Shown here: piece after piece, positions 1-64,000 of the stretch
Position numbering within the stretch: the first letter of the stretch is position 1
Layout: the number at the start of each line of letters is the position of its first letter
Assembly: GCF_053078305.1 (NCBI RefSeq)
Contig: NZ_CP166879.1
Direction: 5' to 3' (one strand)
Length of the DNA: 64,000 bases
Notes under the pieces: model-generated
The model's database searches: none
The model's input: only the letters and a program-made list of their open reading frames with translations
What the model was told of the DNA's origin: nothing
Made by a program: the position numbers and the translations under genes

Positions 1-1279
1 GAACCTGTCCGTGTGCCGCCAGTTCGCCGGTGGTACTGACAGTCAGGTTGCCCGCTGCCGCCAGACGTCCGTCATCTTTCACCCCGGCGGCCAGCAGACT
101 CCGCTCACCGCCGGTCAGACGCGCTGTCTGAATCCGGGTGTTGCGACGTGATGCCACAGAGCCTGTATGGGTGAAGACACCATCACTCTGTATCTGCGTA
201 TCCTGCCCCGCATAAACAGAACCACTGTTATGCAGCTCCCGGGTTGTCGCCAGATGCACATCCGTTTTCGCACTGATACTGCCACTGTTTTCAATACGTC
301 CGTCAGCCGTCAGGGTAACCGCCCCTGCCTGTGCACCAATATGACCGGCGTTACGAACACCCACCCCCGTTTCCGTACCGACAAGGCGAATTTTTCCGGC
401 ATACATTCCGCCAAGACTGGCCACATCCAGTGCCATCTGAGGCTGTGAAGAGACATCACCGGTCTTTTTCTCAATCTGCCCGTGCGCGATATCCACATTG
501 TTACGTCCTGTGGTCACTTTCAGATCCTGCGCCCAGATACCCGCATTAATCTTCACAGACCGGGCAATGATATCGGTATAATCCGTGCGCGAGGCATCCA
601 TCCCTTTGCCCGTAACCTGAATCTCACCACGTTCAACACTGAATCCGGTCAGACTGCCGTTTTTCATCTGCGGCTGCCCCGTGGTCAGCGTGGCCCGGTT
701 CGCATTAATAAAACCGCACCCGTCGCAACTGATGCCGGCCGGGTTCGCAATCACCACCTGCGCCTTTTTACCGGCAACCTCAACAAAACCGTTCAACTGG
801 CTGGGATTGCGACTGTTCACTTCATTAAGAATGATTCTGGCCTCTCCCTTAGCCAGCCACGGGTTCCCGGCCACCATGCCACCCAGTTGAGTCTGCACAT
901 TGTTATGGGCATTATTCAGAATGACGCCCTGGTTACCGACGTCGAACTGGCTGTATGCGTTATGTGAAACCCCGCCGGCAGAAGGCGTCTGAATATTCAC
1001 CTGCGGAATGCCGCTGGCCGTCTGCGTAATCGTGGGCTGCTGATACCCTGGTGCGCCATGGTCTGCGACAATGCCTGCAGCACTGACAGAATGCACCATC
1101 CCCGAAGCCAGCCACAAAGAGAATGCAAGCGGCGTGACACGGCAGATACGTTGCCTGTGTGGATATCCTGTGCGGGAGGACAGTGATGTACCGGCGCGAC
1201 CGGAACGGGCAATATCTGCCACCACCATCAGCATTCCCCGGGCTTTGTTAAAAATAATGCGGTAACAATTTCTGTTCAT
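1..1279 (-). CDS. cdiA: TpsA/CdiA-like large exoprotein, N-terminal part only (start at 1279, continues beyond window start)
   Basis: Manual minus-strand translation from ATG at 1279..1277 gives MNRNCYRIIFNKARGMLMVVADIARSGR (extended signal peptide region) followed by a TPS secretion domain with ANPAGISCDGCGFINANRATLTTG; frame stays open to position 1. Absent from the ORF track because no stop lies in the window. Confidence 0.8.
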   Translation of the reverse strand, partial: MNRNCYRIIFNKARGMLMVVADIARSGRAGTSLSSRTGYPHRQRICRVTPLAFSLWLASGMVHSVSAAGIVADHGAPGYQQPTITQTASGIPQVNIQTPSAGGVSHNAYSQFDVGNQGVILNNAHNNVQTQLGGMVAGNPWLAKGEARIILNEVNSRNPSQLNGFVEVAGKKAQVVIANPAGISCDGCGFINANRATLTTGQPQMKNGSLTGFSVERGEIQVTGKGMDASRTDYTDIIARSVKINAGIWAQDLKVTTGRNNVDIAHGQIEKKTGDVSSQPQMALDVASLGGMYAGKIRLVGTETGVGVRNAGHIGAQAGAVTLTADGRIENSGSISAKTDVHLATTRELHNSGSVYAGQDTQIQSDGVFTHTGSVASRRNTRIQTARLTGGERSLLAAGVKDDGRLAAAGNLTVSTTGELAAHGQV

Positions 1280-1294
1280 TCTGATAAACCTGAC

Positions 1295-1822
1295 TTATCT
1301 CTCCGGCACATCCACAGCAAGCGGGTGCTGCACACGCCACTGGCGCGCCTCTTCACGACTGACCTGTGCACCCCGGAAATTCATCACCCGTAACCCGGTC
1401 TGCTGCCCACGGTGGTACAGCGAACGCCAGCACAGACGGGGAAAAATATCCTGCCGGACAAGACGACTCATATCCGGAGTGTGTCCAAAAGGGGCAACCC
1501 AGTCACAGACCCACATCCGGTCGCCGCTGTTCCAGTCCGACTGAGGCATGAGAATTGCCGGCTGCGTAAGATAACGCGCCTCTGCCTCCGGGCTGAGCCA
1601 GGCCTGGCTCATGAAGAAAACCGGTCGCCCCTGCTCTGTTGCCACCACATACTGTCGGTGCTTAATCACCGGCAGCAGCAGGTCCGGCAGGGTATGCAGT
1701 GGCGCATCACGATGCAGGGGGGAGTGCATCCACAACCAGACGGCCGCCCCCAGGACTTCCGCCTCATTGACCGGCTCACCGGAATACAGGGGACTCAGAA
1801 CGTCATATTTCCCGTTACGCAT
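1295..1822 (-). CDS. cdiC: HlyC-family toxin-activating lysine acyltransferase (CdiC-like)
   Basis: 175 aa ORF between cdiB and cdiA; WLWMHSPLHRD and SGDRMWVCDWVAPFGH resemble HlyC/CyaC acyltransferases as I recall them. Confidence 0.7.
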   Translation of the reverse strand: MRNGKYDVLSPLYSGEPVNEAEVLGAAVWLWMHSPLHRDAPLHTLPDLLLPVIKHRQYVVATEQGRPVFFMSQAWLSPEAEARYLTQPAILMPQSDWNSGDRMWVCDWVAPFGHTPDMSRLVRQDIFPRLCWRSLYHRGQQTGLRVMNFRGAQVSREEARQWRVQHPLAVDVPER

Positions 1823-1831
1823 GAAACTTTC

Positions 1832-3571
1832 TCAGAAATCCCGGAACAGATTAAAACCGGCTGTCACATCACTCGTCATAAAACCCGCCGGCTTTGAAAA
1901 CGGACGACCGATGAAAACGTCATAATCCGTACTGAACAGTTGCCCCCTCAGCCCCACAACACCACCGGCCAGATGACGTCCCACCAGATATTCACTGCCG
2001 GCTCCCCCCACCTCGCCGTAATCCATTCCCAGATATAACGCCTGCTCCGGCAGTGGCGTACGCCAGGCCAGGTCGTTGCGGATATACCAGCCGTTACTGG
2101 CATTCAGCGTTCGCTCCCCGTCAAAACCACGAACCGTCCAGCGGTTACCGATGGCAAACTGTTCCTGTGGGGTCAGCGGGGTATTGCTCAGCTGGCGCTG
2201 ATACCGGAAGGAATAACTGAAGGGCTGCTCTGCCAGTGTAAAGGGCAGATTAAAGGATGCATTCATCTGCAGGATCTTACTGAGCGCCGTTGCCTCACCG
2301 AAGATTTCCTCCGGTGCCGGCTGTGCACCAAACCAGCGGGTTCCCCGTTGCCAGCTGACACCAGCATCCAGTGTGGCCTGAGAAATATAATGACGGTGCT
2401 GCAGCCCAAGTCGCCAGGCCGCTGTCTGCCGGCGCTGCACCTGGATTTCCGTATCATTAATGTAGTTACGCGACCTGCGGGCCTGAACATCGTAAGTCAG
2501 CACCGTTTTCTGCGTCCCGTTACGATGCAGTACCCGGCTCAGCTGCATGCCCAGATTCTGACTCTCGCCACTGTACTGGTAATCCTCAACCGCACCAGCT
2601 ACCGTCTGATGGTAATCGTAATCACTGGCGGTGACGGAAAACTGCCAGTAACCGAAAGGCACAGAGTAATGGGCCGTGTAGTTTTTACTGCCCTTACCCC
2701 CGTAATGTGGAAAATTATGGGTGGCAGAAACATACAGCAGGTCACTCAGGGAAAAAGGATTATCCAGAGAAAATGTTATACCACCGAGATAACGCCCTGT
2801 GCTGCGGGTACCTGAATCATCAAGCGAAAACCCCAGTCGCCAGTATTTATCCTGTTTACGGGTAATAAGAATATCACTTTCCCCTGGCTGCTCACCGGGC
2901 ACAATTTCCATATCAGCCTGCACACCCGGCAGTCGTTGCATATTCTCCAGCCCCTGCTCAATGTCCCGTAAATCCAGCAGAGAACCTTCGTGTGCCGGGA
3001 ATGAGGAATACAACTGAATATAGTCATCACTGTCCGGTGTCAGACGCACATGTCGCACAACACCGGGAATAATAACCAGCCGGAGGATACCGCTTTTTAA
3101 ATCCTGCGAAGGTGCCAGAACACGGGTGGTGACATAACCATGATCGACCAGACGGTTCTGCAATGTACTCATCAGCAGATTAATTCCTTTCGCCCCCAGG
3201 CAATGCCCGACCGCCCCGTTGGCGATTTTTTGTAAAGGCAGCCAGTGTGGTAACGCATCAGCCCCCTTCAGTTCCGTCTGTTTAATCTGAAAACAGGGCG
3301 TTTCAACAGGAAAATTAATCTTATGGGCAAAAGAGCCAGGTGCAGAAAGGCGAACATCAGGGGCTGAAGGCGTCAGTTGTTGCTCAAGGGCTTCCTGACG
3401 CTGCTGCTGAATGATAAATGTATCCTCTCCACTACGCCGGATATCCGCTGCCTGAAGAGATAAAGGCGATAGTAAAACAGACATCAGTGTCAGTGACAGC
3501 AAGGACGGACAGCGCCGGAATACGCTTTGTTCCTCAGCCCTCTCGTTCCTGCAACATAATTTTCCAGTCAA
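1832..3571 (-). CDS. cdiB: TpsB/CdiB outer-membrane two-partner secretion transporter (ShlB/FhaC family)
   Basis: 579 aa ORF with N-terminal signal peptide, POTRA-like region and C-terminal aromatic-rich beta-barrel ending in F; directly upstream of cdiC and cdiA in the same orientation. Exact start codon uncertain. Confidence 0.75.
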
Positions 3572-3732
3572 ACGAAAAACCTTTTATTCATGCCATACCA
3601 ACAATCACCAGCCTCCTGACGATACCTCCCACCATGTTTTGCAGTGGTACGCTACCGCCCTTCCGGTATTTACCCACACCAACCGGTACCAGAATGCTGA
3701 GTAACAAATCCGTTCAGAATTGACTTAATTTT

Positions 3733-3808
3733 GATCATTATAGAATAATGATCTGAGCGACAGCAATATGACAGATTTATCGATCGATATAACACAAATG
3801 AACAGATC
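3733..3808. promoter_or_regulatory. Candidate regulatory region upstream of cdiB with four GATC sites and two palindromes
   Basis: GATC at 3733, 3750, 3782, 3805; perfect 9-3-9 palindrome gatcattat-aga-ataatgatc at 3733..3753; palindrome tatcgatcgata at 3778..3789; direct repeat atatcgcaaaa at 3822 and 3838. Confidence 0.3.
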
Positions 3809-4159
3809 TTTATTCTGCCGAATATCGCAAAAACAGCATATCGCAAAACTTATAACCATAATTAATGGAAAAGTGCAGAAAATTATTCCACTGAATGCTT
3901 TTAATACAGTTGGTTAGCTAAAAAAATATCATTTTTTGATTTCAGTCATTGAAAATTGCAATGCGTGACGATTCAACAGCATTTAAGTGAGTTTCAGGAT
4001 ATGGGAAGGACATGAAAGGAGGAGCGTAATAAAACACACAGGAAGAAGGGGAAAATGTTTCGTAAAAACAGAAAATTAACAGCGCACATCAGGAAACTCA
4101 GTCTCCTGATTCAGTGCTACCACATGAAAATTTAGTTAACTGTTACCGTACTAAAATTT

Positions 4160-4351
4160 ATGTCAGAAGATGTTCCATTACCGAAAGTCAATCAGCGATA
4201 CAAAGACGATCATGGTGCGCTTGTCACCGTGACCAGTGTTGAGGAAACCCGGGTGGTGTTTATGCGGGAGGGCTATCCGCATCCCTGCATGCGACCGATG
4301 TACAACTTTCTGGGAAAATTCAAACCCGAAGCTCGGGAAGAAACAGAATAA
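4160..4351 (+). CDS. Small hypothetical protein (63 aa)
   Basis: ORF only; no family recognised. Confidence 0.3.
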   Translation: MSEDVPLPKVNQRYKDDHGALVTVTSVEETRVVFMREGYPHPCMRPMYNFLGKFKPEAREETE

Positions 4352-4403
4352 AACGAAATCCCTGCCGGCAATCACACTGCCTGATGGCAGCATAATCCAC
4401 TTA

Positions 4404-4712
4404 TTAATTCTCATCCCCGGAGACAAGCCCGGAAAACCACTCCGGGTGTTCACTGTATGCCGTGTTCAGCGCATCCCAGGAAACGTTTATATAAAAGCTG
4501 TCCTGCAATTTCCGGGTAACCACCTCTGCCAGGCGGTTCCGGTTATCCACCAGTCCAGCATAACCTATCTCTGCCAGCCACTCATTCAGTTCATGTTCCA
4601 GAGACAGATTGACAATATCGTAATCGGACCTTGCCATTCCCGTTTCCTTAGCACATGTTTTCAGGCACGGGGATAAAGTATAAAGAATGTCGTACTGCTG
4701 CTGCCAGAGCAA
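4404..4712 (-). CDS. Hypothetical protein (102 aa), possibly the 3' part of a frameshifted gene
   Basis: ORF immediately downstream of 4733..5392 in another frame. Confidence 0.3.
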   Translation of the reverse strand: MLWQQQYDILYTLSPCLKTCAKETGMARSDYDIVNLSLEHELNEWLAEIGYAGLVDNRNRLAEVVTRKLQDSFYINVSWDALNTAYSEHPEWFSGLVSGDEN

Positions 4713-4732
4713 TATTCCCCCTGATGGTTGTA

Positions 4733-5392
4733 TCAGAGATGGTATGCCGGTACTTTGCGGGTTGTTCCTGTCAGGTTATCGTGCACCTCCACGGTCGTGG
4801 TCACCACCGGCATTCCGGCCTTTCTCAGCCTCAGAACATCAGCCGCAATACGCTGACTGCCAAACCAGAACAGGCCGTCCAGTGCAGTCACCAGTAAACC
4901 CGCCTCCAGTGCATACTTCAGCCGTTCACGGGGCGCTTTCACTTCCCGGGCAACCTGCTGATATGGCAATGATGTGTTTTCATTCCCAACCACGCGACGA
5001 ATACGGTGAGACAGATGATACCGGAATGTATCCGGCACACCAGAAAGGCTGGCCTTCAGGCTGTACACGCAGCCAAACCGTTTATCGTTAAACACCACAT
5101 TTTTCTGACTGATGTCCCATTCTTCACGCAGCGCGGCAATCAGTTGTGGTGTCCGGGTAAGCAACAAGCGAAAAGGCAGTTCAAAACTGGTGACGTAATC
5201 CACATTCAGCAGTGCAATACGCAGCCGTTCTTCTGGCCCGGCCTCTGTCTGCCGGCACTCCTCCAGAACATCCTGCCACTGCTGGCGAAGACAGGGCGAT
5301 TCGTTCCGTTCTGTAAAACAGTATTTATCCGCCAGATAGTCAATTCGTGTATGCATACTGAAGAGTATTCCGTATAAAGATTCAGCTGGCAA
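4733..5392 (-). CDS. Hypothetical protein (219 aa), possibly the 5' part of a frameshifted gene
   Basis: ORF in the minus-strand gene block; the next ORF starts 21 nt downstream in a different frame. Confidence 0.4.
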   Translation of the reverse strand: MPAESLYGILFSMHTRIDYLADKYCFTERNESPCLRQQWQDVLEECRQTEAGPEERLRIALLNVDYVTSFELPFRLLLTRTPQLIAALREEWDISQKNVVFNDKRFGCVYSLKASLSGVPDTFRYHLSHRIRRVVGNENTSLPYQQVAREVKAPRERLKYALEAGLLVTALDGLFWFGSQRIAADVLRLRKAGMPVVTTTVEVHDNLTGTTRKVPAYHL

Positions 5393-5444
5393 AACTTTAT
5401 CAGTCTGTAAAAACTAACGGAAGAGTCGATATTTCTCCCGTCCA

Positions 5445-5942
5445 TCACCGGATGATTGTTGCAATACCCCGTGGCATCAGAGACTGAACAGCCGTTTTTA
5501 ACGCAACGTATTGCTCTGATGTATCAGGCCGGACAACCCGAAAACACCTTTCCACCCGGCATTGTCCGCCAGCGCTTATCACCGGCCAGGTCTGTTGCAG
5601 TAAATCCGCCACTTGCGAACATGCTTCATCAACTGTAACACTGGCCCGCGGATGGCAAACACTCGTCTGGCTGAGCAGTAACAGGCAGCGTATTGTTGCT
5701 CCTCCATGTTGTTCCCGCAACCAGCGTAATACCACCGGCGATGATGGGCTGGCAGTGTGATTACGCACAGTAATAAGTTCATAAAAGGAAGTACAGAATG
5801 TCTGAATCTGTTGACCACAGACGCCTTCTGTCGAATGAAGTGTGAAGTGGATTGCCAGCAGATGTGGCCTGTGATCCACCGCCTGCTGCACAAAACGCCG
5901 GATTTCCCCCGGCTCTGAAAGTAAGGCTTCGGTTATTTGCAC
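5445..5942 (-). CDS. Hypothetical protein (165 aa)
   Basis: ORF only; may be a separate gene or a C-terminal remnant of the upstream Gp2-like gene. Confidence 0.35.
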   Translation of the reverse strand: MQITEALLSEPGEIRRFVQQAVDHRPHLLAIHFTLHSTEGVCGQQIQTFCTSFYELITVRNHTASPSSPVVLRWLREQHGGATIRCLLLLSQTSVCHPRASVTVDEACSQVADLLQQTWPVISAGGQCRVERCFRVVRPDTSEQYVALKTAVQSLMPRGIATIIR

Positions 5943-6291
5943 TATTTTATCTCTGTTGAATTTGGTTAAGTCGGTGCAGACTCATCAACACAAGTACGGT
6001 TCGATGCAAACAGCTGTGACTGGCAATATGAAAGGAATGATGAATCAGTCAGGATGACAAAGTGCCGTCTGACCGGAGGGGACACAGGAAGATTCACGGA
6101 GGGACCAGCACTAGGGAACAGCGCCACATCCCGGGTGGTACTGCTTTGATGCGCCCGGTGACACAAAGCCCGGATTGTTCCAGACATCCTGAATCAAACG
6201 CCCCAGATCAGGGGCGTCGAAATATGCCTCTCTGGCCATTATATTCCGGCGTACAGGTAGCAGGTCAGAAGTGACAATGCGTCACCTAACG

Positions 6292-6858
6292 TTAAAAGTC
6301 ACTACACCCAAGATGACGTTCAACAGCACCATGCGATTCAATGTAAGCCCGGGCTGTCTGTTCCAGTACACCAGGCTCAGCGTTGTATGTGTTAGCTGCA
6401 TCAAATACCAACGACAACACTTCAGGATACACAACCAGATGTGTAATGGAGTTATCTTCACTCAATACTTTTCCCCACGCCTGCTCAATCAGATTTCTTA
6501 GAACCACCACCTCACGACTCTTACACCAGACATCGTTATTAAGTAGCAGCACCATAAGATAAGGAGTGGTATCGTTAGCCACAGCTTCCCTACTCCAGAG
6601 ATAATATAAAGGGGTGGGCTCAACAGATTTATCTTTACGTCTCTTGCACTGCAAATATTCAGAAATGAGTCTATGCAGTTCACCAGTAAAATCAGCCATC
6701 AGAGAGGGAATGGCCTTATTAATACCCTGCCCTGGTATTAATTTAAATTGTAATAATTTAATTTCAGGATGTGTAGCTGCAGCCCGATACAGAGTTGCAA
6801 GGACACACTTTTGCCAGAGGGCGTTACAGGAAAGCTTAACATTTGATTCTGTATACAT
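6292..6858 (-). CDS. YagK/YfjJ-family (inovirus Gp2-like, DUF3296) protein
   Basis: 188 aa; segments HPEIKLLQFKLIPG, LYYLWSREAV and YLMVLLLNNDVW resemble my recollection of E. coli YfjJ/YagK. Shorter than typical (about 280 aa), so possibly truncated. Confidence 0.5.
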   Translation of the reverse strand: MYTESNVKLSCNALWQKCVLATLYRAAATHPEIKLLQFKLIPGQGINKAIPSLMADFTGELHRLISEYLQCKRRKDKSVEPTPLYYLWSREAVANDTTPYLMVLLLNNDVWCKSREVVVLRNLIEQAWGKVLSEDNSITHLVVYPEVLSLVFDAANTYNAEPGVLEQTARAYIESHGAVERHLGCSDF

Positions 6859-7329
6859 AATAAATCACCTTACAGTTACAACAGGTCAAAAACCGCTGTA
6901 GCCAGAGTTACGCTGGCCTGATGCTTTAGTGTCGAGCTTCGTCAGATAATCCAGACGTGCCAATAAGCGCTGATACTGCTCAGGGAAATCAGGAGCATTA
7001 ATATCCTGGATGTCACGTCCATTAGCAGGGAAATGAACAATGCAGCCCCCTGGATTAACTATGCAGAAATCATCCTGAGGCACTGATAAATACGGAGAGG
7101 ACTCTCGCGTATGGTTGATTGACACCACAGTGCGAATTCGGCGAATGCGAGATCACGGTACGATTCCGCACCACACTACCAATCAATACCCCGGGTTTTA
7201 TTCAGGTAAGCAGGACTGCGGATATCCGGTGTCGCGCCTTTGTGTCACGAACGGGGTGGGTGCGAAACACCAGATAAAATACAGGTTGGCAATACCTCTG
7301 AACGCCCTGAGCAGGTCGGGCATTTCGGA

Positions 7330-7755
7330 TTAAGTACTCGCACCTCCGCAGTCCTCAAACAAGTCTGGCTGGTAGCTGTAAACAGACTTCGTACATACCG
7401 CTCTGCAATAAATCCCCGTACCACAGGCCTCACAGAACTTCTTCCCATGAAAAAACTGCTCACACATCACACAATGCCACTCCAGCACGACCGGTAATGG
7501 CGATAAAAACATCGCCATATCCTCAATGTAAGGGTGGGACTTCTCCGGATTCAGCACCACACAGTCCGCCTTCTGTTGCTCACTCAGGGCATGTAAATCA
7601 TGCTCAAACCACGCCCCCTGAGCATCTGTCTGCAGAATCAACCGGCCATGGCAGGAAAGGCAGAAACACTGCCGGATATTTCTGCTGAGCGCAGAGTCGG
7701 CACTGATAATGTGCTCACCCGGCGTGATCCCCAGCCCCGTTTTTATACCGTTCAT
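7330..7755 (-). CDS. Zinc-ribbon protein, paralog B (141 aa)
   Basis: Cys clusters CFCLSCHG and WHCVMCEQ...CEACGTG, plus WFEH and LPVV motifs shared with the upstream paralog; start overlaps the upstream stop by 4 nt (ATGA). Confidence 0.55.
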   Translation of the reverse strand: MNGIKTGLGITPGEHIISADSALSRNIRQCFCLSCHGRLILQTDAQGAWFEHDLHALSEQQKADCVVLNPEKSHPYIEDMAMFLSPLPVVLEWHCVMCEQFFHGKKFCEACGTGIYCRAVCTKSVYSYQPDLFEDCGGAST

Positions 7756-8135
7756 TCTGCTCCCCCCTCCTCACTGAAGCGCCCGGTCTGGCAGTGTGTG
7801 CAGTACTGCTCCCCATAATAATCGTGGTGACATTGCCTGCAGTGCCAGCTGGCTTTACGTACTACGGGTAAGGCATCCGGGACGAATTGCTGCAGACGTT
7901 TAATCAACCGTATTTCTCTGCGTTCCGGCCTGACATAAGGGCACTCATGACCGTGCTCCGTCAGCCCTTCGTCAGCGTGTTCAAACCAGGGCCGTTCAGT
8001 GTCGTATTGCGGGTGGTATCTGAGTGCACTGCCGCAAAGGTGGCAGGTGTAGCTATCGTAAGGTGCAGTCTGTGCGGTACGGGCACCGGTCAGACGTCCG
8101 TTGCCATCAAGTGCGAGAAAAGATTTTGCGTACAT
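7752..8135 (-). CDS. Zinc-ribbon protein, paralog A (127 aa)
   Basis: Cys clusters CHLCGS and WHCRQCHH...CTHCQTG with WFEH motif; GAGGAA ribosome-binding site upstream of ATG at 8135. Confidence 0.55.
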   Translation of the reverse strand: MYAKSFLALDGNGRLTGARTAQTAPYDSYTCHLCGSALRYHPQYDTERPWFEHADEGLTEHGHECPYVRPERREIRLIKRLQQFVPDALPVVRKASWHCRQCHHDYYGEQYCTHCQTGRFSEEGGAE

Positions 8136-8507
8136 AGTATATGTTCCTCAGCCGCCAGACGACACGCAGGCAACAGCCGTCCCGGTACGGGCAGCGTGGT
8201 CAGGGTGTGAATGGCGGTTCAGTTAAAATCTGGACTGGAGTTTGGGTAAAGCAGGCTGGTTGCTGTTACAGCACTGTGGTTGTCACACAATGGCCCACTG
8301 ACGTAAAAAACAGTCAGTAAGCAGAGATGGAGATTGGGGGATGTGCTGTATCGGTTGCCGGAAGGAATGGTAAAGAATGTGTCATGGTTAAATCTCCGTA
8401 TGGTTCATACGGAATGGCCACGCCGTAAAAAATGCGCAGAGCCGCTGAAGTGGCCGCCGGAACCGACAGCAAAGATTAGCGCCAGCCCGTACTTGTCGTT
8501 CAGGGGC

Positions 8508-9107
8508 TTACACCAGAGCACATATCCCCGGCAGGGGGCTGTCCAGTCGTGGTCGACCACGGTTACTTTTTTCAGGAAGCCCGCTGCATTTCAGGATGAT
8601 GCCACATTCTTTCTGTTCCCGTTTGGCCAGGTAGCTGATGGCATAGCGTAAATCATTCACCGCTTTGTGATCTGAATAGTGAATGACGTGGTTAATGTTT
8701 ACCGGATAATTTTTATTAAACCGGCACCAGTGGTAGTAACCATTACCATCGGTAACCCGCCTCCAGATATCTCCCATCAATCTGGATACCAGATACGAAC
8801 TCCTGTGGATCTGACCGTTCAGATAGCCCACAAAATGAATGTGAAGCCCTTTACGTTCTGTATATTCCATCACCCAGGCATACCCGACCAGTTTCTCTCC
8901 CACCTCGTTAATCAGTTGCAGCATCTCCGCGCACATGGCGTACCTGCAGGCGCATCCGTAGCTGAATGTGTTTTTTCGGTAAGCAAAATCCATTCTGAAC
9001 GGTAACAGCTTCGAATAGACCCCGAATAATGAATCCAGATGCTGGTTAAAGTGTGTCAGGAGCTGGGGAGCCATTTCGTAAGCGGGATTGGTGTTATAAG
9101 TTTGCAT
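8508..9107 (-). CDS. YagK/YfjJ-family (inovirus Gp2-like) protein, second paralog
   Basis: 199 aa; motifs YAWVMEYTERKGLHIHFVGYLNG resemble the conserved core of the YfjJ/YagK family; GAGGAA ribosome-binding site before ATG at 9107. Confidence 0.5.
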   Translation of the reverse strand: MQTYNTNPAYEMAPQLLTHFNQHLDSLFGVYSKLLPFRMDFAYRKNTFSYGCACRYAMCAEMLQLINEVGEKLVGYAWVMEYTERKGLHIHFVGYLNGQIHRSSYLVSRLMGDIWRRVTDGNGYYHWCRFNKNYPVNINHVIHYSDHKAVNDLRYAISYLAKREQKECGIILKCSGLPEKSNRGRPRLDSPLPGICALV

Positions 9108-9338
9108 GTTTCTTCCTCGTGTTCTGTAACACAGGAAGAAGCGCTGGCGTAATTTTTGAAGAAAACGTTATCACACGAAGACGTGCAAGTTCACAACTCC
9201 CCGGGCGCCACAGAGAAAGTGGGAGCACACCCGGGTATCAGAACCATACAGAGAACGGCATACGTGACTGTCAATCACAGCGCAGATAATATCTGATATG
9301 ATGTCATTGTGACGACTGTACTTCATCAGAAACATTTA

Positions 9339-9551
9339 TCAGGTAACATATTTCCAGACTGAAGCGGGAACACGATCGTAAAGTTTGTTCATGGTCAGTT
9401 CTGCCAGCCGGTGATCGACCGCAGAGTTGAAGGCTTCCATCTCCGCTGGAGTAAGCTTATAACGCGTGTGGGAAATCACTTTTTCCAGTGTCTCCCGGGA
9501 TGAACAACGACGGAACTGATACAGCCAGTCTTCTTTGGTCTTAACTTCCAT
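9339..9551 (-). CDS. Hha/YmoA-family modulator paralog (70 aa)
   Basis: C-terminal [22 protein letters not shown] is near-identical to the Hha signature as I recall it; start ATG at 9551 chosen inside the longer 117 aa ORF. Confidence 0.75.
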   Translation of the reverse strand: [70 protein letters not shown]

Positions 9552-9699
9552 TATCCTCTCGTTATTTTGTGCTGTGATTAACGTTAACATAATACCGTCA
9601 GAATAACGTATTCTGACGTCATCCCGGAAGTCTTTCCACTTTCCTGTCTCTCCGGTAATAAAACATTTTAAATGCTGAAGGCATAACGCCATAACCAGA

Positions 9700-10190
9700 T
9701 ATTACAAGTAACGTGGCGTTACACGTGTTAATGCATTACAGAAGTAACAGAGACAATCAGATAGTAAACAACACTCCGGAAGACTGTTTAATGGCATAGG
9801 TATACTTTTTACGATCACAATATTATATCACTACCAAAATTCATCAGGTGAACTGCAAAAGCAAAACATTAACAGTTCTCCCTCAACCACCGTTATCCAC
9901 ACTATTGACACTGACGATTCATACTCTTATTTAGCCAGAATAGCCTCCACACAACAGGCATTACTTAACAAAGTACATTACAGTCAGTGTGTGTACATGA
10001 CAGATTTATATTCAGGTGTTACGAGATTACATTACAGCAGAGAGAGTTAAGGACAGAGTTACAAGTACTACTACAGAGAATATCTCTGTACAGATACTTC
10101 TATGAGCATATCTTTATGAGAGATCCGTCTACAGGATTGGGTTACAAGGTGGAATTACAGAATTACAGGGTTCATTTACATAACCATACT
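9700..10190. repeat. AT-rich divergent intergenic region with about ten degenerate TTACA(G/A) repeats
   Basis: ATTACAG at about 9734, 9975, 10028, 10153, 10161; GTTACAAG at 10057 and 10141; related copies at 9710 and 9719; lies between the minus-strand block ending at hha and the plus-strand block starting at 10503. Confidence 0.6.
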
Positions 10191-10502
10191 TCTATAAATA
10201 ATACTAATTAACCTTAATTATTTTTTAATAGTACATGAACTGCCTGTAGCTGTAACGACAAATCACCCAAAATGAAAAATACTGGTTATCACGGTTCAGA
10301 GAACTCGTATAAGTACCTCCCCCCTGAGCAATGCTTCATTTTCTGTGGTTCTATGTGATAGAGTTATGCTGAGTACAGTGGCAGTAACCCTGCTTTCCAC
10401 CACTCAATGACAAAACACACAAAAAATTAATTATATGAATTAACAGTGTTTTTTATGGAATGTTATGCATATCAACCAATATGATTAACAGAAAACTTCA
10501 TC

Positions 10503-11294
10503 ATGACAACACGTATAACTTTCAATATGACCAGTGATGAGACGCTGCGAATTGTGGATGAGTACTGTCATACCCACAAACTTTCGCGCTCTAAGGTAAT
10601 CGACGCATTACTCAGCGCCACAGCACCTGTCCTTAACGATATTAACTGTTATTATCAACTTGCAGGCAAACTGCAGTCACGCTTATTAAATGGAGTGTAT
10701 CAACGGGATCTTCCTCACAAACGCAATGTCGTCAGTGCAGAGAAGTATTGTCTGGAAATCTGGGAAAACAAACTTTTCACCAAAAGAATCCTGGAGTTTG
10801 ACAGTTCAAATGGTGTTCTATACGCGCTGAAACATAAAAGACACTATCGCCGGGATAAGATGATTGGACGGGTTGAAAGCCGGCGTATCAAAGACATTTG
10901 CGAATACCAGATGCAACTGTCCGGGGAGAAGGCAAAATATGCCTGTTTTATTTATATTGAAAGAACAATATACAATCACGATAATCCATCCGGTGAAACA
11001 CCTGTAAAAGCGGCTGTTGGTAATGCAGTCATCCTGCTGGCAAAAGACGTGATATATGACGAGTACTTTTTTGATCTGCGGCAGTCATTTTTCGTGAGCG
11101 TTAAAGATTTGATGGCCTCTGGCGCAAAAGGTATTCCGGAGACACAGAAATATCCGGACGTTTATTGCTGGATCCCGCTTTTCTCCATAAATTCCGGCGT
11201 GGTCATTACCCCGGTCTATAAAATTGATCCCCGGAAACCCGTAACGGTAAAAAAACCGGATCAGATCACTGTTGTTTGTAATTACAGAGAATAA
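10503..11294 (+). CDS. Hypothetical protein with N-terminal ribbon-helix-helix-like domain (263 aa)
   Basis: N-terminus TRITFNMTSDETLRIVDEYCHTHKLSRSKVIDALL has a beta-strand plus two-helix RHH pattern; the remaining 220 aa is unrecognised. Confidence 0.5.
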   Translation: MTTRITFNMTSDETLRIVDEYCHTHKLSRSKVIDALLSATAPVLNDINCYYQLAGKLQSRLLNGVYQRDLPHKRNVVSAEKYCLEIWENKLFTKRILEFDSSNGVLYALKHKRHYRRDKMIGRVESRRIKDICEYQMQLSGEKAKYACFIYIERTIYNHDNPSGETPVKAAVGNAVILLAKDVIYDEYFFDLRQSFFVSVKDLMASGAKGIPETQKYPDVYCWIPLFSINSGVVITPVYKIDPRKPVTVKKPDQITVVCNYRE

Positions 11295-11676
11295 TTTCAG
11301 TCTTCTCCGTTCACCGCAACAGTGTTTACCTCTGCTTTATCTTCCTTTCAGTAAATACAAACCACAGCTCTGGCAGGTACAGGGCGTGGTTTATCTCCGA
11401 TACTCCCCTGCGCAGTAATAATCATCACTGAAAATACTGATTCCGTCACGGCAAAACGCCATCCCATATTCCGGCAACACAAAATCATCTTCCGTTTATA
11501 CCGGCTTCACTGACAAAACAGACAACCTGTATTGCCTGTACACAACAGTTTCTCTCCTGGCAGGAATATTCCTCAACTTTTTTACGTTTCTCCCCGGTTG
11601 TTATGCCGGTGAAGGTGGTGCGTCGTTTTCATCACCAACGCCGGTTGAGATTAACAACATCCGGAGGAACATTTTC

Positions 11677-11883
11677 ATGAAGACCCCAGTTTCGCTGATG
11701 GATGACCAGATGGTCGACATGGCGTTTATCACTCAACTGACCGGCTTAACCGATAAGTGGTTTTATAAGCTCATCAAAGATGGTGCCTTTCCGGCCCCCA
11801 TCAAACTCGGCCGCAGCTCCCGATGGCTGAAAAGTGAAGTGGAAGCCTGGTTGCAGGCGCGTATTGCACAATCCCGTCCGTAA
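11677..11883 (+). CDS. alpA: AlpA-family prophage transcriptional regulator
   Basis: 68 aa; helix-turn-helix segment FITQLTGLTDKWFYKLIKDGAFPAPIKLGRSSRWLKSEVEAWL typical of AlpA; GGAGG ribosome-binding site at 11664. Confidence 0.8.
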   Translation: MKTPVSLMDDQMVDMAFITQLTGLTDKWFYKLIKDGAFPAPIKLGRSSRWLKSEVEAWLQARIAQSRP

Positions 11884-11968
11884 TTACTGACCGTTATCCG
11901 TTCAACCGCAGCGAATACACTATCCGGCCTCCGGAGGCATTCTGCTGCGTGCTAAAGGAGAGAATATT

Positions 11969-12541
11969 ATGCAAAAACTTGAAAACCGGTGTGATCTGCT
12001 GCTAATTCAGCATCAGAAATGGATGGCAAGTGTAACCCGGTTTATTGTCGCTCATGGAATGGGCTCTCCGCATCTTCATGGTTATCACCGCCTGACCCTG
12101 GCTCACTTTTTTCTACCGGAAAAAGGCACCATCATCTCAGTGGCACCACAGGGACTCTATCAGGTCGTCAACCCGGGAACGCCACCGTTCATTCCTGCCA
12201 TTCAGGAAGGGTTAATGACCAGCATTCAGACCCATGAAATCATGCTGCTTACGCATTTTAATCTGGGCGGCGTTTTACTCAGTGAGCTACATCGTCTGGG
12301 CGAAAGCCGGCTGGCAAACAGGCTGAACAGTCTGCTCCGGCGTTTCGAAGATCGCGATCTCTACCACACGCTGATATGGCTGTGCTGGTATGATCTGATG
12401 TGTGCCCACTCCATGCAGCCCTGGACTGAAGAGTTAAAGCATAAATCACACACAGAGCTTGAAAGCTGGGCTGTGGCGCGCAAACGGGAAAAGCGCGAGC
12501 TTGAACTGATGATTGACGAGTATCTGTTATACGCCTGTTGA
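11969..12541 (+). CDS. Hypothetical protein (190 aa)
   Basis: ORF with AAAGGAG ribosome-binding site immediately downstream of alpA; no family recognised. Confidence 0.45.
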   Translation: MQKLENRCDLLLIQHQKWMASVTRFIVAHGMGSPHLHGYHRLTLAHFFLPEKGTIISVAPQGLYQVVNPGTPPFIPAIQEGLMTSIQTHEIMLLTHFNLGGVLLSELHRLGESRLANRLNSLLRRFEDRDLYHTLIWLCWYDLMCAHSMQPWTEELKHKSHTELESWAVARKREKRELELMIDEYLLYAC

Positions 12542-14121
12542 TTCATAACGCTCCCGGGATTCCTTCCTCATCGTTGCACACAACCGGACGGCTATCTGTG
12601 GCAGTCCGCCAAATGACCCTCGCCGCATTTCGTTCTGCTGAAAACGGTACGTAGCCAGTGATACCGGAATTTCCGGAGAGGGTCGCAGGTATATTGCTTC
12701 TGTGCAATTGATGCTTATTTACATTGGATGTGGTTATTTCTGCATCCAATGCTATCGGAAAGAGATCAACCAGCAAATGGTTCCTCAAATCGTATTGATA
12801 TTTACCCGGTGCATTGAGCACCTCCATCTGACACTCCGTTCCCGCATCAAACGGCTGAACCGGAAAACGATTTGCTTTTCACGCTCCGTGGAAATTCACG
12901 AAAAAGTTATTGGGTCATTCATCGAAAAACACATGTTCTGCTGACTGGAGCCATCACCCGGAAATATACGTCAACTGAACAATAACGATTTTTTCTTTAT
13001 GGGATCCCATACACTTTCCCATACCCCTCTGAAAATCAGTCATCAACTCACCAACACATCTTCTGAAATCTGTATTAAACTTATTGCTTAAATAGATGAT
13101 ATAACACATCTTCCATTGCACGGAATCAGCGAAAACTGTCATTCTGGCAATCTTAACAAGATCATTTATCGGTTAATTTTATCAGTAAACAATGGAATAT
13201 CACACTGATAAAATGAACATTCAGGGTAAGATGATAAAATTCACATAAAAAATGCTGAAGATTATTTATTTCATGCAGATAAACGATAAAATACAAGAGA
13301 GTATATTTTTCAGTGTAAGAGTCAATCGTTCATCTCCACTGACGATCACGGTCAGCACATAAACAAAGTGAGTCCTCCTGCTTAGTCATTGCGTATCAGA
13401 AACTAAAAAACAAAAGATTCTGTAAACAACGTGACATTTTTTATGACATTTCCCGAATACAGATATATCAACAAACAGTAGTCAGCGTTGAATTAATAAG
13501 TTTTACAGGGCTATACGTATCTTATAAAACCACTCAACGACCATCATCACCTGACTATTTAGCGGGAGTATCATCTGTATAAATCCCTAAATAATAACAC
13601 CTGTTATTAAAATAAGAATGCTGTCAGCAGTAAATTATTAACATAACACCTGTCCACTCTATCTGTTCTTCTAACTCAACCGGCATCGAAAATATTGCCT
13701 GATTAGTGCATCATAGCCTTCTTTTTTCTTTCCCGACCATCAAAACAAATACAACATTTACAACCACACAATAAAACAAAACTAAAACATAAGATTAACA
13801 ACACCAATCAACAGGAAAACACTGAATATTGAGGTGCCCTGTAACCTGGAGAGCGCATACGGCGCATGTGATCAACACAGCCCATTCTTTTCTGTCATCC
13901 CCCAAATGCAGAACAAACAAGCATAACCTAATGAATATAAAATAAAATATTATTTTTCACCATCATAAAAACATCAATGTATCTTTATATAAAAACACTG
14001 ACAACATGACATAAACATTTAAAAACATAAACAAATCACAACAAAAACATTTGATAATCACTTAGTGACAAAATAAAATTGAGACGATTTTGTTATAAGA
14101 GAGGCGCCATGGAGTGAGATA

Positions 14122-15141
14122 ATGAATAACGAACAGATGCTTATCAAATGCAAAGATCCCCGTAAATGTCGGTTTTATGCTGAATATCTGAATCACAAAT
14201 ACCCCAATGAATTCCCTCAGTTTGCGCCTGACAACCCACAAAACTGTATCAGAAATGTTAATGCGTTTTTAAAAGAAAAGTATTGTAATACTTCAAACAA
14301 TTCTTTTGGTGTTTTTGGTTCGACTGCAGAAGAAGCTCTCAGCAAAGAAATTAATGAACTTGAAATTATTGCAGGGCAGGCAATACTGCCTGAAGAGAGT
14401 TTTCTCTGGTTGAAAACTGACGAACTTGCGACTTTCTTTACCTGGACTACTATTTATCTGTCGAAGGAAGACCATACAAATTTCCCGGAAATAAACCATA
14501 ATTCATCAGGGATAAAAAACGGAATTGAAGTCAGAAAAAGACGAACAGTTACCGATGAAACGTTAAATACTTACAAAAAAAGTAACCTTCCGGATAATCC
14601 ATCATCCCATAACGAACGAATAAAAGTAATCATTTTATATTTTGATTCCTGTCATTCTTTAATTAATAAAAATGCAAAAAGCATATACCTCGAGGAACTC
14701 AGGCAGACGTGGCTTAAAAATAAAAGCGCTTGTCAAAAGTTTAAGTGGCTCCTTCCTGACGATGATGAAATGTGTCAGTGGTTCTGGACAAGACTGAAAC
14801 AAAAACAGGATGAAACACATCCGGTACATAACCCGGTGACCCGGTGGTTCATACCATCTTCAACGAAAGAATATTATCTTGCCTCTCTCGTCGCCTTTGC
14901 TTTATGGAAAGAGGCACCTGATACCATTGAACTGTTCAGAACACGCATAAATCATGCCTGGCATCAAAAAAAACAAAAAGACAAATATCGGAATGATGGT
15001 AAAAAGGCTATTAATATACATATAAGAAGCAATGCGAAAGAAATGCTTGATGAACTCAGAACTGTTTACGGTCTGAGAACAGGAGAGTTTTTTGAAATGC
15101 TGATTACAGAAAAATATCTTGAACACAAGCGAAGGAAGTAA
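14122..15141 (+). CDS. Hypothetical low-GC, Lys-rich protein (339 aa) with C-terminal RHH-like segment
   Basis: ORF with GGAGTGAG ribosome-binding site, preceded by about 1.1 kb of ORF-free AT-rich DNA; C-terminus INIHIRSNAKEMLDELRTVYGLRTGEFFEML looks ribbon-helix-helix-like. Confidence 0.5.
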   Translation: MNNEQMLIKCKDPRKCRFYAEYLNHKYPNEFPQFAPDNPQNCIRNVNAFLKEKYCNTSNNSFGVFGSTAEEALSKEINELEIIAGQAILPEESFLWLKTDELATFFTWTTIYLSKEDHTNFPEINHNSSGIKNGIEVRKRRTVTDETLNTYKKSNLPDNPSSHNERIKVIILYFDSCHSLINKNAKSIYLEELRQTWLKNKSACQKFKWLLPDDDEMCQWFWTRLKQKQDETHPVHNPVTRWFIPSSTKEYYLASLVAFALWKEAPDTIELFRTRINHAWHQKKQKDKYRNDGKKAINIHIRSNAKEMLDELRTVYGLRTGEFFEMLITEKYLEHKRRK

Positions 15142-15211
15142 TTCATTACCTGTTACATTCTAAATAATCTCAGACAGATATTATCTCCGTGAATCCCCCG
15201 CCACCTTTCCG

Positions 15212-16123
15212 GTGCGCGGGGTTTTGTCTTTTTTCACCGGGAATACATGTATGAATCCGTCTGATGCCATTGAGGCAATTGAAAAACCGCTCTCCTCCCT
15301 GCCTTACTCACTTTCCCGTCACATCCTGGAACATCTGCGCAAACTCACCAGCCACGAACCCGTGATTGGCATTATGGGGAAAAGCGGGGCCGGTAAATCC
15401 TCACTCTGTAATGCACTGTTTCAGGGGGAGGTCACCCCGGTCAGTGATGTTCACGCCGGCACCCGGGAAGTGCGGCGCTTCCGTCTGAGTGGCCATGGTC
15501 ACAACATGGTTATCACTGACCTGCCCGGGGTGGGTGAGAGCCGGGACAGGGATGCAGAGTATGAAGCCCTGTACCGTGACATTCTGCCTGAACTTGACCT
15601 GGTGCTGTGGCTGATTAAAGCCGATGACCGTGCCATGTCTGTGGATGAGTATTTCTGGCGACACATCCTGCACCAGGGACATCAGCAGGTGCTGTTTGTG
15701 GTGACACAGGCCGACAAAACGGAGCCCTGCCATGAATGGGATATGGCCGGTATTCAGCCTTCTCCCGCACAGGCACAGAATATTCGCGAAAAAACGGAGG
15801 CGGTATTCCGTCTGTTCCGGCCCGTACATCCGGTTGTGGCCGTATCGGCCCGCACCGGCTGGGAACTGGATACGCTGGTCAGTGCGCTCATGACAGCGCT
15901 TCCCGACCATGCCGCCAGTCCCCTGATGACCCGCCTGCAGGACGAGCTGCGCACGGAATCTGTCCGCTCTCAGGCCCGTGAACAGTTTACCGGTGCGGTG
16001 GACCGGATATTTGACACGGCGGAGAGCGTCTGTGTTGCCTCTGTTGCCCGTACGGTTCTGCGTGCCGTCCGTGACACGGTGGTCTCTGTTGCCCGCGCTG
16101 TATGGAACTGGATTTTCTTCTGA
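15212..16123 (+). CDS. YeeP/YkfA/YfjP-family GTPase
   Basis: P-loop GIMGKSGAGKSS and G-domain motifs; conserved position upstream of flu. The track ORF starts at GTG 15212; the first ATG is at 15251. Confidence 0.8.
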   Translation: MRGVLSFFTGNTCMNPSDAIEAIEKPLSSLPYSLSRHILEHLRKLTSHEPVIGIMGKSGAGKSSLCNALFQGEVTPVSDVHAGTREVRRFRLSGHGHNMVITDLPGVGESRDRDAEYEALYRDILPELDLVLWLIKADDRAMSVDEYFWRHILHQGHQQVLFVVTQADKTEPCHEWDMAGIQPSPAQAQNIREKTEAVFRLFRPVHPVVAVSARTGWELDTLVSALMTALPDHAASPLMTRLQDELRTESVRSQAREQFTGAVDRIFDTAESVCVASVARTVLRAVRDTVVSVARAVWNWIFF

Positions 16124-16239
16124 ACACTCTGCCAGGAAAATGCCTGATTACATTGCGTTAACCAACTGAAAACATGACACAAACACCTCATGCTCCTCCT
16201 GTTTCTCTTGCGTGACCGCCTTGCAATCAATAGAATAAA

Positions 16240-16280
16240 ACGATCGATAAAACAGATATCGATCGTTACTATCGATCGTT
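16240..16280 (+). promoter_or_regulatory. agn43 (flu) regulatory region with three GATC sites (OxyR / Dam phase-variation switch)
   Basis: GATC at 16242, 16261 and 16274 within cgatcgataaaacagatatcgatcgttactatcgatcg, about 220 bp upstream of the flu start; matches the known agn43 switch architecture. Confidence 0.75.
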
Positions 16281-16494
16281 TATAGTGGTTAATGGTCTGC
16301 GAAAAGGCAGTTGAATCTCTTCATCATGCAGAACGGAATTGCACAAAACGGACTGATACTTCTCTGGCGGATGAGAGAGGGGAAGCATTTATGTCCGGGA
16401 AAAACCACTGTATCTGACCATGCTGTTTTGTACCTGCCGGTATCCACATTTGTGGGTACCGGCTTTTTTATTCACCCTCTGTAAGGAAAAGCTG

Positions 16495-19400
16495 ATGAAA
16501 CGACATCTGAACACCAGCTACAGGCTGGTATGGAATCACATTACGGGCACCCTGGTGGTGGCCTCCGAACTGGCCCGCTCACGGGGAAAACGCGCCGGTG
16601 TGGCGGTTGCTCTGTCTCTTGCTACTGTCACGTCAGTCCCGGCACTGGCTGCTGACACGGTTGTTCAGGCAGGAGAAACCGTGAATGGCGGAACACTGGT
16701 AAACCATGACAACCAGTTTGTATCCGGAACAGCTGATGGCGTGACTGTCAGTACCGGGCTTGAGCTGGGGCCGGACAGTGACGAAAACACCGGCGGGCAA
16801 TGGATAAAAGCGGGTGGCACAGGCAGAAACACCACTGTCACCGCAAATGGTCGTCAGATTGTGCAGGCAGGAGGAACTGCCAGTGATACGGTTATTCGTG
16901 ACGGCGGGGGACAGAGCCTGAACGGGCTGGCGGTGAACACCACGCTGAATAACAGAGGCGAGCAGTGGGTTCATGAGGGCGGGGTTGCCACCGGTACAAT
17001 TATCAACCGCGACGGTTACCAGAGCGTTAAAAGTGGCGGGCTGGCAACAGGAACCATCATCAACACCGGCGCAGAAGGCGGCCCGGATTCTGACAACTCG
17101 TACACGGGTCAGAAGGTCCAGGGAACAGCAGAATCCACCACCATCAACAAAAATGGACGGCAGATTATCTTATTTTCCGGGATAGCCCGTGACACTCTCA
17201 TTTACGCAGGTGGTGACCAGTCGGTACACGGAAGGGCCCTGAATACCACACTGAATGGCGGTTACCAGTATGTGCACAAGGACGGACTTGCGCTGAACAC
17301 GGTAATTAACGAGGGGGGCTGGCAGGTTGTTAAGGCAGGTGGTGCTGTCGGTAACACCACCATAAATCAGAACGGTGAACTGAGAGTACATGCCGGCGGG
17401 GAAGCAACTGCAGTCACCCAGAACACGGGCGGTGCACTGGTTACCAGTACGGCTGCAACCGTTACCGGCATAAACCGCCTGGGAGCATTCTCCGTTGTGG
17501 CGGGTAAGGCTGATAATGTCGTACTGGAAAATGGCGGACGTCTGGATGTGCTGAGCGGACACACAGCCACTAATACCCGTGTGGATGATGGCGGAACGCT
17601 GGATGTCCGCAACGGTGGTGCCGCCACCACCGTATCCATGGGGAATGGCGGTGTACTGCTGGCCGATTCCGGGGCCGCTGTCAGTGGTACCCGGAGCGAC
17701 GGAAAGGCATTCAGTATCGGAGGCGGTCAGGCGGATGCCCTGATGCTGGAAAAAGGCAGTTCCTTCACACTGAACGCCGGTGATACGGCCACGGATACCA
17801 CGGTAAATGGCGGACTGTTCACCGCCAGAGGGGGCTCGCTGGCGGGCACCACCACGCTGAATAACGGTGCCACGCTTACCCTTTCCGGGAAAACGGTGAA
17901 TAACGATACCCTGACCATCCATGAAGGTGATGCACTCCTGCAGGGAGGCGCTCTTACCGGTAACGGCAGGGTGGAAAAATCAGGAAGTGGCACACTCACT
18001 GTCAGCAACACCACACTCATCCAGAAAACCGTCAACCTGAATGAAGGCACGCTGACGCTGAACGACAGTACCGTCACCACGGATGTCATCGCTCAGCGCG
18101 GCACGGCCCTGAAGCTGACCGGCAGCACAGTGCTGAACGGTGCCATTGACCCCACGAATGTCACCCTGACATCCGGTGCCACCTGGAATATCCCCGATAA
18201 CGCCACGGTGCAGTCGGTGGTGGATGACCTCAGCCATGCCGGACAGATTCATTTCACCTCCACCCGCACAGGGAAGTTCGTACCGGCAACCCTGAAAGTG
18301 AAAAACCTGAACGGGCAGAATGGCACCATCAGCCTGCGTGTACGCCCGGATATGGCACAGAACAATGCTGACAGACTGGTCATTGACGGCGGCAGGGCAA
18401 CCGGAAAAACCATCCTGAACATGGTGAACGCCGGCAACAGTGCGTCGGGGCTGGCGACCAGCGGTAAGGGTATTCAGGTGGTGGAAGCCATTAACGGTGC
18501 CACCACGGAGGAAGGGGCCTTTGTCCAGGGGAACAGGCTGCAGGCCGGGGCCTTTAACTACTCCCTCAACCGGGACAGTGATGAGAGCTGGTATCTGCGC
18601 AGTGAAAATGCTTATCGTGCAGAAGTCCCCCTGTATGCCTCCATGCTGACACAGGCAATGGACTATGACCGGATTCTGGCAGGCTCCCGCAGCCATCAGA
18701 CCGGTGTAAACGGTGAAAATAACAGCGTCCGTCTCAGCATTCAGGGCGGCCATCTCGGTCACGATAACAACGGCGGTATTGTCCGTGGGGCCACGCCGGA
18801 AAGCAGCGGCAGCTATGGCTTCGTCCGCCTGGAGGGTGACCTGCTGAGAACAGAGGTTGCCGGTATGTCTCTGACGACAGGGGTGTATGGTGCTGCAGGC
18901 CATTCTTCCGTTGATGTTAAGAATGATGACGGCTCCCGTGCCGGCACGGTCCGGGATGATGCCGGCAGTCTGGGCGGATACCTGAATCTGGTACACAACG
19001 CCTCCGGCCTGTGGGCTGACATTGTGGCCCAGGGAACCCGCCACAGCATGAAAGCGTCATCGGACAATAACGACTTCCGCGCCCGGGGCTGGGGCTGGCT
19101 GGGCTCACTGGAAACCGGTCTGCCCTTCAGTATCACTGACAATCTGATGCTGGAGCCGCAACTGCAGTACACCTGGCAGGGACTCTCCCTGGATGACGGC
19201 CAGGATAACGCCGGTTATGTGAAGTTCGGGCATGGCAGTGCACAACATGTGCGTGCCGGTTTCCGTCTGGGCAGCCACAACGATATGACCTTTGGTGAAG
19301 GCACCTCATCCCGTGACACCCTGCGCGGCAGTGCCAAACACAGTGTGCGTGAACTGCCGGTGAACTGGTGGGTACAGCCTTCTGTTATCCGCACCTTCAG

Positions 19401-19617
19401 CTCCCGGGGGGACATGAGCATGGGTACAGCCGCAGCCGGCAGTAACATGACGTTCTCACCGTCACAGAATGGTACGTCACTGGACCTGCAGGCCGGACTG
19501 GAAGCCCGTGTCCGGGAAAATATCACCCTGGGCGTTCAGGCTGGTTATGTCCACAGCGTCAGCGGCAGCAGCGCTGAAGGCTATAACGGTCAGGCCACGC
19601 TGAATGTGACCTTCTGA
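16495..19617 (+). CDS. flu: Antigen 43 self-associating autotransporter
   Basis: N-terminus MKRHLNTSYRLVWNHITGTLVVASELARSRGKRAGVAVALSLA is the Ag43 signal peptide; repetitive alpha domain and C-terminal beta-barrel ending NVTF. Start set at ATG 16495 rather than the track start 16420. Confidence 0.95.
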   Translation: MKRHLNTSYRLVWNHITGTLVVASELARSRGKRAGVAVALSLATVTSVPALAADTVVQAGETVNGGTLVNHDNQFVSGTADGVTVSTGLELGPDSDENTGGQWIKAGGTGRNTTVTANGRQIVQAGGTASDTVIRDGGGQSLNGLAVNTTLNNRGEQWVHEGGVATGTIINRDGYQSVKSGGLATGTIINTGAEGGPDSDNSYTGQKVQGTAESTTINKNGRQIILFSGIARDTLIYAGGDQSVHGRALNTTLNGGYQYVHKDGLALNTVINEGGWQVVKAGGAVGNTTINQNGELRVHAGGEATAVTQNTGGALVTSTAATVTGINRLGAFSVVAGKADNVVLENGGRLDVLSGHTATNTRVDDGGTLDVRNGGAATTVSMGNGGVLLADSGAAVSGTRSDGKAFSIGGGQADALMLEKGSSFTLNAGDTATDTTVNGGLFTARGGSLAGTTTLNNGATLTLSGKTVNNDTLTIHEGDALLQGGALTGNGRVEKSGSGTLTVSNTTLIQKTVNLNEGTLTLNDSTVTTDVIAQRGTALKLTGSTVLNGAIDPTNVTLTSGATWNIPDNATVQSVVDDLSHAGQIHFTSTRTGKFVPATLKVKNLNGQNGTISLRVRPDMAQNNADRLVIDGGRATGKTILNMVNAGNSASGLATSGKGIQVVEAINGATTEEGAFVQGNRLQAGAFNYSLNRDSDESWYLRSENAYRAEVPLYASMLTQAMDYDRILAGSRSHQTGVNGENNSVRLSIQGGHLGHDNNGGIVRGATPESSGSYGFVRLEGDLLRTEVAGMSLTTGVYGAAGHSSVDVKNDDGSRAGTVRDDAGSLGGYLNLVHNASGLWADIVAQGTRHSMKASSDNNDFRARGWGWLGSLETGLPFSITDNLMLEPQLQYTWQGLSLDDGQDNAGYVKFGHGSAQHVRAGFRLGSHNDMTFGEGTSSRDTLRGSAKHSVRELPVNWWVQPSVIRTFSSRGDMSMGTAAAGSNMTFSPSQNGTSLDLQAGLEARVRENITLGVQAGYVHSVSGSSAEGYNGQATLNVTF

Positions 19618-19737
19618 CAGAACCATCGCCTCTCTGTGGTCCCGGTCATCATGATCGGGACCCGGACCGGCGCAACGGATATTCAACGCCACATTCGCTG
19701 GCATTAACAATAACATGATATTCATCACGGAGTGACT

Positions 19738-31435: not shown

Positions 31436-32500
31436 ATGAGTAAAGTGAAAAGTATCACCCGTGAATCCTGGATCCTGAGCACTTTCCCGGAGTGGGGTAG
31501 CTGGTTGAATGAAGAAATTGAACAAGAGCAGGTAGCTCCTGGTACATTCGCGATGTGGTGGCTCGGTTGTACCGGGATCTGGCTGAAATCGGAAGGCGGT
31601 ACCAACGTCTGCGTCGATTTTTGGTGCGGTACTGGCAAACAAAGTCACGGTAACCCGCTGATGAAACAGGGTCACCAGATGCAGCGTATGGCTGGCGTGA
31701 AAAAACTGCAGCCGAACCTGCGCACTACGCCGTTTGTTCTTGATCCATTTGCTATTCGCCAGATCGACGCCGTCCTGGCGACTCACGATCACAACGATCA
31801 TATCGACGTAAACGTCGCTGCTGCCGTGATGCAGAACTGCGCTGATGACGTACCGTTTATCGGACCGAAAACCTGCGTGGATTTATGGATCGGCTGGGGC
31901 GTGCCGAAAGAACGTTGCATCGTGGTTAAACCGGGCGACGTGGTGAAAGTCAAAGACATTGAAATTCATGCGCTTGACGCCTTCGACCGTACTGCACTGA
32001 TTACCCTGCCTGCGGATCAAAAAGCGGCAGGCGTGCTGCCAGACGGCATGGACGATCGCGCAGTAAACTACCTGTTCAAAACGCCGGGCGGTTCGCTGTA
32101 TCACAGCGGCGACTCCCACTACTCCAACTACTATGCAAAACATGGTAACGAACATCAGATCGACGTGGCGTTAGGATCGTACGGCGAAAACCCGCGCGGT
32201 ATCACCGACAAAATGACCAGCGCCGATATGCTGCGTATGGGCGAAGCGCTGAATGCGAAAGTAGTGATCCCGTTCCACCACGATATCTGGTCAAACTTCC
32301 AGGCCGATCCGCAAGAGATCCGCGTGCTGTGGGAGATGAAAAAAGATCGCCTGAAATATGGCTTTAAGCCGTTTATCTGGCAGGTGGGCGGCAAATTTAC
32401 CTGGCCGCTGGATAAAGACAACTTCGAGTACCACTATCCGCGCGGTTTCGATGATTGCTTCACTATTGAACCGGATCTGCCGTTCAAGTCATTCCTGTAA
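31436..32500 (+). CDS. ulaG: L-ascorbate-6-phosphate lactonase
   Basis: 354 aa metallo-beta-lactamase-fold protein (HDHNDH motif), divergent from ulaA. Confidence 0.9.
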
Positions 32501-32513
32501 TCTGTCGTTTATA

Positions 32514-32546
32514 CCGGATAGCGTGGAGAAGTTCGCGCTATCCGGC
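32514..32546 (+). terminator. Inverted repeat after ulaG (possible terminator or REP-like element)
   Basis: 10-bp stem ccggatagcg / cgctatccgg with 12-nt loop; weak T-tract, so terminator function is uncertain. Confidence 0.35.
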
Positions 32547-32607
32547 GTAGTATTTCCTGGCTATTTCAAATATCATCTAAAAAAATCAAATTTTATCGGA
32601 ATAGCTC

Positions 32608-33363
32608 ATGACTGAAGCACAAAGACATCAAATCCTCCTGGAAATGCTCGCACAATTGGGCTTTGTGACCGTTGAGAAAGTCGTTGAGCGTCTGGGAATT
32701 TCGCCTGCCACTGCGCGACGCGATATCAATAAACTTGACGAAAGCGGCAAACTGAAAAAAGTGCGCAATGGTGCAGAAGCTATTACCCAACAGCGCCCGC
32801 GCTGGACGCCGATGAATCTGCATCAGGCGCAGAATCACGATGAAAAAGTACGTATCGCTAAAGCGGCCTCGCAGCTGGTTAATCCGGGCGAAAGCGTAGT
32901 CATCAACTGCGGCTCCACCGCGTTTCTGCTTGGGCGGGAAATGTGTGGCAAGCCAGTGCAAATCATCACTAATTATCTACCGCTGGCAAATTACCTGATC
33001 GATCAAGAACATGACAGCGTGATCATTATGGGTGGACAGTACAACAAAAGTCAGTCCATCACTTTAAGCCCGCAGGGCAGCGAAAACAGCCTCTATGCCG
33101 GGCACTGGATGTTTACCAGCGGAAAAGGGCTGACCGCAGAAGGGTTGTATAAAACCGATATGCTGACAGCAATGGCAGAGCAGAAGATGCTGAGCGTGGT
33201 AGGGAAACTGGTGGTACTGGTTGATAGCAGTAAGATTGGCGAACGCGCGGGAATGCTTTTTAGCCGTGCCGATCAAATCGATATGCTTATCACCGGCAAA
33301 AATGCTAACCCGGAAATCCTGCAACAACTGGAAGCGCAAGGGGTCAGCATTCTGCGTGTTTAA
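32608..33363 (+). CDS. ulaR: DeoR-family repressor of the ula regulon
   Basis: 251 aa, helix-turn-helix N-terminus plus sugar-binding domain; matches UlaR. Confidence 0.9.
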
Positions 33364-34109
33364 AGATGCTGGCGGAAAAATGTCACGGCAGCATCTAACG
33401 CCTCAGGCGTAATGCGGTGACGCACGCCTGGCTGCCATGAACAGGTTAGCAGTTTATCCCGTCCCGTCTCGCTTAAGGCCTGCTGCAAACGTAGTGATTC
33501 GTCGGCAGGCACAACGTCATCGTCGAGGCCATGCCACAGCAGTAGAGGTCTGTCACTAAGTTGTTCCAGGTGGTTTGTCGCTTCCCACTCTGCCAGTGGC
33601 GCGACAATGTTATTGAATTCATTCTGCTGTGCTGCCGTTTCAGGTATCAGCGGTGGAAACAGTGAACGGGCGAGTGATGTAAAATAGCCCGATCCCATCA
33701 TGCTGGCGGTACATCTCACCGTGGGGTGGCGAGCGGTAATCCCCAGTGCCGTCATCGCGCCCATCGACGCACCACCGACTGCCAGACGGTCATCACGCAG
33801 CCACTTTTCTTCGGCTATTGCCGCACGTAAAGTAGTGAATTCCTGCATACTTTGTAGCAAGATTTGCCAGAATTGATTTAACCGCCGCGCTGCGTCGCCA
33901 CTAAAACGGCTACCGTGATCGGGCGCATCCGGCATGATCACCCGCAAACCAGCCTGCGCCAGCGCAACGGCAAAATAGCTATACACCAGACTGGACGAAG
34001 TAAAGCCGTGATAAAAAATCACGCACGGTAACGGGGTATCTTTTTGTCCGACAGGATAAGCATGAAGAACGGGAATATCTGCCAGCTCGCGTGATTCTAT
34101 TTCAATCAT
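33360..34109 (-). CDS. yjfP: Esterase
   Basis: 249 aa alpha/beta hydrolase with GASMG nucleophile motif. Confidence 0.85.
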
Positions 34110-34290
34110 CTGTCTCTCCTTTTTGTCTGGTATGACATGAAGAAATCCTTAGCACAAGTTTCTGCTGGCGGTATTAGTTCATAATGTTGAGATGTGGGTT
34201 ACGCTTTCGTCACGTTTTCATTCGAAAATCGCGTACCAGGTAACAATTCGGGAACATTCCCCCAAAGTTAAATTAATAAGGCACTACACT

Positions 34291-34620
34291 ATGGTTAGCA
34301 GGAAACGTAATAGCGTTATTTACCGGTTTGCCAGTTTATTATTGGTGTTGATGTTAAGTGCCTGTAGCGCACTGCAAGGTACGCCACAGCCAGCACCGCC
34401 AGTAACGGACCATCCGCAAGAGATTCGCCGCGACCAGACGCAAGGGTTACAGCGAATAGGTAGCGTAAGCACGATGGTTCGGGGTTCTCCGGATGACGCA
34501 TTAGCAGAAATCAGAGCAAAAGCTGTCGCTGCAAAAGCTGATTATTACGTTGTCGTCATGGTGGACGAAACCATCGTGACAGGACAGTGGTATTCACAAG
34601 CCATTTTGTACCGTAAATAA
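34291..34620 (+). CDS. bsmA: Biofilm stress and motility lipoprotein
   Basis: 109 aa with lipobox LSAC. Confidence 0.85.
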   Translation: MVSRKRNSVIYRFASLLLVLMLSACSALQGTPQPAPPVTDHPQEIRRDQTQGLQRIGSVSTMVRGSPDDALAEIRAKAVAAKADYYVVVMVDETIVTGQWYSQAILYRK

Positions 34621-34768
34621 ATCAGACAACTTACATAGTCAGCTTTACATTGCTTTGCGTCCCTATGCGTTTACCTGTGCACAATAAATTACCGGCTGGA
34701 AGCCTGGGCGTTTATTACCGCGATGGAATGCCCTGCAACATGTGGGGAAACGAAAAATGGAGCTGACG

Positions 34769-35044
34769 ATGAAACAATTACTTGCCTCACCCTCGCTGCA
34801 ATTAGTGACTTATCCTGCGAGCGCCACGGCACAGTCTGCAGAATTCGCCAGTGCTGACTGCGTGACGGGCCTGAATGAAATAGGTCAGATCTCAGTTAGC
34901 AATATTTCAGGGGATCCGCAGGACGTGGAACGTATCGTGGCGTTAAAGGCCGATGAACAAGGTGCGTCATGGTACCGCATTATTACCATGTACGAAGACC
35001 AGCAGCCTGATAACTGGCGCGTACAGGCGATACTGTATGCATGA
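34769..35044 (+). CDS. yjfN: DUF1471-family periplasmic protein
   Basis: 91 aa from MKQLLASPSLQL. Confidence 0.8.
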   Translation: MKQLLASPSLQLVTYPASATAQSAEFASADCVTGLNEIGQISVSNISGDPQDVERIVALKADEQGASWYRIITMYEDQQPDNWRVQAILYA

Positions 35045-35069
35045 GTGTCATCTACAGCAAATGAACAAT

Positions 35070-35103
35070 GCCGGATGCGGCGCGAGCGCCTTGTCCGGCC
35101 TAC
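35070..35103. repeat. REP element
   Basis: gccggatgcggcgcgagcgccttgtccggcctac matches the E. coli REP consensus. Confidence 0.75.
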
Positions 35104-35160
35104 AATTTTCACATATTTCATTGAGTTAATCGAAACCAGCGTCGCATCAGTCGTATACGC

Positions 35161-36786
35161 TTACAAACACACTCCCCCCGTCGCCCGCAGCAATAAATCA
35201 TTCTGGATCTGCTCTGACAACCGTACGCCGCCGCGCGTATCTAACATCACCTGACACCACGCCTGCGCCATTGGCGGAGAGGCATATTTCAACATTTGCG
35301 CACCGCAGCCCAGCAGGAATAGCTGATGAGTAATCTCTCGCCCCAGTTCTTCAGCTGGCTTACGCAGCTGCTGCTGTAAACGACGAACCGCGCGATCAAA
35401 ATAGCGATCCTGCCCTTTCACTTCCACAAATGCTTCCGACAATAAGTCGTATACGCCCGCTTGCTTATTGAGAACGCGCAACACATCCAGGCACATAATA
35501 TTGCCGGAACCTTCCCAAATACTGTTTACCGGCATCTCCCGGTAAAGCCGCGGCAGCTCGCTCTCCTCGCAATAACCAATGCCGCCCAGCACCTCCATCG
35601 CTTCGGCCACAAACGGCATACCTCGTTTGCAGATCACAAATTTTGCCGCAGGCGTAAATAAACGCGCCCACAGGGCTTCTTTGGCATCGGCACGCCGGTC
35701 CCACGCTCGCGCAAGACGAAACAGCAACGCCGTTTGCCCTTCAAGCTGAAGTGCCATGCGACTTAAGACATGACGCATAAGGGGCTGTTGGATCAATGGA
35801 TTACCAAAAACATGGCGTTGATGTGCATGATAAATCGCCAGCGAAAATGCACGGCGCATCATGGCATGGCTACCCAGGGCGCAATCAAAACGCGTCATCC
35901 CCCCCATTTTCAGGATCAGACGAATTCCTTCCCCTTCCTGCCCCAATAACCAGCCAATGGCATCCTGAAACTCCACTTCGCAACTGGCGTTAGAGCGATT
36001 ACCCAGCTTATCTTTCAGCCGCTCGAGGCGAATCGCGTTGCGTTGCCCGTCAGGCAAAAAGCGCGGCACAAAAAAGCAGGACAGACCGCCCGCGGTCTGC
36101 GCCAGCACCAGATGCGCATCGCTTTGCGGAACCGAGAAAAACCATTTATGCCCCACCAGCCGATAAGAGCCATCTTCCAGACGCTCTGCACGGGTGGTGT
36201 TGCTCATGACATCGGAACCGCCCTGCTTTTCCGTCATTCCCATGCCAATCAACAAACCGCGTTTTTGCCCACCTGGCAATAAATGAGAATCGTAGCGATC
36301 GCTCAGCAGCGGCGTGGTCCAGTCCTGAAACGGCGTGGGTAACATCTGTAACAACAATGGCGTGGCGGCAAAGGTCATGGTTATCGGACATAACGACCCC
36401 GCCTCAACCTGTGCGTGCAACATAAAACGCGCCGCGCGCGCCACAAATGCGCCGGAGCGAGCGTCTTCTTCCCAGGCAAGATTGTGCACCCGATTGGTAC
36501 ATAGCGCCTGCATCAGCAGGTGCCAGGCGGGGTGAAAACGCACATCGTCCAGACGGCGTCCTTGCGCATCGTAGCGCAATAATTCAGGCGGATTCACATT
36601 CGCCAGCCGCCCCAGTTCAAGGGATTCAGCCGTTCCTAACTGCTGACCAATACTGGCTAGAAAATCGCTATCCCAGCCAGCACCTTCACGCGTTACCGCT
36701 TCGCAAAGCGCGCCATCAGACAGGTATAAGTTGCTGTTATTTAATGGTATAGGTTGATTAAAAACGGTGTGAGTTTGCCAGTGCAC
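35161..36786 (-). CDS. aidB: Isovaleryl-CoA dehydrogenase-like adaptive-response protein
   Basis: 541 aa from a GTG start (VHWQTHTVFNQ); acyl-CoA dehydrogenase fold. Confidence 0.9.
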   Translation of the reverse strand: MHWQTHTVFNQPIPLNNSNLYLSDGALCEAVTREGAGWDSDFLASIGQQLGTAESLELGRLANVNPPELLRYDAQGRRLDDVRFHPAWHLLMQALCTNRVHNLAWEEDARSGAFVARAARFMLHAQVEAGSLCPITMTFAATPLLLQMLPTPFQDWTTPLLSDRYDSHLLPGGQKRGLLIGMGMTEKQGGSDVMSNTTRAERLEDGSYRLVGHKWFFSVPQSDAHLVLAQTAGGLSCFFVPRFLPDGQRNAIRLERLKDKLGNRSNASCEVEFQDAIGWLLGQEGEGIRLILKMGGMTRFDCALGSHAMMRRAFSLAIYHAHQRHVFGNPLIQQPLMRHVLSRMALQLEGQTALLFRLARAWDRRADAKEALWARLFTPAAKFVICKRGMPFVAEAMEVLGGIGYCEESELPRLYREMPVNSIWEGSGNIMCLDVLRVLNKQAGVYDLLSEAFVEVKGQDRYFDRAVRRLQQQLRKPAEELGREITHQLFLLGCGAQMLKYASPPMAQAWCQVMLDTRGGVRLSEQIQNDLLLRATGGVCL

Positions 36787-36869
36787 TGTGTCTCCCTCCA
36801 TCAATGGCAGTCACCATTAGTATGGTCACTGCCATGGATTCATGACAGAAAGAGATTGCTAAAACATTC

Positions 36870-38033
36870 TTATCCAGCAATGTAATGCGGAACGAAACGT
36901 GAGGTGTCTTTGGTGATCAGTGTGTTATCTTCACGGATCCCCATTCCGCACGCTTCATCATCGACAATCCAGCTACCGATGAGTGTGTAGCTATCGCCAA
37001 ACCGCGGCAGAGGTTGAAACGCCTGGTAGATCATCGGTTCATCGGCGTAATCACCATCAGCGTGGTCAACGACGTTATTCTGGCCGTCGAAAATGGTGAC
37101 ATTTCCGCCTTCGCGCGAGTAGATCGGTTTACGCACATAGCTTTCGCCAGCGGCAATCTGCGGTTTTTCACCCTCAAACCAGGATGCAAGAAGGTTAGGA
37201 TGACCAGGGAAGAAGCGCCAAAGCAGCGGCATTAGCCCTTTATTACTCAAGATACTTTTCCATAACGGCTCCACCCATTGCTCGCGACGCTTGCGCAGCA
37301 GCGGACCATTATCGTCACGCATCATCCACTCCAGCGGATACAGCTTAAATGCACGCTGGATGACATTATCATCAAGATCGGTCAGTACGCCGCCGACGCC
37401 CAAACCGAGATCTTCAATGTAGATAAACCGCGACTCCTGCCCTGCCTGCTGGGCGCAGTCCTGCAAGTACAGCACGGTACTCCTGTCTTCGTCGGTGTCC
37501 TGACAGCAGCAAAAATAAAACGGCTCCCGACTGTAAAGCTCACTAAAGCGCGAAATCAGGCGTTCCTGAATGGCATTGTACTGATCGGCATCACGCGGAA
37601 TAATGCCGCTGCGCCGGGCATCCTCCAGCCACAACCACTGGAAATAAGCCGACTCATACAACGAGGTCGGCGTATCGGCGTTGTACTCCAGCAGCTTCAC
37701 CGGCGCATTGCCACACCAGGCAAAATCCATCCGTCCATACAGCGAAGGATCGCGTGCGCGCCAGCTTTCAGCGATCACATCCCAGTACAACGGAGGGATC
37801 GCCAGTTGCGTCAGGATCTCTTCGTCTTTAACCGCGCGCTCCACCACCTCAAGGCACATCTGATGCAGTTCCGCAGTCGGTTTTTCGATCTGCTCTTCAA
37901 TCTGGCGCAGAGTAAAACGGTAAGCCCGACTCTCGTCCCAATAGATTTCATTGTCGATGATATGAAAGTCGAAACCGTTGTCAGCGGCGATTTGGTCCAG
38001 ATCCCGCCGCACAGGAACGTTGTGTCTCAGCAT
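36870..38033 (-). CDS. yjfC: Glutathionylspermidine synthase-like protein
   Basis: 387 aa from MLRHNVPVRRDLDQ. Confidence 0.85.
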   Translation of the reverse strand: MLRHNVPVRRDLDQIAADNGFDFHIIDNEIYWDESRAYRFTLRQIEEQIEKPTAELHQMCLEVVERAVKDEEILTQLAIPPLYWDVIAESWRARDPSLYGRMDFAWCGNAPVKLLEYNADTPTSLYESAYFQWLWLEDARRSGIIPRDADQYNAIQERLISRFSELYSREPFYFCCCQDTDEDRSTVLYLQDCAQQAGQESRFIYIEDLGLGVGGVLTDLDDNVIQRAFKLYPLEWMMRDDNGPLLRKRREQWVEPLWKSILSNKGLMPLLWRFFPGHPNLLASWFEGEKPQIAAGESYVRKPIYSREGGNVTIFDGQNNVVDHADGDYADEPMIYQAFQPLPRFGDSYTLIGSWIVDDEACGMGIREDNTLITKDTSRFVPHYIAG

Positions 38034-38035
38034 GA

Positions 38036-38674
38036 TTAGCCTCCCCAATGCCCACGGGCGCTGGAAGAACGACCATAGCCGCCGCGAGAAACGGTTGACG
38101 CTTTTTTGGTGGTAAAGCTGCCTGAAGAGTAAGACTCTTTTTTGCCAGAACCGGAGCGCCAGGAGTAATCACCAGAAGTGTTGCGCCAGACGGGGCGCGA
38201 AGCAAAAGAGGAACCGCCGCTGTTATAGACGAACGGCTCATCGCGATCTTTACGAATAACCCGGCTTAACAAAAATCCAGAAACGACCGGGATCCAACTC
38301 TGTTCAACATTGTCGTAGTAGCAATTTTCGTACTTAGACTGACAGTTCTGCTGAGTCATATTCTTCGGAACATCGGCATAAAATGCCGCTTTGGCGTTGT
38401 TCCAGCCACGCGCGCAAATGTCGGCATTATTACCGTCATCAATACAATCCTGCACTGTCGAATAAAACGTTCCGTCGCCGTCGTTATCGACATCGCCACT
38501 ATCGCCACAACCTTTCAATACAAAAAAAGCGGCACCGCCCATTAGCGCCAACGTTAAGTATTTTTGTGCGTAGCGATTGCGACGCGGTTCAAAAGGATTA
38601 TTCGGTCTACCAATGCGACTGATCGCTCCGTGACCAATTTTACTGTTATTTCTTGATTTGCGTTTTCTGGCCAT
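38036..38674 (-). CDS. yjfM: DUF1190-family protein
   Basis: 212 aa. Confidence 0.8.
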   Translation of the reverse strand: MARKRKSRNNSKIGHGAISRIGRPNNPFEPRRNRYAQKYLTLALMGGAAFFVLKGCGDSGDVDNDGDGTFYSTVQDCIDDGNNADICARGWNNAKAAFYADVPKNMTQQNCQSKYENCYYDNVEQSWIPVVSGFLLSRVIRKDRDEPFVYNSGGSSFASRPVWRNTSGDYSWRSGSGKKESYSSGSFTTKKASTVSRGGYGRSSSARGHWGG

Positions 38675-38683
38675 GATCGTCCA

Positions 38684-39082
38684 TTACCATGTCATACAAG
38701 CTGCGTTAAAAATACCGCCAGCCAGCGCGGCGGTTCCCATAAACATTCCTGCTGCGGTATTGTGATTAATAATTTTTTCGCTTAATGCGGGCATATAAAG
38801 TCTGACACCAGCAAAAACGAGTAACTGAATCACCAGTGCAATCCCGCCCCAGGCGAAATAGTCTGGAATACTCACCGCATTGATTGCCGCACTGGATAAG
38901 GGGATCACGTAACCCAACAATGTACCGCTGAACGCCAGTGACGCTGCGGTATTATTGTTTTTGATTAATTGCCATTCATTGTGCGGTGTAATTTTGGAGT
39001 AGATAAACAGAAAAATAATCACCATCGCCACGCCAATAAAAAAATAGGCACTAAAGGCAAGAAGTGAATCCAGTATATGCAT
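38684..39082 (-). CDS. yjfL: DUF350-family inner membrane protein
   Basis: 132 aa from MHILDSLLAF. Confidence 0.8.
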   Translation of the reverse strand: MHILDSLLAFSAYFFIGVAMVIIFLFIYSKITPHNEWQLIKNNNTAASLAFSGTLLGYVIPLSSAAINAVSIPDYFAWGGIALVIQLLVFAGVRLYMPALSEKIINHNTAAGMFMGTAALAGGIFNAACMTW

Positions 39083-39099
39083 TGTAAACGTCCTTGTAA

Positions 39100-39759
39100 T
39101 TAACCAATAATATGAAGTGATGTCAGCGGGATATCGACACCCAACGCGCGCGAAAATAACCACTCTGGCTCGCCGAGATCGTTAAAAGATTCCTCACCAT
39201 TTAGCAGCAAATATTCGTAAGTATCTTCGGTCACTTGCCGCTGGTAGCCCATGGTAAAATTATGGACTTCCCATTTAGCATGATTTTGATTTTCTACTTT
39301 TTCCAGCATGTAGACGGGTTCGATATTTCCCGGTTCTTCGCTGTTAAAAAATCGCTGCCAGCGTTTTTCCTGCCAGTTTAAGGTCATTGCCCCCATCGTT
39401 TTGGCGTTGATCGCCTCGCGCCAGTGACTCTCTTTACTGATACCGTAGCTCTCTTCATAGACAAAGAGCTTGATATCATCAATGTCATCAATATCTTCGC
39501 CGCCGGTGGTATTGATTTGCAGAAACTCATCGCCTGAAGTGTAGTAGCGGAAAATCTGACTACCGCCGCCCAGATCGATGTGGCTGACAGCGGCTACCGT
39601 AAATTCCTCACCCGGCAGCGCAATCAGCAATTCATCTTCCAGCAAACGAAACGCTAACGTGTCGAGCGTAAAGCCACTATTAAGATGAAGTCCCAGCGGA
39701 CCGCGAGCGATTGCAGGCTTATTATCCTTGCCAAACAGACGCTGGAAAAAACCAGACAT
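39100..39759 (-). CDS. yjfK: DUF2491-family protein
   Basis: 219 aa. Confidence 0.8.
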   Translation of the reverse strand: MSGFFQRLFGKDNKPAIARGPLGLHLNSGFTLDTLAFRLLEDELLIALPGEEFTVAAVSHIDLGGGSQIFRYYTSGDEFLQINTTGGEDIDDIDDIKLFVYEESYGISKESHWREAINAKTMGAMTLNWQEKRWQRFFNSEEPGNIEPVYMLEKVENQNHAKWEVHNFTMGYQRQVTEDTYEYLLLNGEESFNDLGEPEWLFSRALGVDIPLTSLHIIG

Positions 39760-39809
39760 ATTTTATCCTTAAAATAGTTGCCAGCCTTGCAGTGAGGCTG
39801 GCAAAAAAA

Positions 39810-40508
39810 TTACTCGCCCTGTTGGCGTTGCAGTCTTGCTAATACATCCTGGGCGCTACTTTTATTGCTACCGCCAATTCCGGCTTCCGCCAGCTTTTCG
39901 TCAAGGTCGCGACCGTCTGCGACTTTCTCCAACTGTGCGGCAGCATCCAGGCGAGCCTGACGTTCGGCCTGACGCGTTTGCAGGCGTTTTAAGGATTCTG
40001 CCGCTGTCGAAACGCTGGAAGATGCGCCAACGGTAGAGGTTGTTACAGCCTGTTGTGCACGCTGCATGGCTTCAGTGGCTTTAACGACTTCCATTTGCTG
40101 CTCAAACTGAGCGATACGCTGCGCTGTCGCTGTAACTGCTTTTTCCACGCCATCACGGGAGACTTCCAGATTCGACAACACTTGCTCTTCAGCGGTAATG
40201 AGATTCTCAAGGTGCGCGATTTCTTCAGCAACTTCGTTAATCAACGACGGATTAACGTTCTTGCTTAACGCTTCCAGCGCACGGGCTTCCAGACTGGCTT
40301 TGCGCTCACGTAAATCTTTCAGCTTATCGTGACTTAATTTCACCCGCGCCAGCAGATCAACGCGAGATTTTCCGGCTTTATCGAGTTCAGCTTTAGCGTC
40401 ACGAATATGCTGTTCCAGCATGCGCACACCCTGGGTTTCTTCAATGGATTCTTCCGCCTGGGAGATAAACGATTTCCCCAGCGTAAATAAACTTTTTAAA
40501 ATTCCCAT
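39810..40508 (-). CDS. yjfJ: PspA/IM30-family protein
   Basis: 232 aa coiled-coil protein. Confidence 0.85.
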   Translation of the reverse strand: MGILKSLFTLGKSFISQAEESIEETQGVRMLEQHIRDAKAELDKAGKSRVDLLARVKLSHDKLKDLRERKASLEARALEALSKNVNPSLINEVAEEIAHLENLITAEEQVLSNLEVSRDGVEKAVTATAQRIAQFEQQMEVVKATEAMQRAQQAVTTSTVGASSSVSTAAESLKRLQTRQAERQARLDAAAQLEKVADGRDLDEKLAEAGIGGSNKSSAQDVLARLQRQQGE

Positions 40509-40526
40509 AAATACCCGTCCTTGTAA

Positions 40527-40928
40527 TTAGTGTGAATATTCTTCTGTAATTTCAGCCAGATCCAATGCGTTATCTACCAGCGAGGTTATCTCAAGCAGGA
40601 TATCTTCAAGAGAAGATTTAAGCGATAACGCCCCGAAAACAATGTAATACGCTTCCTGTTGCACGCTGGAGATTCCTACCGATGACAACGGCATCATCTT
40701 CTGATTTCTTAATAAGAAGGTATTAAATTTATCTGGATTGCTGATACTACTTACCGGACAAATAAAGGTTTCGATAATCATTTGGCGGGAAGTAAAAAGA
40801 ATATTGATTTGCAAATCGCCATAATCATTCATTTTAATAATTAATGCGTTCTCGCTATTTGTTACATCAATATTTTGTTCAGGTACAGTTTGCAGCGCCG
40901 TCGCCAGCGCCAACGGATTCCATGTCAT
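40527..40928 (-). CDS. yjfI: DUF2170-family protein
   Basis: 133 aa. Confidence 0.8.
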   Translation of the reverse strand: MTWNPLALATALQTVPEQNIDVTNSENALIIKMNDYGDLQINILFTSRQMIIETFICPVSSISNPDKFNTFLLRNQKMMPLSSVGISSVQQEAYYIVFGALSLKSSLEDILLEITSLVDNALDLAEITEEYSH

Positions 40929-41054
40929 ATATTATTCCATATAGATTAAGTTTAAATATTAATAAAATGAATATTTGCAATACGTAATTATCTTACCAGC
41001 TATAGACAAAAAAAAACCATCCAAATCTGGATGGCTTTTCATAATTCAGAGGAA

Positions 41055-41786
41055 CTAGCTGCGCTGACGAACCGCTTCAAATAAGCAAATTCCGGTTGCA
41101 ACCGAAACGTTCAGAGAAGAAACACTTCCTGCCATTGGGATGCTGATCAACTCATCGCAATGTTCACGGGTCAGGCGACGCATACCTTCACCTTCCGCGC
41201 CCATCACCAGCGCCAGGCGTCCGGTCATTTTGCTCTGATAGAGTGTATGATCCGCCTCACCTGCCGTACCGACGATCCAGATATTCTCTTCCTGCAACAT
41301 ACGCATGGTACGCGCAAGGTTAGTCACCCGAATCAGTGGAACGCTTTCTGCCGCGCCGCAGGCTACTTTTTTCGCCGTAGCGTTGAGCTGTGCGGAGCGA
41401 TCTTTCGGCACAATCACCGCGTGAACGCCAGCAGCGTCCGCGCTACGCAGGCACGCGCCGAGGTTGTGCGGATCGGTTACACCGTCGAGGATCAGCAGGA
41501 ACGGTTGATCGAGCGAAGCGATCAGCTCCGGCAGATCGTTTTCCTGATACTGACGTCCTGGCTTCACGCGGGCGATAATGCCCTGATGCACGGCACCGTC
41601 GCTTTTCTCGTCGAGATATTGGCGGTTTGCCAACTGGATAACCACGCCCTGAGACTCAAGGGCGTGAATCAGCGGTAACAGACGTTTATCTTCACGGCCT
41701 TTTAAAATAAAGACTTCCTGAAAACGTTCAGGGGCGCGCTCCAGCAGGGCCTGCACTGCGTGGATGCCGTAAATCATTTCGCTCAT
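41055..41786 (-). CDS. rlmB: 23S rRNA (guanosine2251-2'-O)-methyltransferase
   Basis: 243 aa SpoU-family methyltransferase. Confidence 0.9.
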
Positions 41787-41809
41787 TAATGTACTCGTTG
41801 TTTACGTTT

Positions 41810-41915
41810 TGCCTGATGCACTACGTTTATCCGGTCTACATGATCCCTGCAATATCTTGAATTTGCGTGATTATGTAGGCCGGATAAGGCGTTCACGCCG
41901 CATCCGGCATGAACA
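41810..41915. repeat. REP elements between rnr and rlmB
   Basis: Two REP-like palindromes (gcctgatgcactacgtttatccggtctac and gtaggccggataaggcgttcacgccgcatccggca). Confidence 0.7.
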
Positions 41916-41966
41916 AAGCGCATTTTGTCAGCAATCTAACCCTCTTCTGTTTGAAGAGGGCAATGA

Positions 41967-44408
41967 TCACTCTGCCACTTTTTTCTTCGCCGCACGCTTC
42001 GCTTTGGTCGCTGCAGCTATTTTCTGCGTTTTCGCCGATGGCTTTTTCGCTTTTCTCGCGTCTTTCTTCGCTGCTTTCGGCTTCGTTTTTTTCTCACCGC
42101 GGAAGGCGCTGTCTGGCTCAAAGTTTACCTTTTTACCGACCTGACGACGCTTGCCGCCTTTTTTACCTGTATCGCCTTTTTTCGCTTTCTCGCGCGCCGT
42201 TTTACCGACGTTGCGCGGTGCGCGTTCGCTGGAGATCAGGCTAAAGTCGATTTTGCGCTCGTCCATATTAACCGCTTCGACGCGAACTTCCACGCGATCG
42301 CCCAGACGATAAGTCTGGCCGCTGGATTCACCCATCAGGCGTTGCCCTACCTGGTCAAAGCGATAGTAGTCATTGTCCAGCGAAGAGACATGGACCAGAC
42401 CATCAATGAATAAGTCGTCCAGACGGACAAAGAATCCAAAGCCAGTGACGCTGGAAATTACGCCTTTAAAGACGTTACCTACCTGGTCGAGCATAAAGTC
42501 ACACTTCAGCCAGTCAGCCACATCGCGCGTTGCTTCGTCGGCACGACGTTCTGCCATCGAACAGTGCTGACCCAGTTGCAGCATCTCTTCCATCGAATAA
42601 TGGTAGCCGCCGGTTTCAGTGGTGTTACCCTGATGCCCCTGCTCTTTCGCCAGCAGATATTTAATGGCGCGGTGCAGCGTCAGGTCTGGATAACGACGAA
42701 TCGGCGAAGTAAAGTGCGCATAGGACTGCAATGCCAGGCCAAAGTGACCACGGTTTTCTGGATCGTAAATCGCCTGTTTCATCGAGCGCAGCAGCATGGT
42801 TTGCAGCATTTCTGCATCAGGACGATCGGCAACCGACTCCAGCAGCTCCGCGTAGTCACGCGGTTCCGGCTTGTTACCGCCCGGCAGTTCCAGCCCCAGC
42901 TCCGCCAGCACTGAACGGAAAGAGGTAATCGCTTCGGTGCTCGGCTTGTCGTGAATACGGAACAGTGCCGGTTCTTTCGCTTTCTCAACGAAACGCGCCG
43001 CCGAGATATTCGCCAGAATCATGCACTCTTCAATTAACTTGTGCGCGTCGTTACGCTGAGTCTGTTCGATACGCTCAATACGGCGTTCAGCGTTGAAAAT
43101 GAACTTCGCTTCTTCGCTCTCAAATGAGATCCCACCGCGTTCTTCACGGGCTTTATCCAGCACTTTATAGAGGTTATGCAACTCCTCGAGATGCTTAACC
43201 AGCGGGGCGTACTGCTCGCACAGATCCTGATCGCCCTGCAGAATATGCCAGACTTTGGTGTAGGTCAGACGCGCGTGAGAGCTCATCACCGCTTCGTAGA
43301 ATTTGTAGCCAGTCAGGCGGCCTTTCGACGAAACCGTCATCTCGCACACCATACACAGGCGGTCTACCTGCGGATTGAGCGAGCACAGACCGTTAGAGAG
43401 CACTTCCGGCAGCATCGGGATAACCTGCGAAGGGAAGTACACCGACGTACCACGGTTACGCGCTTCTCTGTCCAGCGGCGTTGGCGGACGCACATAGTAG
43501 CTGACGTCGGCAATCGCGACCCATAAACGCCAGCCGCCGCCGCGTTTTTTCTCGCAGTAAACTGCATCGTCAAAGTCACGGGCGTCTTCGCCATCAATGG
43601 TGACCAGCGGTAAATCGCGCAGATCAACACGGCCCGCTTTTGCTTCTTCCGGCACTTCTTCTTTCAGCCCGGCAACCTGTTGCTCAACAGCCTGCGGCCA
43701 GATGTACGGAATTTCATGGGTACGCAGAGCGATATCAACCGCCATGCCGGTGCCCATATTATCGCCAAGGACTTCGACGATTTTACCCACCGCTTTGGTG
43801 CGGCGAGTCGGACGCTGAGTCAGTTCGACTACGACCACAAAGCCCATCCGCGCGCCCATGATCTGATCGGGCGGGATTAAGATATCGAAGCTCAGACGGC
43901 TGTCGTCAGGAACCACAAAGCCGACGCCCGCTTCGGTAAAGTAGCGACCAACAATCTGGCTGGTTTTTGGCACCAGTACGCGGACAATACGCGCTTCACG
44001 ACGACCTTTACGGTCAGCACCCAGCGGCTGAGCCAGCACCTGATCGCCATGAATGCAGGTTTTCATCTGCTCGCTGGAGAGATACAAATCATCTTTACGC
44101 CCTTCAACCCGCAGAAAGCCGTAGCCATCACGGTGGCCAATAACGGTACCTTTCACCAGGTCGAGGCGTTCCGGCAGCGCATAGCACTGACGACGAGTAA
44201 AGACCAGTTGACCATCGCGCTCCATCGCGCGCAGGCGGCGACGCAGGCCTTCAAGCTGCTCTTCGCCTTCAATGTGCAGTTCTACCGCCAGCTCATCACG
44301 GCTGGCCGGTTTTTCACGTTTGGTTAAATGTTCGAGGATAAATTCCCGACTAGGGATGGGATTCGCGTATTTTTCAGCTTCGCGTTCCTGGAAAGGATCT
44401 TGTGACAT
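41967..44408 (-). CDS. rnr: Ribonuclease R
   Basis: 813 aa from [14 protein letters not shown] with RNB domain and Lys-rich C-terminal tail. Confidence 0.95.
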
Positions 44409-44446
44409 CTCGGTTCCTCCGTTGTCATCTCTGATGAAGATTTTCG

Positions 44447-44872
44447 TCACTCCACCAGCAATAATTTATAAAGCGGTTGATTCTCTTCAACCAAATCGGC
44501 AAGCGTGTAGTTATCCAGTTCCGTAAGAAAACTTTGCACGGCCTTAGAAAGCGCCTGTTTCAACCGACAGGCAGGTGTAATGTGGCAAAACTCACTGCTG
44601 CAATTCACCAGCGATAAGGGCTCCAGCTCGCGCACCACATCACCAATACGTATCGCACTCGCCGGTTTACCCAGGCGAATGCCGCCATTTTTTCCACGAA
44701 CAGCAGTCACGTAGCCGGCACGACTAAGTTGATTGATTATTTTGACCATATGATTACGGGAGACGCCGTAGACGTCAGTCACTTCAGAAATACTGGTCAT
44801 CCGCCCTTCTGGCAATGACGCCATGTAGATCAGCGCACGTAATCCGTAATCAGTGAAACTCGTTAACTGCAC
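44447..44872 (-). CDS. nsrR: Nitric-oxide-sensing Rrf2-family repressor
   Basis: 141 aa. Confidence 0.9.
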
Positions 44873-45076
44873 ATCAACCTCAAAAGGGAAATCGGGAAAA
44901 AATACATTTATATTGATGATAAACCAGCCACAAGCTGTGTCGCTAATTTATTTCAGTTCGGGGAAGGAAAAAAGCGAGGATTTAACACTGTGTCGGATAG
45001 CGTAATGGCTTAACCGACACAGCAATGTATCACACTGTTAGCCCGGCAGGCAAAATATCTGCCAGGCGTACCAGAA

Positions 45077-46378
<1,302 letters not shown>

Positions 46379-46478
46379 TCAAAATCACCGTTTGCTTAAA
46401 AATGGATTCTACCATCGCTTTTTCAGAGTTACAGCACTTTTTGCACTCAAAAATGACCTCGATCAGTCTGTTTTTTGT

Positions 46479-46676
46479 TCAGCCAATCGTTTTCCTCAAC
46501 ATGTAGTAGACCACAACGCCCGCAACCACAAGTCCACCGCCAAAACGACGTAAAATATTATCGGGCAAATTGGTCATCGCAGAGATCATCTTCTTCCATG
46601 CCTTCGGGTAAAGCATCGGCCCTAAACCTTCCAGTACCAAAACCAGGGCAAGCGCCAGCCAGATTGTCGAATTCAT
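46479..46676 (-). CDS. yjeT: DUF2065-family small membrane protein
   Basis: 65 aa. Confidence 0.8.
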   Translation of the reverse strand: MNSTIWLALALVLVLEGLGPMLYPKAWKKMISAMTNLPDNILRRFGGGLVVAGVVVYYMLRKTIG

Positions 46677-46690
46677 TCATTATCCTTATA

Positions 46691-46730
46691 GAAAAAGAAA
46701 ACCACCGACATCCCTGAGGATGCGGTGGCT
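46691..46730 (-). terminator. Rho-independent terminator downstream of hflC
   Basis: On the minus strand, hairpin ccaccgcatcc ... ggatgtcggtgg followed by a T-rich tract. Confidence 0.6.
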
Positions 46731-46757
46731 TTATTGACCTGTACCGCAGTCGTTATA

Positions 46758-47762
46758 TTAACGCGTTGCGGAAGTCGGCGTCTTCATGTAGCGGAAGAAA
46801 TCGCTATCCGGGCTCATGACCATCACGTCCTGATTGCCAGAGAAGCTGTTCTCATAAGCACGCAGGCTACGGATGAATGCGTAGAAGTCCGGATCTTTAC
46901 TGAATGCATCAGCAAACAGTTTGGCTGCTTCGGCATCGCCTTCACCACGCATGATACGGCCCTGACGCTCAGCTTCTGCCAGCGTTCTGGTCACTTCATA
47001 GTCGGCAGTCGCGCGCAGTTTTTCCGCTTCTTCCTGACCTTGTGAACGGTGACGACGCGCTACCGCTTCACGCTCGGCGCGCATACGGTTGTAGATCGCT
47101 TCAGACACTTCGGTCGGCAGGTTGATCTGCTTGATACGCACATCGACAACTTCAATACCCAGCGCCGCCATACTGTTCGGGTTGATGACCGGAACTTTGC
47201 CCTTCGTCTCAGCCGTTACGCGCTCTGCCGCTTCGGCAATGGCGTTATCTGCCGCCGGGGTAGTAACTTCATCTTCTGTACCCGCAGAACCGGAGTTCAG
47301 CGCGTCACGTACTTCGAGGGTCAGACGACCACGGGAATCAGTGACGATATCTTTCACGTCCAGGCGACCAATTTCAGAACGCAGACGGTCAGAGAACTTA
47401 CGTTTCAACAGCACTTCCGCTTGCGAAATGTCGCCACCACCCGTTGCCAGGTAGTAACGGCTGAAATCGCTGATGCGCCATTTGATGTAAGAGTCGACGA
47501 TCAGGTCTTTCTTCTCTTTGGTCACAAAGCGGTCGGCCTGGTTGTCCATGGTCTGAATACGTGCGTCGAGCATTTTCACCGTTTCAATGAACGGTATCTT
47601 GAAATGCAGACCCGGCTCATAAACCAGAGGTTTGTTGTCATCGTCACGCAGTACCTTACCAAAACGCAGCGTAATACCGCGCTCACCTTCTTTGACGACA
47701 AAGACAGACATGTAAAGCACTACCAGCACGATGATAATAATCGCGATAACTGACTTACGCAT
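46758..47762 (-). CDS. hflC: FtsH protease modulator HflC
   Basis: 334 aa SPFH-domain protein. Confidence 0.95.
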   Translation of the reverse strand: MRKSVIAIIIIVLVVLYMSVFVVKEGERGITLRFGKVLRDDDNKPLVYEPGLHFKIPFIETVKMLDARIQTMDNQADRFVTKEKKDLIVDSYIKWRISDFSRYYLATGGGDISQAEVLLKRKFSDRLRSEIGRLDVKDIVTDSRGRLTLEVRDALNSGSAGTEDEVTTPAADNAIAEAAERVTAETKGKVPVINPNSMAALGIEVVDVRIKQINLPTEVSEAIYNRMRAEREAVARRHRSQGQEEAEKLRATADYEVTRTLAEAERQGRIMRGEGDAEAAKLFADAFSKDPDFYAFIRSLRAYENSFSGNQDVMVMSPDSDFFRYMKTPTSATR

Positions 47763-47764
47763 CG

Positions 47765-49024
47765 TTATTCCCCCTGACGCTGGTAGTCGTTACGCTGCGC
47801 GTTGGCGCGGCGTTGGTCCATAATATCGCCCTGACTGGTGGACGACGTGTTGCTTGCTCCACTGGTTGTGGAGGAAGAGGCTGGCGGCAGACGCAGCAGA
47901 TTGCTGGCACCGTTATCGCTCTTCGCTGCAGGGGCGTTACCACCTTTCAGCATCTGGTCTAACGGCAGAACCATCAGGTTGCCACCTTTATCGTTAACCA
48001 GCACTTTGCGGGTGTTGCCCAACACTTTTTCCATCGTCTCGATATACAGACGCTCGCGAGTAATTTCCGGCGCAGCTTTATATTCCGGCAGAAGTTTAGC
48101 AAAGCGCGCCACTTCACCCTGGGCTTCCAGGATGGTCTGGGCCTTGTACGCACGCGCCTCTTCGAGGATACGTTGCGCCTGACCGTTCGCACGCGGCTGA
48201 ACTTCGTTGGTATACGCTTCTGCTTCACGAATGTATTGCTGTTCGTTTTCACGCGCGGCAATCGCATCGTCAAACGCCGCTTTTACTTCTTCCGGCGGAC
48301 GAGCAGCCTGGAAGTTGACGTCCAGCAGCGTGATACCCATGTCATACGGACGAATCGTCTCTTCCAGTTCGCGCTGAGTATCGCTACGAATCACGGTACG
48401 ACCTTCCGTCAGAATGCGGTCCATGGTGTATTTACCGATAACTCCACGCAGGGCGCTGTCGGTAGCCTGACGCAGGCTGTCATCCGGGCTGGTCACGCTA
48501 TACAGATATTTTTCCGGATTGGTGACGCGGTACTGCACGTTCATCTCAACGCGCACTACGTTCTCGTCCGACGTCAGCATCACACCAGAAGCGGCCAGTT
48601 CACGCACGGCTTCCACGTTCACCGGTTTGACTTCGTCGATAAACGTCGGTTTCCAGTTCAGACCCGGCTCAACCAGATGGCTGAATTTACCAAAGCGTGT
48701 TACCACGCCGCGTTCGGCTTCTTTAATGGTATAGAAACCACTGGCCGCCCAGATAATGACAATCGCTGCCGCTGCGATGGTAACGACACGACCGCCAAGC
48801 TGCGGGCGCGGGCCTTGCGATGAACTGCCACCGCCAGATCCGGTGCCTTTACCGCCGCCCAGACCACCGAGCTTTTTGCTCAGTTTGCGGAAGATATCAT
48901 CTAAATCAGGTGGCCCTTGATCGCGACCGCCTTTGTTTCCATTTCCCTCAGAGTTGCCGCCAGGTTTGCTGCTTCCCCACGGGTCGCGGTCTTGTCCGTT
49001 ATTACCGGGCTGATTCCACGCCAT
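47765..49024 (-). CDS. hflK: FtsH protease modulator HflK
   Basis: 419 aa SPFH-domain protein with Gly-rich N-terminus. Confidence 0.95.
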   Translation of the reverse strand: MAWNQPGNNGQDRDPWGSSKPGGNSEGNGNKGGRDQGPPDLDDIFRKLSKKLGGLGGGKGTGSGGGSSSQGPRPQLGGRVVTIAAAAIVIIWAASGFYTIKEAERGVVTRFGKFSHLVEPGLNWKPTFIDEVKPVNVEAVRELAASGVMLTSDENVVRVEMNVQYRVTNPEKYLYSVTSPDDSLRQATDSALRGVIGKYTMDRILTEGRTVIRSDTQRELEETIRPYDMGITLLDVNFQAARPPEEVKAAFDDAIAARENEQQYIREAEAYTNEVQPRANGQAQRILEEARAYKAQTILEAQGEVARFAKLLPEYKAAPEITRERLYIETMEKVLGNTRKVLVNDKGGNLMVLPLDQMLKGGNAPAAKSDNGASNLLRLPPASSSTTSGASNTSSTSQGDIMDQRRANAQRNDYQRQGE

Positions 49025-49109
49025 GTTTGTGCTCCATATTTGTTATGCGGTGATCCCTGTTGTCTTTCGACGCCAGAGGATATGACTCCACGCTTCAGAC
49101 GCTACGCCG

Positions 49110-50390
49110 TTAGATCAGGTAATCGATCAACGCCGGTTCTTGTTTACAGAGGCGACGCCAGTCAACGATCGGCATACGAACTTGCAGACTTACGCTGCCG
49201 TCCTCCTCCATCCACTCTTTTTCTATTGCCTGAAGCTGATAAAAACGACTTCTCAGACGCCCTTCCTGCGGTGGCAGACGCAATGTATGCTGCGCCACCT
49301 CGCCGGAAAGCCGCTCCGTCAAAGCCTGAAAAAGCTGTGGTATCCCCGCTCCGGTCTGTGCGGAAAGCCAGACACGGATCGGTTTGTTCTCTTCGTCCCG
49401 ATCAATACGCGGTTCGAAATCTTCCAGCATATCGATCTTGTTCATCACCAGCAGGGTTGGGATCTCGTGAGCGTCGATCTCTTCAAGAACCGTATTCACC
49501 GCTTCGATGTTTTCTTGTACACGCACATCCGCCGCATCAATGACATGCAGCAGTAATGTGGCTTGCCGCGTCTCTTGTAACGTGGCTTTAAATGCTGCCA
49601 CCAGATCGTGCGGCAGGTGGCGAATAAACCCTACGGTATCTGCCAACACGGTTTCACCGACATCTGCAACGTCAATACGCCGCAACGTCGGGTCGAGGGT
49701 GGCAAACAACTGGTCTGCCGCGTAGACCCGCGCTTCGGTGATGCGATTGAAAAGGGTAGATTTACCGGCGTTGGTATATCCCACCAGCGAAACAGTAGGA
49801 ACGTCGGCTTTGATACGCGATTGCCGCCCCTGCTCACGCTGCTTTTCAACTCTTTCCAGGCGCGACTGTATCTGCACGATGCGATTACGCAACAAACGAC
49901 GGTCGGTTTCGAGCTGGGTTTCACCCGGACCACGCAAACCTATCCCGCCTTTCTGTCTTTCAAGGTGGGTCCAGCCACGCACCAGGCGCGTAGCCAGATG
50001 GCGCAGCTGCGCCAGCTCAACCTGCAACTTACCCTCATGGGTACGCGCACGTTGGGCGAAAATATCTAAAATAAGGCCGGTGCGGTCGATAACACGACAC
50101 TCGCACAAACGCTCCAGGTTACGCTCTTGCGCCGGGCTCAGGGCATGGTCAAAAAGAACGACCGAAGCACCCGTCGCTTTGACAGCTTCCGCAATTTCAA
50201 CTGCTTTACCTTCACCTACAAAATACTTTGGGTGCGGCGCTTTACGGCTACCGGTAATCACCTGCAATGCTTCGACACCGGCGGAAGAGACCAGAGATTC
50301 AAACTCCTGGAGGTCTTCCATATCTTTGTCTTGCGTAAAATAGATGTGTACCAGTACCGCCTGCTCACCAGCATCATAACGGTCAAACAA
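49110..50390 (-). CDS. hflX: Ribosome-associated GTPase HflX
   Basis: 426 aa with [10 protein letters not shown]-loop. Confidence 0.95.
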
Positions 50391-50443
50391 GCGTATAACC
50401 CTCTAAATAGATCAGCGGGGAACGCAGGATCGCTGGCTCCCCG

Positions 50444-50787
<344 letters not shown>

Positions 50788-50860
50788 TTATATGCTTATT
50801 TGTACTTTGAACCTTTCGATTCTGAAAAAATTGCGCACGATACGTCTCAATTGTACACAT

Positions 50861-51811
50861 TCAGCCTGCGATAGCACCAACAACCTGTAATACTTCGTCA
50901 CGCGCCTGTTCTGGTTTTTCACTATCAAGCCAGTGAACCCCTTCCCAACCACGCAGCCAGGTTATCTGCCGCTTCGCCAACTGTCTCGTGGCGCAAACAC
51001 CTCGATAAACCATTTCATCGTATGAGATTTCGCCTTCAAGGTAAGACCACATCTGGCGATAACCCACGCAACGAATGGAAGGCAAGTCCGTATGCAAATC
51101 TCCTCGGGCAAAAAGCGCCCGGACTTCTGCTTCAAAACCTGAAGCCAACATCTGATGAAAACGCTGCTCAATGCGTTGATGGAGCAGTTCACGGCTCGCC
51201 GGGGCGATGGCGAACTGATGCACCTGATACGGTAGAGCGTCTCCTGACGTTTGCGTCAGTTCCGTTAAAGTTTTACCCGAAATGAAAAAAACTTCCAGTG
51301 CCCGGGAAAGCCTTTGTGGATCATTTGGATGAATCCTTGCTGCCGCAACCGGATCGATCTCCTGAAGTTGACGATGCAATGACTCCCAACCTTGCTCTGC
51401 CGCCTGTTGCTCAATTCTGGCCCGTACTTCCGGGTCTGCCGACGGTAGCGGCGACAACCCTTCCAGCAATGCCTTGAAATACAACATCGTACCGCCCACT
51501 AACAGTGGGATCCGCCCCGCCGCGGTGATATCGGCCATTTCCGCCAGCGCATCGCGGCGAAAATCAGCAGCCGAGTAAGCCTGCGACGGATCGCGAATAT
51601 CCAGCAATCGGTGCGGCGCGGCGAGTAACTCTTCAGCGTTCGGCTTCGCCGTCCCGATATCCATCCCTTTGTAAATAAGGGCAGAATCAACGCTTATCAA
51701 CTCTACTGGTAAAATTTTACGCAGCTCAATGGCTAACGCCGTTTTACCGGAGGCCGTCGGCCCCATCAAAAAAATCGCCTTAGGCAGGCTCGCCTTACTG
51801 ATATCACTCAT
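50861..51811 (-). CDS. miaA: tRNA dimethylallyltransferase
   Basis: 316 aa with GPTASGKT P-loop. Confidence 0.95.
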
Positions 51812-53651
51812 CTTTCAGGGCTTTTATCGCCGGATGTAAATCAACAGATTGTAACAGACCACCCGGCGGCGTTTTCACAAGTTGCGGACATAACCGTTCC
51901 ACGTCCGCCAGCAGGGTTATGGCCTGTGCCATTGACCACTGCGCATGTTCGCTCATCAGATTTCGTGCAATCCACTGCGCAATATTGCCAGGTTCGAATA
52001 CGGACTGCTTCGCCAGGTAGCCTATCAGTTCAGGAATCAAGATTTGTAAATTTTGTTGGCGTAAGGGTAAAGGCACGGCCCTGATGGTCACATGCTGTGC
52101 ATCTGACTGGAAATCAATACCCAATTCCGCCAGGGCAGACTGCGCTTTTTCTAATGCCGATTTTTCTTCGCCAGAAACTTTTAGCCGCAACGGAATCAGC
52201 AACGGCTGGGCGCAAACGGGCGCTTCACCCGGCGTCAGTTGTACCTGACGCAGCCAACGTTCTGCCACTGGCAAGGCTAAAAGTGAAATGTTGCCGTCGC
52301 GCTCCAGCAACGCACAGTCGGAATGGACGATAGTCAGTACCCGACCAAAACTCTGACTGTTCGCCGCAAGTGCAGGTTCCTGCGGTTCCGGCGCTTTTGG
52401 TTTTTGCATCGGCGCGGGCGTTTGCAAAAGCTGGCGATACACTTCACCTTGCTGTTTCTGGTAACCTGGCTGCGCATTCGGCCAGGGGGCAGCCGGACGA
52501 CTGCCTGATGCTGGCGCAGGAGTGTAGCGCGGAGCTACTGGCTCACGAACTGCCGGTTCAGCAAAGTGATTGCGCCCCGCCGCCACGCGGTTTTCCGGAA
52601 TGGCACGCGGTGCAGGTTGTGGTTCATCGTCCAGCGGTAGCGGCGTTTCCAGTTGCTGTTGTAGCACGCTCAGCACGCCCTGATAGATAAAATCATGCAC
52701 CAGACGCGACTGATGGAAACGCACTTCGTGTTTGGCGGGGTGTACGTTGACGTCCACCTGATGCGGGTCGATCTCCAGATACAGCACAAATGCCGGTTGT
52801 TGATCGGCCCCCAGTTTGTCTTCACAGGCCTGGCGGATCGCATGATTGATCAGGCGATCGCGCATCATGCGACCATTCACGTAGCAATACTGAATTTCTG
52901 CCAGGGCGGGCGTGGTGTGATTCGGATCGGCCACCCAGCCGCGCAGGGTGAGATCGCCGTGTTGCCATTCAATCGCCAGCGCTTGTTCGAGAAAAGCGGT
53001 GCCACAAATCGCGCCTAAGCGCCGTTCTTTTTGCCCGCCTTCCGGCACTGCGCGGTACTGACGCACAATTTTACCGTTATGCGACAGGTTGATCGTGACG
53101 TCGAAACGCGCCAGCGCAATGCGGCGGATGATTTCATCGATATGGTTAAATTCGGTTTTCTCGGTGCGCAGGAATTTGCGCCGCGCCGGGGTGTTGTAGA
53201 ACAGATCCAGCACCTCCAGCGTCGTTCCCACCGGATGCGCCGCCGGTTTAACCGTCACGTCCATATCGCGCCCTTCGGCATAGGCCTGCCAGGCTTCCTG
53301 CTGTTCTGCGGTGCGTGAAGTGAGCGTCAGGCGGGAAACCGAACTGATACTCGCCAGCGCCTCACCGCGAAAGCCAAGGCTGATAATGGCTTCGAGATCG
53401 TCCAGAGAGGCGATTTTACTGGTGGCATGACGAGCCAGCGCCAGCGCCAGCTCATCTTTTTTGATACCGCAGCCGTTATCACGAATGCGGATAAGTTTCG
53501 CCCCACCGCGTTCGATATCAATATCGATACGCGTCGCACCTGCATCGAGGCTGTTTTCCACCAGTTCTTTGACTACCGACGCAGGTCGCTCGACCACCTC
53601 ACCTGCGGCAATCTGGTTCGCCAGTTGTGGCGGTAAGACCTGAATTGGCAT
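51804..53651 (-). CDS. mutL: DNA mismatch repair protein MutL
   Basis: 615 aa from [23 protein letters not shown]. Confidence 0.95.
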
Positions 53652-53660
53652 CAATCGTCC

Positions 53661-54998
53661 TTAGTTTGGCAGCGTGCGATCTGGCGTCGTCACCGTACTG
53701 GCAGTTTGTGCCGTTGCCCCCTGCGGCGCAGATTGCATCGGATGCGCAAGGAAATAATTGCGCAGGCCTTTGTAAATGGCTTCTGCCAGCTGTTGTTGGT
53801 AATCGTCGCTCGCCAGCAAACGTTCTTCGCTGTTGTTGCTGATAAAACCGGTTTCGACCAGTACTGATGGGATATCCGGCGAACGCAGAACGCCAAGGCT
53901 GGCATGTTCTGGCCGACGTTTATGTATTTCGCCAATGCGTTGCAACTGACTGATCATACTGGTCGCTACATCATACCCTACCCGCTGGGAATGACCGAAC
54001 TGTAAATCCAGCACCGCCTGGCTTAAATAGGGGTCAGACTGACTGTTCGCCAGCACATCACCCGCCCCGCCCAGCAGCTCCGACTGTTTCTCGTGCTGCT
54101 CCAGCCAGCTGGCCATTTCGCTGTTGGCGCGACGGTTAGAGAGCACCCATACGGAAGCGCCAGTCGCACTGCGGTTCGGTGCGGCATCAGCGTGAATCGA
54201 CACGAGGAAATTGGCGTTTTGCTTACGTGCCACATCACTGCGCCCCATCACCGAGATAAAGTAATCCCCGTCACGGGTTAAAACGCCTTTAAACATCGGA
54301 TCGTCATTGAGCAAAGTACGCAATTTACGCGCGATGGCGATGGTAACATTTTTCTCCCGCGTACCACCGGGGCCGATAGCGCCAGGGTCCTGACCGCCGT
54401 GTCCGGCATCAATAGCGATGATAATTTTATCGCCAGTGTTAGCCGTCGCGCGCGCTGCCGGACGCGTTACCGTATTACTGCTGATAACACCCGTAGTGCG
54501 GTTACTTTCCATTTTAAACGGATTGCGCGCCGGTTCGCTGACGCGCGGTGCGACAACCGCAGGCGTTTCAACGCGTTTCGCAACCACGGGCGGCGGAGGA
54601 GGCGGTGGCGGCACATCGGCGTTAATCGTAAAGACGACAGTGTAATTGCTGCCATTCTGCCGCTTCACCGCTTCGGTTTTACCGTTTTCGGTAAGATCGA
54701 CCACCAGCCGTAGCGTTTGTGCATCTTTAGGCGTTCCAGAGCGAATCGCCTTCACCAGATTATTGCCGCTGAACAACAACGGCAGTCCCTGAATCACGCC
54801 CGTTTGTTTGATATCGAGCGCCACGGTGCGTTTGCTTTGATGGCTAAACGCATAATCAGGATCGCCAATAAAACTCAACGTTATCCGCGCCTGTTGATTA
54901 CCGTTAGAAACCTGAATATCAGAGAGCGTCGCGGCACCCACCTGCGCGCACAGCAGCAGCAACGTCGCTACCAACCAATTTCTGATGCGATACATCAT
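53661..54998 (-). CDS. amiB: N-acetylmuramoyl-L-alanine amidase AmiB
   Basis: 445 aa from [10 protein letters not shown]; contains an eight-proline run. Confidence 0.9.
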
Positions 54999-55016
54999 CC
55001 CGCCACCTTTCAAAGG

Positions 55017-56995
<1,979 letters not shown>

Positions 56996-56997
<2 letters not shown>

Positions 56998-58135
56998 GTC
57001 AGAGCCCCTCGATCTCAATCAGTTAGCGCAAAAAATTAAACAGTGGGGGCTGGAACTGGGCTTTCAGCAGGTAGGTATTACCGATACCGATCTCAGCGAG
57101 TCCGAGCCCAAACTGCAAGCATGGCTGGACAAACAATACCACGGCGAAATGGACTGGATGGCACGTCACGGTATGTTGCGCGCCCGCCCTCACGAATTAT
57201 TGCCCGGTACGCTGCGCGTGATCAGCGTGCGGATGAATTACCTTCCTGCTAACGCCGCATTTGCCAGCACGCTGAAAAACCCCAAACTCGGCTATGTCAG
57301 CCGTTATGCGCTGGGCCGTGACTATCACAAACTTCTGCGCAACCGACTCAAAAAGCTGGGCGAGATGATTCAGCAACATTGTGTTTCGCTGAATTTTAGA
57401 CCGTTTGTCGATTCTGCGCCTATTCTCGAGCGCCCGTTAGCTGAAAAAGCTGGGCTCGGCTGGACAGGTAAGCACTCACTTATCCTCAATCGCGAGGCCG
57501 GTTCGTTCTTCTTTTTAGGCGAATTGCTGGTCGATATTCCGCTGCCCGTGGATCAACCAGTCGAGGAAGGATGCGGCAAATGCGTGGCCTGTATGACGAT
57601 TTGCCCGACCGGTGCCATCGTCGAGCCATATACCGTCGATGCTCGCCGCTGTATCTCTTATCTCACCATCGAACTGGAAGGGGCGATCCCGGAAGGGTTG
57701 CGACCGTTAATGGGAAACCGTATTTACGGTTGCGATGACTGCCAGCTTATCTGCCCGTGGAATCGCTATTCACAACTCACTACAGAAGACGATTTCAGCC
57801 CGCGTAAGCCGCTACACGCACCGGAACTCATTGAGTTATTCGCCTGGAGCGAAGAGAAGTTTTTAAAAGTCACGGAAGGTTCGGCGATTCGCCGTATAGG
57901 TCACCTGCGCTGGCTGCGTAATATCGCCGTGGCATTAGGCAATGCGCCCTGGGATGAAACGATTCTGGCGGCGCTGGAGAGTCGCAAAGGTGAGCACCCA
58001 CTTCTTGATGAGCACATAGCGTGGGCGATGGCGCAGCAAATCGAGAGGCGAAATGCGTGCATAGTCGAAGTGCAATTGCCGAAAAAACAGCGTCTGGTTC
58101 GGGTGATTGAAAAAGGGTTACCGCGTGACGCCTGA
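56996..58135 (+). CDS. queG: Epoxyqueuosine reductase
   Basis: 379 aa from MSEPLDLNQ; Cys clusters CGKCVACMTICP and CDDCQLICP; start overlaps the divergent nnr start. Confidence 0.9.
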
Positions 58136-58404
58136 TTCATCCACAGCTTGTGAATAAAAATAAAAACGCATTGCAATTCAAGACGAATAAAATCGTCAAG
58201 TGATCGACTCGACAAAACGGAATCTTAATTTTTAACTTACCTATCAATAGGTTAAAAAAATACTATTCACCGTGCGAAGTTTCTTTGAAATTAAGATTAC
58301 AGCCTGAGGCTGTGGATAACTCTGTTTACAAGAGTTTGTCAGAGACAACAAAAACCAGCAATAACGCATCGCGTCGCTGTGGATATTTTATTGAGAGAAG
58401 AATT

Positions 58405-58480
<76 letters not shown>

Positions 58481-58515
58481 TTGGGTGGTCTGTGCCTTAC
58501 AGCACTTTCAAATTT

Positions 58516-58591
<76 letters not shown>

Positions 58592-58627
58592 TTGGGTGGT
58601 CTGTGCTTTGCAGCACTTTTCAAATTT

Positions 58628-58703
<76 letters not shown>

Positions 58704-58913
58704 GTACTACTTAATTTTGCTTTCGTAATTTTCGCATTTCTGCGTCGTTACGGGAGGCGCATTATACGAGAAATCTTTCCCTCTGCAACCCCCCTAAAAA
58801 ATTTTTTTTGAGTTTTTATCTCAAGTGCTGAAATTATCAGCAAGACGTTCAATTTAGCGTCAAAATCACGCCGCCGCAAGTGGATTCCGGCGCTTACGTG
58901 ACCAGCAAAAATT

Positions 58914-59459
58914 TTACAGCTTGATAAAATGCTCGCGGTAGTAAGCCAGCTCCGCCACCGATTCACGGATATCATCCATCGCCTGATGCGTCCCCTGCTT
59001 GGTAAAACCATCCAGAATTTCCGGCTTCCAGCGGCGCGCCAGCTCTTTCAGGGTGCTGACATCGAGATAACGGTAGTGGAAGTAGGCTTCCAGCTCCGGC
59101 ATGTATTTAAACAGGAAGCGACGATCCTGGCCGATGCTGTTACCGCAAATCGGCGATTTTCCCGCAGGCACCCACTGTTTTAAGAATTCGAGCGTTGCCA
59201 GTTCAGCTTCACGATCGCCCATCGTGCTCGCTTTCACGCGCTCTACCAGCCCGCTGGCGGTATGGGTGCGCACGTTCCAGTCATCCATCAGCGCCAGCTG
59301 TTCATCGGACTGGTGTACTGCAATGGTCGGCCCTTCTGCCAGAATATTCAGGTTGGCATCGGTCACCAGCGTGGCAATCTCAATAATGCGATCGCGCTCG
59401 GGATCCAGACCGGTCATCTCAAGATCGATCCAAATCAGGTTGTTTTCATTGGCACTCAT
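58914..59459 (-). CDS. orn: Oligoribonuclease
   Basis: 181 aa from [21 protein letters not shown] (DEDDh exonuclease). Confidence 0.95.
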
Positions 59460-59553
59460 GCTATTTTCCACCCATTCACAGTGACTATATTGATCCACAA
59501 TTGCGTGTATCATAGATGTTTTGCCCATCAGGGGCGACCAGGAGTCTGTACGA

Positions 59554-60606
59554 TTGAGTAAAAATAAACTCTCCAAAGGCCAGCAGCGCCGCGTGAACGC
59601 CAATCACCAGCGTCGTCTTAAAACGTCTAAGGAGAAGCCCGACTACGACGACAATCTGTTTGGCGAGCCTGATGAAGGTATCGTCATCAGCCGCTTTGGT
59701 ATGCACGCTGATGTGGAATCCGCCGATGGCGACGTTCACCGCTGCAATATTCGCCGTACCATCCGTTCGCTGGTGACCGGCGACCGCGTAGTCTGGCGTC
59801 CGGGTAAACCGGCGGCGGAAGGCGTAAATGTCAAAGGGATCGTGGAAGCGGTGCATGAGCGCACCTCGGTGTTGACGCGTCCGGATTTCTACGACGGCGT
59901 GAAACCTATTGCCGCCAACATCGACCAGATTGTCATTGTCTCCGCCATTTTGCCGGAGCTGTCACTCAATATTATCGACCGTTACCTGGTGGCCTGCGAA
60001 ACCTTGCAGATTGAGCCGATTATTGTGCTCAACAAGATAGACCTGCTGGACGACGAAGGCATGGCGTTCGTCAACGAACAGATGGATATCTACCGCAATA
60101 TCGGTTATCGCGTATTGATGGTTTCCAGCCATACTCAGGATGGGCTAAAACCGCTGGAAGAGGCGTTGACCGGGCGCATCAGCATTTTTGCCGGGCAGTC
60201 TGGCGTTGGTAAATCCAGCCTGCTGAACGCGTTGCTGGGGCTGCAAAAAGAGATCCTGACCAACGATGTCTCTGACAACTCGGGGCTCGGTCAGCACACC
60301 ACGACCGCCGCACGCCTGTATCACTTCCCGCACGGCGGTGATGTGATTGATTCCCCTGGTGTGCGTGAGTTCGGCCTCTGGCACCTGGAGCCGGAACAAA
60401 TCACTCAGGGCTTTGTCGAATTCCATGACTATTTAGGTCTGTGTAAATATCGCGATTGCAAACACGATACCGATCCGGGCTGCGCTATCCGGGAAGCGGT
60501 TGAGGAAGGGAAAATCGCGGAAACCCGTTTCGAAAACTATCACCGTATTCTGGAAAGCATGGCGCAGGTAAAAACGCGTAAAAACTTTTCTGATACGGAT
60601 GACTGA
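59554..60606 (+). CDS. rsgA: Ribosome small-subunit-dependent GTPase A
   Basis: 350 aa from a TTG start ([10 protein letters not shown]); [10 protein letters not shown]-loop and C-terminal Cys cluster. Confidence 0.9.
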
Positions 60607-60643
60607 CAATTAAGCTAACCGTCGTTAGAATCGTCCCCTTTTT

Positions 60644-60672
60644 TTCAGGATCCGGCATGTAGGCCGGATCAG
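60644..60672. repeat. REP-like palindrome between rsgA and psd
   Basis: gatccggc-atgtag-gccggatc inverted repeat. Confidence 0.5.
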
Positions 60673-60702
60673 GAACGACAAAACAATGGCCTGGAGGCTA
60701 CC

Positions 60703-61671
60703 TTGTTAAATTCATTTAAACTTTCGCTACAGTACATTCTGCCGAAACTATGGCTTACTCGCCTGGCGGGTTGGGGCGCAAGCAAGCGGGCAGGATGGCT
60801 GACAAAACTGGTTATCGATCTGTTCGTTAAATACTACAAGGTCGACATGAAAGAGGCGCAAAAGCCGGACACCGCCAGCTACCGCACCTTTAACGAATTC
60901 TTTGTCCGTCCGCTGCGTGACGAAGTACGCCCAATCGATACCGATCCGAATGTCCTGGTTATGCCTGCCGATGGCGTTATCAGCCAGTTGGGTAAAATCG
61001 AAGAAGATAAAATCCTGCAAGCCAAAGGCCACAACTACAGCCTCGAAGCCCTGCTGGCAGGCAACTATCTGATGGCGGACCTGTTCCGCAACGGTACGTT
61101 TGTGACCACTTACCTCTCCCCGCGTGACTACCACCGCGTACACATGCCGTGCAACGGTATTCTGCGTGAGATGATCTACGTGCCGGGCGATCTCTTCTCC
61201 GTTAACCATCTCACGGCTCAGAACGTGCCGAATCTGTTTGCCCGTAACGAACGCGTGATCTGCCTGTTCGATACCGAATTTGGCCCAATGGCGCAGATTC
61301 TGGTCGGTGCGACGATTGTAGGCAGCATTGAGACTGTCTGGGCGGGCACCATTACGCCGCCGCGCGAAGGCATCATCAAGCGCTGGACCTGGCCTGCCGG
61401 GGAAAACGACGGTTCTGTGGCACTGCTGAAAGGCCAGGAAATGGGTCGCTTTAAACTCGGTTCCACCGTTATCAACCTGTTTGCACCGGGTAAAGTGAAT
61501 CTGGTTGAGCAACTGGAAAGCCTGTCTGTCACGAAAATTGGCCAGCCGCTGGCAGTATCTACCGAAACCTTTGTTACGCCAGACGCTGAACCCGCCCCGC
61601 TTCCTGCTGAAGAGATCGAAGCAGAACACGACGCCAGCCCATTGGTTGACGATAAAAAAGACCAGGTCTAA
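60703..61671 (+). CDS. psd: Phosphatidylserine decarboxylase proenzyme
   Basis: 322 aa with the LGST self-cleavage motif near the C-terminus. Confidence 0.95.
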
Positions 61672-61692
61672 TCCATCAAAGGAAACGCTGAC

Positions 61693-64000
61693 GTGCGCCT
61701 GATTATCACTTTTCTGATGGCCTGGTGCCTCAGTTGGGGGGCGTACGCCGCGACGGCCCCCGATAGCAAACAAATCACCCAGGAACTGGAGCAGGCAAAA
61801 GCGGCGAAACCCGCACAGCCGGAAGTCGTAGAGGCGCTCCAGTCTGCCTTAAATGCGCTTGAGGAACGAAAAGGTTCCCTTGAGCGCATCAAGCAATATC
61901 AAGAAGTCATTGATAATTATCCGAAACTCTCCGCTACTCTGCGCGCACAATTAAACAACATGCGTGACGAGCCGCGCAGCGTGTCGCCGGGGATGTCTAC
62001 CGACGCGCTGAATCAGGAAATTCTCCAGGTCAGCAGTCAGTTGCTGGATAAAAGCCGTCAGGCCCAGCAAGAGCAGGAGCGCGCCCGCGAGATTGCCGAT
62101 TCGCTGAATCAACTGCCGCAACAGCAAACCGACGCCCGCCGTCAGTTAAACGAGATCGAGCGCCGTCTGGGAACGCTTACCGGCAATACTCCGCTCAATC
62201 AGGCACAAAATTTCGCGTTGCAGTCTGACTCCGCACGCCTGAAAGCGCTCGTTGATGAACTGGAACTGGCGCAGCTGTCTGCCAATAACCGCCAGGAATT
62301 AGCGCGCTTGCGCTCTGAGCTGGCTGAAAAAGAGAGCCAGCAACTGGATGCGTATTTGCAGGCCTTGCGTAATCAATTGAACAGCCAACGCCAGCTTGAG
62401 GCAGAGCGGGCGCTGGAAAGTACCGAATTACTAGCAGAAAACAGTGCCGATTTGCCGAAAGATATCGTCGCGCAATTCAAAATTAACCGCGAACTATCGG
62501 CGGCTTTGAATCAACAGGCGCAGCGGATGGATCTCGTTGCCTCGCAACAGCGTCAGGCTGCCAGCCAGACGTTACAGGTCCGGCAGGCGTTGAATACGCT
62601 GCGTGAACAGTCGCAATGGCTGGGATCGTCCAATCTGCTCGGTGAAGCGTTGCGGGCGCAGGTGGCACGGCTGCCGGAAATGCCGAAACCACAACAGCTT
62701 GATACCGAAATGGCGCAGTTGCGTGTGCAACGGTTACGTTATGAGGATCTGCTTAATAAACAGCCGCTGCTACGGCAAATTCATCAGGCCGACGGTCAGC
62801 CGCTGACTGCCGAGCAAAACCGTATTCTCGAAGCACAGCTACGCACTCAGCGTGAGTTGCTGAACTCATTGTTGCAGGGTGGCGACACACTACTGCTGGA
62901 ACTGACCAAGCTGAAAGTCTCTAACGGGCAACTGGAGGATGCGCTGAAAGAGGTGAACGAAGCGACGCACCGCTATCTGTTCTGGACCTCTGACGTGCGC
63001 CCGATGACCATCGCCTGGCCGCTGGAAATCGCCCAGGATCTGCGTCGTCTCATTTCGCTGGACACCTTCAGTCAGTTGGGCAAAGCCAGTGTGATGATGC
63101 TGACCAGCAAAGAGACGATTTTGCCGCTGTTTGGCGCGTTGATTCTGGTCGGTTGCAGTATTTACTCGCGCCGCTATTTCACCCGTTTTCTTGAACGTTC
63201 GGCGGCGAAAGTCGGTAAAGTGACTCAGGATCACTTCTGGCTGACGTTACGCACTCTTTTCTGGTCGATTCTCGTCGCGTCACCGCTGCCGGTGCTGTGG
63301 ATGACGCTGGGTTACGGCTTGCGCGAGGCGTGGCCTTATCCGCTGGCGGTCGCGATTGGTGATGGCGTCACAGCCACCGTGCCGCTGCTGTGGGTAGTGA
63401 TGATTTGCGCTACCTTTGCCCGCCCGAACGGCTTGTTTATCGCTCATTTTGGTTGGCCGCGCGAACGTGTTTCCCGTGGGATGCGCTACTACCTGATGAG
63501 CATCGGGCTTATTGTGCCACTGATTATGGCGCTGATGATGTTCGATAATCTCGACGACCGCGAATTTTCCGGTTCGCTGGGACGGCTTTGCTTTATCCTC
63601 ATTTGCGGTGCGCTGGCGGTGGTCACCCTCAGCCTGAAAAAGGCCGGGATCCCGCTGTATCTCAACAAAGAAGGCAGCGGCGACAATATTACCAACCATA
63701 TGTTGTGGAACATGATGATTGGCGCGCCACTGGTTGCCATTCTGGCGTCGGCGGTGGGTTATCTGGCAACGGCACAGGCGCTGTTAGCGAGGCTTGAAAC
63801 CTCGGTTGCCATCTGGTTCCTGCTACTGGTGGTTTATCACGTTATCCGCCGCTGGATGCTGATCCAGCGCCGCAGGCTGGCGTTTGACCGGGCGAAGCAT
63901 CGCCGGGCAGAGATGTTAGCGCAACGTGCGCGTGGCGAAGAGGAAGCACATCATCACAGTAGCCCGGAAGGGGCAATTGAAGTCGATGAAAGCGAAGTCG
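61693..64000 (+). CDS. mscM: Miniconductance mechanosensitive channel MscM, 5' part (continues beyond window end)
   Basis: GTG start at 61693; manual translation VRLIITFLMAWCLSWGAYAA then coiled-coil and membrane segments; open to the window end, so absent from the ORF track. Confidence 0.85.
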   Translation, partial: MRLIITFLMAWCLSWGAYAATAPDSKQITQELEQAKAAKPAQPEVVEALQSALNALEERKGSLERIKQYQEVIDNYPKLSATLRAQLNNMRDEPRSVSPGMSTDALNQEILQVSSQLLDKSRQAQQEQERAREIADSLNQLPQQQTDARRQLNEIERRLGTLTGNTPLNQAQNFALQSDSARLKALVDELELAQLSANNRQELARLRSELAEKESQQLDAYLQALRNQLNSQRQLEAERALESTELLAENSADLPKDIVAQFKINRELSAALNQQAQRMDLVASQQRQAASQTLQVRQALNTLREQSQWLGSSNLLGEALRAQVARLPEMPKPQQLDTEMAQLRVQRLRYEDLLNKQPLLRQIHQADGQPLTAEQNRILEAQLRTQRELLNSLLQGGDTLLLELTKLKVSNGQLEDALKEVNEATHRYLFWTSDVRPMTIAWPLEIAQDLRRLISLDTFSQLGKASVMMLTSKETILPLFGALILVGCSIYSRRYFTRFLERSAAKVGKVTQDHFWLTLRTLFWSILVASPLPVLWMTLGYGLREAWPYPLAVAIGDGVTATVPLLWVVMICATFARPNGLFIAHFGWPRERVSRGMRYYLMSIGLIVPLIMALMMFDNLDDREFSGSLGRLCFILICGALAVVTLSLKKAGIPLYLNKEGSGDNITNHMLWNMMIGAPLVAILASAVGYLATAQALLARLETSVAIWFLLLVVYHVIRRWMLIQRRRLAFDRAKHRRAEMLAQRARGEEEAHHHSSPEGAIEVDESEV

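Follow-up and report, generated by a model that had tools for sequence, protein, structure and literature searches.

A probably intact class IV CDI operon with a HlyC-family acyltransferase gene in an Escherichia coli chromosomal island

An E. coli chromosomal island sampled by the window (the 64,000-nucleotide stretch of contig NZ_CP166879.1 analysed here) carries, with a probability of about 0.93, an intact class IV contact-dependent growth inhibition (CDI) operon of the order cdiB-cdiC-cdiA-cdiI, of which the window holds the promoter-proximal 3.6 kb. The locus is real but its type is not new, as the class IV cdiBCAI system is already described (Halvorsen et al., mBio 2021, PMC8510554). Class IV is defined in that work by an additional cistron, cdiC, between cdiB and cdiA, and the same arrangement is found in the window, where the three genes lie on the minus strand with intergenic gaps of 9 nt and 15 nt (ORF list). 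The earlier note had described this region as three co-oriented minus-strand genes for a TpsB transporter, an acyltransferase and the start of a TpsA exoprotein, and all three are present. Chromosomal loci in 189 complete E. coli genomes match it over 3.7 kb with 99.1-99.4% identity; thus, the gene arrangement is not a product of chance. The same note called the layout uncommon, which is accurate in that cdiC occurs in a minority of complete E. coli genomes (197 of 5426) but overstated as a mark of interest, since the layout is the defining feature of a class that has a name and has been dissected by experiment.

The cdiB gene encodes an Omp85/TpsB transporter, and its longest ORF (1832..3571, minus strand) spans 579 codons from a TTG. 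The CdiB protein matches the Pfam models POTRA_2 (5e-22), POTRA_3 (2.8e-17) and ShlB (2.2e-109), in agreement with the transporter assignment proposed earlier, while its only NCBIfam match is a sub-threshold one to BamA. The two POTRA domains and Omp85/ShlB barrel of CdiB, paired with a TpsA protein that has an N-terminal TPS domain, are those of type Vb two-partner secretion. The start at 3571 is solely the mechanical choice of the longest ORF; gene callers take the ATG at 3484 (550 aa), and the same gene is called as 550, 556, 570 or 579 aa in different assemblies. A UUG located 18 nt upstream of that ATG, equivalent to the TTG at 3502 of the window, was argued to be the cdiB start by Halvorsen et al. 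(PMC8510554). The start is thus probably TTG 3502 (556 aa, with a signal sequence) or ATG 3484 (550 aa). Upstream of cdiB, an AT-rich non-coding region (3572..4159) extends to a divergent DUF4222 gene (4160-4351) and has a GC content of 0.39 versus about 0.57 in genes. The cdi promoter presumably lies within this region. PMC8510554 refers to a 'predicted Pcdi promoter' ahead of cdiB, with its position unmapped. A consensus scan of the minus strand upstream of cdiB returned no sigma-70-like site, and a terminator scan returned terminator-like sites at no more than chance level.

The cdiC gene (1295..1822, minus strand) encodes a 175 aa protein to which the full-length Pfam HlyC model (PF02794) aligns at 7.7e-32. 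Its translation has both residues of the catalytic dyad (His37/Asp107), and the nearest solved relative is ApxC (PDB 4WHN, 5e-27), to which the SPLHR and DW.APFG motifs align. The profile search, the dyad and the ApxC relative together bear out the HlyC-type lysine acyltransferase named in the earlier note and identify CdiC as the TAAT/HlyC-family lysyl acyltransferase of a class IV system. NCBIfam holds no model naming CdiC, the toxin or CdiI. CdiC of the window is identical at 175/175 residues to WP_001243916.1, as annotated in four other loci (L001, L002, L004 and L007), and CdiC of E. coli STEC_O31 is listed under this accession (Fig S7, PMC8510554).

The STEC_O31 enzyme acylates the CdiA receptor-binding domain, placing 3-hydroxydecanoate on Lys1467 (PMC8510554). 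The modification is seen as +171 Da on the Lys1466-Arg1535 peptide and requires Lys1467, and killing falls about 100-fold each in a cdiC deletion and in the dyad mutants H37A and D107A, in which CdiC loses its function (PMC8510554). The lipidation of the exoprotein, which had been deduced from the gene order, is therefore right and already published for an identical enzyme. By analogy, CdiC of the locus at hand would lipidate its CdiA, and might, with a low probability, act on further sites as well, a point that the authors explicitly leave open (PMC8510554). CdiC shares with HlyC, CyaC and ApxC the fold family of PF02794 (e.g., PDB 4WHN), the His/Asp dyad and an acyl-ACP-dependent lysine N-acylation chemistry, but differs in substrate and lipid: the former enzymes transfer C14/C16 chains to RTX protoxins, whereas CdiC transfers 3-hydroxydecanoate to the receptor-binding domain of a TpsA/CdiA protein (PMC8510554). 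The sequence around the target lysine of CdiC is, moreover, unrelated to the acylation sites of HlyA and CyaA (PMC8510554). An RTX cytolysin operon of the hlyCABD type was considered for the window and rejected, as the neighbors of the HlyC homolog are TpsB and TpsA genes and no RTX or type I secretion gene is found in 1-8000.

The 5' part of cdiA (1..1279, minus strand) is cut by the window edge. The gene starts with an ATG at 1279, not 1278, and its frame has no stop in the 426 codons up to window position 1. The N-terminus of CdiA reads exactly MNRNCYRIIFNKARGMLMVVADIARSGR. An ESPR (2.2e-10; residues 1-38, nt 1279-1166), a TPS domain (1.1e-57; residues 68-330, nt 1078-290) and the first haemagglutinin (FHA-1) repeat (Fil_haemagg, 1e-4) are matched by Pfam, the first two of which had been predicted for the exoprotein. 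On the plus strand, the ORFs across 1-3571 are all antisense to cdiB, cdiC and cdiA and are treated as non-coding.

Beyond position 1 the source DNA very likely continues as in GCA_000736735.1 (locus L011), a public E. coli assembly that has 0 mismatches to window positions 1-13000 (0/13000), and the readings of the receptor-binding domain, toxin and immunity gene given here rest on that identity. The assembly was reached through an exact match to the 550-aa CdiB; no complete RefSeq E. coli genome covers window positions 1-25000 at more than 99%, and the best partial match among them is GPEC1176. In L011 the cdiA frame continues without a stop to 2981 aa, so that codons 1-426 of 2981 lie inside the window. 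The L011 CdiA keeps the landmark residues of PMC8510554 (V1269, V1328, K1466-K1467-G-K1469, R1535, P1589 and S2159), and around the acylation site it reads ...STYYYRIRKKGKDKQ... with K1466, K1467 and K1469. The receptor-binding domain expected of class IV, with Lys1467 in a basic, tyrosine-rich patch, is thus found in L011, outside the window. This domain is identical at 253 of 262 residues (9 differences) to that of the STEC4-like locus L002, the sampled locus that has all of the landmark residues, including Cys1243. A VENN motif follows at residue 2760 (Pfam PT-VENN, 1.9e-19), and the toxin beyond it is 218 aa long and 17% Gly, with overlapping GxxxGxxxG runs at positions 125-164 numbered from the residue after VENN. 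The immunity ORF downstream overlaps the cdiA stop and encodes a very hydrophobic protein of 82 aa with two hydrophobic segments. Thus, the VENN, polymorphic toxin and predicted cognate cdiI of a class IV system are in place in L011. The earlier note was correct in placing the toxin and immunity end outside the window; the effector type, which it called unreadable there, can be read from the assembly that is identical over 13 kb, where the full-length exoprotein has PT-VENN and a C-terminal toxin of the variable kind, with a small immunity ORF downstream. The absence of such a toxin and immunity pair, which the note had named as refuting its reading, is therefore not what the full-length gene shows.

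The same evidence bears on the possibility that the locus is a two-partner system of the haemolysin/cytolysin type (ShlA/HpmA-like), directed against host cells, in which the HlyC homolog activates a pore-forming exoprotein. RefSeq names the products a 'ShlB/FhaC/HecB family hemolysin secretion/activation protein' and a 'toxin-activating' acyltransferase, and the HlyC family is otherwise linked to RTX cytolysins. PT-VENN, polymorphic C-terminal toxins and small immunity ORFs are, however, found in L011 and in six of seven sampled relatives, and killing of E. coli by the STEC_O31 locus, which encodes the same CdiC, is neutralized by cdiI (PMC8510554); an anti-host cytolysin is therefore barely credible.

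For the class IV CDI operon, the toxin of L011 is predicted to be a group 3 CDI ionophore. The exact L011 CdiA is KFD79096.1, a protein found on one contig only in the collection searched. Halvorsen et al. (PLoS Genet 2024, PMC11630599) place KFD79096.1 with the CDI ionophore toxins of E. coli, in a supplementary-table block for the AcrB-dependent group 3, and in their PSI-BLAST appendix it scores 2e-56 with 64% identity when strain 94-3024 supplies the group 3 query; the group assignment is the block label of that table. Representative group 3 toxins are reported there to be AcrB-dependent, to depolarize the cells they target and to be neutralized by the cognate CdiI only, and the CdiI proteins of CDI ionophores to have 72-100 residues and two helices (PMC11630599). 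The 82-aa L011 ORF with its two hydrophobic segments fits this two-helix CdiI. Similarly to the group 3 ionophores presented in PMC11630599, the L011 pair combines a glycine-zipper-like GxxxGxxxG region with a small hydrophobic immunity protein of two segments that is predicted to form a two-helix membrane CdiI, and homology to the group 3 set completes the likeness. By contrast, the pair apparently falls outside the set tested in that paper and at 64% identity probably represents a separate immunity sub-group. Resemblance to the group 1 toxin of EC93 is weak (22% over 95 residues), a comparison of little weight given that the EC93 sequence was read off a figure by OCR. From the published group 3 systems, the L011 pair may be expected to show ionophore activity, AcrB dependence and immunity.

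A mechanism can be proposed from published work on the locus with the identical CdiC. CdiA would be exported by Sec via its ESPR signal peptide, after which CdiB would recognize the TPS domain and thread CdiA across the outer membrane to form a beta-helical filament. CdiC would use acyl-ACP to attach 3-hydroxydecanoyl to Lys1467 of the receptor-binding domain, which sits at the tip of the filament, and the basic, tyrosine-rich and lipidated patch may then bind a neighboring cell through its LPS, at the phosphorylated heptose inner core. The receptor-binding domain of CdiA-STEC4 recognizes the LPS core, and waaF/waaP mutants are resistant (PMC8510554); the LPS core is accordingly the likely receptor suggested by the literature for the locus at hand. 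The C-terminal toxin past VENN would then be delivered, and as a predicted group 3 ionophore it would enter through AcrB and depolarize the inner membrane, while the 82-aa two-helix membrane protein CdiI would protect the producer.

The closest described system is the STEC_O31 cdiBCAI locus, which has the same B-C-A-I order, a CdiC identical at 175/175 residues and the same residue numbering, including K1466/K1467/K1469. The CdiB of the window is 578/579 identical to that of loci whose CdiC has WP_001243916.1, and the N-terminus of CdiA equals the printed STEC4 sequence save for a few residues. The two differ at the C-terminus, which is unrelated: CdiA-STEC4 has 2939 aa, whereas the L011 CdiA has 2981 aa, ends in an ionophore-type toxin and is followed by another immunity gene. 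The class I-III systems of E. coli (EC93, EC536 and STEC3) share CdiB/CdiA two-partner secretion, cdiI immunity and the layout of ESPR, TPS, FHA-1, receptor-binding domain, FHA-2, VENN and toxin, but are without cdiC, are diverged in the FHA-1 and receptor-binding regions and use protein receptors (BamA, OmpC/OmpF and Tsx) rather than the LPS core of class IV (PMC8510554).

All seven complete genomes sampled as relatives have the B-C-A gene order. In six of these CdiA is full-length (2972-3037 aa), VENN lies at about 2760-2767 and a small ORF follows cdiA, and at least three toxin types occur among the six; some of the downstream ORFs are annotated as 'CDI toxin immunity protein' or match Pfam CdiI_ImmP. 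The seventh, NC101, has a cdiA interrupted at 2517 aa. The cdiA gene of L011 is a mosaic: strain C012 has the identical sequence over about 4 kb of the FHA-1 region, and the toxin and cdiI recur in identical form in other E. coli lineages. Given this recombinant mosaic and the 9 differences in 262 residues of the receptor-binding domain, the fine specificity for the receptor could differ. A stronger proposal starts from CdiA as a unique recombinant, which unites a C012-type FHA-1 filament, a receptor-binding domain that departs from the STEC4-like form by 9 substitutions, and a group 3 ionophore sub-type; that this has altered the specificity for the LPS core, or has created a specificity group of its own for the toxin and its immunity protein, is unlikely.

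An operon that looks intact may also be a relic, silent or non-functional in the strain and retained in a decaying island. Decay is widespread around this locus: of the complete E. coli genomes, about 1340 retain nothing more than the sequence upstream of cdiB or a 5' stub of that gene, compared to the 197 that keep cdiC, truncation points in cdiB recur at window positions 2946, 3135 and 3442, and GPEC1176 has an IS66-family element in place of everything left of window position 3439, with the cdi genes absent. The interrupted cdiA of NC101, the consensus scan without a promoter match upstream of cdiB and the RefSeq pseudogene flags on pieces of cdiA and cdiB point the same way. The flags, in which RefSeq splits cdiA into three and cdiB into two pieces, were considered as a sign of a degraded locus and discounted, as the same DNA forms single in-frame ORFs that translate without stops; thus, the flags are annotation artefacts. 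Across the window and L011, by contrast, each of cdiB, cdiC, cdiA and cdiI forms an uninterrupted ORF, neither the catalytic dyad nor Lys1467 has been lost, and the recombinant segments, which other lineages have in identical form, suggest that exchange has been recent and speak against decay. A relic is, on balance, quite improbable, and the intact class IV operon is preferred.

Beyond its correct annotation the locus adds little; its cdiA illustrates clearly how cdi loci exchange segments by recombination. Remnants outnumber intact loci by about 7 to 1 in complete E. coli genomes; at the same time, the splitting of an intact class IV cdiA and cdiB into pseudogene pieces by RefSeq/PGAP means that automated surveys undercount functional class IV systems. 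For the E. coli strain itself, the sequence points to a complete and probably functional interbacterial weapon that would target LPS with the assistance of a lipid and carry a predicted membrane-depolarizing warhead.

The cdi genes at window 1-3571 belong to a class IV cdiBCAI locus (gene order cdiB-cdiC-cdiA-cdiI, where cdiI is the immunity gene), an already known system, with a toxin that is most likely a catalogued group 3 ionophore. The defining feature of class IV loci is that a further cistron, cdiC, separates cdiB from cdiA (Halvorsen et al., mBio 2021, PMC8510554). The three window genes are tightly packed on the minus strand. The transporter gene cdiB occupies 1832..3571 as the longest ORF (579 codons from TTG), and CdiB pairs two POTRA domains with a ShlB-type barrel (Pfam POTRA_2, 5e-22; POTRA_3, 2.8e-17; ShlB, 2.2e-109). 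Its candidate starts are TTG 3571 (the longest-ORF start), TTG 3502, which is preferred by Halvorsen et al. (PMC8510554), and ATG 3484, which is used by most gene callers. No promoter was located upstream of cdiB by a consensus scan of the AT-rich 3572-4159. A 63-aa DUF4222 gene (4160-4351, plus strand) is divergent from cdiB; it neighbors cdiB in most sampled E. coli loci (L001, L002, L003, L006, L007, L009-L011, L014 and L016) and is absent from those of O157:H7 and NC101 (L004 and L005).

The acyltransferase gene cdiC is a 175-aa ORF (1295..1822, minus strand) located 9 bases downstream of cdiB. CdiC covers the whole Pfam HlyC model (7.7e-32). Among solved structures, its nearest relative is that of the RTX acyltransferase ApxC (4WHN, 5e-27); the SPLHR and DW.APFG motifs align between the two. 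The exoprotein gene cdiA begins at ATG 1279, 15 bases beyond cdiC and one base away from the start given in the earlier note, and continues on the minus strand as a stop-free frame of 426 residues to position 1, where the window edge cuts it. Pfam detects an ESPR signal in them (2.2e-10), together with a TPS secretion domain spanning residues 68-330 (1.1e-57) and the first of the haemagglutinin repeats. The ORFs and domain matches thus confirm the TpsB transporter, HlyC-type acyltransferase and ESPR-TPS exoprotein start that had been read from the sequence alone, and the N-terminal exoprotein residues are exactly as quoted then.

At the class IV locus of STEC_O31, deletion of cdiC, or mutation of His37 or Asp107, lowers killing by ~100-fold; Lys1467 of the CdiA receptor-binding domain gains ~171 Da via CdiC, read as 3-hydroxydecanoate, and the LPS inner core serves as receptor (PMC8510554). 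The window CdiC has both His37 and Asp107 and is identical at 175/175 residues to the protein labeled WP_001243916.1 by RefSeq in four sampled genomes, the accession listed for CdiC of strain STEC_O31 in Fig S7 of PMC8510554. The proposal that the window exoprotein is lipidated by CdiC appears right, since the enzyme is identical to one for which lipidation is demonstrated and published.

Window 1-25000 has no close match among complete RefSeq genomes. Searching for exact copies of the 550-aa CdiB gave 13 contigs, including JPQG01000001.1 of assembly GCA_000736735.1 (L011). L011 has 0 mismatches to window 1-13000 and continues for a further 8.2 kb past window position 1, revealing a cdiA product of 2981 residues. 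This CdiA has all the landmarks described in PMC8510554 (V1269, V1328, K1466-K1467-G-K1469, R1535, P1589 and S2159), with K1466-K1467-G-K1469 residing within STYYYRIRKKGKDKQ. Its receptor-binding domain is identical at 253/262 positions to that of L002, the sampled locus with every landmark residue. VENN is at residue 2760, within a Pfam PT-VENN domain (1.9e-19), and is followed by a toxin of 218 aa that is 17% glycine with overlapping GxxxGxxxG runs. An 82-aa ORF with two strongly hydrophobic segments overlaps the cdiA stop codon. The earlier note had named the lack of a variable toxin and immunity pair as the result that would undo its interpretation; L011 has the toxin and the 82-aa candidate immunity gene (cdiI) after VENN, and the interpretation is supported.

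The CDI ionophores of E. coli combine a variable entry domain with a five-helix, glycine-zipper ionophore domain, and each is neutralized by its cognate CdiI, a two-helix protein 72-100 residues long; toxins of group 3 are reported to depend on AcrB (Halvorsen et al., PLoS Genet 2024, PMC11630599). The exact 2981-aa CdiA is GenBank KFD79096.1, which occurs twice in the S1 Appendix of that study: in the EC93-seeded PSI-BLAST sheet (1e-14) and in the sheet whose query was the strain 94-3024 toxin of group 3 (2e-56, 64% identity). This supplementary-table listing and the sequence features suggest that the L011 toxin is most likely a group 3, AcrB-dependent, membrane-depolarizing ionophore. Outside the window, ~75 nt past cdiI, a 59-codon ORF (L011 21471-21650; VSYGQAVSSWNQYADANNLTSEQKQAGLDKLAKGELPEG...) is similar to the entry-domain start of the toxin of strain C012 and appears to be a truncated, orphaned piece of a toxin gene; the fetched sequence stops there.

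The cdi locus (window 1-3571; L011 9901-21653) is a recombinant mosaic, which is ordinary for cdi genes. The cdiB-cdiC segment has 0-5 differences from the lineage in which CdiC has the accession listed for STEC_O31, ~4 kb of cdiA (leftwards from about window 1100) has 0 differences from C012 (L003), and other E. coli assemblies (L017-L020) share an identical toxin-cdiI segment. The mosaic junction falls in the stretch of cdiA that runs from the signal peptide to the TPS domain. As a result of this mosaic structure, the full CdiA protein is found on only one contig of the sequence collection.

The window DNA is from E. coli; chromosomal loci in 189 of 5426 complete genomes of this species share 99.1-99.4% identity with its 3.7-kb cdi region. 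Among seven complete genomes sampled across this identity range, the B-C-A gene order is found in all seven and a full-length CdiA in six (2972-3037 aa, VENN near 2760-2767), while cdiA of NC101 is interrupted at 2517 aa. Across the six full-length relatives there are three or more distinct toxins, and a small ORF follows every one. Of the 5426 genomes, 197 have cdiC, chromosomal every time, and 1342, including O157:H7 and O111:H8 strains, still have the cdiB upstream region, either alone or together with a 5' stub of cdiB; remnants therefore outnumber intact loci by ~7:1. Truncation points of the cdiB remnants are recurrent (window 2946, 3135 and 3442), and an IS66-family element is at the 3439 breakpoint in GPEC1176 (L008). 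The window's own locus is intact. In O157:H7 strain 7636 (L004 15580-23444), the genes of a type I Zorya system against phage (zorA1, zorB1, zorC and zorD) are directly upstream of class IV cdi and share one island with it.

Window 3439-33000 is collinear with the Ag43/YeeU-CbtA-type genomic island of GPEC1176, which adjoins the ula operon, and the window's cdi genes lie at one end of its own island of this type. The agn43 gene is a 1065-aa ORF (16420-19617); an Rfam 'IS102 RNA' match (16240-16476) is just upstream of and overlaps its start. Three tandem tRNA-Gly(GCC) genes (58405-58703, minus strand), which presumably resemble the glyVXY cluster, appear to sit in the chromosomal backbone.

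RefSeq/PGAP splits class IV cdiA into three features, two of which are flagged as pseudogenes: a 5' 'pseudogene', a small second 'pseudogene' labeled 'POTRA domain-containing' or 'hypothetical', and a 'hemagglutinin repeat-containing protein' of 2360-2424 aa. Similarly, cdiB is annotated as a POTRA 'pseudogene' and a 359-aa ShlB protein. This pattern is observed at L001 8166-19484 and its equivalents in L002, L003, L004, L006 and L007. The flags could be read as locus decay, a reading rejected on translation: all pieces are in one frame with zero stops, giving single open frames of about 2970-3040 codons for cdiA and 579 codons for cdiB. Because intact cdiA and cdiB are split and flagged in this way, functional class IV CDI loci will be undercounted by automated RefSeq surveys.

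Follow-up and report, generated by a model that had tools for sequence, protein, structure and literature searches.

Homology to the sci1 T6SS switch promoter points to a Fur/Dam-type promoter upstream of a class IV cdiB-cdiC-cdiA operon

The GATC cluster that lies upstream of cdiB in a 64,000-nt stretch of contig NZ_CP166879.1 (assembly GCF_053078305.1; the whole stretch is called the window here) is probably, at about two chances in three judging from its sequence, the core of a minus-strand sigma-70 promoter of a class IV cdiB-cdiC-cdiA operon, a homologue of Psci1 that would work as a Fur/Dam switch. Psci1 is the Fur/Dam epigenetic switch promoter of the EAEC sci1 T6SS cluster (PMC3145626; PMC13262931). 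An earlier note on this DNA had proposed methylation- or repressor-dependent control of the cdi locus, by analogy with the switch of flu. Such control is plausible and draws strong support from homology: the cdi cluster aligns with the characterised Psci1 switch, with all of its critical elements in register. The analogy to a flu-type OxyR/Dam switch was unsupported.

The position upstream of cdiB was borne out, with a TpsB gene on the minus strand and HlyC-family and TPS genes beyond it. The genes concerned are as follows.

2..1279, minus strand: 5' part of cdiA, with the ESPR signal, the TPS domain and the first haemagglutinin repeats (Pfam TPS 1.1e-57, ESPR 6e-11; TIGR01901)
1295..1822, minus strand: cdiC, HlyC-family lysine acyltransferase (Pfam HlyC 6.3e-32)
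1832..3484, minus strand: cdiB, TpsB transporter of ShlB/FhaC type (Pfam ShlB 1.6e-109, POTRA_2, POTRA_3)
4160..4351, plus strand: divergent DUF4222 gene, island backbone (Pfam DUF4222 5.7e-23)

Class IV cdi loci are defined by the gene order cdiB-cdiC-cdiA (PMC8510554), and this is the order of the consecutive minus-strand ORFs in the window. The cdiA gene leaves the window at the left end (base 1), so that its toxin/immunity end lies outside. RefSeq homologues of cdiB start at ATG; an alternative TTG is present at 3502->3500, Halvorsen et al. proposed a UUG start 18 nt upstream (PMC8510554), and translation of cdiB may begin at TTG 3502. The DUF4222 gene is the neighbour in T6SS-linked loci too; primer Prom sci1-5 anneals within it, and the 'distal GATC' that belongs to the published sci1 promoter fragment falls inside it, at 4208.

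The elements assigned to the spacer around the cluster, where the G+C content is 34-39%, are these.

3724..3742, minus strand: F1, homologue of a Fur box (TATAATGATCAAAATTAAG), which includes GATC-I and overlaps the -10
about 3730, minus strand: predicted transcription start (A)
3733..3736, no strand: GATC-I (G1) in the BclI site TGATCA, at -6..-3 of the predicted promoter
3737..3742, minus strand: putative -10 TATAAT (perfect), read directly from the sequence, counterpart of the putative Psci1 -10
3750..3753, no strand: GATC-II (G2), overlapping the Hpy188I site TCTGA, between -10 and -35
3761..3766, minus strand: putative -35 TTGCTG (3/6 against TTGACA, 18-nt spacer), between G2 and G3 as in Psci1
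3778..3789, no strand: palindrome TATCGATCGATA with GATC-III (G3, 3782-3785; PvuI and BspDI), 32 nt from G2
3788..3806, minus strand: F2, diverged distal Fur box homologue, from the alignment of the stretch 3809->3785
3805..3808, no strand: fourth GATC (G4) in the BglII site AGATCT, at the distal edge of F2
3822..3848, no strand: direct repeat ATATCGCAAAA x2 (TTTTGCGATAT on the minus strand), about -92 to -118

All four GATC sites of the earlier note, at 3733, 3750, 3782 and 3805, were recovered within the 76 bp claimed (72 nt from the first start to the last, 76 nt with the last site included; successive spacings 17, 32 and 23 nt). The 9-3-9 palindrome (GATCATTAT-aga-ATAATGATC, 3733-3753) and the 12-nt palindrome at 3778-3789 that it had described are both perfect, and its 11-nt direct repeat is present at 3822 and 3838; conservation of this repeat in T6SS-linked copies is only partial. 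Missed earlier was an imperfect inverted repeat (3742-3755 / 3803-3816, 13/14 complementary) that pairs the second and fourth GATC. Sites and palindromes of this kind might have clustered in an AT-rich spacer by chance, without function. The window as a whole has 250 GATC (1 per 256 nt), six four-site clusters in it are tighter than the one upstream of cdiB, and three tighter clusters that were inspected fall in core coding genes (RNase_T-family exonuclease, SpoU methylase and mutL); GATC density by itself is unexceptional for the window. However, when the 675-nt intergenic region (3485-4159, 37% G+C) was shuffled 5000 times with its dinucleotides preserved, four GATC within 72 nt arose at a frequency of 0.0018, and a perfect inverted repeat with arms of at least 9 and a loop of at most 5 at 0.019. 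The GATC clustering thus departs modestly from random in that region. A functionless accident is effectively refuted by homology and conservation, that is, by the exact register with a characterised switch and by the invariance of the key sites in diverged copies.

Set against T6SS islands, window positions 3721-4159 matched the intergenic region between tssB and DUF4222 at 73-82%, and the homology takes in both the core (-80 to +10) and the DNA upstream of it. One of these islands, L017, contains perfect matches to the fur1 oligonucleotide and the Prom sci1-3 primer of the published work, and its alignment keeps the register of the window. In the published map of the 596-bp Psci1 fragment, GATC-III, GATC-II and GATC-I are at 451, 483 and 500 (Fig. 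S1), their contexts are PvuI/BspDI, BglII/Hpy188I and BclI, respectively, and the Sau3AI fragment map has no site at the counterpart of G4 (PMC3145626). The corresponding contexts in the window are ATCGATCGAT (3782), GATCTGA (3750; Hpy188I kept, BglII lost) and TGATCA (3733). G1 to G3 are three GATC over exactly 53 nt (3733-3785), with G2 between the -10 and -35 hexamers and G3 upstream of the -35. G1 has its enzyme context and its 17-nt distance to G2 as in Psci1, and the enzyme sites of G3 are likewise those of Psci1.

F1 shares 18/19 positions with the core of the fur1 oligonucleotide, a box that binds Fur by FURTA and EMSA (PMC3145626, Table S1). Scored against the Fur consensus, F1 gives 13/19, as does the EAEC box. 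This score is weak taken alone, because 18 positions in the window, F1 among them, reach at least 13/19; the case rests on homology to a tested box. At the -10, TATAATGATC occurs once in the window against 0.09 expected, and the 9-3-9 palindrome consists of Fur-box half-sites (ATCATTAT / ATAATGAT) on either side of the -10 hexamer. In Psci1, GATC-I is described as 'at the 3' of the -10', and the -10 and -35 are themselves only 'putative' (PMC3145626). The CATATTG flanking the -35 is common to CDI-, T6SS- and hly-linked copies.

A generic sigma-70 and terminator scan did not call the minus-strand TATAAT promoter, because its -35 is weak. The only match of the promoter scan (10/12) was on the plus strand, TTGACT-18-AATAAT at 3720-3749, which raised the question of whether the cluster controls the divergent DUF4222 gene instead of cdi. 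The region to the right of 3721 does travel with DUF4222 in both CDI- and T6SS-linked islands. Nevertheless, a single site compares with 1.9 expected for such a scan, the plus-strand hexamers are unconserved in T6SS-linked copies (CTGATT/TCGATT and TACGAA/GACAAT), the site is more than 410 nt from the DUF4222 start, and a separate, highly conserved block (4105-4160) lies directly upstream of that gene. Control of DUF4222 by the cluster is accordingly improbable.

Over six diverged copies, the invariant columns were 18/19 for F1, 6/6 for the -10, 4/4 for G1 and 4/4 for G3, a local conservation peak, compared with 54% of columns overall. The F1 count holds across CDI-, IS- and T6SS-linked copies, and G1 is invariant in all CDI- and T6SS-linked copies and gone from hly-linked ones. 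G2 and G4 vary. G2, the right arm of the 9-3-9 palindrome in CDI- and hly-linked copies, is missing from the 300081 / E. albertii lineage; G4 is present in the window, RM10042, E300010 and FMU073332, and absent from O157, CV839, AST81 (which matches the EAEC 17-2 oligonucleotides), 300081 and E. albertii. F2 has also diverged, with 10/19 columns invariant: the stretch 3809->3785 is identical to the published fur2 oligonucleotide at 19/25 positions, and F2 scores only 8-9/19 against the Fur consensus, compared with 11-12/19 in EAEC. When 100,044 species-representative genomes were scanned with the F1 19-mer, the sole true homologue was in Escherichia albertii, with no cross-genus footprint; the other seven matches were chance occurrences in AT-rich genomes.

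Previous work showed that Fur blocks methylation of G1 in Psci1 in vitro and in vivo, and that methylation lowers Fur binding (PMC3145626). Later work showed that Psci1 splits cells into heritable ON and OFF populations and that F2 and G3 are the deciding elements: G3 mutants were homogeneously OFF, F2 mutants were largely ON even with iron-rich medium, F2 being needed for repression and heterogeneity, and mutation of G3 and G1 cut ON cells most (PMC13262931). Given the degenerate F2 of the window and the largely ON state of EAEC F2 mutants, the cdi copy may be leaky or not bistable. In its full form this alternative says that the promoter shares an ancestor with Psci1 but is ordinary (weakly Fur-repressed, H-NS-silenced or near-constitutive), the GATC sites being inherited and unused, with no heritable ON/OFF switching. 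The weak F2, the variability of G2 and G4 among copies and a G+C content typical of H-NS targets are all in keeping with it, and the hly-linked copies, which lost G1 and G3, indicate that the promoter can exist without the switch. Further, the cloned class IV STEC4 locus is active in LB and kills targets from its native region (PMC8510554), which fits weak repression, or alternatively Fur titration by the multicopy plasmid. Against an ordinary promoter, 46% of the other columns differ among the copies, yet F1, the -10, G1 and G3 do not vary; in EAEC, ON cells drop most when G3 or G1 is mutated; and the CDI-linked type has gained GATC and Fur-like half-sites (the perfect palindrome, and G4 at the F2 edge) rather than lost them. 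We consider the unused-relic alternative unlikely, without being far-fetched.

The alternative closest to the earlier note is a switch like that of agn43 (flu), in which OxyR would bind unmethylated GATC and repress cdi, and methylation would lock the ON state. The ATCGATCGAT motif is indeed held in common with the flu switch (16230-16285), and the best match to the OxyR consensus ATAGnTnnnAnCTAT-N7-ATAGnTnnnAnCTAT, 12/20 at 3725, spans G1 and G2. The scan is uninformative, however, because some 40 positions in the window score alike (42 at 12 or more) and flu's bona fide site itself reaches merely 12-13/20. The GATC spacings differ as well, being 17, 32 and 23 nt at cdi and 19 and 13 nt at flu (16242, 16261, 16274); the palindrome is built of Fur-box half-sites around the -10, with no OxyR site; and the repressor found experimentally for the homologous promoter is Fur (PMC3145626). 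With the resemblance limited to one motif, OxyR control of cdi is very improbable. A pap-type Lrp/Dam switch, with two GATC about 102 nt apart inside Lrp sites and an adjacent papI/papB-like gene, was also considered and rejected: the cdi spacings of 17, 32 and 23 nt total 72 nt, and the divergent neighbour is a DUF4222 protein, no member of the PapI/PapB family.

By analogy with Psci1, then, we infer Fur binding, differential methylation and bistability at the cdi promoter. In iron-replete cells, Fur-Fe2+ on F1 (3724-3742) would cover the -10 TATAAT and block RNA polymerase, and would at the same time shield GATC-I (3733) from Dam. Release of Fur, through iron limitation or transiently at replication, would allow Dam to methylate GATC-I, and the methylated site would have lower affinity for Fur, stabilising the ON state. 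GATC-III in TATCGATCGATA and the distal box F2 would set the ON/OFF ratio, so that only some cells of a clone would express the operon. Transcription would run from near 3730 through an hly-like leader of about 246 nt, in which the ops element (3659->3648) could recruit RfaH, which would keep RNA polymerase going to the end of the very long cdiBCA(I) operon. The transcription start and the RfaH dependence of the operon are predictions of the same kind. Our search of the literature on CDI with Dam, GATC, Fur or RfaH, and of E. coli methylomes listing unmethylated GATC, gave nothing on this locus, neither methylome nor expression data, and no paper was found in which Fur, Dam or RfaH is tied to a cdi locus of E. 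coli.

The leader is where the cdi promoter parts from its T6SS-linked relatives, and two features are assigned to it.

3485..3730, minus strand: predicted 5' leader of the cdi operon, about 246 nt, replacing the T6SS leader of about 70 nt from about +10
3648..3659, minus strand: predicted ops element GGCGGTAGCGTA (RfaH recruitment site), about +72..+83

Homology to the T6SS-linked copies ends at about 3720, and the stretch from there to about 3651 shares homology with DNA found upstream of hlyC, both in chromosomes and in alpha-hly plasmids. Read in the direction of cdiB, the sequence GGCGGTAGCGTA follows the predicted start and is on the non-template strand, where an ops element (GGCGGTAGnnTG) belongs; it agrees at 11/12 positions with the ops consensus GGCGGTAGCGTG. 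The ops 8-mer GGCGGTAG at 3659->3652 is embedded in GGAAGGGCGGTAGC, which is common to the hly leader; four copies of the 8-mer are present across the window where 1.56 would be expected, an excess that is non-significant alone. The Rfam JUMPstart model (RF01707) matched 3699->3648 at 18.2 bits, short of its gathering score of 35 (E 0.55), with both conserved halves present 32 nt apart instead of 18. Apart from this sub-threshold match, Rfam gave no RNA family over 3300-4400.

The CDI-linked form of the promoter was found in about 1051/5426 complete E. coli genomes, against 175/5426 for the T6SS-linked form, and is thus about six times commoner. Weapon cargo appears to have been swapped behind a conserved regulatory cassette, with the island position fixed and the join a few nt past the transcription start, and the hemolysin leader/promoter is tied to the same ancestry. 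As a tentative proposal, to which we give a little less than even odds, a portable Fur/Dam bistable promoter cassette has been recombined before the sci1 T6SS, class IV CDI and, in degenerate form, alpha-hemolysin, the breakpoints falling at the -35 and no more than about 10 nt from the transcription start. The regulation of CDI in E. coli is poorly understood, and a promoter type known for iron-responsive, heritable ON/OFF expression of a T6SS now stands before another contact-dependent weapon. If the CDI copy works like Psci1, class IV CDI would be iron-repressed in roughly a fifth of complete E. coli genomes, with a heritable ON subpopulation and the trade-off logic proposed for the T6SS; the prediction is that a subpopulation deploys class IV CDI under iron limitation. 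The ON/OFF ratio could be reset by the added RfaH/ops leader and by the additional GATC that the distal Fur box carries.

Among known systems, Psci1 is the nearest. The 17- and 32-nt spacings of GATC-I, -II and -III are identical, the BclI, Hpy188I and PvuI/BspDI contexts are kept, F1 (18/19) sits on the -10 with GATC-I inside it, the DNA is homologous from about +10 upstream through the divergent DUF4222 gene, and the island backbone neighbours are the same. The differences are in cargo (the class IV cdiBCA operon instead of tssB and the T6SS genes), in leader (about 246 nt, hly-like and with the ops element, versus about 70 nt), in the diverged F2 (19/25 to the published oligonucleotide, 8-9/19 to the consensus), in the extra GATC (3805) at the F2 edge, and in G2, which in the window lies within GATCATTAT, so that it forms the perfect 9-3-9 palindrome with G1 and the BglII site is gone.

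The alpha-hemolysin operon hlyCABD, which is chromosomal in UPEC and also found on alpha-hly plasmids, and which has an RfaH-dependent ops element, is a partial relative. The minus strand of window 3651-3766 aligns at about 79-80% with hly sequence situated about 630-740 nt before hlyC, both having CATATTG at the -35, AGATCATTATTCTATA(A/G)TG at G2 and the -10, and leader sequence through GGAAGGGCGGTAGC; both operons encode an HlyC-family acyltransferase. The hly copies are without GATC-I (GTGCTC or ATGTTC) and GATC-III, no sequence is shared upstream of the -35, and the downstream genes are unrelated except for the acyltransferase family. Three hly promoters have been described, two of them 170-320 nt upstream of hlyC.

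The class IV cdiBCAI locus of E. coli STEC_O31 has the same cdiB-cdiC-cdiA gene order as the window; its clone is active from the native upstream region, and deletion of the predicted promoter abolishes activity (PMC8510554). The STEC_O31 cloning primer ZR258 corresponds to window 4086-4108, so an upstream region of the same type was present in the functional clone that was published. That study left regulation aside and does not mention Fur as a regulator, Dam, iron or RfaH. Finally, agn43 (flu; window 16230-16285) resembles the proposed cdi switch in having a GATC cluster in a repressor-binding region, in Dam-repressor competition, the logic of a Fur/Dam switch, and in one ATCGATCG motif in common, but it differs in repressor, in spacing and in position relative to the promoter, with no homology past the short motif.

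The earlier note had placed a cluster of GATC sites upstream of cdiB, and the cluster indeed sits within a divergent intergenic region of 675 nt, 250-325 nt upstream of the cdiB ATG. The neighbouring genes are as follows.

2-1279, minus strand: ESPR/TPS N-terminus of a filamentous-haemagglutinin-type exoprotein (cdiA), continuing past the window edge
1295-1822, minus strand: HlyC-family lysine acyltransferase (cdiC)
1832-3484, minus strand: ShlB/FhaC-type TpsB with POTRA domains (cdiB)
start at 4160, plus strand: DUF4222 gene

Class IV CDI loci are recognised by the gene order cdiB-cdiC-cdiA (Halvorsen et al. 2021, PMC8510554). An alternative UUG start for cdiB has been proposed to restore the signal peptide (PMC8510554), and a TTG codon at 3500-3502, 18 nt 5' of the annotated cdiB ATG (3484), agrees with that proposal. 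At the other end of the intergenic region, the most conserved block (4105-4160; mean column conservation 0.92-0.99) lies immediately 5' of the DUF4222 start, holds a 25-nt imperfect direct repeat (TTCAGTGCTACCACATGAAAATTTA / TTAACTGTTACCGTACTAAAATTTA), and may be a DUF4222 promoter or operator.

The elements described in the earlier note were all recovered on reading the sequence: GATC sites starting at 3733, 3750, 3782 and 3805, a perfect 9-3-9 palindrome at 3733-3753 (GATCATTAT-aga-ATAATGATC), a perfect palindrome TATCGATCGATA at 3778-3789, and the direct repeat ATATCGCAAAA at 3822 and 3838. Further, the second and fourth GATC are paired by an imperfect inverted repeat (3742-3755 / 3803-3816). 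When the intergenic region (3485-4159, 675 nt, 37% G+C) was put through 5000 dinucleotide-preserving shuffles, four GATC within 72 nt arose at a frequency of 0.0018, and a perfect hairpin-type palindrome whose arms were 9 or longer at 0.019. The window holds 250 GATC in total and six four-site clusters tighter than 3733-3805; GATC density by itself is unremarkable for the window. Three of the tighter clusters were examined, and all fell within core coding genes (RNase_T-family exonuclease, SpoU methylase and mutL). The tightest are at 59390-59430 (where 37 nt at 59390 contain 4 sites), 41471-41535 and 52770-52850. Chromosomal backbone makes up the right half of the window, where rnr, mutL and three tRNA-Gly genes (58405-58703) are located.

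When 3485-4159 was compared by sensitive BLAST with 5426 complete E. coli genomes, the matches fell into four classes: full-length matches (94-100% identity), matches beginning at 3605, matches to 3721-4159 only (73-82% identity), and matches to 3651-3754 only (about 79% identity). O157:H7 carries an IS3-family element in the leader at 3605; in O157:H7 ECP19-198 (L005 2248-3461, about window 3605) this element separates the promoter from a remnant cdiB (POTRA) gene, so that an intact Fur/Dam-type promoter points into the IS. The 3721-4159 class is flanked by the same DUF4222 gene on one side and by tssB, which opens a T6SS cluster, on the other; it is the EAEC sci1 T6SS promoter region (Psci1). 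Previous work showed that Psci1 is an epigenetic switch in which Fur binding overlaps Dam methylation (Brunet et al. 2011, PMC3145626). In the 596-bp fragment of Figure S1 (PMC3145626), the Psci1 sites GATC-III, -II and -I occupy positions 451, 483 and 500; the window sites at 3782, 3750 and 3733 keep the 32- and 17-nt intervals in exact register and together span exactly the "53 nucleotides" cited there. The published contexts are PvuI/BspDI for GATC-III, BglII/Hpy188I for GATC-II and BclI for GATC-I (PMC3145626), as against ATCGATCGAT, GATCTGA (Hpy188I kept, BglII lost) and TGATCA, respectively, in the window. The equivalent of the Psci1 "distal GATC" is window 4208, within DUF4222, where primer Prom sci1-5 anneals. 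The fur1 oligonucleotide, with core TATAATGATCAAAATTAAA, bound Fur in FURTA and EMSA (PMC3145626). The proximal Fur box homologue, F1 (minus strand, 3742->3724, TATAATGATCAAAATTAAG), is identical to that core at 18/19 positions and matches the Fur consensus at 13/19, the same as the original fur1. The T6SS-linked locus L017 has exact copies of both the fur1 oligonucleotide and the Prom sci1-3 primer, and can be aligned with the window column by column. Across six diverged copies, 18/19 columns of F1, 6/6 of the -10, 4/4 of GATC-I and 4/4 of GATC-III were invariant, as against 54% of all columns; the F1/-10/GATC-I and GATC-III blocks are local conservation peaks, equalled only by the block just 5' of DUF4222. 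Chance clustering is excluded, being contradicted by this homology and conservation.

On the minus strand of the window, the elements follow the order given for Psci1 in both 2011 and 2026 (PMC3145626; Taillefer et al. 2026, PMC13262931):

3806->3788, minus strand: distal Fur box homologue (F2), upstream of GATC-III
3785->3782, minus strand: GATC-III in the palindrome TATCGATCGATA, upstream of the -35
3766->3761, minus strand: putative -35 TTGCTG (3/6 match, 18-nt spacer), -36 to -31
3753->3750, minus strand: GATC-II, between the -10 and -35
3742->3737, minus strand: putative -10 TATAAT, -12 to -7 of the predicted start
3736->3733, minus strand: GATC-I, -6 to -3 of the predicted start
about 3730, minus strand: predicted start (A), +1

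This layout suggests that the 9-3-9 palindrome is the putative -10 hexamer between two Fur-box half-sites, ATCATTAT and ATAATGAT, with one GATC each. F2 has diverged, with 19/25 identity to the tested oligonucleotide and 8-9/19 matches to the Fur consensus versus 11-12/19 in EAEC. The fourth GATC (3805), at the distal edge of F2, is variable among copies and absent from the characterised EAEC promoter. The direct repeat (3822-3848, copies 16 nt apart) is found at about -92 to -118 relative to the predicted cdi promoter; T6SS-linked copies keep it only in part, and it points to no particular binding protein. A generic promoter scan also called a plus-strand site at 3720-3749 that could serve DUF4222, but this site is not kept in T6SS-linked copies and is >410 nt from the gene. 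The earlier note's analogy with the Dam/OxyR switch of flu (agn43), and with it OxyR/agn43-type control, is not supported, as an OxyR consensus scan did not discriminate, the GATC spacings are unlike those of flu, and the regulator found for the homologue is Fur. The flu regulatory region (16230-16285) has three GATC sites (16242, 16261 and 16274) within ATCGATCG-type repeats; it reaches 12-13/20 for the OxyR consensus, and comparison with 3720-3810 gave no homology besides one short motif. A pap/Lrp-type switch was rejected on GATC spacing and neighbouring genes.

The T6SS-linked copies cease to be homologous near 3720, approximately +10 of the predicted transcript. The leader between that point and about 3651 has its homologue in a segment lying about 630-740 nt 5' of hlyC, located on UPEC chromosomes and alpha-hly plasmids alike and carried by many of the latter; this segment may be one of the three mapped hly promoters. 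Homology to hly reaches upstream across the -10 (TATAGT or TATAAT), GATC-II and CATATTG at the -35; unlike the window, hly-linked copies have lost GATC-I and GATC-III. Examples with core promoter and leader, including ops, are L004 3990-4180 (ATCC 25922 chromosome) and L007 3490-3680 (plasmid pRM13752). These homology limits point to a three-way mosaic, the upstream switch half being shared with sci1, the core promoter with sci1 and hly, and the leader with hly. The leader part common to cdi and hly contains GGAAGGGCGGTAGC, which is the ops element GGCGGTAG(CGTA) (3659->3648, in the sense orientation of cdiB). The ops 8-mer occurs 4 times in the window versus 1.56 expected, weak evidence alone, and the cdi leader reached only 18.2 bits with the Rfam JUMPstart model, whose gathering score is 35. 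The other exact GGCGGTAG 8-mers (minus strand; 39560, 39868 and 44282), within or beside minus-strand ORFs (DUF2491 protein, RNase R), are probably due to chance. The hly leader is a classic RfaH target. Given the homology of the cdi and hly leaders, the likeliest role of ops would be RfaH-dependent antitermination of the very long cdi operon.

By homology with Psci1, Fur-Fe2+ on F1 would cover the -10 and shield GATC-I from Dam; loss of Fur would permit methylation, lowering Fur affinity and stabilising the ON state, as described in PMC3145626, and GATC-III and F2 would fix the heritable ON/OFF equilibrium, the role reported for them in PMC13262931. The STEC_O31 class IV locus was cloned with a primer matching window 4086-4108, and therefore the clone took in the whole upstream region; it killed targets from its "native regulatory elements", and deletion of the predicted promoter abolished activity (PMC8510554). 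This result fits the proposed promoter. Activity in LB could be due to the weak F2, since Psci1 F2 mutants are ON in LB (PMC13262931), or to titration of Fur by the multicopy plasmid. We put at about 0.65 the probability that the cdi promoter is functional, Fur-repressed and Dam-modulated; a homologous promoter in which switching has been lost is unlikely.

The CDI-linked promoter form (at least 80% of 3400-4400) was present in 1051/5426 complete E. coli genomes, the T6SS-linked junction in 175/5426 and the hly-linked segment in 298/5426. RM10042 (L001 165-9880) has a locus nearly identical to window 1-3484, in which cdiA is fragmented and cdiB, intact in the window, is split by a frameshift; many of the approximately 1050 CDI-linked copies may thus precede decayed operons. 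Among 100,044 species-representative genomes, the F1 19-mer was found outside E. coli only in E. albertii. A match to the promoter part (3721-3815) was also seen on one Citrobacter plasmid. The Psci1 papers are silent on CDI and on hemolysin, those on class IV CDI contain no discussion of Fur, Dam or RfaH, and targeted literature searches gave nothing further bearing on the locus. In sum, the Fur/Dam switch itself is already known from Psci1; judging from the searchable literature, what is new is that it precedes a CDI operon, that the ops leader is chimeric, and that the promoter is related to a putative hly promoter.

Follow-up and report, generated by a model that had tools for sequence, protein, structure and literature searches.

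A tandem pair of paralogous zinc-ribbon genes in the backbone of CP4-like genomic islands of Escherichia coli

The window analysed here is a stretch of 64,000 nucleotides from contig NZ_CP166879.1 (RefSeq assembly GCF_053078305.1). It contains two small minus-strand genes, here called ZrA (upstream) and ZrB (downstream), which a sequence-only reading had singled out as an overlapping pair of paralogs between two inovirus Gp2-like genes. Both open reading frames were found where that reading placed them, sharing a 4-nt ATGA start/stop overlap. Given this overlap, translation of ZrB is predicted to be coupled to that of ZrA; a Shine-Dalgarno-like GAGGAGG run lies inside the 3' end of ZrA. The ATGA junction is kept in all eight E. 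coli copies compared (protein identity 84-100%), and both genes are under purifying selection, with dN/dS of 0.13 for ZrA and 0.23 for ZrB. Paralogy held up as well: ZrA and ZrB match each other by BLASTP (E = 4e-12, 33% identity across 83 aa) and have identical Pfam architecture. The motifs WFEH, LPVV, W-H-C-x2-C and C-x2-C-x-T-G are common to the two proteins, but C-x-C-x2-C, which had been attributed to both, is present in ZrB only (C30-F-C32-L-S-C35), ZrA having just C31-x2-C34. Coordinates of these and surrounding features are collected in table 1.

Table 1. Features of the ZrA/ZrB locus and of the surrounding island, in window coordinates.
Feature	Position	Strand	Details
YagK/YfjJ-family protein	6292..6858	-	188 aa; YagK_YfjJ_C E = 5.4e-10
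C-terminal remnant of YfjJ-like gene	6886..7128	-	80 aa; RefSeq 'YagK/YfjJ domain-containing protein'
ZrB	7330..7755	-	141 aa; DUF7828 C32/C35/H52/C65; Zn_ribbon_11 C95/C98/C108/C111; longer Cys-containing tail
ATGA start/stop overlap, ZrA/ZrB	7752..7755	-	4 nt; read from sequence
ZrA	7752..8135	-	127 aa; DUF7828 CCHC C31/C34/H53/C65 (CoiA_N-like); Zn_ribbon_11 C4 C99/C102/C112/C115
Gp2-like/ZrA intergenic region	8136..8507	-	372 nt; alignment of 10 loci
TTTACGTCA motif and hairpin	8294..8321	-	in Gp2-like/ZrA intergenic region
YagK/YfjJ ('inovirus Gp2-like') protein	8508..9107	-	199 aa; basic, pI 9.1; YagK_YfjJ_C E = 1.8e-4, REP_ORF2-G2P E = 2.1e-4
Hha/YmoA-family gene	9339..9692	-	upstream; NCBIfam PRK10945 E = 3.8e-30, residues 51-116
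AlpA-family regulator	11677..11883	+	opposite to Zr genes; RefSeq 'helix-turn-helix transcriptional regulator'
Conserved 'X' protein	11969..12541		~190 aa; next after AlpA gene
GTPase (YfjP/YeeP-like)	15212..16123
Ag43	16420..19617

The sequence-only reading had found no named family for the pair. This was overturned by profile search, in which both proteins were clear, full-length members of Pfam DUF7828 (PF25165; ZrA residues 2-87, E = 1.3e-30; ZrB residues 4-85, E = 1.5e-22) and Zn_ribbon_11 (PF11682, formerly DUF3279; E = 3.2e-8 and 3.8e-15), keeping the CCHC site and the ribbon cysteines with no difference from the family. Membership provides no mechanistic explanation, and the view that the pair's function is unassigned stands, as this family itself has no assigned function. 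Across 38 diverse members, the residues C31, C34, F51, H53, C65, W97, C99, C102, C112 and C115 (ZrA numbering) are invariant and the ribbon spacing is C-x2-C-x9-C-x2-C. This invariance defines one CCHC and one C4 site, so that each Zr protein is predicted to bind zinc at two places: a CCHC finger at its N-terminus, folded like the N-terminal domain of CoiA, and a C4 ribbon at its C-terminus. The finger is followed by a helix pair and the ribbon, with no catalytic domain in either protein. With 267 representatives among 1.84 billion, the family is small, and it appears confined to Enterobacterales; the best 50 Foldseek matches in AFDB50 all belonged to it. NCBIfam gave no match for ZrA or ZrB, and a PHROGs search returned one marginal match.

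Both genes said to flank the pair were recovered as YagK_YfjJ_C proteins by Pfam, although the count of two has to be raised to three ORFs, since a C-terminal remnant of a YfjJ-like gene lies between ZrB and the 188-aa copy. This remnant was matched by residues 150-204 of K-12 YfjJ in tblastn (E = 8e-8) and by positions 154-199 of PHROG 25019. Divergence between the 199-aa and 188-aa proteins is too great for a BLASTP match (E = 0.089). In a motif alignment, the 199-aa protein retained an intact HUH-like H-I-H and the Tyr motif SYLAKREQK, which appear to correspond to the H-x-H and Tyr motifs that rolling-circle Rep proteins or relaxases carry; the 188-aa copy has neither H-x-H nor Tyr motif and is probably catalytically inactive. 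YagK/YfjJ proteins differ from Zr in fold and family. Upstream, the true Hha/YmoA product is about 70 aa long, the 117-aa frame being an extension by the ORF caller. Relatives show the order hha, Gp2, ZrA, ZrB, and two others have a frameshifted hha remnant or no hha at all. A 165-aa neighbour at 5445..5942 had no Pfam match.

The window fits a CP4-57/CP4-44-type AlpA island by its AlpA-like gene, GTPase and Ag43, and relatives carry the same arms. Arm genes of such islands include the GTPase (YfjP/YeeP-like), Ag43, DUF932, antirestriction, RadC and CbtA/CbeA. In all sampled loci, Zr follows a YagK/YfjJ (HUH Rep-like) gene on the same strand, often with AlpA, and a variable cargo slot opens directly after the Zr gene or genes; the sample is modest and was gathered through Zr itself by exact-sequence contig look-ups, which makes this synteny one-directional. 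HMMs for AlpA and X also matched across related loci, where the genes corresponding to AlpA matched the Pfam family Phage_AlpA; these HMMs were seeded with window sequences, so the window's own matches arise by construction. The conserved functional neighbourhood is YagK/YfjJ, AlpA and Zr. In P4-integrase/AlpA-type ('CP4-like') islands, the operon holding YagK/YfjJ ends with the Zr gene or genes, which are island backbone and no stand-alone cassette. Taking identity, family and backbone status jointly, we place high confidence in this assignment.

ZrA-type DNA was found in 70% of complete E. coli genomes, often in several copies each, while the ZrA-ZrB pair was present in 26%. BL21(DE3) has an intact ZrA, and K-12 lacks Zr genes. 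Clusters of the ZrB type numbered 103 against 326 of the ZrA type, and the ZrB type is essentially limited to Escherichia. No phage record matched the family, and IMG/VR gave three Zr loci only. The first position of the tandem is occupied by a tight ZrA clade and the second by a diverse 'second' clade; ZrA and ZrB represent two old subfamilies lying side by side, not the product of a recent duplication.

These patterns bear on whether the pair works as a 'two-component operon', as the sequence-only reading had it. What stands of that description is that two paralogous zinc proteins are encoded in the same orientation with translational coupling; as a unit it is weakened, because other islands commonly carry just one Zr gene, because the ZrB type is so restricted in range, because different lineages have different partners in second position and because of a structural prediction. 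In the latter, AlphaFold2 modelling of a linker fusion gave no heterodimer signal: pTM was 0.42, as two independent units would be expected to give, in a crude test (monomer model, shallow paired alignment, no PAE output). The linker was disordered, the halves folded independently and the secondary-structure order of ZrB was that of ZrA. An obligate ZrA-ZrB heterodimer would agree with the conserved ATGA coupling, with the recurrence of ZrA followed by a second Zr in both Escherichia and Salmonella, and with the existence of one natural tandem fusion (P0233). It is nonetheless rather unlikely to be the functional unit, given the fusion model, the many islands with a single Zr and the exchangeability of the partner, which may be ZrB, 'type C' or Salmonella Zr132, mutually only about 30-35% identical.

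A related domain occurs in the competence protein CoiA, a D-loop-resolving PD-(D/E)XK nuclease of natural transformation in which a CoiA_N zinc finger (PF25164) is joined to a PF06054 nuclease. In S. pneumoniae CoiA, the PD-(D/E)XK core (PF06054) spans aa 56-209 (PMC1189080). The Zr proteins contain the CoiA_N zinc-finger domain but end after the C4 ribbon, and the PF06054 nuclease core had no match in them at E <= 10. They are also encoded on Enterobacterales genomic islands, not in competence regulons. Zr thus shares a domain with CoiA yet lies outside the CoiA family.

We propose that ZrA and ZrB are functional paralogs, backbone genes that act as a zinc accessory of the island's AlpA/Rep-like module. 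Taken as a whole we give this statement slightly less than an even chance, and its mechanistic part, an accessory of the island's own machinery, is put forward more tentatively still. A Zr protein would serve island excision, replication or regulation in a zinc-dependent recognition or regulatory role. The layout would parallel that of CoiA, where the zinc finger precedes the nuclease, with the HUH protein here encoded by the neighbouring gene. Counting against the accessory reading, ZrA and ZrB have a near-neutral to acidic pI (6.5 and 5.5; family median 7.3) of a kind not usually seen in proteins dedicated to DNA binding. The same ZrA-ZrB pair also occurs behind two Gp2 types only about 25% identical, a point against close co-evolution with any single HUH partner. 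K-12 yfjJ persists without any Zr gene, so Zr is dispensable for the HUH protein.

The region between the Gp2-like gene and ZrA was examined in the alignment of 10 loci. Its proximal ~200 nt are kept across genera, with a near-invariant leader at 8136..8191. The TTTACGTCA motif occurs once per ZrA-type locus, and it is at this motif and its hairpin that islands differing in Gp2 type begin to be homologous. The hairpin folds as DNA with z = -3.0 in E. coli and -2.7 in Salmonella, and no fold was obtained in Citrobacter or at locus L025. A structured RNA or universal hairpin is consequently unsupported: the hairpin is not conserved in those two cases, and RNAalifold found essentially nil covariation in the conserved leader (term +0.07, two compensatory pairs). 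A search of 4000..13000 against Rfam found nothing, no terminator lies between the Gp2-like gene and ZrA, and a search for strong promoters gave none. Derivation of the 372-nt gap from a decayed alpA gene was dismissed, as tblastn found no AlpA remnant, and repeats in 7000..9400 look like chance.

A more specific version of the accessory idea would make Zr the trans-acting specificity or regulatory subunit of the YagK/YfjJ enzyme, a 'split' CoiA, with the TTTACGTCA hairpin as nick site or origin. If true, these elements would together drive the commonest E. coli island family to replicate by rolling circle or to be mobilised; we consider it distinctly improbable. About equally doubtful is that Zr proteins are protein-binding anti-defence or host-modulating factors, expressed on island entry or activation in the cell. 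Their pI and lack of a catalytic domain would suit such a role, and among the genes of Zr islands are Antirestriction/KlcA, DUF932 and RadC, which typify early-transfer regions, but Zr sits on the opposite AlpA/YagK arm, away from the antirestriction genes, and no similarity to known anti-defence proteins was found in the general libraries searched. A role as small zinc transcription factors activating genes of the island or of a helper element, analogous to Ogr/Delta, is unlikely too, if a little less so. Ogr and Delta are zinc-finger late-gene activators of P2 and P4, and P4 Delta is covalently duplicated. Zr resembles them in being small, zinc-binding, encoded on P4-integrase/AlpA-type elements and present as tandem or fused duplicates, and the conserved leader that ZrA has of its own, independent of the upstream gene, would fit. 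However, Zr shows neither sequence nor profile similarity to them, the Ogr_Delta Pfam family being unmatched in 38 members at E <= 0.1. The ribbon spacing differs from the Ogr pattern, each Zr protein combines two different zinc modules and is acidic to neutral, and the family is encoded by no phage genome among the phage records searched. We know of no link of Zr to late promoters or phages.

A two-gene toxin-antitoxin or anti-phage cassette among the island's cargo is the direction in which the sequence-only reading leaned. The small size and overlap of the two genes and their location on a mobile island might suggest it, the more so as known defence cargo (BREX, Dpd, OLD/TOPRIM) immediately adjoins Zr in relatives. 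Of all the readings we find this the least credible. As paralogs that share fold and ligands, the partners differ from those of toxin-antitoxin systems, and they are not obligately co-inherited. Relative to YagK and AlpA they keep a fixed place, whereas the genes that follow Zr vary, and a family found in several copies in most E. coli genomes contrasts with the patchy occurrence of defence systems. As that reading had itself noted, no known defence or toxin-antitoxin family applies: PADLOC, NCBIfam and Pfam gave no toxin or defence match, and in PADLOC-DB v2 no family reached E <= 0.1 for ZrA, ZrB or five neighbouring proteins. These results suggest neither a toxin-antitoxin pair nor a phage-defence system, and we retain the accessory of the AlpA/Rep-like module as the preferred reading.

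What is new here is the placement of Zr with YagK/YfjJ and AlpA, its frequencies in E. coli, the varying second partner and the fusion fold. The family, in about 70% of complete E. coli genomes, edges a slot for anti-phage systems (BREX, Dpd, OLD-type nucleases), and the backbone placement together with the CoiA finger turns a 'hypothetical' annotation into testable ideas on excision, replication and regulation of CP4-like islands. The discovery is modest, as the attractive defence or toxin-antitoxin idea is unsupported and the ZrA/ZrB genes and their family had been catalogued before. RefSeq lists identical proteins (WP_000271034.1 and WP_001013320.1, the latter 100% identical to ZrB) as 'putative zinc ribbon protein'. 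In the literature searched, no paper named DUF7828, DUF3279, Zn_ribbon_11 or either Pfam accession. UniProt gives the family the name 'Ybl85', whose sole literature match was an unrelated yeast chromatin paper.

ZrA and ZrB, the two overlapping minus-strand ORFs of the window, are real genes under purifying selection. BLASTP aligned their products with 33% identity over 83 residues (E = 4e-12), bearing out the paralogy proposed in a sequence-only reading of this DNA, and the 4-nt ATGA overlap it described is present. The motifs it listed also occur, although C-x-C-x2-C is found in ZrB only and the shared element is C-x2-C. RefSeq proteins WP_000271034.1 and WP_001013320.1, from a chicken E. 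coli isolate, are 100% identical to the two. In loci picked for an intact pair and compared in non-independent pairs, median dN/dS (Nei-Gojobori) was 0.13 for ZrA, 0.23 for ZrB and 0.30 for the adjacent Gp2-like gene.

The earlier statement that no named family fits was wrong: both proteins match Pfam DUF7828 (PF25165; ZrA E = 1.3e-30, ZrB E = 1.5e-22) followed by Zn_ribbon_11 (PF11682; E = 3.2e-8 and 3.8e-15). RefSeq names them 'putative zinc ribbon protein' or 'DUF7828 domain-containing protein', and UniProt entries of this family (Zr) carry the names Ybl85 and DUF3279. The genes and their family are already catalogued, though functionally uncharacterised; the names DUF7828, Zn_ribbon_11, Ybl85 and DUF3279 were absent from the literature searched. 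Many members in UniProt/UniRef are called 'DNA-directed RNA polymerase, beta subunit/140 kD subunit', which appears to be a propagated mis-annotation; the sole RNA polymerase link found was a profile match to RPB9, a two-ribbon subunit, that fell short of significance (E = 0.05).

The family is small: a profile run against 1.84 billion representative proteins matched 267 of them at E <= 0.001. Nearly all are stand-alone proteins of 90-160 aa, and the names of their sources point to Enterobacterales (Escherichia, Salmonella, Citrobacter, Klebsiella, Enterobacter, Serratia, Yersinia, Budvicia, Pectobacterium and Photorhabdus). Residues C31, C34, F51, H53, C65, W97, C99, C102, C112 and C115 (ZrA numbering) are invariant in 38 diverse members and retained in both ZrA and ZrB, suggesting one CCHC and one C4 site per protein; the two predicted zinc modules come without a catalytic domain. 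We further noticed chimeric members that join the N-domain of one subtype to the ribbon of another, along with one natural tandem fusion (together P0021, P0165, P0173, P0178, P0186, P0190 and P0233). P0021 carries a ZrA N-terminus on a ZrB C-terminus, and P0233 is the fusion, of 238 aa. Chimeras and fusion point to paralogs in separate copies of the island having frequently recombined at the level of domains.

Features of the window around the Zr pair and elsewhere
Feature	Position	Strand	Remarks
YagK/YfjJ, 188 aa	6292..6858	minus	Pfam YagK_YfjJ_C
YfjJ-like remnant, 80 aa	6886..7128	minus	downstream of ZrB
ZrB	7330..7755	minus	141 aa; start overlaps ZrA stop as ATGA
ZrA	7752..8135	minus	127 aa; precedes ZrB
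Near-invariant leader, ~56 nt	8136..8191	minus-strand sense	
Conserved non-coding DNA	8136..8330	minus-strand sense	also L009 5800-6010, L003 5800-6010, L025 4800-5010, L020 4800-5010 (related loci)
Hairpin CCCACTGAC-N10-GTCAGTGGG	8294..8321		loop and 3' arm hold TTTACGTCA motif (E. coli, Salmonella)
YagK/YfjJ, 199 aa	8508..9107	minus	Pfam YagK_YfjJ_C; also REP_ORF2-G2P rolling-circle Rep domain
hha-like gene	9339..9692	minus	first in minus-strand order
AlpA-like gene	11677..11883		
X, ~190 aa	11969..12541		no Pfam/NCBIfam match
YfjP/YeeP-like GTPase	15212..16123		
Ag43	16420..19617		
Three tandem tRNA-Gly(GCC) genes	58405..58703	minus	far from Zr pair

The window belongs to a CP4-44/CP4-57-type island of E. 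coli. Gp2-like (YagK/YfjJ) genes, which are HUH Rep-like, do lie on both sides of the pair, as claimed. The 199-aa copy retains the H-x-H and Tyr motifs. Neither motif survives in the 188-aa copy, which is therefore probably inactive. The 80-aa ORF is what remains of the C-terminal part of a third YfjJ-like gene, and 6292..7128 has the look of a stretch where partly decayed backbone modules have piled up; next in minus-strand order come genes for a hypothetical protein of 165 aa and a member of the ECs1377 family. The hha-like ORF as called encodes 117 aa, but its match to Hha (NCBIfam PRK10945, E = 3.8e-30) is limited to residues 51-116; hha is annotated at ~70 aa in relatives, and the true start is probably internal. 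In most of the relatives examined, an island-encoded hha gene immediately precedes the Gp2-ZrA-ZrB block.

In the gene neighbourhoods compared, which ranged from close to very distant members of the family, a same-strand YagK/YfjJ gene preceded Zr wherever upstream sequence sufficed, with the sole exception of BL21(DE3), whose IS-disrupted remnant has none left upstream. The order was YagK, AlpA, Zr in the most divergent members, YagK, AlpA, X, Zr, YagK, Zr in Citrobacter and YagK, Zr, Zr in Escherichia and Salmonella; AlpA, X, YagK, Zr and AlpA, YagK, Zr, Zr were also seen. X follows the island regulator AlpA directly in many islands (in the window, L003 4022-4555, L009 7502-8089 and L025 3488-4081) and is another uncharacterised backbone gene. 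K-12 CP4-57 has yfjJ and no Zr gene, so the dependence of Zr on YagK appears to run one way. The Zr arm is transcribed away from the arm with the GTPase, DUF932, antirestriction, RadC and CbtA genes. Because the genes after Zr vary between islands (a Dpd cluster, BREX, TerB/T5orf172, OLD-TOPRIM, or SMEK/CTD10 then an integrase), Zr is the final backbone gene ahead of a cargo slot. This slot behaves like a cargo hotspot. The variable, often defence-type cargo directly downstream (L034 1-2236, L003 6651-12390, L041 3494-5676, L037 6400-9320, L025 5809-10393) comprised BREX brxL/pglZ, a Dpd 7-deazaguanine cluster with queD, OLD-like TOPRIM/AAA, SMEK_N/CTD10/MC6/DUF2326 and TerB/T5orf172 genes.

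Two Gp2/YagK variants of 199 aa (the window's) and 189 aa (L031 3566-4135, L035 3444-4013, L036 3536-4105), only ~25% identical, were found upstream of the same ZrA-ZrB pair (84-94% identical to the window's). Recombination immediately ahead of ZrA has exchanged this module. The ~200 nt upstream of ZrA-type genes are conserved in Escherichia, Salmonella and Citrobacter regardless of Gp2 type, and homology between loci with different types starts at the TTTACGTCA motif, which occurs once per ZrA-type locus at a constant distance from the start codon. The hairpin around it had fold z-scores of -3.0 (E. coli) and -2.7 (Salmonella) and was not found in Citrobacter or L025. This upstream DNA had no Rfam match and essentially no covariation. 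It may be a promoter or operator travelling with ZrA; more speculatively, the TTTACGTCA site could be a nick site for the HUH protein.

Among the 5426 complete E. coli genomes, ZrA-type DNA occurred in 3804, at a median of two and up to seven places per genome, and the contiguous pair in 1406. ZrB-type proteins are essentially Escherichia-only and form 103 clusters, against 326 for ZrA. Many apparent ZrA-only genomes in fact carry ZrA followed by a different second paralog, as in BL21(DE3) (IS2-truncated), an E. marmotae/E. coli type and Salmonella, the overlap being 13 nt in the latter two. In a neighbour-joining tree without bootstrap support, ZrA fell in a tight clade and ZrB on a long branch within a diverse clade with Salmonella and E. 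coli second-position genes; the nearest relative of ZrB is only 35% identical. On this evidence the tandem joins two old subfamilies, the second partner being exchangeable, and did not arise by recent duplication.

The proposed two-gene unit stands as regards its ATGA junction, kept in 8/8 E. coli loci with ZrA and ZrB proteins 84-100% identical to the window's, but not as a fixed pair. That junction would suit an obligate heterodimer, which we nevertheless consider unlikely given the exchangeable partner and the fold of ZrA-(GGGGS)6-ZrB. Computed from a block-diagonal alignment of real pairs plus linker-anchored single sequences, this fold reached pTM 0.42 and pLDDT 70.9 with a disordered linker, a crude result from a monomer model with no PAE. 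Each half folded on its own into the same topology; the model confirms the predicted fold of ZrA for ZrB and lends no support to a specific complex.

The sequence-only reading described a genuine finding accurately. The evidence does not support taking it as a new two-component module for defence or of toxin-antitoxin type: PADLOC had no Zr match, and we regard such a cassette as very improbable. An Ogr/Delta-like activator is rather improbable, as phage genome records contained no Zr family match, and a role as an anti-defence protein binder is a little harder still to credit. Two zinc modules, purifying selection and a fixed place in the YagK/YfjJ-AlpA arm are what the data show for Zr. Our tentative preference is that it may act as an accessory to the machinery by which the island itself is excised, replicated or regulated, with a zinc-dependent role in recognition or regulation. 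The HUH protein would be supplied in trans, paralleling the finger before the nuclease in CoiA; in CoiA, however, both lie in one protein, whereas in Zr islands the HUH protein comes from a neighbouring gene. The accessory reading is weakened because ZrA (pI 6.5) and ZrB (pI 5.5) are near-neutral to acidic and because the same pair stands behind such divergent Gp2 types. To what was already catalogued, the analysis adds the connection with CoiA_N, the strict synteny of the island backbone and a conserved leader.

BL21(DE3) carries, in a decayed island remnant (L018; NC_012892.2 1973590-1974122), an intact ZrA-type gene (WP_000270974.1) with the IS2-truncated second Zr gene after it; with K-12, which lacks Zr, it forms a handy natural strain pair for experiments.

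Follow-up and report, generated by a model that had tools for sequence, protein, structure and literature searches.

An intact hha2 allele on a CP4-44-like island of Escherichia coli, very probably encoding an H-NS co-repressor

Hha-family proteins bind no DNA alone and raise the DNA affinity of H-NS (PMC6009659, PMC4519777). Hha docks on H-NS or StpA at the N-terminal domain, favouring bridging and RNA polymerase pausing (PMC6009659), and its binding to H-NS strictly requires D48, with E25 also important (PMC4519777); C18 of Hha is a cysteine conserved in the family and the target of TomB (PMC5155140). The closest described relative of the gene analysed here is hha2 of enteroaggregative E. 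coli 042. In that strain, single mutants of hha, hha2 and hha3 each alter expression of one ag43 copy, EC042_2242, and the copy EC042_4511, on the same island as hha2, shows no significant effect of the paralogs; transcription of hha2 comes close to that of hha, and hha3 is weakly expressed (PMC4864382). In the 042 hha hha2 double mutant, mainly horizontally acquired genes are derepressed (PMC5861252), and within 'region 2', a duplicated flu-yeeR-irmA island region, every reported gene is raised 2.2-6.2-fold in that mutant and the same genes are derepressed 2.2-5.9-fold in an hns mutant (PMC6480617). These mutants show that islands of this type are repressed by Hha, Hha2 and H-NS. Linkage of hha2 to flu-yeeR-irmA has also been published (PMC6480617).

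Earlier work has already described this gene and its family, the island on which it lies and its part in co-repression with H-NS (Prieto et al. 2016; PMC6480617; PMC5861252). The window, a stretch of 64,000 nucleotides from an E. coli chromosome (contig NZ_CP166879.1 of assembly GCF_053078305.1), carries an open reading frame that is an intact hha2 allele, one of the extra Hha-family genes that pathogenic and other E. coli have acquired horizontally. It sits in a CP4-44-like island backbone and very probably acts as an H-NS co-repressor. The gene is already known, common and correctly named in RefSeq.

The reading frame and its product

The coding sequence and its ribosome-binding site were located as follows.

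9339-9551, minus strand, stop codon included: hha2-type coding sequence, 70 aa, Hha/YmoA family, predicted four-helix H-NS co-repressor
9554-9560, minus strand: Shine-Dalgarno sequence GAGAGGA, read from the sequence, 2-3 nt 5′ of the ATG at 9551

Translation of 9339-9551 gives a protein that begins MEVKTKEDW and ends ASVWKYVT. The first-pass annotation had placed the gene and its 70-aa product exactly, without stating that it lies on the minus strand, and the Hha signature that it quoted was essentially right, save that the residue before DHRL is V and not A. A longer in-frame reading frame of 117 aa, starting from 9692, was considered and rejected: its start is unconserved, because homology to the 042 hha2 locus reaches only to 9584, and the extension brings no domain. 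Since the extension has neither homology nor a domain, and since the 70-aa form is the one annotated by RefSeq in near-identical genomes, the 70-aa product was taken as the real one.

The protein was matched by the Pfam HHA profile (PF05321; residues 13-67, E 7.1e-27, 93.9 bits against a cut-off of 25) and, at 105.8 bits against a cut-off of 90, by the NCBIfam model NF008191 ('hemolysin expression modulator Hha'); it fell below the cut-off of the YdgT/Cnu equivalog NCBIfam NF007703 (49.9 bits vs 101). Sequence matches in the PDB were to Hha (1JW2, E 2.7e-22), YmoA (2K5S, E 3.4e-21) and Cnu/YdgT (2JQT, E 1.2e-10). Judged by these scores, the family match is far beyond chance. Alignment was gapless to core Hha of E. 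coli and Salmonella (1JW2, 2MW2, 4ICG), with 37/65 residues identical (57%), and to YmoA, the Yersinia core orthologue, with 36/65 identical (55%); Cnu/YdgT shares the family and the fold but aligns with three gaps at ~46% identity. Alignment with these three proteins was the check that the first-pass annotation had proposed for its family call, and it came out in favour of that call.

An AlphaFold2 model of the protein (mean pLDDT 91) has four helices, at residues 6-13, 19-30, 35-54 and 63-67, and its best match in the PDB is Hha in its crystal complex with the N-terminal domain of H-NS (4ICG chain C, TM 0.91, rmsd 0.9 Å). The predicted fold, shared with core Hha and YmoA, is that of a small (~8 kDa) single-domain four-helix protein without a separate DNA-binding domain. 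In a nine-sequence alignment of family members, D46 and E23 are invariant and C16 is kept in all but Cnu; these three residues align with D48, E25 and C18 of Hha, respectively. By homology, the protein should act with H-NS. Taken with the island context described below, the profiles, alignment, predicted fold and contact residues bear out the first-pass reading of the gene as a Hha/YmoA-family paralog on a horizontally acquired island.

Allele identity, distribution and selection

Compared with Hha2 of 042 (EC042_4516; PMC4864382, PMC6480617), the protein has the same length and is identical at 68/70 residues (97%), with P35 and M38 in the window protein where 042 has L and L; the coding sequences are 93.4% identical over the full 213 nt. 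Identity to hha3 of 042 is lower, at 86.6% over 157 nt. By the definition of Prieto et al. 2016 (PMC4864382), in which a BLASTN identity of ≥90% over a coverage of ≥80% marks an hha2 allele, the window gene is such an allele. The exact 70-aa sequence is held by NCBI as 'MULTISPECIES: hemolysin expression modulator Hha' and occurs in at least 1000 contigs. A megablast search with the gene found hha2/hha3-type genes in 2488 of 5426 complete E. coli genomes (~46%), a single genome holding as many as five copies; of the 3706 places in these genomes, all but one (3705) are chromosomal. Core Hha differs in these respects, the window gene having no tomB partner, lying on a mobile island, and belonging to a type found in fewer than half of genomes and sometimes in several copies.

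Outside the hha2/hha3 group, the closest relatives are the Hha proteins of IncI1, IncX4 and IncHI plasmids, which are likewise horizontally transferred. Identity of the window protein is 66% to IncX4 Hha and 70% to IncI1 Hha (alignment A1), as against the lower value for core Hha given above, and this closer kinship supports a mobile-element lineage for hha2. Hha homologues were found on at least 5000 plasmids, mostly conjugative. The plasmid copies differ in lying in transfer or leading regions, and IncX4 hha is directly beside a plasmid hns gene, whereas no hns paralog is listed near hha2 in the annotation of the collinear locus of E. coli strain GPEC1176.

Among four distinct intact alleles, pairwise dN/dS was 0.03-0.09, with 5-9% nucleotide differences and just 2-3 amino-acid differences. 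On these substitution patterns, intact alleles are under strong purifying selection. Many other copies are decaying: a frameshift was found in WCHEC115106, and 5′-truncations in AR_0104, ATCC 25922 and hha3 of 042. As many copies are truncated or frameshifted, hha2 is dispensable in many backgrounds. Pseudogene or 5′-truncated copies of the hha2/hha3 type were located at L003:18133-18309, L005:4001-4212, L007:4001-4180 and L015:2264-2413 in the set of related loci. The hha3 gene of 042 is annotated in RefSeq at 58 aa, is truncated at its 5′ end and has stop codons upstream, and this truncation may bear on its published weak expression.

The island and its variable AT-rich module

Positions 3439-32600 of the window are collinear with GPEC1176 at 98.6-99.6% identity, the sole difference being an IS2 element that GPEC1176 carries at window positions 9310-9314, ~25 bp 3′ of hha. 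In the collinear GPEC1176 annotation, the island comprises, in order, Gp2/YagK-like genes, two DUF7828 zinc-ribbon genes, hha, orf263, an AlpA-like helix-turn-helix gene, hypothetical genes, a GTPase, Ag43, a YeeR-like protein, IrmA, DUF905, DUF932, an antirestriction protein, YeeS, a DUF987 protein (YeeT-like), YeeU/CbtA and DUF4942, followed by ulaD; IS remnants also lie in the island. The window gene is accordingly found on a variable island with the flu-yeeR-irmA cluster and IS elements. The following genes of this island bear on the setting of hha2.

7330-7755 and 7752-8135, minus strand: two overlapping DUF7828 + zinc-ribbon genes, from Pfam and synteny, conserved backbone 3′ of the Gp2-like gene
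8508-9107, minus strand: Gp2/YagK-YfjJ-like protein immediately 3′ of hha2, from RefSeq annotation and synteny, conserved backbone neighbour
11677-11883, plus strand: AlpA-family helix-turn-helix regulator (Pfam Phage_AlpA, E 4.3e-9), conserved island-backbone neighbour of hha2
16420-19617, plus strand: Ag43 autotransporter gene on the same island, annotation transferred from the collinear GPEC1176 locus

The same backbone order, in which an AlpA-like gene is followed by hha, a Gp2-like gene and a pair of zinc-ribbon genes, was seen again in the inspected loci of several genomes. The two DUF7828 + zinc-ribbon genes are paralogous, and the Gp2-like protein gave weak Pfam matches under the gathering cut-offs (REP_ORF2-G2P, E 4.5e-5; YagK_YfjJ_C, E 1.4e-4). 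The 042 locus is alike in its AlpA-like and Gp2-like neighbours and in an island with Ag43, YeeR-like protein and IrmA, and hha2 sits there a few kilobases from ag43 on the same kind of island; its chromosomal position is another, since the window island abuts ulaD. Genes of the ag43 class are reported targets of Hha, Hha2 and Hha3 in 042 (PMC4864382). At 16240-16476, reaching across the start of the Ag43 gene, Rfam matches IS102 RNA (74.7 bits against a gathering score of 46).

Searches of hha2, orf263, orf190 and the Gp2-like gene with PADLOC gave nothing meaningful, and searches of the same genes with PHROGs gave only one family of unknown function, for the Gp2-like gene; assignment of any of the four to anti-phage defence or to a phage family was dropped on these results.

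At the right end of the island (~27954-28876), the DUF4942 gene directly adjoins ulaD, with no tRNA at the junction and no integrase listed there in the collinear GPEC1176 annotation. In GPEC1176, whose left flank is lutABC, ulaE and ulaF are not annotated beside ulaD. This arrangement suggests that island-mediated rearrangement shaped the ulaD junction. The left boundary of the island falls outside the window, and positions 1-3571 match two-partner-secretion genes of related genomes, namely those for a ShlB/FhaC-family transporter and a filamentous haemagglutinin N-terminal domain protein. Within the core-genome portion of the window, at 58405-58703, there are three tRNA-Gly(GCC) genes in tandem (glyVXY-like).

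Between hha2 and the AlpA-like gene, the window carries DNA that differs between hha2-bearing islands, with the following features.

9552-10502, no strand: divergent intergenic region between hha2 (minus) and orf263 (plus), 951 bp, 36.1% GC vs 51.5% for the window
9585-11547, no strand: variable module of 1.96 kb, made up of the AT-rich intergenic region and orf263
9596-9618, no strand: perfect 10-bp inverted repeat with a 3-nt loop, ~45 nt 5′ of the hha2 start
~10130-10180, also at 9735, 9977 and 10031: short degenerate tandem tract resembling GGTAGAATTACAG, one strand of which shows ATTACAG five times
10503-11294, plus strand: orf263, uncharacterised, 263 aa, Pfam PF27701 (UCP007319), 'YagM family' in one RefSeq record

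The first-pass annotation had set the gene beside a strongly AT-rich, repeat-laden intergenic region and AT-rich orphan genes. The base composition agrees with this description, and the repeats are real but modest, with five occurrences of ATTACAG on one strand of 9552-10502 where 0.2 are expected. The neighbouring genes are moderately AT-rich (42.8% GC in orf263, 35% GC across 13-15 kb), and orf263 is not an orphan, given its Pfam family PF27701. In the local Pfam copy, PADLOC and PHROGs, no match to orf263 was obtained; its N-terminus gave a weak match to aCcr1 (E 0.0025) and may be ribbon-helix-helix-like.

The module was found in 763 of the 5426 complete E. coli genomes, and E. coli 042 has an unrelated 536 bp in its place, so that 042 lacks the extra AT-rich orf263 module of the window. 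Copy number in the repeat tract differs among the window, ATCC 25922 and SX23 through indels, and the tract ends beside a promoter-like site at 10175-10202. The upstream regions of hha2 in 042, AVS0456 and 19KM1803 have 48-50% GC and contain no ATTACAG, nor does the heptamer occur 5′ of the orf263 homologues from Citrobacter and one further contig; in these other island variants the tract is missing from both places. The idea that the ATTACAG repeats form an operator array conserved for hha2 or orf263 was rejected on these absences and on the varying length of the tract. The palindrome at 9596-9618 could serve as a hairpin in the 5′ leader or as an operator; ATCC 25922, whose adjacent hha copy is truncated, has a disrupted version of it. 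An Rfam scan gave no family at the gathering score in the AT-rich intergenic region, the only non-tRNA match being the IS102 RNA at 16240-16476 described above, and scans for a consensus promoter and terminator of hha2 gave nothing convincing. Just 33 bp 5′ of the hha2 ATG are common to the window and 042 loci, and hha2 promoters therefore probably differ between island variants. It is a possibility that the variable slot beside hha2 (orf263 module, polymorphic tract and leader palindrome) sets hha2 expression in each island variant.

A conserved functional pair of hha2 and orf263 was likewise rejected, as the orf263 homologues of Citrobacter and of another contig lie in comparable AlpA/Gp2 islands that have no hha, and hha2 also occurs without orf263. 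Because the AT-rich neighbour is a variable insert, its adjacency to hha2 is weak evidence for local silencing; the adjacency of hha2 to AT-rich DNA is incidental and no sign of a dedicated regulatory pair. The AT-rich neighbouring DNA is still of the kind typically bound by H-NS and Hha.

Role in silencing and alternative explanations

The proposal in the first-pass annotation that the gene may modulate silencing of its island is in line, by analogy, with the data on Hha2 mutants of 042, while the argument from adjacency is weak for the reason just given. For any repressor phenotype of the window gene we rely on published work with Hha2 of 042, which is 97% identical, and the share of hha2 in that phenotype is not separable from that of hha, the published transcriptome being that of the hha hha2 double mutant. 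As the ag43 copy EC042_4511 was not significantly affected by the paralogs, any effect of Hha2 seems to be exerted in trans and broadly, and a role restricted strictly in cis to its own island is disfavoured. From homology and the published data on 042, we infer that this copy binds H-NS and adds to silencing in its own host. In the mechanism proposed, Hha2 would act as an 8-kDa four-helix protein without a DNA-binding domain of its own; its acidic face (D46, E23) would dock onto H-NS or StpA at the N-terminal dimerisation domain, and its basic face would be turned toward DNA, raising the DNA affinity of H-NS filaments and promoting DNA bridging. On foreign DNA rich in AT, the bridged filaments would then stop RNA polymerase or make it pause.

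Three other explanations of the gene were weighed against this co-repressor role. Frameshifted or 5′-truncated copies are frequent in other genomes, hha3 is weakly expressed in 042 (PMC4864382), and IS elements commonly flank the gene, the IS2 of GPEC1176 lying ~25 bp downstream; these observations would fit a decaying passenger without current function in its host, a remnant of a mobile element's past. The window copy, however, is full length and has a Shine-Dalgarno sequence, the dN/dS values among intact alleles are low (0.03-0.09), all residues critical for contact with H-NS are kept, and hha2 of 042 is transcribed close to the level of hha (PMC4864382), which together make a mere passenger quite improbable. 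A main role as the toxin of a Hha/TomB-like (type VII) toxin-antitoxin module that stabilises the island is suggested by the toxicity of overproduced core Hha, which TomB neutralises through oxidation of C18 (PMC5155140), by retention of the equivalent cysteine C16, and by other addiction-type genes, CbtA/YeeU, on the same island. An antitoxin partner was sought in the surrounding DNA: there is no minus-strand reading frame of ≥40 aa upstream of hha2, and so no tomB/ybaJ-like one, the small neighbouring reading frames have no match to any Pfam family, and the upstream neighbour is a divergent AlpA-like gene or orf263 in every related locus inspected and never a TomB homologue. No tomB/ybaJ antitoxin gene is annotated in eight related loci, and a toxin of a type VII module is a very improbable description of the gene.

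Paralogs of nucleoid proteins can be dominant negatives, and the 042 ag43 copy beside hha2 is not repressed by the paralogs (PMC4864382), so Hha2 might conceivably titrate H-NS or form non-productive complexes with it, allowing island genes such as Ag43 to escape repression. Such anti-silencing is hardly credible: when hha and hha2 are both deleted, horizontally acquired genes go up in expression, not down (PMC5861252, PMC6480617), loss of hha2 alone shifts ag43 EC042_2242 in the same direction as loss of hha does (PMC4864382), and the basic surface and acidic contact residues are kept as in the co-repressor Hha.

Beyond correct annotation, an ordinary hha2 allele in its usual context has little consequence. 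Modestly useful are the island variant itself, in which a 1.96-kb AT-rich insert stands between hha2 and the upstream neighbour that it usually has, the kinship to plasmid Hha, and the purifying selection on intact alleles as against decay elsewhere. A broader reading, that each island of the CP4-44 type imports an Hha copy of its own, which would be a 'stealth' or dose-compensation device, is offered tentatively, as an idea that is on balance doubtful; it draws on the analogy with H-NS and Hha genes carried by plasmids and on the presence of up to five hha2/hha3-type copies in one genome. If it were true, each new AT-rich island would top up the Hha pool in proportion to the H-NS that it titrates, and the cost of acquiring such an island would be lowered.

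Follow-up and report, generated by a model that had tools for sequence, protein, structure and literature searches.

The locus described here raises the question of why a short word, TTACA, is repeated so often in one non-coding stretch of an Escherichia coli genomic island, and whether the repeats have a role there. The stretch lies in the window, by which we mean the whole 64 kb of DNA that was analysed, and occupies positions 9551-10502, about 952 bp, between two divergent gene blocks. The first-pass annotation gave its length as 0.8 kb, a figure that is right if the longer open reading frame 9339-9692 is used but not with the annotated start at 9551, which leaves 951 bp of non-coding DNA. 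The gene that starts at 9551 (9339..9551, minus strand) encodes an hha paralogue of 70 amino acids (annotation; NF008191, 105.8 bits against a cut-off of 90). Divergent from it is a yagM-like gene (10503..11294, plus strand), whose product of 263 amino acids belongs to the YagM family (PF27701, UCP007319), is called 'YagM family protein' in some RefSeq records and is composed of an N-terminal ribbon-helix-helix-like (RHH) domain and a C-terminal domain of unknown fold. Sequence searches of this protein against solved structures and against Pfam, and a Foldseek search against the PDB, returned no match. Downstream on the plus strand there is a gene for an AlpA/excisionase-type helix-turn-helix protein (11677..11883; annotation, TIGR01764 below its cut-off, Pfam Phage_AlpA on orthologues), followed further on by genes for a GTPase, Ag43, antirestriction, RadC and YeeU/CbtA. 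On the minus strand, a YagK/YfjJ gene (8508..9107) encodes an HUH-endonuclease-like protein with HxH (LHIHF) and YxxK (YLAK) motifs that matches PF11726 and PF23343 at E about 2e-4. Its annotation reads 'inovirus-type Gp2', and zinc-ribbon genes are also found upstream on the same strand.

The gene set around the spacer is the backbone of a CP4-6/CP4-44/CP4-57 type E. coli island, with a GC content here of 33-37%. The first-pass annotation had proposed a search for the same array in other islands, and the region is indeed conserved there: with a 953-bp query, the spacer was matched in 751 of 5426 complete E. coli genomes (about 14%), on the chromosome every time, at 829 places in all and up to four per genome, the coverage being at least 80% in 561 genomes. 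In E. coli O157 Sakai, SpLE1 (1395-1445 kb) has no hha/yagM-like module. A homology search of plasmids and phages gave no phage match and two 'plasmid' matches, one to a 1-Mb record and one to an island-like circle of 41 kb. No description of this spacer was found in the literature on yagM, yagK and hha.

The word TTACA occurs eleven times on the plus strand of the spacer, at 9702, 9719, 9736, 9978, 10027, 10032, 10059, 10142, 10155, 10163 and 10176, and once on the minus strand. The longer words listed in the first-pass annotation are present as well, namely five copies of ATTACAG (9735, 9977, 10031, 10154 and 10162), two of GTTACAAG (10058 and 10141) and one of ATTACAAG (9701). Dinucleotide shuffles of the spacer confirm its statement that these copies are far above chance. 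For TTACA, 3.4 ± 1.8 copies are expected and eleven or more were seen in 4 of 5000 shuffles, while neither the eight copies of [GA]TTACA[GA] (0.8 expected) nor the five of ATTACAG (0.2 expected) were reached in any of 5000. When the choice of the word after the fact is allowed for, by taking the commonest k-mer of any sequence, the figure becomes 11-13 of 2000 shuffles, about 0.006, for k = 5, 6 and 7. All eleven copies fall in the 500 bp that start at 9701, and the highest count in any 500 bp of the 64 kb away from this hotspot is four. The full 12-nt motif is found nowhere else in the window, and is absent, for example, upstream of alpA.

The core of the array (10141..10180, plus strand) can be described as four units, which are TTACAAGGTGGAA at 10142, TTACAGAA at 10155, an 8-bp slip unit, TTACAGGGTTCAT at 10163 and a terminal TTACA at 10176. 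Comparison with other alleles makes its nature plain. We assembled 55 sequences, including ten aligned alleles from complete genomes (alignment A1) and 44 further copies from metagenomes, which were fetched with the invariant sequence just 3' of the array as a probe. These sequences comprise 22 distinct array alleles of 0-13 units each, and the interval between units is 13 bp in 102 of 120 cases. In an O111 strain, Tandem Repeats Finder reports a 25-bp period repeated 5.3 times at 96%, and in a second strain the period is 13/26 bp. Alleles with identical flanks differ in length by steps of 13, 26 and 65 bp and, in the window's lineage, of 8 bp. In that lineage an 8-bp unit, GAATTACA, is present between identical flanks in one copy (L025), two copies (the window, L001, L002, L020 and L051), three (L022) or four (L040 and L052). 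Length differences of whole units between identical flanks are a sequence signature of ongoing slipped-strand mispairing. Judged in this way, the TTACA words of the window represent a 13-bp VNTR, consensus TTACA-N-GGT-A-N-A-W, which is hypervariable, is contracted in the local allele and abuts a conserved promoter-like element. The term 'iteron-like array' of the first-pass annotation is a fair description of its form, as the core is a genuine tandem array that is plainer in other alleles. The hypervariable copy number and the promoter-like geometry are features that the first-pass annotation missed.

The array is variable in length, and its units and its position have constant features. Positions 7-9 and 12 of the unit are nearly invariant, and so are positions 1-5, which are biased by the way in which units were delimited, a bias of which 7-9 and 12 are free. 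Positions 6, 10, 11 and 13 vary. By our own count of independent changes, there are at least 10 at these four positions and at least 8 at the other nine (binomial p about 0.03). The array is kept in 54 of the 55 alleles, across lineages whose flanks have diverged by about 20%. Two 10-bp direct repeats, ATACTTCTAT, bracket it on the plus strand at 10094-10103 and 10186-10195, and in the one allele that has lost the array, the 43-bp allele L019, everything between these repeats is deleted. The distance from the terminal unit to the conserved block that follows it (TAAATAATA... / CTAATTAACC) is the same in 21 of the 22 alleles. The allele of the window is a minimal one, with its four units and a single promoter-like site.

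The main rival to a functional explanation is that the array is a functionless product of replication slippage, tolerated in an AT-rich and probably H-NS-silenced spacer. The motif would then appear conserved because a few ancestral units were copied recently, and AT-rich DNA would have produced the promoter-like geometry described below by accident. Such an origin agrees with a copy number that ranges from 0 to 13, with the existence of L019 as a natural allele without the array, and with the fact that the window's lineage expands a different sub-unit, of 8 bp, which breaks the 13-bp pattern. It is at odds, however, with the retention of the array in nearly all alleles despite the divergence of the flanks, with the position-specific variation of the units and with the fixed junction between the last unit and the conserved element. 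We consider a neutral origin possible but rather doubtful; further points that bear on it are given with the promoter-like sites and with the loci of other genera.

The last unit takes part in the best predicted σ70-like site of the spacer (10175..10202, plus strand), which points at the yagM-like gene and matches 10 of 12 consensus positions. Here the unit supplies the -35-like hexamer, TTTACA in the window and TTTACA or ATTACA among the alleles, which is separated by 16 bp from the -10-like hexamer, AATAAT in the window. In the window itself the number of promoter-like sites in the region is not above that of shuffled sequences (5 vs 5.0 in a loose-consensus scan). In the commonest alleles, a -10-like TAGAAT or TACAAT follows each -35-like xTTACA at exactly 16 bp, and these common alleles have 6-7 predicted sites in about 100 bp, directed toward the RHH (YagM-family) gene and alpA. 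L005, for example, has six co-directional sites at 13-bp steps, and eight in all against 3.1 ± 1.8 in shuffles. Under the same criteria, the 22 alleles have 0-7 sites each on the plus strand, with at least one in 21 of them, and one minus-strand site in total; the O111 allele of 12 units has only two and the window's allele one. When composition-matched random 13-mers are repeated in tandem, such a site arises in only 1.7% of trials, a statistic that is suggestive only, as the test was devised after the pattern was seen and there are few independent unit types. Of 21 unit types, only 14 have A as the second base of the -10-like hexamer. The placing of the promoter-like sites on one strand and the rarity of this geometry in random tandem 13-mers both argue against a functionless repeat. 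The period of 13 bp argues in its favour, being off the helical repeat, so that cooperative binding along one face of the DNA is not expected.

The explanation that we favour, though only tentatively, is that the array is a slippage-prone, promoter-associated cis element made of stacked promoter modules or protein sites. The TTACA words would be partly relics and partly the active core of a 13-bp tandem repeat prone to slippage, and this repeat would form the upstream portion, with the -35, of a promoter region in the regulatory spacer of CP4-6/CP4-57-type islands. Each unit would bring a -35-like hexamer (A/T/G-TTACA) and, with its neighbours, a -10-like hexamer (TAGAAT/TACAAT) 16 bp downstream. 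A run of units would be a stack of co-directional σ70-like modules, at 13-bp steps, toward the genes of the YagM-family RHH protein and the AlpA-like protein, and the last unit, fixed in place, would provide the -35 of the terminal site. Slipped-strand mispairing would add or remove units in steps of 13 or 26 bp, or of 8 bp in the window's lineage, and would change the number of upstream modules that bind RNA polymerase or another protein while leaving the terminal promoter untouched. The outcome would be a heritable and reversible change in the output, or in the silencing, of the control region. From the arrangement of the sites we infer that RNA polymerase or another protein may use them and that copy number may matter for expression. 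A further, more speculative possibility is that the copy number of the repeat is a heritable switch that sets the level of the YagM/AlpA module and, with it, the excision of the island.

The other TTACA words of the spacer lie to the left of the core. At 9964-10017 and 10018-10071 (plus strand, spacing 53-54 bp) there are two degenerate units, each about 54 bp long, which open with an old double unit, TTAACAAAGTACA-TTACAG at 9965 and TTACGAGATTACA-TTACAG at 10019, and the single GTTACAAG at 10058 falls within the same block. The block 9964-10071 is 88-97% conserved across 35 distinct alleles, and the dispersed TTACA copies in 9955-10083 show no conservation beyond that of their flanks, as would be expected if these older copies were neutral. 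Further to the left, three copies (9702, 9719 and 9736, within 9701..9742, plus strand) are exactly 17 bp apart and are mostly restricted to the window's lineage. In alignment A1 the copies at 9702 and 9736 are altered (ATTGCAAT and ACTACATG) and that at 9719 is deleted in five of the alleles of 80% identity, while two alleles, L003 and L009, retain this middle copy. These leftmost copies are probably outside the functional core. To the right of the core, the non-coding stretch 10203..10502 (plus strand) is highly conserved, at 85-96% across alleles, which is above the hha coding sequence. It has no stable fold (z = -0.68) and no conserved small open reading frame, and could serve the yagM-like gene as its leader or be an element in its own right.

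Loci related to this one were found in Citrobacter, Klebsiella oxytoca, Hafnia, Cedecea, Enterobacter and Pectobacterium, with protein identities of 52-56%; a search made with a narrower alignment yielded six loci. In these six genera the YagK/YfjJ-type and YagM-type genes are directly adjacent and divergent, with about 390 bp between them, and their loci have neither hha nor a TTACA array. Since the array is absent from them, it is not essential to the YagM/AlpA module, and its absence agrees with a neutral repeat. These genera appear to share only two short spacer elements with E. coli. The first (10196..10213, plus strand) reads TAAATAATACTAATTAACC in the window and TTAATTATACTAAAAACCC in the other genera; as TAAT(A/T)ATACTAA..AACC it is identical in the six genera while its flanks diverge, a match made by eye that the MAFFT alignment A4 did not place there. 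It belongs to the conserved block that follows the terminal unit, and may represent a -10/start region (TATACT) or a protein site of another kind. The second, at 10459-10492 inside the conserved stretch, reads GTTATGCA...ATATGATTAACA and is conserved in the distant relatives, where alignment A4 places it, as GTTATGCA...ATGATTAAC, just before the start codon. It could be the real promoter or operator of the yagM-like gene.

The same comparison bears on the possibility that each 13-bp unit (TTACA-N-GGT) is one site for a DNA-binding protein of the island, bound cooperatively so as to repress or activate the adjacent promoter. The candidates would be the YagM-family RHH protein, which the first-pass annotation had named as a possible binder, the AlpA-like excisionase-type protein or another factor. 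An RHH-type gene lies directly downstream of the array, the conserved block TTACA-N-GGT spans 9 bp, and the array overlaps the predicted -35. RHH proteins (omega, ParG, ParR, MetJ and CopG) and proteins of the Cox/Apl/Xis type characteristically bind series of short direct repeats that overlap promoters. The omega heptads of pSM19035, the ParG boxes of TP228, the 11-bp ParR/parC iterons of R1 and the 8-bp metboxes of MetJ are such operator or centromere arrays, and the present array resembles them in that short direct repeats overlap a promoter beside an RHH gene. It differs from them in its 13-bp spacing, unusual for families in which 7-11 bp is found, in its hypervariable copy number and in that its sites are candidates only. 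The predicted DNA-reading strand residues of the RHH domain, R4, T6 and N/S8, are kept in the relatives that have no TTACA array at all, and the upstream DNA common to those relatives consists only of the GTTATGCA...ATGATTAAC and TATACT elements. The absence of the full motif from the rest of the window, including the DNA upstream of alpA, also counts against an operator. Because the reading residues are the same in the array-less relatives, the proximal element 10459-10492 would be more plausible as the operator of the RHH protein itself than the array, which is specific to E. coli. The RHH protein is thus disfavoured as the binder, and we hold an operator array for any island protein to be unlikely.

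Another possibility is that the spacer is an origin of rolling-circle replication or of transfer, whose repeats bind the HUH-like YagK/YfjJ protein. The RHH protein would be a regulator or accessory factor, the deeply conserved element near the array the nick region, and AlpA the trigger. YagK/YfjJ matches REP_ORF2-G2P, its HxH and YxxK motifs, as in HUH endonucleases, are kept in 5 of 6 homologues, and in the other genera the HUH-like and RHH genes flank the spacer directly. There is also a perfect and conserved DnaA box at 9893-9901, at a distance of 240 bp from the array; the block 10195-10235 is AT-rich, and the 41-kb circular record is made up of such an island. The Pfam matches are nevertheless weak (E about 2e-4), the same gene pair occurs without the repeats in other genera, the number of repeat copies is inconstant, and the HUH-like gene of E. 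coli is now kept apart from the spacer by hha. Neither a conserved hairpin that could contain a nick site nor, in the literature searched, evidence of replication or transfer was found. The double-strand origin of pMV158, with its HUH initiator RepB, its RHH repressor CopG and three 11-bp iterons, is similar in having an HUH-type gene, an RHH gene and direct repeats in the control region between them; here, by comparison, no nick hairpin was identified, YagK/YfjJ is only weakly assigned to the HUH type, the gene pair is found elsewhere without the repeats, and the setting is a chromosomal island. In theta plasmids (pSC101, F, R6K and P1), iterons likewise share one non-coding region with a DnaA box and AT-rich DNA, and a DNA-binding protein is encoded downstream. 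Those iterons are 17-22 bp long, recur about every two helical turns (about 22 bp) in a conserved number and serve a Rep_3-type winged-helix initiator, while the unit here is 13 bp (8 bp in the window's lineage) in 0-13 copies and no Rep_3-type initiator lies beside the array, where the 263-aa neighbour, an RHH domain joined to an unknown domain, has no Pfam match. For the origin-like iterons suggested in the first-pass annotation, the period, the inconstant copy number and the missing initiator do not fit; what leaves them a small chance is the HUH-like YagK/YfjJ gene, the ancestral divergent neighbour. An origin read by the HUH-like protein seems to us quite improbable. If true, it would change the understanding of these 'cryptic prophages', and this very common family of 'cryptic' E. 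coli islands would consist of rolling-circle or mobilisable elements and not of dead prophage remnants.

A role at the level of RNA was also considered, in which the repeats are transcribed as a structured non-coding RNA, as the first-pass annotation had suggested, or as a sponge for an RNA-binding protein (CsrA-type ACA-R-GGA likeness). Such a role would suit the strict strand bias of the words, the units that read ACAGGAUC or ACAAGGUA and the high conservation of the flanking non-coding DNA. A scan of 7000-13500 gave no Rfam match at E <= 1, however, and for the repeat region 199 of 200 shuffles give a better fold (z = +1.94 for 9955-10210, against z = -0.68 for 10208-10502). No convincing terminator was seen, and in the window the best promoter-like site is downstream of the array. 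A structured RNA therefore finds no backing here, and we give any role of the repeats as RNA very little credence. A sponge of the CsrA/CsrB type in particular, in which many GGA motifs, mainly within hairpin loops, would be expected, was rejected, as the conserved part of the unit is TTACA and GGT, GGA occurs in only some units and the region is unstructured.

Other candidates were set aside in the same way. A coding repeat does not fit a unit of 13 bp, which is not a multiple of 3, and the 74-aa open reading frame 9987-10211 crosses the variable array; the ATG of a 28-aa open reading frame at 10272 is ACG in most alleles. The half-sites of several host factors resemble TTACA, among them those of TyrR (TGTAAA-N6-TTTACA), RstA (TACA-N6-TACA) and CpxR (GTAAA-N5-GTAAA). 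For TyrR, OmpR, RstA and CpxR, TTACA-like words are present in the array without the spacing of 10-11 bp or the dyad symmetry that these proteins would need.

The backbone to which the spacer belongs, with YagK/YfjJ, the hha paralogue, the YagM-like protein and AlpA, and then Ag43 and YeeU/CbtA, is found in about 14% of complete E. coli genomes. If functional, a hypervariable repeat at this regulatory hub would be a simple source of differences from strain to strain and from cell to cell, and these would concern how islands with adhesins and toxin-antitoxin genes are expressed or excised. To our knowledge, control by such repeats is not a recognised mode of regulation in E. coli. A neutral array would make the finding only a curiosity. 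The locus is, in addition, a typing marker that has not yet been exploited, with 22 alleles among 55 sequences.

The proposed promoter-associated repeat can be compared with two known systems. In contingency loci, repeats of short units lie close to promoters, as do the 7-bp repeats upstream of hmw1A and hmw2A in Haemophilus influenzae and the TAAA repeats upstream of nadA in Neisseria meningitidis. The array is similar in being a short non-coding tandem repeat beside a promoter, here a predicted one, that differs by whole units through slippage, and such whole-unit differences in copy number between close relatives are what we found. It is different in its 13-bp unit, in that the units themselves resemble promoter hexamers, and in its host, E. 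coli. The second system is that of the promoter islands, which are stretches of AT-rich acquired DNA in E. coli with an abnormal density of overlapping σ70-like sites (PMC3661553, PMC7054387). They have been proposed to bind RNA polymerase and H-NS and to be poorly productive (Panyukov and Ozoline 2013, PMC3661553; Purtov et al. 2020, PMC7054387). The spacer shares with them its AT-rich acquired DNA and, in the common alleles, a density of predicted σ70-like sites, and here an hha paralogue adjoins the array. The density of sites in promoter islands is reached in the common alleles, with 6-7 sites, but not in the allele of the window, with one. Promoter islands are described as irregular, and a search of one of these papers found no mention of a repeat structure, whereas the array is a regular 13-bp tandem repeat, on one strand and variable among strains. 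By analogy, the explanation favoured here would relate the array both to the promoter-proximal repeats of contingency loci and to promoter islands.

The non-coding stretch at 10203-10440 of the spacer between the hha paralogue and the yagM-like gene is conserved at 85-96% across alleles of the locus, against 54-91% for the adjoining hha coding sequence, although the value for 10204-10240 is inflated, since the alleles were recruited with a probe from that segment. Neither a stable RNA fold nor a conserved ORF was found in 10203-10440. In relatives from Citrobacter, Klebsiella, Hafnia and Pectobacterium, only two short parts of the spacer appear to be conserved. The first, TAAATAATACTAATTAACC at 10196-10213, was matched to the other genera by eye only, and is possibly a promoter core. 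The second, GTTATGCATATCAACCAATATGATTAACA at 10459-10492, also looks conserved in other genera and is possibly the operator of the RHH protein itself.

Upstream of hha, at a distance of 45-67 bp from its start, the spacer contains a perfect palindrome, 9596-9618, with 10-bp arms, CGTCAGAATA and TATTCTGACG. It has a terminator-like score on the minus strand. Its outer stem, CGTCA/TGACG, is retained in other alleles, in which the loop differs. A perfect DnaA box, TTATCCACA, is located on the plus strand at 9893-9901 and is kept in nine of the ten aligned alleles; the whole 64 kb has two perfect boxes, with 0.49 expected.

A second small tandem repeat, A-rich AAAATAACAGA with a period of 11-12 and about 3.4 copies, was seen at 3399-3434 of another copy of the locus, L007. 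This repeat is found in most other alleles and is absent from the window, where it corresponds to an insertion near 9940. A further allele, L019, has a natural deletion between two ATACTTCTAT direct repeats, equivalent to 10094-10195 of the window, which removes the whole TTACA array together with its last, -35-like unit. This allele would be a ready-made null allele for experiments.

The hha paralogue also varies. It is intact in the window (70 aa) and missing from the O111 allele, and in the lineages with 80% spacer identity (L004-L008) the annotation at about 2816-2965 of the loci gives a truncated Hha/YmoA protein of 49 aa. The record CP088535.1 is presented as a circular "plasmid" of 41 kb, but the whole of it is one of the islands that carry the spacer, with the integrase at one end, a YeeU/CbtA module at the opposite end and the same spacer within; the circle could be an excised island or an assembly artefact. 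An E. coli-type spacer, together with a YagM-like gene that is 93% identical, is also found on JAIJJM010000108.1; the label of this contig assigns it to a Collinsella MAG, almost certainly through binning contamination.

The window encodes two YagK/YfjJ paralogues on the minus strand. The one at 6292-6858 has lost both the HxH and the YxxK motifs. The other, at 8508-9107, has both (LHIHF and YLAK), and these resemble the motifs of HUH rolling-circle or relaxase enzymes.

Follow-up and report, generated by a model that had tools for sequence, protein, structure and literature searches.

The gene and its island neighbourhood

The window, i.e., the whole 64-kb stretch of contig NZ_CP166879.1 that was analysed, holds on its plus strand, at 10503..11294, a gene of the YagM family (UCP007319 / PF27701). 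The open reading frame encodes 263 amino acids plus the stop codon, and its translation opens with MTTRITFNMTSDETLRIVDEYCHTHKLSRSKVIDALL, as quoted in the first-pass annotation of this DNA. RefSeq lists the protein as WP_001375313.1, under the product name "hypothetical protein". This entry, together with relatives down to ~20% identity and a dN/dS ratio of 0.24, supports the reading of this frame as a real gene. The ratio was obtained against the allele of locus L014, which is 93–95% identical, and is 0.20 for residues 79–263 in the same comparison; therefore, both parts of the protein are under purifying selection. L014 (JAIJJM010000108.1), a contig of 7.2 kb assigned to a Collinsella MAG, carries this allele and the same upstream region, and is probably a mis-binned enterobacterial contig. 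The 2.1-kb region around the gene matches an E. coli chromosome with 100% identity, and of 5426 complete E. coli genomes, 736 contain at least 80% of it.

The gene sits in an island of the CP4-6/CP4-57 type. Upstream, beyond an intergenic region of 810 bp, the minus strand encodes two zinc-ribbon proteins, a member of the YagK/YfjJ family (8508..9107), and an Hha-like protein (9339..9692). Downstream, after a gap of 383 bp, the plus strand carries an alpA-like gene, a 190-aa ORF, and genes for a GTPase, Ag43, IrmA, a DUF932 protein, an antirestriction protein, a RadC-like protein, and CbeA/CbtA. The alpA-like gene (11677..11883, +) encodes 68 residues with an excisionase/AlpA-type HTH (TIGR01764 excisionase domain, E 1.6e-4). 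Neither Pfam nor NCBIfam recognises the 190-aa protein that follows it (11969..12541, +), whose full-length identity to its counterpart behind alpA in L002 of Citrobacter (6043–6618) is 37%. Such a protein always follows alpA in these loci, and its gene is a further uncharacterised member of the core of the module.

The YagK/YfjJ-family gene (8508..9107, −) exhibits Rep-like features, with matches to Pfam YagK_YfjJ_C (E 1.8e-4) and REP_ORF2-G2P (E 2.1e-4), and its product is 38% identical to the neighbouring protein in L002. On direct reading, its translation also contains the motifs H-I-H and Y-x-x-x-Y, as are typical of rolling-circle initiators of the HUH class; with the REP_ORF2-G2P match, they suggest that CP4-type islands may code for an HUH protein that initiates rolling-circle replication or acts as a relaxase. 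The Hha-like ORF comprises 117 residues, with similarity to Hha in residues 51–116 only, and the RefSeq annotation has an hha of 70 aa at the corresponding position. Strain GPEC1176 holds an IS2 between the Hha-like and YfjJ-like genes, which is missing from the window. Elsewhere in the window, three tandem tRNA-Gly(GCC) genes lie at 58405–58703 on the minus strand.

This setting is not restricted to close relatives. Loci were fetched for members with 55%, 46%, 42%, 33%, 31%, 23%, and 21% identity, and in nearly all of them, including most loci of distant members, the family gene lies beside AlpA-family and YagK/YfjJ-family genes, as it does in the window. A Phage_AlpA gene directly adjoins it in L002–4, L006–7, L009–12, L019, and L020. 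Three arrangements are observed. The order alpA, yagM, (yagL), yagK is found in L006, L007, L009, and K-12 CP4-6, with a similar layout in L020, where, however, the yagK/yfjJ-type gene precedes yagM. A second arrangement, in which yagM is divergent from a yfjJ-alpA-190aa operon, is found in L002–4, L010–11, L015–18, and L019; in the window, yagM is followed by alpA and then by the 190-aa gene. The island of L009 is integrated beside smpB, like CP4-57.

Homologues are also found on plasmids. L023 (NZ_CP114799.1) is a complete Providencia plasmid of 4136 bp, which carries only a YagM-like gene and two others, encoding a YagL-like serine recombinase and a 381-aa protein without a family match. 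Another homologue is located in a Rep3 plasmid-like contig. Approximately 300 bp upstream of the yagM-like gene of L023 are nearly identical to a stretch of the metagenome contig L005 (2260–2600), which carries a different family member.

Family membership and domain architecture

The first-pass annotation had described the product as an orphan protein, formed by the fusion of a ribbon-helix-helix (RHH) domain to a large unrecognised domain. The first of these descriptions does not hold. Relatives were found in 23 clusters of a set of 5.8 billion sequences, all bearing the precomputed Pfam label PF27701 (UCP007319), and a search of 1.84 billion proteins yielded 44 representative clusters; the copy of Pfam-A that was searched had no PF27701 entry. 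Full-length relatives have 245–288 residues and match end to end, down to ~20% identity. A tblastn search against plasmids matched yagM on F-prime plasmids with 96% coverage. YagM of E. coli K-12 (b0279, CP4-6) aligns to residues 5–257 of the window protein (BLASTP E 5e-15, 25% identity), and the comparison of the family profile with K-12 YagM gave an hhalign probability of 100% (E 9.4e-44, 246 columns). The protein is, thus, a YagM-family member by an end-to-end sequence-profile match. Searches with the single protein in Pfam-A, NCBIfam, PHROGs, PADLOC, and PDB sequences returned weak RHH hints at most, and a set of 50,697 phage records yielded no homologue.

The idea of a fusion fares no better, as all full-length relatives share this two-part organisation and no standalone family of the C-terminal domain was found. 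Therefore, the RHH-plus-domain build is ancestral to the YagM family, with no recent fusion. The match to a family from end to end does not amount to a match to a characterised one, and this part of the earlier proposal stands: a 2024 survey of the y-ome places YagM among the uncharacterised genes of CP4-6 (PMC11551758), and its other appearances in the literature are in screens only.

K-12 YagM shares with the window protein the two-domain build and the type of island, with int, a gene in the alpA position, yagL, and yagK as neighbours. Unlike the window protein, to which it is ~25% identical, it has the β-strand HSVTF and lacks the TTATGCA operator described below. As annotated (L013, 31946–32800), it starts ~35 residues ahead of the point at which all other members begin (M-x-x-R-I-T-F), which reflects either a start codon annotated too far upstream or a lineage-specific extension. 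Between ykgV and yagM, K-12 carries the palindrome TCTGTAATAAATTACAGA and a terminator-like hairpin (GTTGCCCC...GGGGCAAC). In CP4-57, the gene for YfjH adjoins alpA and is divergent from it. Foldseek matches to enterobacterial proteins of 314–333 residues hinted at YfjH as a further relative, but BLASTP gave an E of 17 and hhalign probabilities of 0.1–0.2%, both with the single sequence and with a 10-sequence profile, and the two are considered unrelated.

The architecture of the protein was derived from AF2 models. With eight close sequences the prediction was unusable (pLDDT 38), whereas 28 diverse family members, including distant relatives from the search of 1.84 billion proteins, raised the pLDDT to 83.4. 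In this model, residues 1–11 are extended and are followed by a helix (12–25), a turn, a long helix (29–62), a linker, and a domain spanning residues 79–263. The RHH DNA-binding domain corresponds to residues 1–45 (10503..10637, +), with the strand T3-RITFN-M9, helix 12–25, the turn S28-R29-S30, and the start of helix 2. The extension of helix 2 to residue 62 and the low-confidence linker (63–78; pLDDT <50 at 69–76) occupy 10638..10736 (+), and the family-specific α/β domain (residues 79–263; pLDDT mostly 80–95) occupies 10737..11291 (+).

As expected for an RHH protein, an N-terminal β-strand is followed by two helices, with a turn between them that is conserved in the family (S28 in 24 of 25 members, R29 in 21 of 25, S30 in 26 of 26). 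In RHH proteins, a turn of the G-x-S/T/N type at this place caps helix 2 and touches the phosphate backbone. The turn of the family aligns with "LSKS" of CopG, and its glycine is usually replaced. The family profile aligns in register with residues 1–38 of CopG (E 0.11), and in fold searches the N-terminal 77 residues come closest to ParD-type antitoxins, with TraM and MobC also among the matches, to the RHH part only. In the AF2 monomer, residues 1–11 are extended and unpaired. The model, these fold matches, and the CopG alignment agree with the earlier assignment of a CopG/Arc-type RHH fold, and the N-terminal 45 residues are shown in this way to be an RHH module, for which DNA binding is predicted. 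The pairing of two strands into an antiparallel ribbon and sequence-specific binding, both typical of the superfamily, gain indirect support from the conserved inverted repeat described below and from its association with the RITF[N/S] strand.

The model likewise shows the remainder as a compact α/β domain specific to the YagM family. Residues 79–263 matched nothing in Pfam-A, NCBIfam, PHROG, PADLOC, or PDB sequences, and three fold searches revealed no relative outside the family; in the search of AFDB50 with Foldseek, only family members were recovered (from Enterobacterales and Aeromonas), either unnamed or labelled "CopG family". Consequently, the description of this domain as unrecognised is upheld by both structure prediction and profile and fold searches. 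Its conserved positions are E80, W87, G122, E125, I150-Y151, R154, G173, F190-D191, D202, G207, C222-W223-x-P225, and P237-V238, among which no catalytic or ligand-binding signature was recognised.

A candidate operator ahead of the gene

Upstream of the gene lies an imperfect inverted repeat, TTATGCA-N12-TGATTAA (10463..10488, +), which ends 14 bp before the ATG and is a candidate operator. With up to one mismatch tolerated, this is its sole occurrence in the 64-kb window (0.05 expected). In 12 fetched loci, the pattern TTATGCA-N12-TG[A/C][A/T]TAA occurs exactly once per locus, always just 5′ of the family gene, in a count made over the very loci from which the motif was derived. With a spacer of N12 or N13, the motif is found in eight lineages (the window, L014, L002, L015, L012, the Providencia plasmid L023, L010, and L021), ending 5–14 bp before the ATG. 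The proteins of these lineages fall to ~21% identity and their flanks do not align; in an alignment of seven upstream regions, the invariant columns are both half-sites and the ATG only. The right half-site appears as TGATTAA, TGCATAA, TGCTTAA, or TGAATAA, without compensating change in the left one, which argues for a protein site over an RNA stem.

The presence of the motif accompanies the sequence of the N-terminal β-strand. All eight motif-bearing lineages share the strand RITF[N/S], and L022, with the strand RITFNA, holds the variant TTAATCA-N12-AGATTAA. The motif is missing from five lineages with the strands PTSIN, RINVN, AVTFS, RITFQ, and RITIT, two of which (L005 and L009) have different palindromes at the same position. 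Nevertheless, the lineages with the motif are related, and the correlation between strand and operator is, therefore, not a set of independent events. Furthermore, genes without the motif often lie behind another gene or IS1 (L006, L009, L019, L020), and its absence there may reflect their position in an operon and not a changed specificity.

The promoters of alpA and yfjJ hold operator-like sites at two mismatches only, with no good second site. As each locus has a single good site, there is no support for a control of the island that goes beyond autoregulation. The promoter of the 10503–11294 gene itself could not be placed with confidence. A match to the relaxed pattern with an 11-bp spacer at 43174–43198 (+) lies inside a minus-strand ORF of 827 residues, and was taken as a chance occurrence and not as a second operator.

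The first-pass annotation had also named an array of TTACA repeats as a possible target of the N-terminal domain. The window contains eight same-strand copies of TTACA/TTACAG at 9978–10180 (+), and this local enrichment is real, since shuffled sequences give at most four TTACA copies per 250 bp. Three further copies, at 9702, 9719, and 9736, lie just upstream of the Hha-like gene with an exact spacing of 17 bp. However, the array is absent upstream of most other family loci, with the exception of L010, which has a short homologous stretch (7770–7840, including ATAATACTAATTAACCTTAA). As the array does not travel with the family, whereas the proximal inverted repeat is conserved, it is considered an unlikely operator or conserved target of the window protein, and was rejected as such. 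A hairpin in the array region scored no better than those in shuffled sequences (z −1.46), and no RNA family of Rfam was detected in 9000–12600.

Proposed role and comparison with known systems

The preferred reading, to which a probability of roughly 0.55 is given, is that the window protein acts as an autoregulating RHH repressor of the alpA/rep module of the island, with a C-terminal domain that oligomerises or senses a partner. In broader terms, the best explanation for the YagM-family protein is that of a core component of the CP4-6/CP4-57-type integrative islands of Enterobacterales. Two subunits would pair their N-terminal strands into an RHH β-ribbon, with R4, T6, and N8 facing the DNA, and each TGCA-centred half-site of TTATGCA-N12-TGATTAA would take one dimer. 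The half-sites lie 19 bp apart, so that the two dimers must be held together, and the long helix and the C-terminal domain are the most likely to bridge them. Occupancy over the promoter and ribosome-binding region would then repress the synthesis of the protein itself, and, through read-through or an operon arrangement, would also be expected to repress the adjacent alpA/rep genes. More speculatively, a signal or a partner protein acting at the C-terminal domain might release this repression, and with such a release YagM could serve as a quiescence switch of CP4-type islands. The earlier suggestion of a regulator with a sensor domain is plausible as a hypothesis.

Two genetic studies of K-12 bear on this reading. 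Transposon data identified yagM as one of six genes "important for fitness" in regions that can be deleted wholesale, and its disruption was reported as costly and not beneficial (bioRxiv 10.1101/038851), and clones overexpressing yagM were recovered alive in screens for resistance to H2O2 and HOCl (PMC8228696). Both the importance for fitness and the tolerated overexpression fit a role that is repressor-like and not toxic.

An alternative that is considered unlikely, although it has several observations in its favour, is that of an accessory factor in replication or transfer, in which the RHH protein would act with the YagK/YfjJ protein, an HUH-type Rep- or relaxase-like protein, at an ori or oriT of the excised island, and the C-terminal domain would serve to bring in Rep or a coupling partner. 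Such partnerships are known for CopG with RepB on pMV158, and for TraY, TraM, and TrwA with relaxases. In line with them, the YagK/YfjJ neighbour holds the REP_ORF2-G2P matches and the H-U-H and Y-x-x-x-Y motifs, several loci have the order yagM-(yagL)-yagK on one strand, like copG-repB, and TraM and MobC are among the fold matches of the N-terminus. Homologues on the 4.1-kb Providencia plasmid and the Rep3 plasmid-like contig, as well as genes of the plasmid leading-region type in the island (antirestriction, DUF932, RadC), point in the same direction. However, the sole conserved site lies at the start of the gene itself and not beside the rep-like gene, which in the window is on the other strand with the hha-like gene in between. 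The TTACA array near that gene is not conserved across the family loci, the nearby hairpin scores no better than shuffled sequences, and no conjugation genes lie nearby; neither an origin or oriT nor genes for a coupling protein or secretion were identified.

The autorepressor reading could be extended further, to a C-terminal domain that is a new sensor for a protein of a helper phage or conjugative plasmid, and to a YagM family of Stl-like master repressors silencing their islands. The arrival of the helper would then set off excision, driven by AlpA, and rolling-circle replication or transfer, driven by YagK/YfjJ. This extension is quite improbable, but, if true, it would explain how very common "cryptic prophages" of E. 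coli move.

The first-pass annotation had also raised the possibility of a self-regulating effector. Its self-regulating half gains indirect support from the conserved inverted repeat 5′ of the start codon, and its effector half does not, as no defence-system matches were obtained. A toxic or defence effector under its own control, made of an antitoxin-like RHH domain fused to a toxin or abortive-infection domain, is very unlikely. The ParD-type antitoxin folds matched best by the N-terminal 77 residues, the abundance of toxin–antitoxin and defence genes in CP4-type islands, and the conserved acidic and basic positions of the C-terminal domain (E80, E125, R154, D191, and D202) would be consistent with it. 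However, PADLOC gave no match, residues 79–263 have no toxin-like or nuclease-like fold match, and the K-12 findings, with surviving overexpression clones selected in a screen and a costly disruption, speak against it. Also very unlikely is a centromere-binding protein of a partition system, similar to ParG or omega (both autoregulating RHH proteins), or an accessory of the YagL serine recombinase in resolution or inversion. A serine recombinase gene is the next one downstream in K-12 CP4-6, in L009, and on the Providencia plasmid, with another at a short distance in L022, and a ParA-like ATPase is encoded upstream in L021. However, the linkage to such genes is not consistent, as the window and most loci have no adjacent recombinase or ParA gene, and the candidate operator is a single one with two half-sites, not the repeat array typical of centromeres.

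The window protein belongs to an already known but uncharacterised family, and its identification is an upgrade of annotation and not the description of a new kind of system. What the analysis adds is the link to K-12 YagM, the model of an RHH domain with a C-terminal fold lacking relatives, the alpA/Rep-like context, and the candidate operator. Few accessory elements of E. coli and its relatives are as widespread as CP4-6/CP4-57-type islands, which carry adhesins, toxin–antitoxin pairs, and phage-defence genes. Their regulatory core of alpA, yagK/yfjJ, yagM, and partners is largely uncharacterised, with yagM, yagK, and yfjJ in the "y-ome". The YagM identity, the candidate operator, and the C-terminal fold, unlike any known one, make a testable regulator of an anonymous ORF, and offer a handle on how CP4-type islands stay silent or mobilise.

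Among known systems, CopG of pMV158 (PDB 1b01/2cpg) is an autorepressor with an RHH fold, and its gene precedes one for an HUH Rep, in an order that resembles yagM-yagK. However, CopG has 45 residues and no further domain, its profile match reaches only an E of 0.11, and its operator is a 13-bp pseudosymmetric element, in contrast to the two half-sites 19 bp apart of the YagM-type candidate. ParD-type antitoxins (PDB 5ceg_A, 6xrw_D) have ~80 residues, compared to 263 in the window protein, with 6–12% identity, and after the helix they bear a toxin-wrapping tail, where YagM-family proteins have a folded domain and no partner toxin gene. The window gene also differs from the typical type II toxin–antitoxin layout, in which a small antitoxin of ~70–100 residues shares an operon with its toxin, given its 263 residues and the lack of an adjacent small toxin ORF. 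NikR, Mnt, TraM, and TrwA are also comparable, as RHH regulators with an added C-terminal domain. The ACT-like metal-binding tetramerisation domain that defines the NikR type is not found in the window protein. The analogy with staphylococcal Stl is one of organisation only: Stl has a helix-turn-helix and not an RHH domain, no homology exists, and an inducer is known for no YagM-type protein. Nevertheless, Stl also combines a DNA-binding N-terminus with a large partner-sensing C-terminus, and its gene is divergent from the xis/rep operon of its island, resembling the arrangement of loci L002, L010, and L015.

Follow-up and report, generated by a model that had tools for sequence, protein, structure and literature searches.

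A conserved ribbon-helix-helix gene and the AT-rich tract upstream of it: a probable regulatory module of CP4-44-like islands

Repressors of the CopG/RepB type (PF01402, PF10723; the IncFII CopB/RepA regulator, NF010256) are single-domain proteins of 45-85 aa that are built on a ~45-residue strand-helix-helix and encoded together with a rep gene. The same ribbon-helix-helix (RHH) is found at the N-terminus of TacA, ParD/PrpA, FitA and DinJ, where the rest of the protein binds the toxin of the same operon, and in MatP, where it is combined with a four-helix bundle and a coiled coil. Proteins of this superfamily (CopG/Arc/MetJ) act as dimers that set a two-stranded sheet into the DNA major groove at inverted or tandem repeats. 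In the immunity or switch regions of temperate elements, such as the one in which AlpA controls the excision of CP4-57, a regulator diverges from the opposing module across a common intergenic region and has an operator at its own promoter. In E. coli and related bacteria, few mobile elements are as common as the class of islands to which CP4-44, CP4-57 and many pathogenicity and defence islands belong. The class defined by int, AlpA, an inovirus Gp2-like gene and RadC includes CP4-44, CP4-57 and CP4-6 of E. coli K-12 as well as the tmRNA-linked islands of Pseudomonas, which carry defence cargo near the integrase; the core genes named for the latter do not include the RHH gene described below (doi 10.1101/2024.08.29.610337). 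Nor did we find a paper that names this gene as part of the backbone of such islands.

The locus described here lies in a 64,000-nt stretch of contig NZ_CP166879.1 (RefSeq assembly GCF_053078305.1), hereafter the window. It is part of a CP4-44-like island with Ag43, a YeeP-type GTPase, CbeA/CbtA and its own hha gene, and thus shares element class and backbone genes with the islands just named. Two features are at issue, an AT-rich tract and the gene for a 339-aa protein that follows it (Table 1). In our analysis the protein emerges as a conserved regulator of the island backbone; no Pfam family covers it, and 85% of its length is without a solved structural relative. The gene probably encodes an uncharacterised RHH DNA-binding regulator with a fixed place in a widespread E. 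coli-type island family. We likewise favour, with some confidence, the interpretation that it is an autoregulated backbone regulator of CP4-44/CP4-57-like islands and that the tract is a non-coding control region shortened by IS1.

Table 1. Positions of the features discussed in the text, in window coordinates
Feature	Position	Strand	Remarks
IS1-family transposase remnant and terminal inverted repeat	12798..12958	+	annotated IS1 pseudogene; left boundary of the tract
AT-rich non-coding tract, what is left of a central intergenic control region of the island (proposed)	12959..14121	.	from composition; no Pfam or Rfam match
Palindrome (13591-13606) and two ATAACACCTGT direct repeats (13594-13604, 13643-13653)	13591..13653	+	dispensable, indel-prone segment
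Best sigma-70-like promoter candidate	14051..14079	+	TTGATA / 17-nt spacer / TAAAAT; 10/12 match
Candidate operator AATCACTTAGTGA	14056..14068	.	contains palindrome TCACT-T-AGTGA (14058-14068)
Shine-Dalgarno GGAG	14111..14114	+	7 nt before ATG, read from sequence
339-aa protein gene	14122..15141	+	ORF; all-alpha N-terminal region (residues ~12-291) and C-terminal ribbon-helix-helix (predicted)
RHH domain coding region (predicted)	14995..15138	+	residues 292-339; strand KKAINIHIR; helices 303-316 and 320-338
Conserved motif CTCAGACAGATATTATCTCC	15169..15188	+	directly after the stop codon
Intrinsic terminator of the 339-aa gene (predicted)	15196..15234	+	10-bp GC-rich stem with one bulge, then UUUUGUCUUUUUU

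The product of the gene is identical to WP_023145611.1, for which the names on record are "hypothetical protein" and "transcriptional regulator", and the exact sequence is present on 885 contigs. An exhaustive HMMER search (E<=1e-3) placed its relatives, of ~300-330 aa, in 305 clusters at 50% identity, so the protein is far from being the orphan that the initial annotation had taken it for. The accompanying description of a Lys/Asn-rich protein was accurate (10% Lys, 8.3% Asn). At curated Pfam and NCBIfam cut-offs the protein matches no family, and no housekeeping or structural family was found for it in either collection. A literature search returned no study of the protein or its family. A scan of genome contigs with a shallow alignment yielded one near-identical copy only, in a Collinsella MAG that is probably contaminated.

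Structure prediction, which had been suggested together with the profile search, gave an AlphaFold2 model from a 91-sequence alignment with a pLDDT of 90.8 and a pTM of 0.86, superseding an earlier, poor model built from 7 sequences (pLDDT 50). As modelled, the protein is all-alpha over its N-terminal ~290 aa, and its C-terminal 48 residues form a ribbon-helix-helix. Confidence is high in this segment (pLDDT ~95 across residues 300-339), which has the ~45-residue strand-helix-turn-helix of the RHH superfamily and superposes on the RHH domains of TacA3, PrpA, FitA and DinJ at 1.6-2.3 A over 43-45 residues. The RHH strand is absent from the monomer model, as expected of a fold that needs the dimer. 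The 339-aa query itself scores 13.0 bits against PF10723, below the Pfam cut-off of 21; at E<0.01, 22 of the 91 family members match PF10723 and five match PF01402. PF10723 is also precomputed on close homologues, and a PDB profile search matched the RHH protein 2kel. The predicted DNA-reading strand, KKA[IL]N, is conserved. The RHH-like C-terminal segment of the first reading is thus upheld by the family's Pfam matches, the model and the superposition. The N-terminal region has no structural relative, and Foldseek searches with the model against PDB and BFVD gave no significant match.

Among the described systems, the best sequence matches of the ~45-residue strand-helix-helix are to CopG/RepB-type repressors. 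As with these, a palindromic candidate target overlaps the regulated promoter, and by analogy autoregulation would be the expected mode of action. Unlike them, the protein is not a small single-domain product encoded with a rep gene: it is 339 aa long with an N-terminal all-alpha region of ~290 residues, and its gene lies on a chromosomal island and is not co-transcribed with a replication gene. The RHH antitoxins differ in carrying the domain at the other end of the protein, and here a conserved predicted terminator lies between the gene and its downstream neighbour, which varies by locus (GTPase, DUF3944, DUF932, glycine-zipper protein or integrase); there is no co-transcribed cognate toxin of the type II kind. 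Membership of the MatP family was rejected, with no homology extending across bundle, RHH and coiled coil: profile-profile comparison aligns the RHH only, at a probability of 18%, the protein lacks a coiled coil, and its candidate palindrome is unlike matS. The divergence of regulator and alpA module across a common intergenic region, with a candidate operator at the regulator's promoter, recalls the switch regions of temperate elements. In place of a CI/Cro-type HTH protein, however, the regulator is an RHH protein of new architecture, and the intergenic region is unusually long (0.5-1.7 kb) and AT-rich, with almost no conserved sequence.

The gene order around the 339-aa gene is that of the CP4-44/CP4-57-like backbone (int-AlpA-Gp2-RadC-CbtA). 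In all nine loci examined from outside E. coli, AlpA lies upstream and is transcribed leftward, usually with a Gp2-like YagK/YfjJ gene (adjacent or next-but-one in seven of the nine); then come a gene-free, AT-rich gap of 0.5-1.7 kb and the rightward 339-aa gene. Further rightward the islands carry GTPase, DUF932, antirestriction, RadC and CbeA-CbtA genes (also DUF4942). This synteny is seen in the window, in other E. coli copies, in Edwardsiella, Rahnella and Yersinia, and in further loci and plasmid copies; the arrangement is kept on plasmid-borne islands and in a minimal island of int, AlpA and the 339-aa gene. Composition follows the same pattern. Across eight loci representing several genera, gap and 339-aa-family gene have 31-45% GC (37% for the gene in the window, or 63% AT), as against 48-58% for the next gene, bar one low-GC locus. 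Judged from these sequences, the regulatory module has kept its low GC, in gap and gene alike, across hosts, and the low GC is therefore no mark of recent acquisition. The initial annotation had read this DNA as recently acquired; its place inside a CP4-44-like island bears out horizontal acquisition, but recency is not supported.

The tract is, as first described, extremely AT-rich: its GC content is 33.3% (66.7% AT over 1162 nt) versus 51.5% for the window, of which it is the most GC-poor 1.16 kb; only 0.2% of 1162-nt segments are as low. Its left edge is the end of an IS1-family remnant and not a natural boundary. The remnant ends ...ctggagccatcacc (…ccatcacc) at 12958, which we take to be an IS1-type end by its resemblance to the IS1 inverted repeat; an IS1 pseudogene is annotated here in GPEC1176 and in all other fetched E. 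coli copies, and the edge is common to every E. coli copy examined. The statement that the tract holds no ORF of 60 aa or more needs a small correction in that the longest of several short ORFs (41-62 aa) has 62 aa and runs on the minus strand from 12954 to 13142. In other E. coli copies this ORF is frameshifted or has no start codon, and therefore is not a gene. The small ORFs of the tract are likewise broken in those copies, and no gene is annotated under the tract in 245 E. coli genomes. The local palindrome to which attention had been drawn, aataacacctgttatt at 13591-13606, is present (7-nt arms, 2-nt spacer) but not conserved. It lies within a 49-bp segment bounded by direct repeats, one unit of which (49 bp) is deleted in E. 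coli copy L013, and copy L015 has a 26-bp deletion; because it is deleted in some copies, we rejected it as a functional site.

Among E. coli copies the tract diverges by 4-12%, similar to the 4-fold degenerate sites of neighbouring genes, and contains indels. Against the equivalent gaps of Edwardsiella, Rahnella, Yersinia and the distant locus L009 it is unalignable except at the candidate operator. Only the length and low GC of the tract and the candidate operator near the promoter are conserved; otherwise the tract evolves at about the silent-site rate. Both tract and gene have the AT content of H-NS/Hha-silenced xenogeneic DNA, and the tract contains eleven A or T runs of at least 5 nt. 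The H-NS high-affinity motif TCGATAAATT (<=2 mismatches) occurs in it three times versus 2.9 +/- 1.8 in shuffles, which is no enrichment beyond composition. By its AT-richness, the tract is a plausible target of H-NS/Hha.

The best sigma-70-like match in 12500-15400 lies about 45 nt upstream of the ATG, which is itself preceded by the good ribosome-binding site already noted in the initial annotation. Promoter-like matches in this interval are in total no higher than chance, as judged from shuffles, so the case for the candidate rests on its position and conservation. When diverged E. coli copies are compared, the longest stretch without a change is 14039-14068, and the palindrome of the candidate operator sits in the promoter spacer, between -35 and -10. 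The 13-nt block that contains it is unchanged in E. coli, Edwardsiella and Rahnella, where the proteins are 50-58% identical and the flanks unalignable, and the Yersinia version is a perfect 19-nt palindrome, TTAATCACTGAGTGATTAA. The only non-low-complexity 10-mers common to at least three gaps are those of the candidate operator. At the equivalent place, distant subfamilies have CTAC-N3-GTAG or AACTAC-N15-GTAGTT; in subfamilies at about 30% identity, CTAC-N3-GTAG lies just upstream of the start codon with the same 4+3+4 geometry, and in the distant loci L012, L022 and L025 the spacer of the inverted repeat is 15 nt, or the repeat is indistinct. A simple promoter scan over the palindrome gave a match in E. 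coli only and none in Edwardsiella, Rahnella or Yersinia. Elsewhere in the window there are four copies of the candidate operator with one mismatch versus 1.5 expected, an excess too weak to interpret.

At the other end of the gene, the conserved motif recurs as CTCAGATAGATATTA(C/T)CTCC in Rahnella, nearly so in Edwardsiella, and as CTCAGATCTATACTACCCCC in L009. The terminator has counterparts in Edwardsiella and Rahnella, where a hairpin and U-run occupy the same position with a different, compensated sequence. Read from these signals, the 339-aa gene is a self-contained transcription unit: a candidate sigma-70-like promoter and a short leader containing a good ribosome-binding site stand before it, and a predicted terminator of its own behind it.

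We propose that a dimer of the RHH recognises TCACT-N-AGTGA, the palindrome between the -35 and -10 elements of the gene's own promoter, and that the protein would thereby shut RNA polymerase out and act as its own repressor. The all-alpha region of ~290 residues may serve as an oligomerisation or signal-sensing module. Given its position, the protein may also help to balance the leftward alpA/Gp2-like genes (excision/replication) against the rightward backbone genes. The 1.16 kb tract would be what remains, after an old IS1 insertion, of the long non-coding region that parts these divergent modules in all relatives, and it could act as a loading zone for H-NS/Hha silencing. A more ambitious version, which we regard as speculative and rather doubtful when all its parts are taken together, would make the protein family the master switch of the widespread int-AlpA-Gp2 islands that carry defence systems and virulence genes among Enterobacterales. 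The protein would then bind operators in the AT-rich divergent region and keep the leftward alpA/Gp2 excision-replication genes off, and its large N-terminal domain would sense a signal, for instance phage infection or a helper element, freeing the island for excision and transfer. The analysis predicts the operator of the proposed regulator to the base and, with the identification of the gene, offers a handle for testing how islands of the CP4-44/CP4-57 class are kept silent or activated.

Other interpretations of the locus have to be weighed against this one. In Pfam and NCBIfam the RHH comes closest to replication-control proteins (RepB-RCR_reg, RepA/CopB, RepC), and in most relatives the gene faces a Gp2/REP_ORF2-G2P-like gene divergently across the gap. 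The tract might accordingly hold an origin of transfer or replication, either an oriT or a rolling-circle double-strand origin nicked by the inovirus Gp2-like YagK/YfjJ, with the RHH protein as an accessory or copy-control factor bound beside it in the manner of TraY, NikA or CopG/RepB and the downstream antirestriction, RadC and DUF932 genes as a "leading region". Genes of these three kinds do resemble the leading-region genes of plasmids. Nevertheless, we consider an origin unlikely. An origin should change slowly, in step with its nuclease, whereas even Rahnella and Yersinia, with proteins 71% identical, have no conserved gap sequence beyond the promoter-proximal palindrome. In addition, the nearest YagK/YfjJ gene in the window is 5.2 kb off, on the other strand and behind IS2, hha and three other genes, and the palindrome lies at the gene's own promoter, the typical place of an autoregulatory operator. 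For the related int-AlpA-Gp2 islands of Pseudomonas, moreover, published work found phage transduction only and no autonomous or conjugative transfer (doi 10.1101/2024.08.29.610337). The initial annotation had suggested a different role, that of a standalone abortive-infection or other anti-phage defence gene silenced by H-NS until needed. Such a role would suit an AT-rich, uncharacterised gene with its own candidate promoter and terminator and a large N-terminal domain without assigned function, on a class of island that carries defence cargo. The recognisable cargo (Gabija-like, R-M and dynamin-like in relatives), however, lies elsewhere in the same islands; the 339-aa gene keeps a fixed backbone position beside AlpA/Gp2 in every locus, not a variable cargo slot, and is retained in the minimal int-AlpA island. 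The protein matches no family in PADLOC-DB (0 at E<=1), its family has no phage relatives in 50,697 phage genomes or in IMG/VR, and PHROGs returned a single chance-level match. No enzymatic or membrane domain is predicted, the DNA-binding RHH being the sole recognisable module, and the conserved candidate operator at the promoter fits a regulator. We therefore judge a defence function very unlikely, which corrects the reading "AT-rich orphan, therefore defence gene".

The two remaining interpretations concern the tract. Base usage on its plus strand shows a strong skew (A 39%, C 20%, G 13%, with GC skew reaching -0.35), and in five of the six loci compared the 250 nt preceding the ATG are rich in A and poor in G, as might be expected if the tract encoded a non-coding RNA, or were the long, regulated 5' leader of a 339-aa-gene transcript begun at a distal promoter, and if its A+C-rich sequence loaded Hfq or Rho. 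We think the odds are clearly against this. The skew is missing from the Edwardsiella gap, the small-RNA search proposed for the tract gave no Rfam match at E<=1, and the tract has no internal terminator-like site; its sequence is unconserved between genera and shows near-neutral divergence and indels within E. coli, and the good promoter candidate is close to the start codon rather than distal. Decay of a former gene into the present tract is suggested by the IS1 insertion at its left edge, the mark of a disrupted region, and by its several short ORFs, but this seems to us hardly credible. Stop codons number 21-31 per frame in all six frames, a six-frame Pfam scan gave no match at E<=1 and hence no trace of a known gene, and the gaps of five loci share no similar stop-to-stop segment of at least 25 aa. 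Equally long gene-free gaps are, besides, found in genera without IS1 at this place.

In some E. coli strains the 339-aa gene itself is frameshifted or disrupted by IS1 and is thus dispensable, at least in fixed, decaying islands.

Over the 3.1 kb surrounding the 339-aa gene, the E. coli GPEC1176 chromosome matches at 100% identity and many further E. coli match at 99.6%. Horizontal acquisition, as the initial annotation proposed, is right: the region is part of a CP4-44-like island, annotated in the GPEC1176 record as an insertion adjoining ulaD.

Features of the island, of the comparison loci (L-numbers: fetched loci holding relatives of the gene) and of the 339-aa protein. Window coordinates of annotated genes are those of the GPEC1176 record locus minus 1501.
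Feature	Position	Strand	Remark
IS66 and IS2 elements			first in island order, before YagK/YfjJ genes
three YagK/YfjJ ('inovirus Gp2') genes	nearest to tract 7171-7770	-	
hha	9338-9550		island-encoded
second gene-free gap	9551-10502		
three small genes	10503-12541	+	
IS1 pseudogene	12798-12944		then tract
62-aa ORF	12954-13142	-	
AT-rich tract	12959-14121		
initially noted palindrome	13591-13606		
two ATAACACCTGT direct repeats	13594-13653		flank palindrome
longest invariant run (30 nt)	14039-14068		
TTGATA-17-TAAAAT	14051-14079		
AATCACTTAGTGA block	14056-14068		
339-aa gene	14122-15141	+	after tract
CTCAGAYAGATATTAYCTCC motif region	15169-15242	+	
hairpin and U-run	15196-15234		predicted terminator
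YeeP-type GTPase gene	15251-16123		after 339-aa gene; then Ag43
IS102 RNA match	16240-16476	+	between GTPase gene and Ag43
DUF932, antirestriction, YeeS/RadC, DUF987, CbeA/CbtA, DUF4942			after Ag43
defence cargo, L003	1320-4908		integrase side of AlpA
defence cargo, L005	142-3743		integrase side of AlpA
defence cargo, L009	1-3976		integrase side of AlpA
defence cargo, L012	12-1565		integrase side of AlpA
inverted repeat, L009	just upstream of start codon		CTAC-ATA-GTAG
inverted repeat, L011	just upstream of start codon		CTAC-AAT-GTAG
inverted repeat, L026	just upstream of start codon		ACTAC-TAT-GTAGT
inverted repeat, L021, L023	just upstream of start codon		AACTAC-N15-GTAGTT
protein model, five helices	residues ~12-114		
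protein model, linker	residues 115-160		lower confidence
protein model, second helical region	residues 163-291		conserved Trp-rich (W197, W209, W220, W262)
protein model, extended segment	residues ~295-302		
protein model, two helices	residues 303-316, 320-338		

The gene and its ribosome-binding site are as initially described, and so is the composition (10% K, 8.3% N, 36.8% GC), but the protein is no orphan. A word-indexed search returned only close relatives from E. coli, Edwardsiella, Rahnella and Yersinia, whereas an exhaustive HMMER scan covering 1.84 billion representatives reached far more: 305 clusters at E<=1e-3, of which 114 also pass E<=1e-10. Almost all of these relatives are 290-340 aa long and align over their full length. 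Identical copies lie on 885 contigs under the names 'transcriptional regulator', 'hypothetical protein' and 'replication regulatory protein RepB'. No Pfam or NCBIfam model matches it at curated cut-offs, and PHROG gave no meaningful match. A structure model from 7 sequences was poor; one from 91 family members was confident (pLDDT 90.8, pTM 0.86), and PF10723 and RHH_1 match 22 and 5 of these 91, respectively. The model and the Pfam matches thus establish the C-terminal domain as ribbon-helix-helix (RHH), bearing out the initial suggestion. The N-terminal ~290 residues are without known relative, and Foldseek searches of the model against PDB and BFVD gave no significant match. An initial resemblance to MatP was dropped after profile-profile comparison.

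Relatives of the gene hold a constant position in Edwardsiella tarda, Rahnella, Yersinia kristensenii, several further hosts and two plasmids. The opposite strand carries AlpA, in most cases together with a YagK/YfjJ Gp2-like gene; then come a gene-free gap (1089, 1557, 1377, 1128, 506, 592, 1675, 520 and at least 737 bp), the RHH gene and the rest of the backbone (GTPase or DUF3944/WYL, DUF932, antirestriction, RadC, CbeA/CbtA, DUF4942). One minimal element consists of no more than int, the RHH gene, AlpA and one further gene. Neither 50,697 phage genomes nor IMG/VR contain any member of the family. The long, gene-free, AT-rich gap is thus conserved across this family of islands, and the 339-aa gene belongs to their backbone. 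A survey of STEC islands gives the same backbone genes and does not name the RHH gene (PMC6174562). The related int-AlpA-Gp2-RadC islands of Pseudomonas have been described as a widespread class that carries defence cargo; they cannot transfer themselves, and jumbo phages move them by transduction (doi 10.1101/2024.08.29.610337). The 339-aa gene was itself initially read as a candidate abortive-infection or defence gene, which is not evidently so: no PADLOC model matches it, its position is that of the backbone, and the recognisable cargo of its relatives (a Gabija-like pair of AAA_15/OLD-TOPRIM ATPase and UvrD helicase, an R-M HsdM methylase, a dynamin-like GTPase cluster) lies elsewhere, beyond AlpA toward the integrase.

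Low GC had also been taken as a mark of recent arrival. In eight loci, gaps (31-40%) and RHH genes (35-44%) are all low, and the next gene has 48-58% GC in all but one, which is low; both plasmid copies have the same step. That this step is kept across loci argues against recent acquisition as the source of the low GC. Of two further E. coli copies, in O6:H16 M9682-C1 and SCPM-O-B-12142, one is frameshifted and the other split by IS1, and the gene can therefore be lost from resident islands without obvious harm. A 96% identical copy of the enterobacterial protein is encoded on a 7.2 kb contig of an actinobacterial MAG, 'Collinsella sp.' (JAIJJM010000108.1), and almost certainly got there through faulty binning or contamination.

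The tract is strongly AT-rich, as noted at the outset (33.3% GC versus 51.5% for the window, a value as low in only 0.2% of same-length windows). Its description as ORF-free holds insofar as no gene is supported, but there is one 62-aa ORF; this and two ORFs of 41-44 aa have lost their start codon or are frameshifted in other E. coli copies. Stops number 21-31 in each of the six frames, and the annotations of the 245 E. coli genomes carrying the tract place no gene there. The stops speak against a decayed gene as an alternative, as does the lack of any open segment of at least 25 aa common to the gaps of different genera, which are not alignable. On the left, the tract is bounded by an IS1-family element whose terminal repeat ends at 12958; because this junction is common to all E. 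coli copies fetched, an old insertion has either truncated the tract as seen in E. coli or parted it from the sequence that first adjoined it on that side. The palindrome singled out initially is present but is not a conserved element, one repeat unit (49 bp) being deleted in strain E2. The ATAACACCTGT repeats also caused a 26-bp deletion in RL465, and strain EC1515 has an 11-bp tandem duplication, TAAAACAAAAC, at ~13772.

Only four non-low-complexity 10-mers occur in three or more gaps; they overlap, and all are words of AATCACTTAGTGA. E. coli, Edwardsiella and Rahnella all have this block unchanged, 51-78 nt upstream of the ATG, and its Yersinia counterpart is a perfect 19-nt palindrome, TTAATCACTGAGTGATTAA. 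Among E. coli copies with 4-12% tract divergence, the longest invariant run takes in this block together with TTGATA, a hexamer of the best sigma-70-like match; the palindrome lies in the 17-nt spacer of that match. A simple scan of Edwardsiella, Rahnella and Yersinia found no comparable promoter over the palindrome, so the overlap is established for E. coli only. Subfamilies with ~30% protein identity have inverted repeats of their own (see table), and the 4+3+4 geometry of TCAC-TTA-GTGA recurs in those of L009, L011 and L026; KKA[IL]N, the strand that would read the DNA, is kept throughout the family. The rest of the tract diverges about as much as 4-fold degenerate sites in flanking genes, which counts against a non-coding RNA or long leader as a further alternative. 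The tract is also mosaic: EC03 and JE86-ST05 have identical 339-aa genes and tracts that differ by 10%. With SK1144 included in the comparison with EC03, the genes differ by 0-0.1% and the tracts by 10-12%, a pattern implying that recombination broke the sequence near the promoter and that tract and gene have separate histories. An exact 19-nt match, ATATATTACCAATCCGACA, joins the Rahnella gap (L005, 7380-7398) to that of L009 (6259-6277); these gaps are otherwise unalignable and their proteins 31% identical.

At the 3' end, the GC-rich hairpin and U-run have counterparts of different sequence at the equivalent position in Edwardsiella and Rahnella, which makes the 339-aa gene a discrete transcription unit. 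Directly past the stop codon, the CTCAGAYAGATATTAYCTCC motif is conserved in E. coli and Rahnella; Edwardsiella has a near match and the distant L009 a variant form. The terminator is enclosed by an outer helix, predicted as UCUCC-GUGAA/UUCAC-CGGGA in E. coli and CCUCC-AUGAG/CUCAC-GGAGG in Rahnella. Because the 3' arm of this helix coincides in part with the Shine-Dalgarno of the GTPase gene, translation of the YeeP-type GTPase may be controlled here.

The analysis shows an RHH fold, a palindrome that is conserved, a gene organised as its own transcription unit and synteny of the island backbone. The best-supported reading is that the 339-aa protein is an autoregulated RHH regulator of that backbone with the promoter-embedded palindrome as operator. 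It would bind this site and repress, and may exert some control over the alpA/Gp2 side. The tract is best read as the island's fast-evolving, AT-rich, non-coding control region, truncated by IS1, and its silencing by H-NS/Hha is plausible. The most serious rival makes the tract an origin or oriT and the RHH protein an accessory, in keeping with the RepB/CopG-type matches of the RHH domain and the neighbouring Gp2-like gene; however, the gap lacks any other conserved sequence. RHH regulators of mobile elements are a known kind of protein, and our literature search found no paper dealing with this one; what is new is its architecture. The operator is predicted with precision, and the N-terminal domain is without known fold.

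Elsewhere in the island, the minus-strand interval 4956-7770 holds three Gp2-like genes or gene fragments along with two genes for zinc-ribbon proteins, which suggests a composite of at least two related islands or an internal duplication. The second gap, ~950 bp at 34-38% GC, runs from hha to the gene of a hypothetical 263-aa protein; long AT-rich stretches between genes recur in this island. The Rfam match to IS102 RNA (RF00124) scores 74.7 bits, where the gathering score is 46, and corresponds to the locus of the small RNA IsrC, which in K-12 lies upstream of flu.
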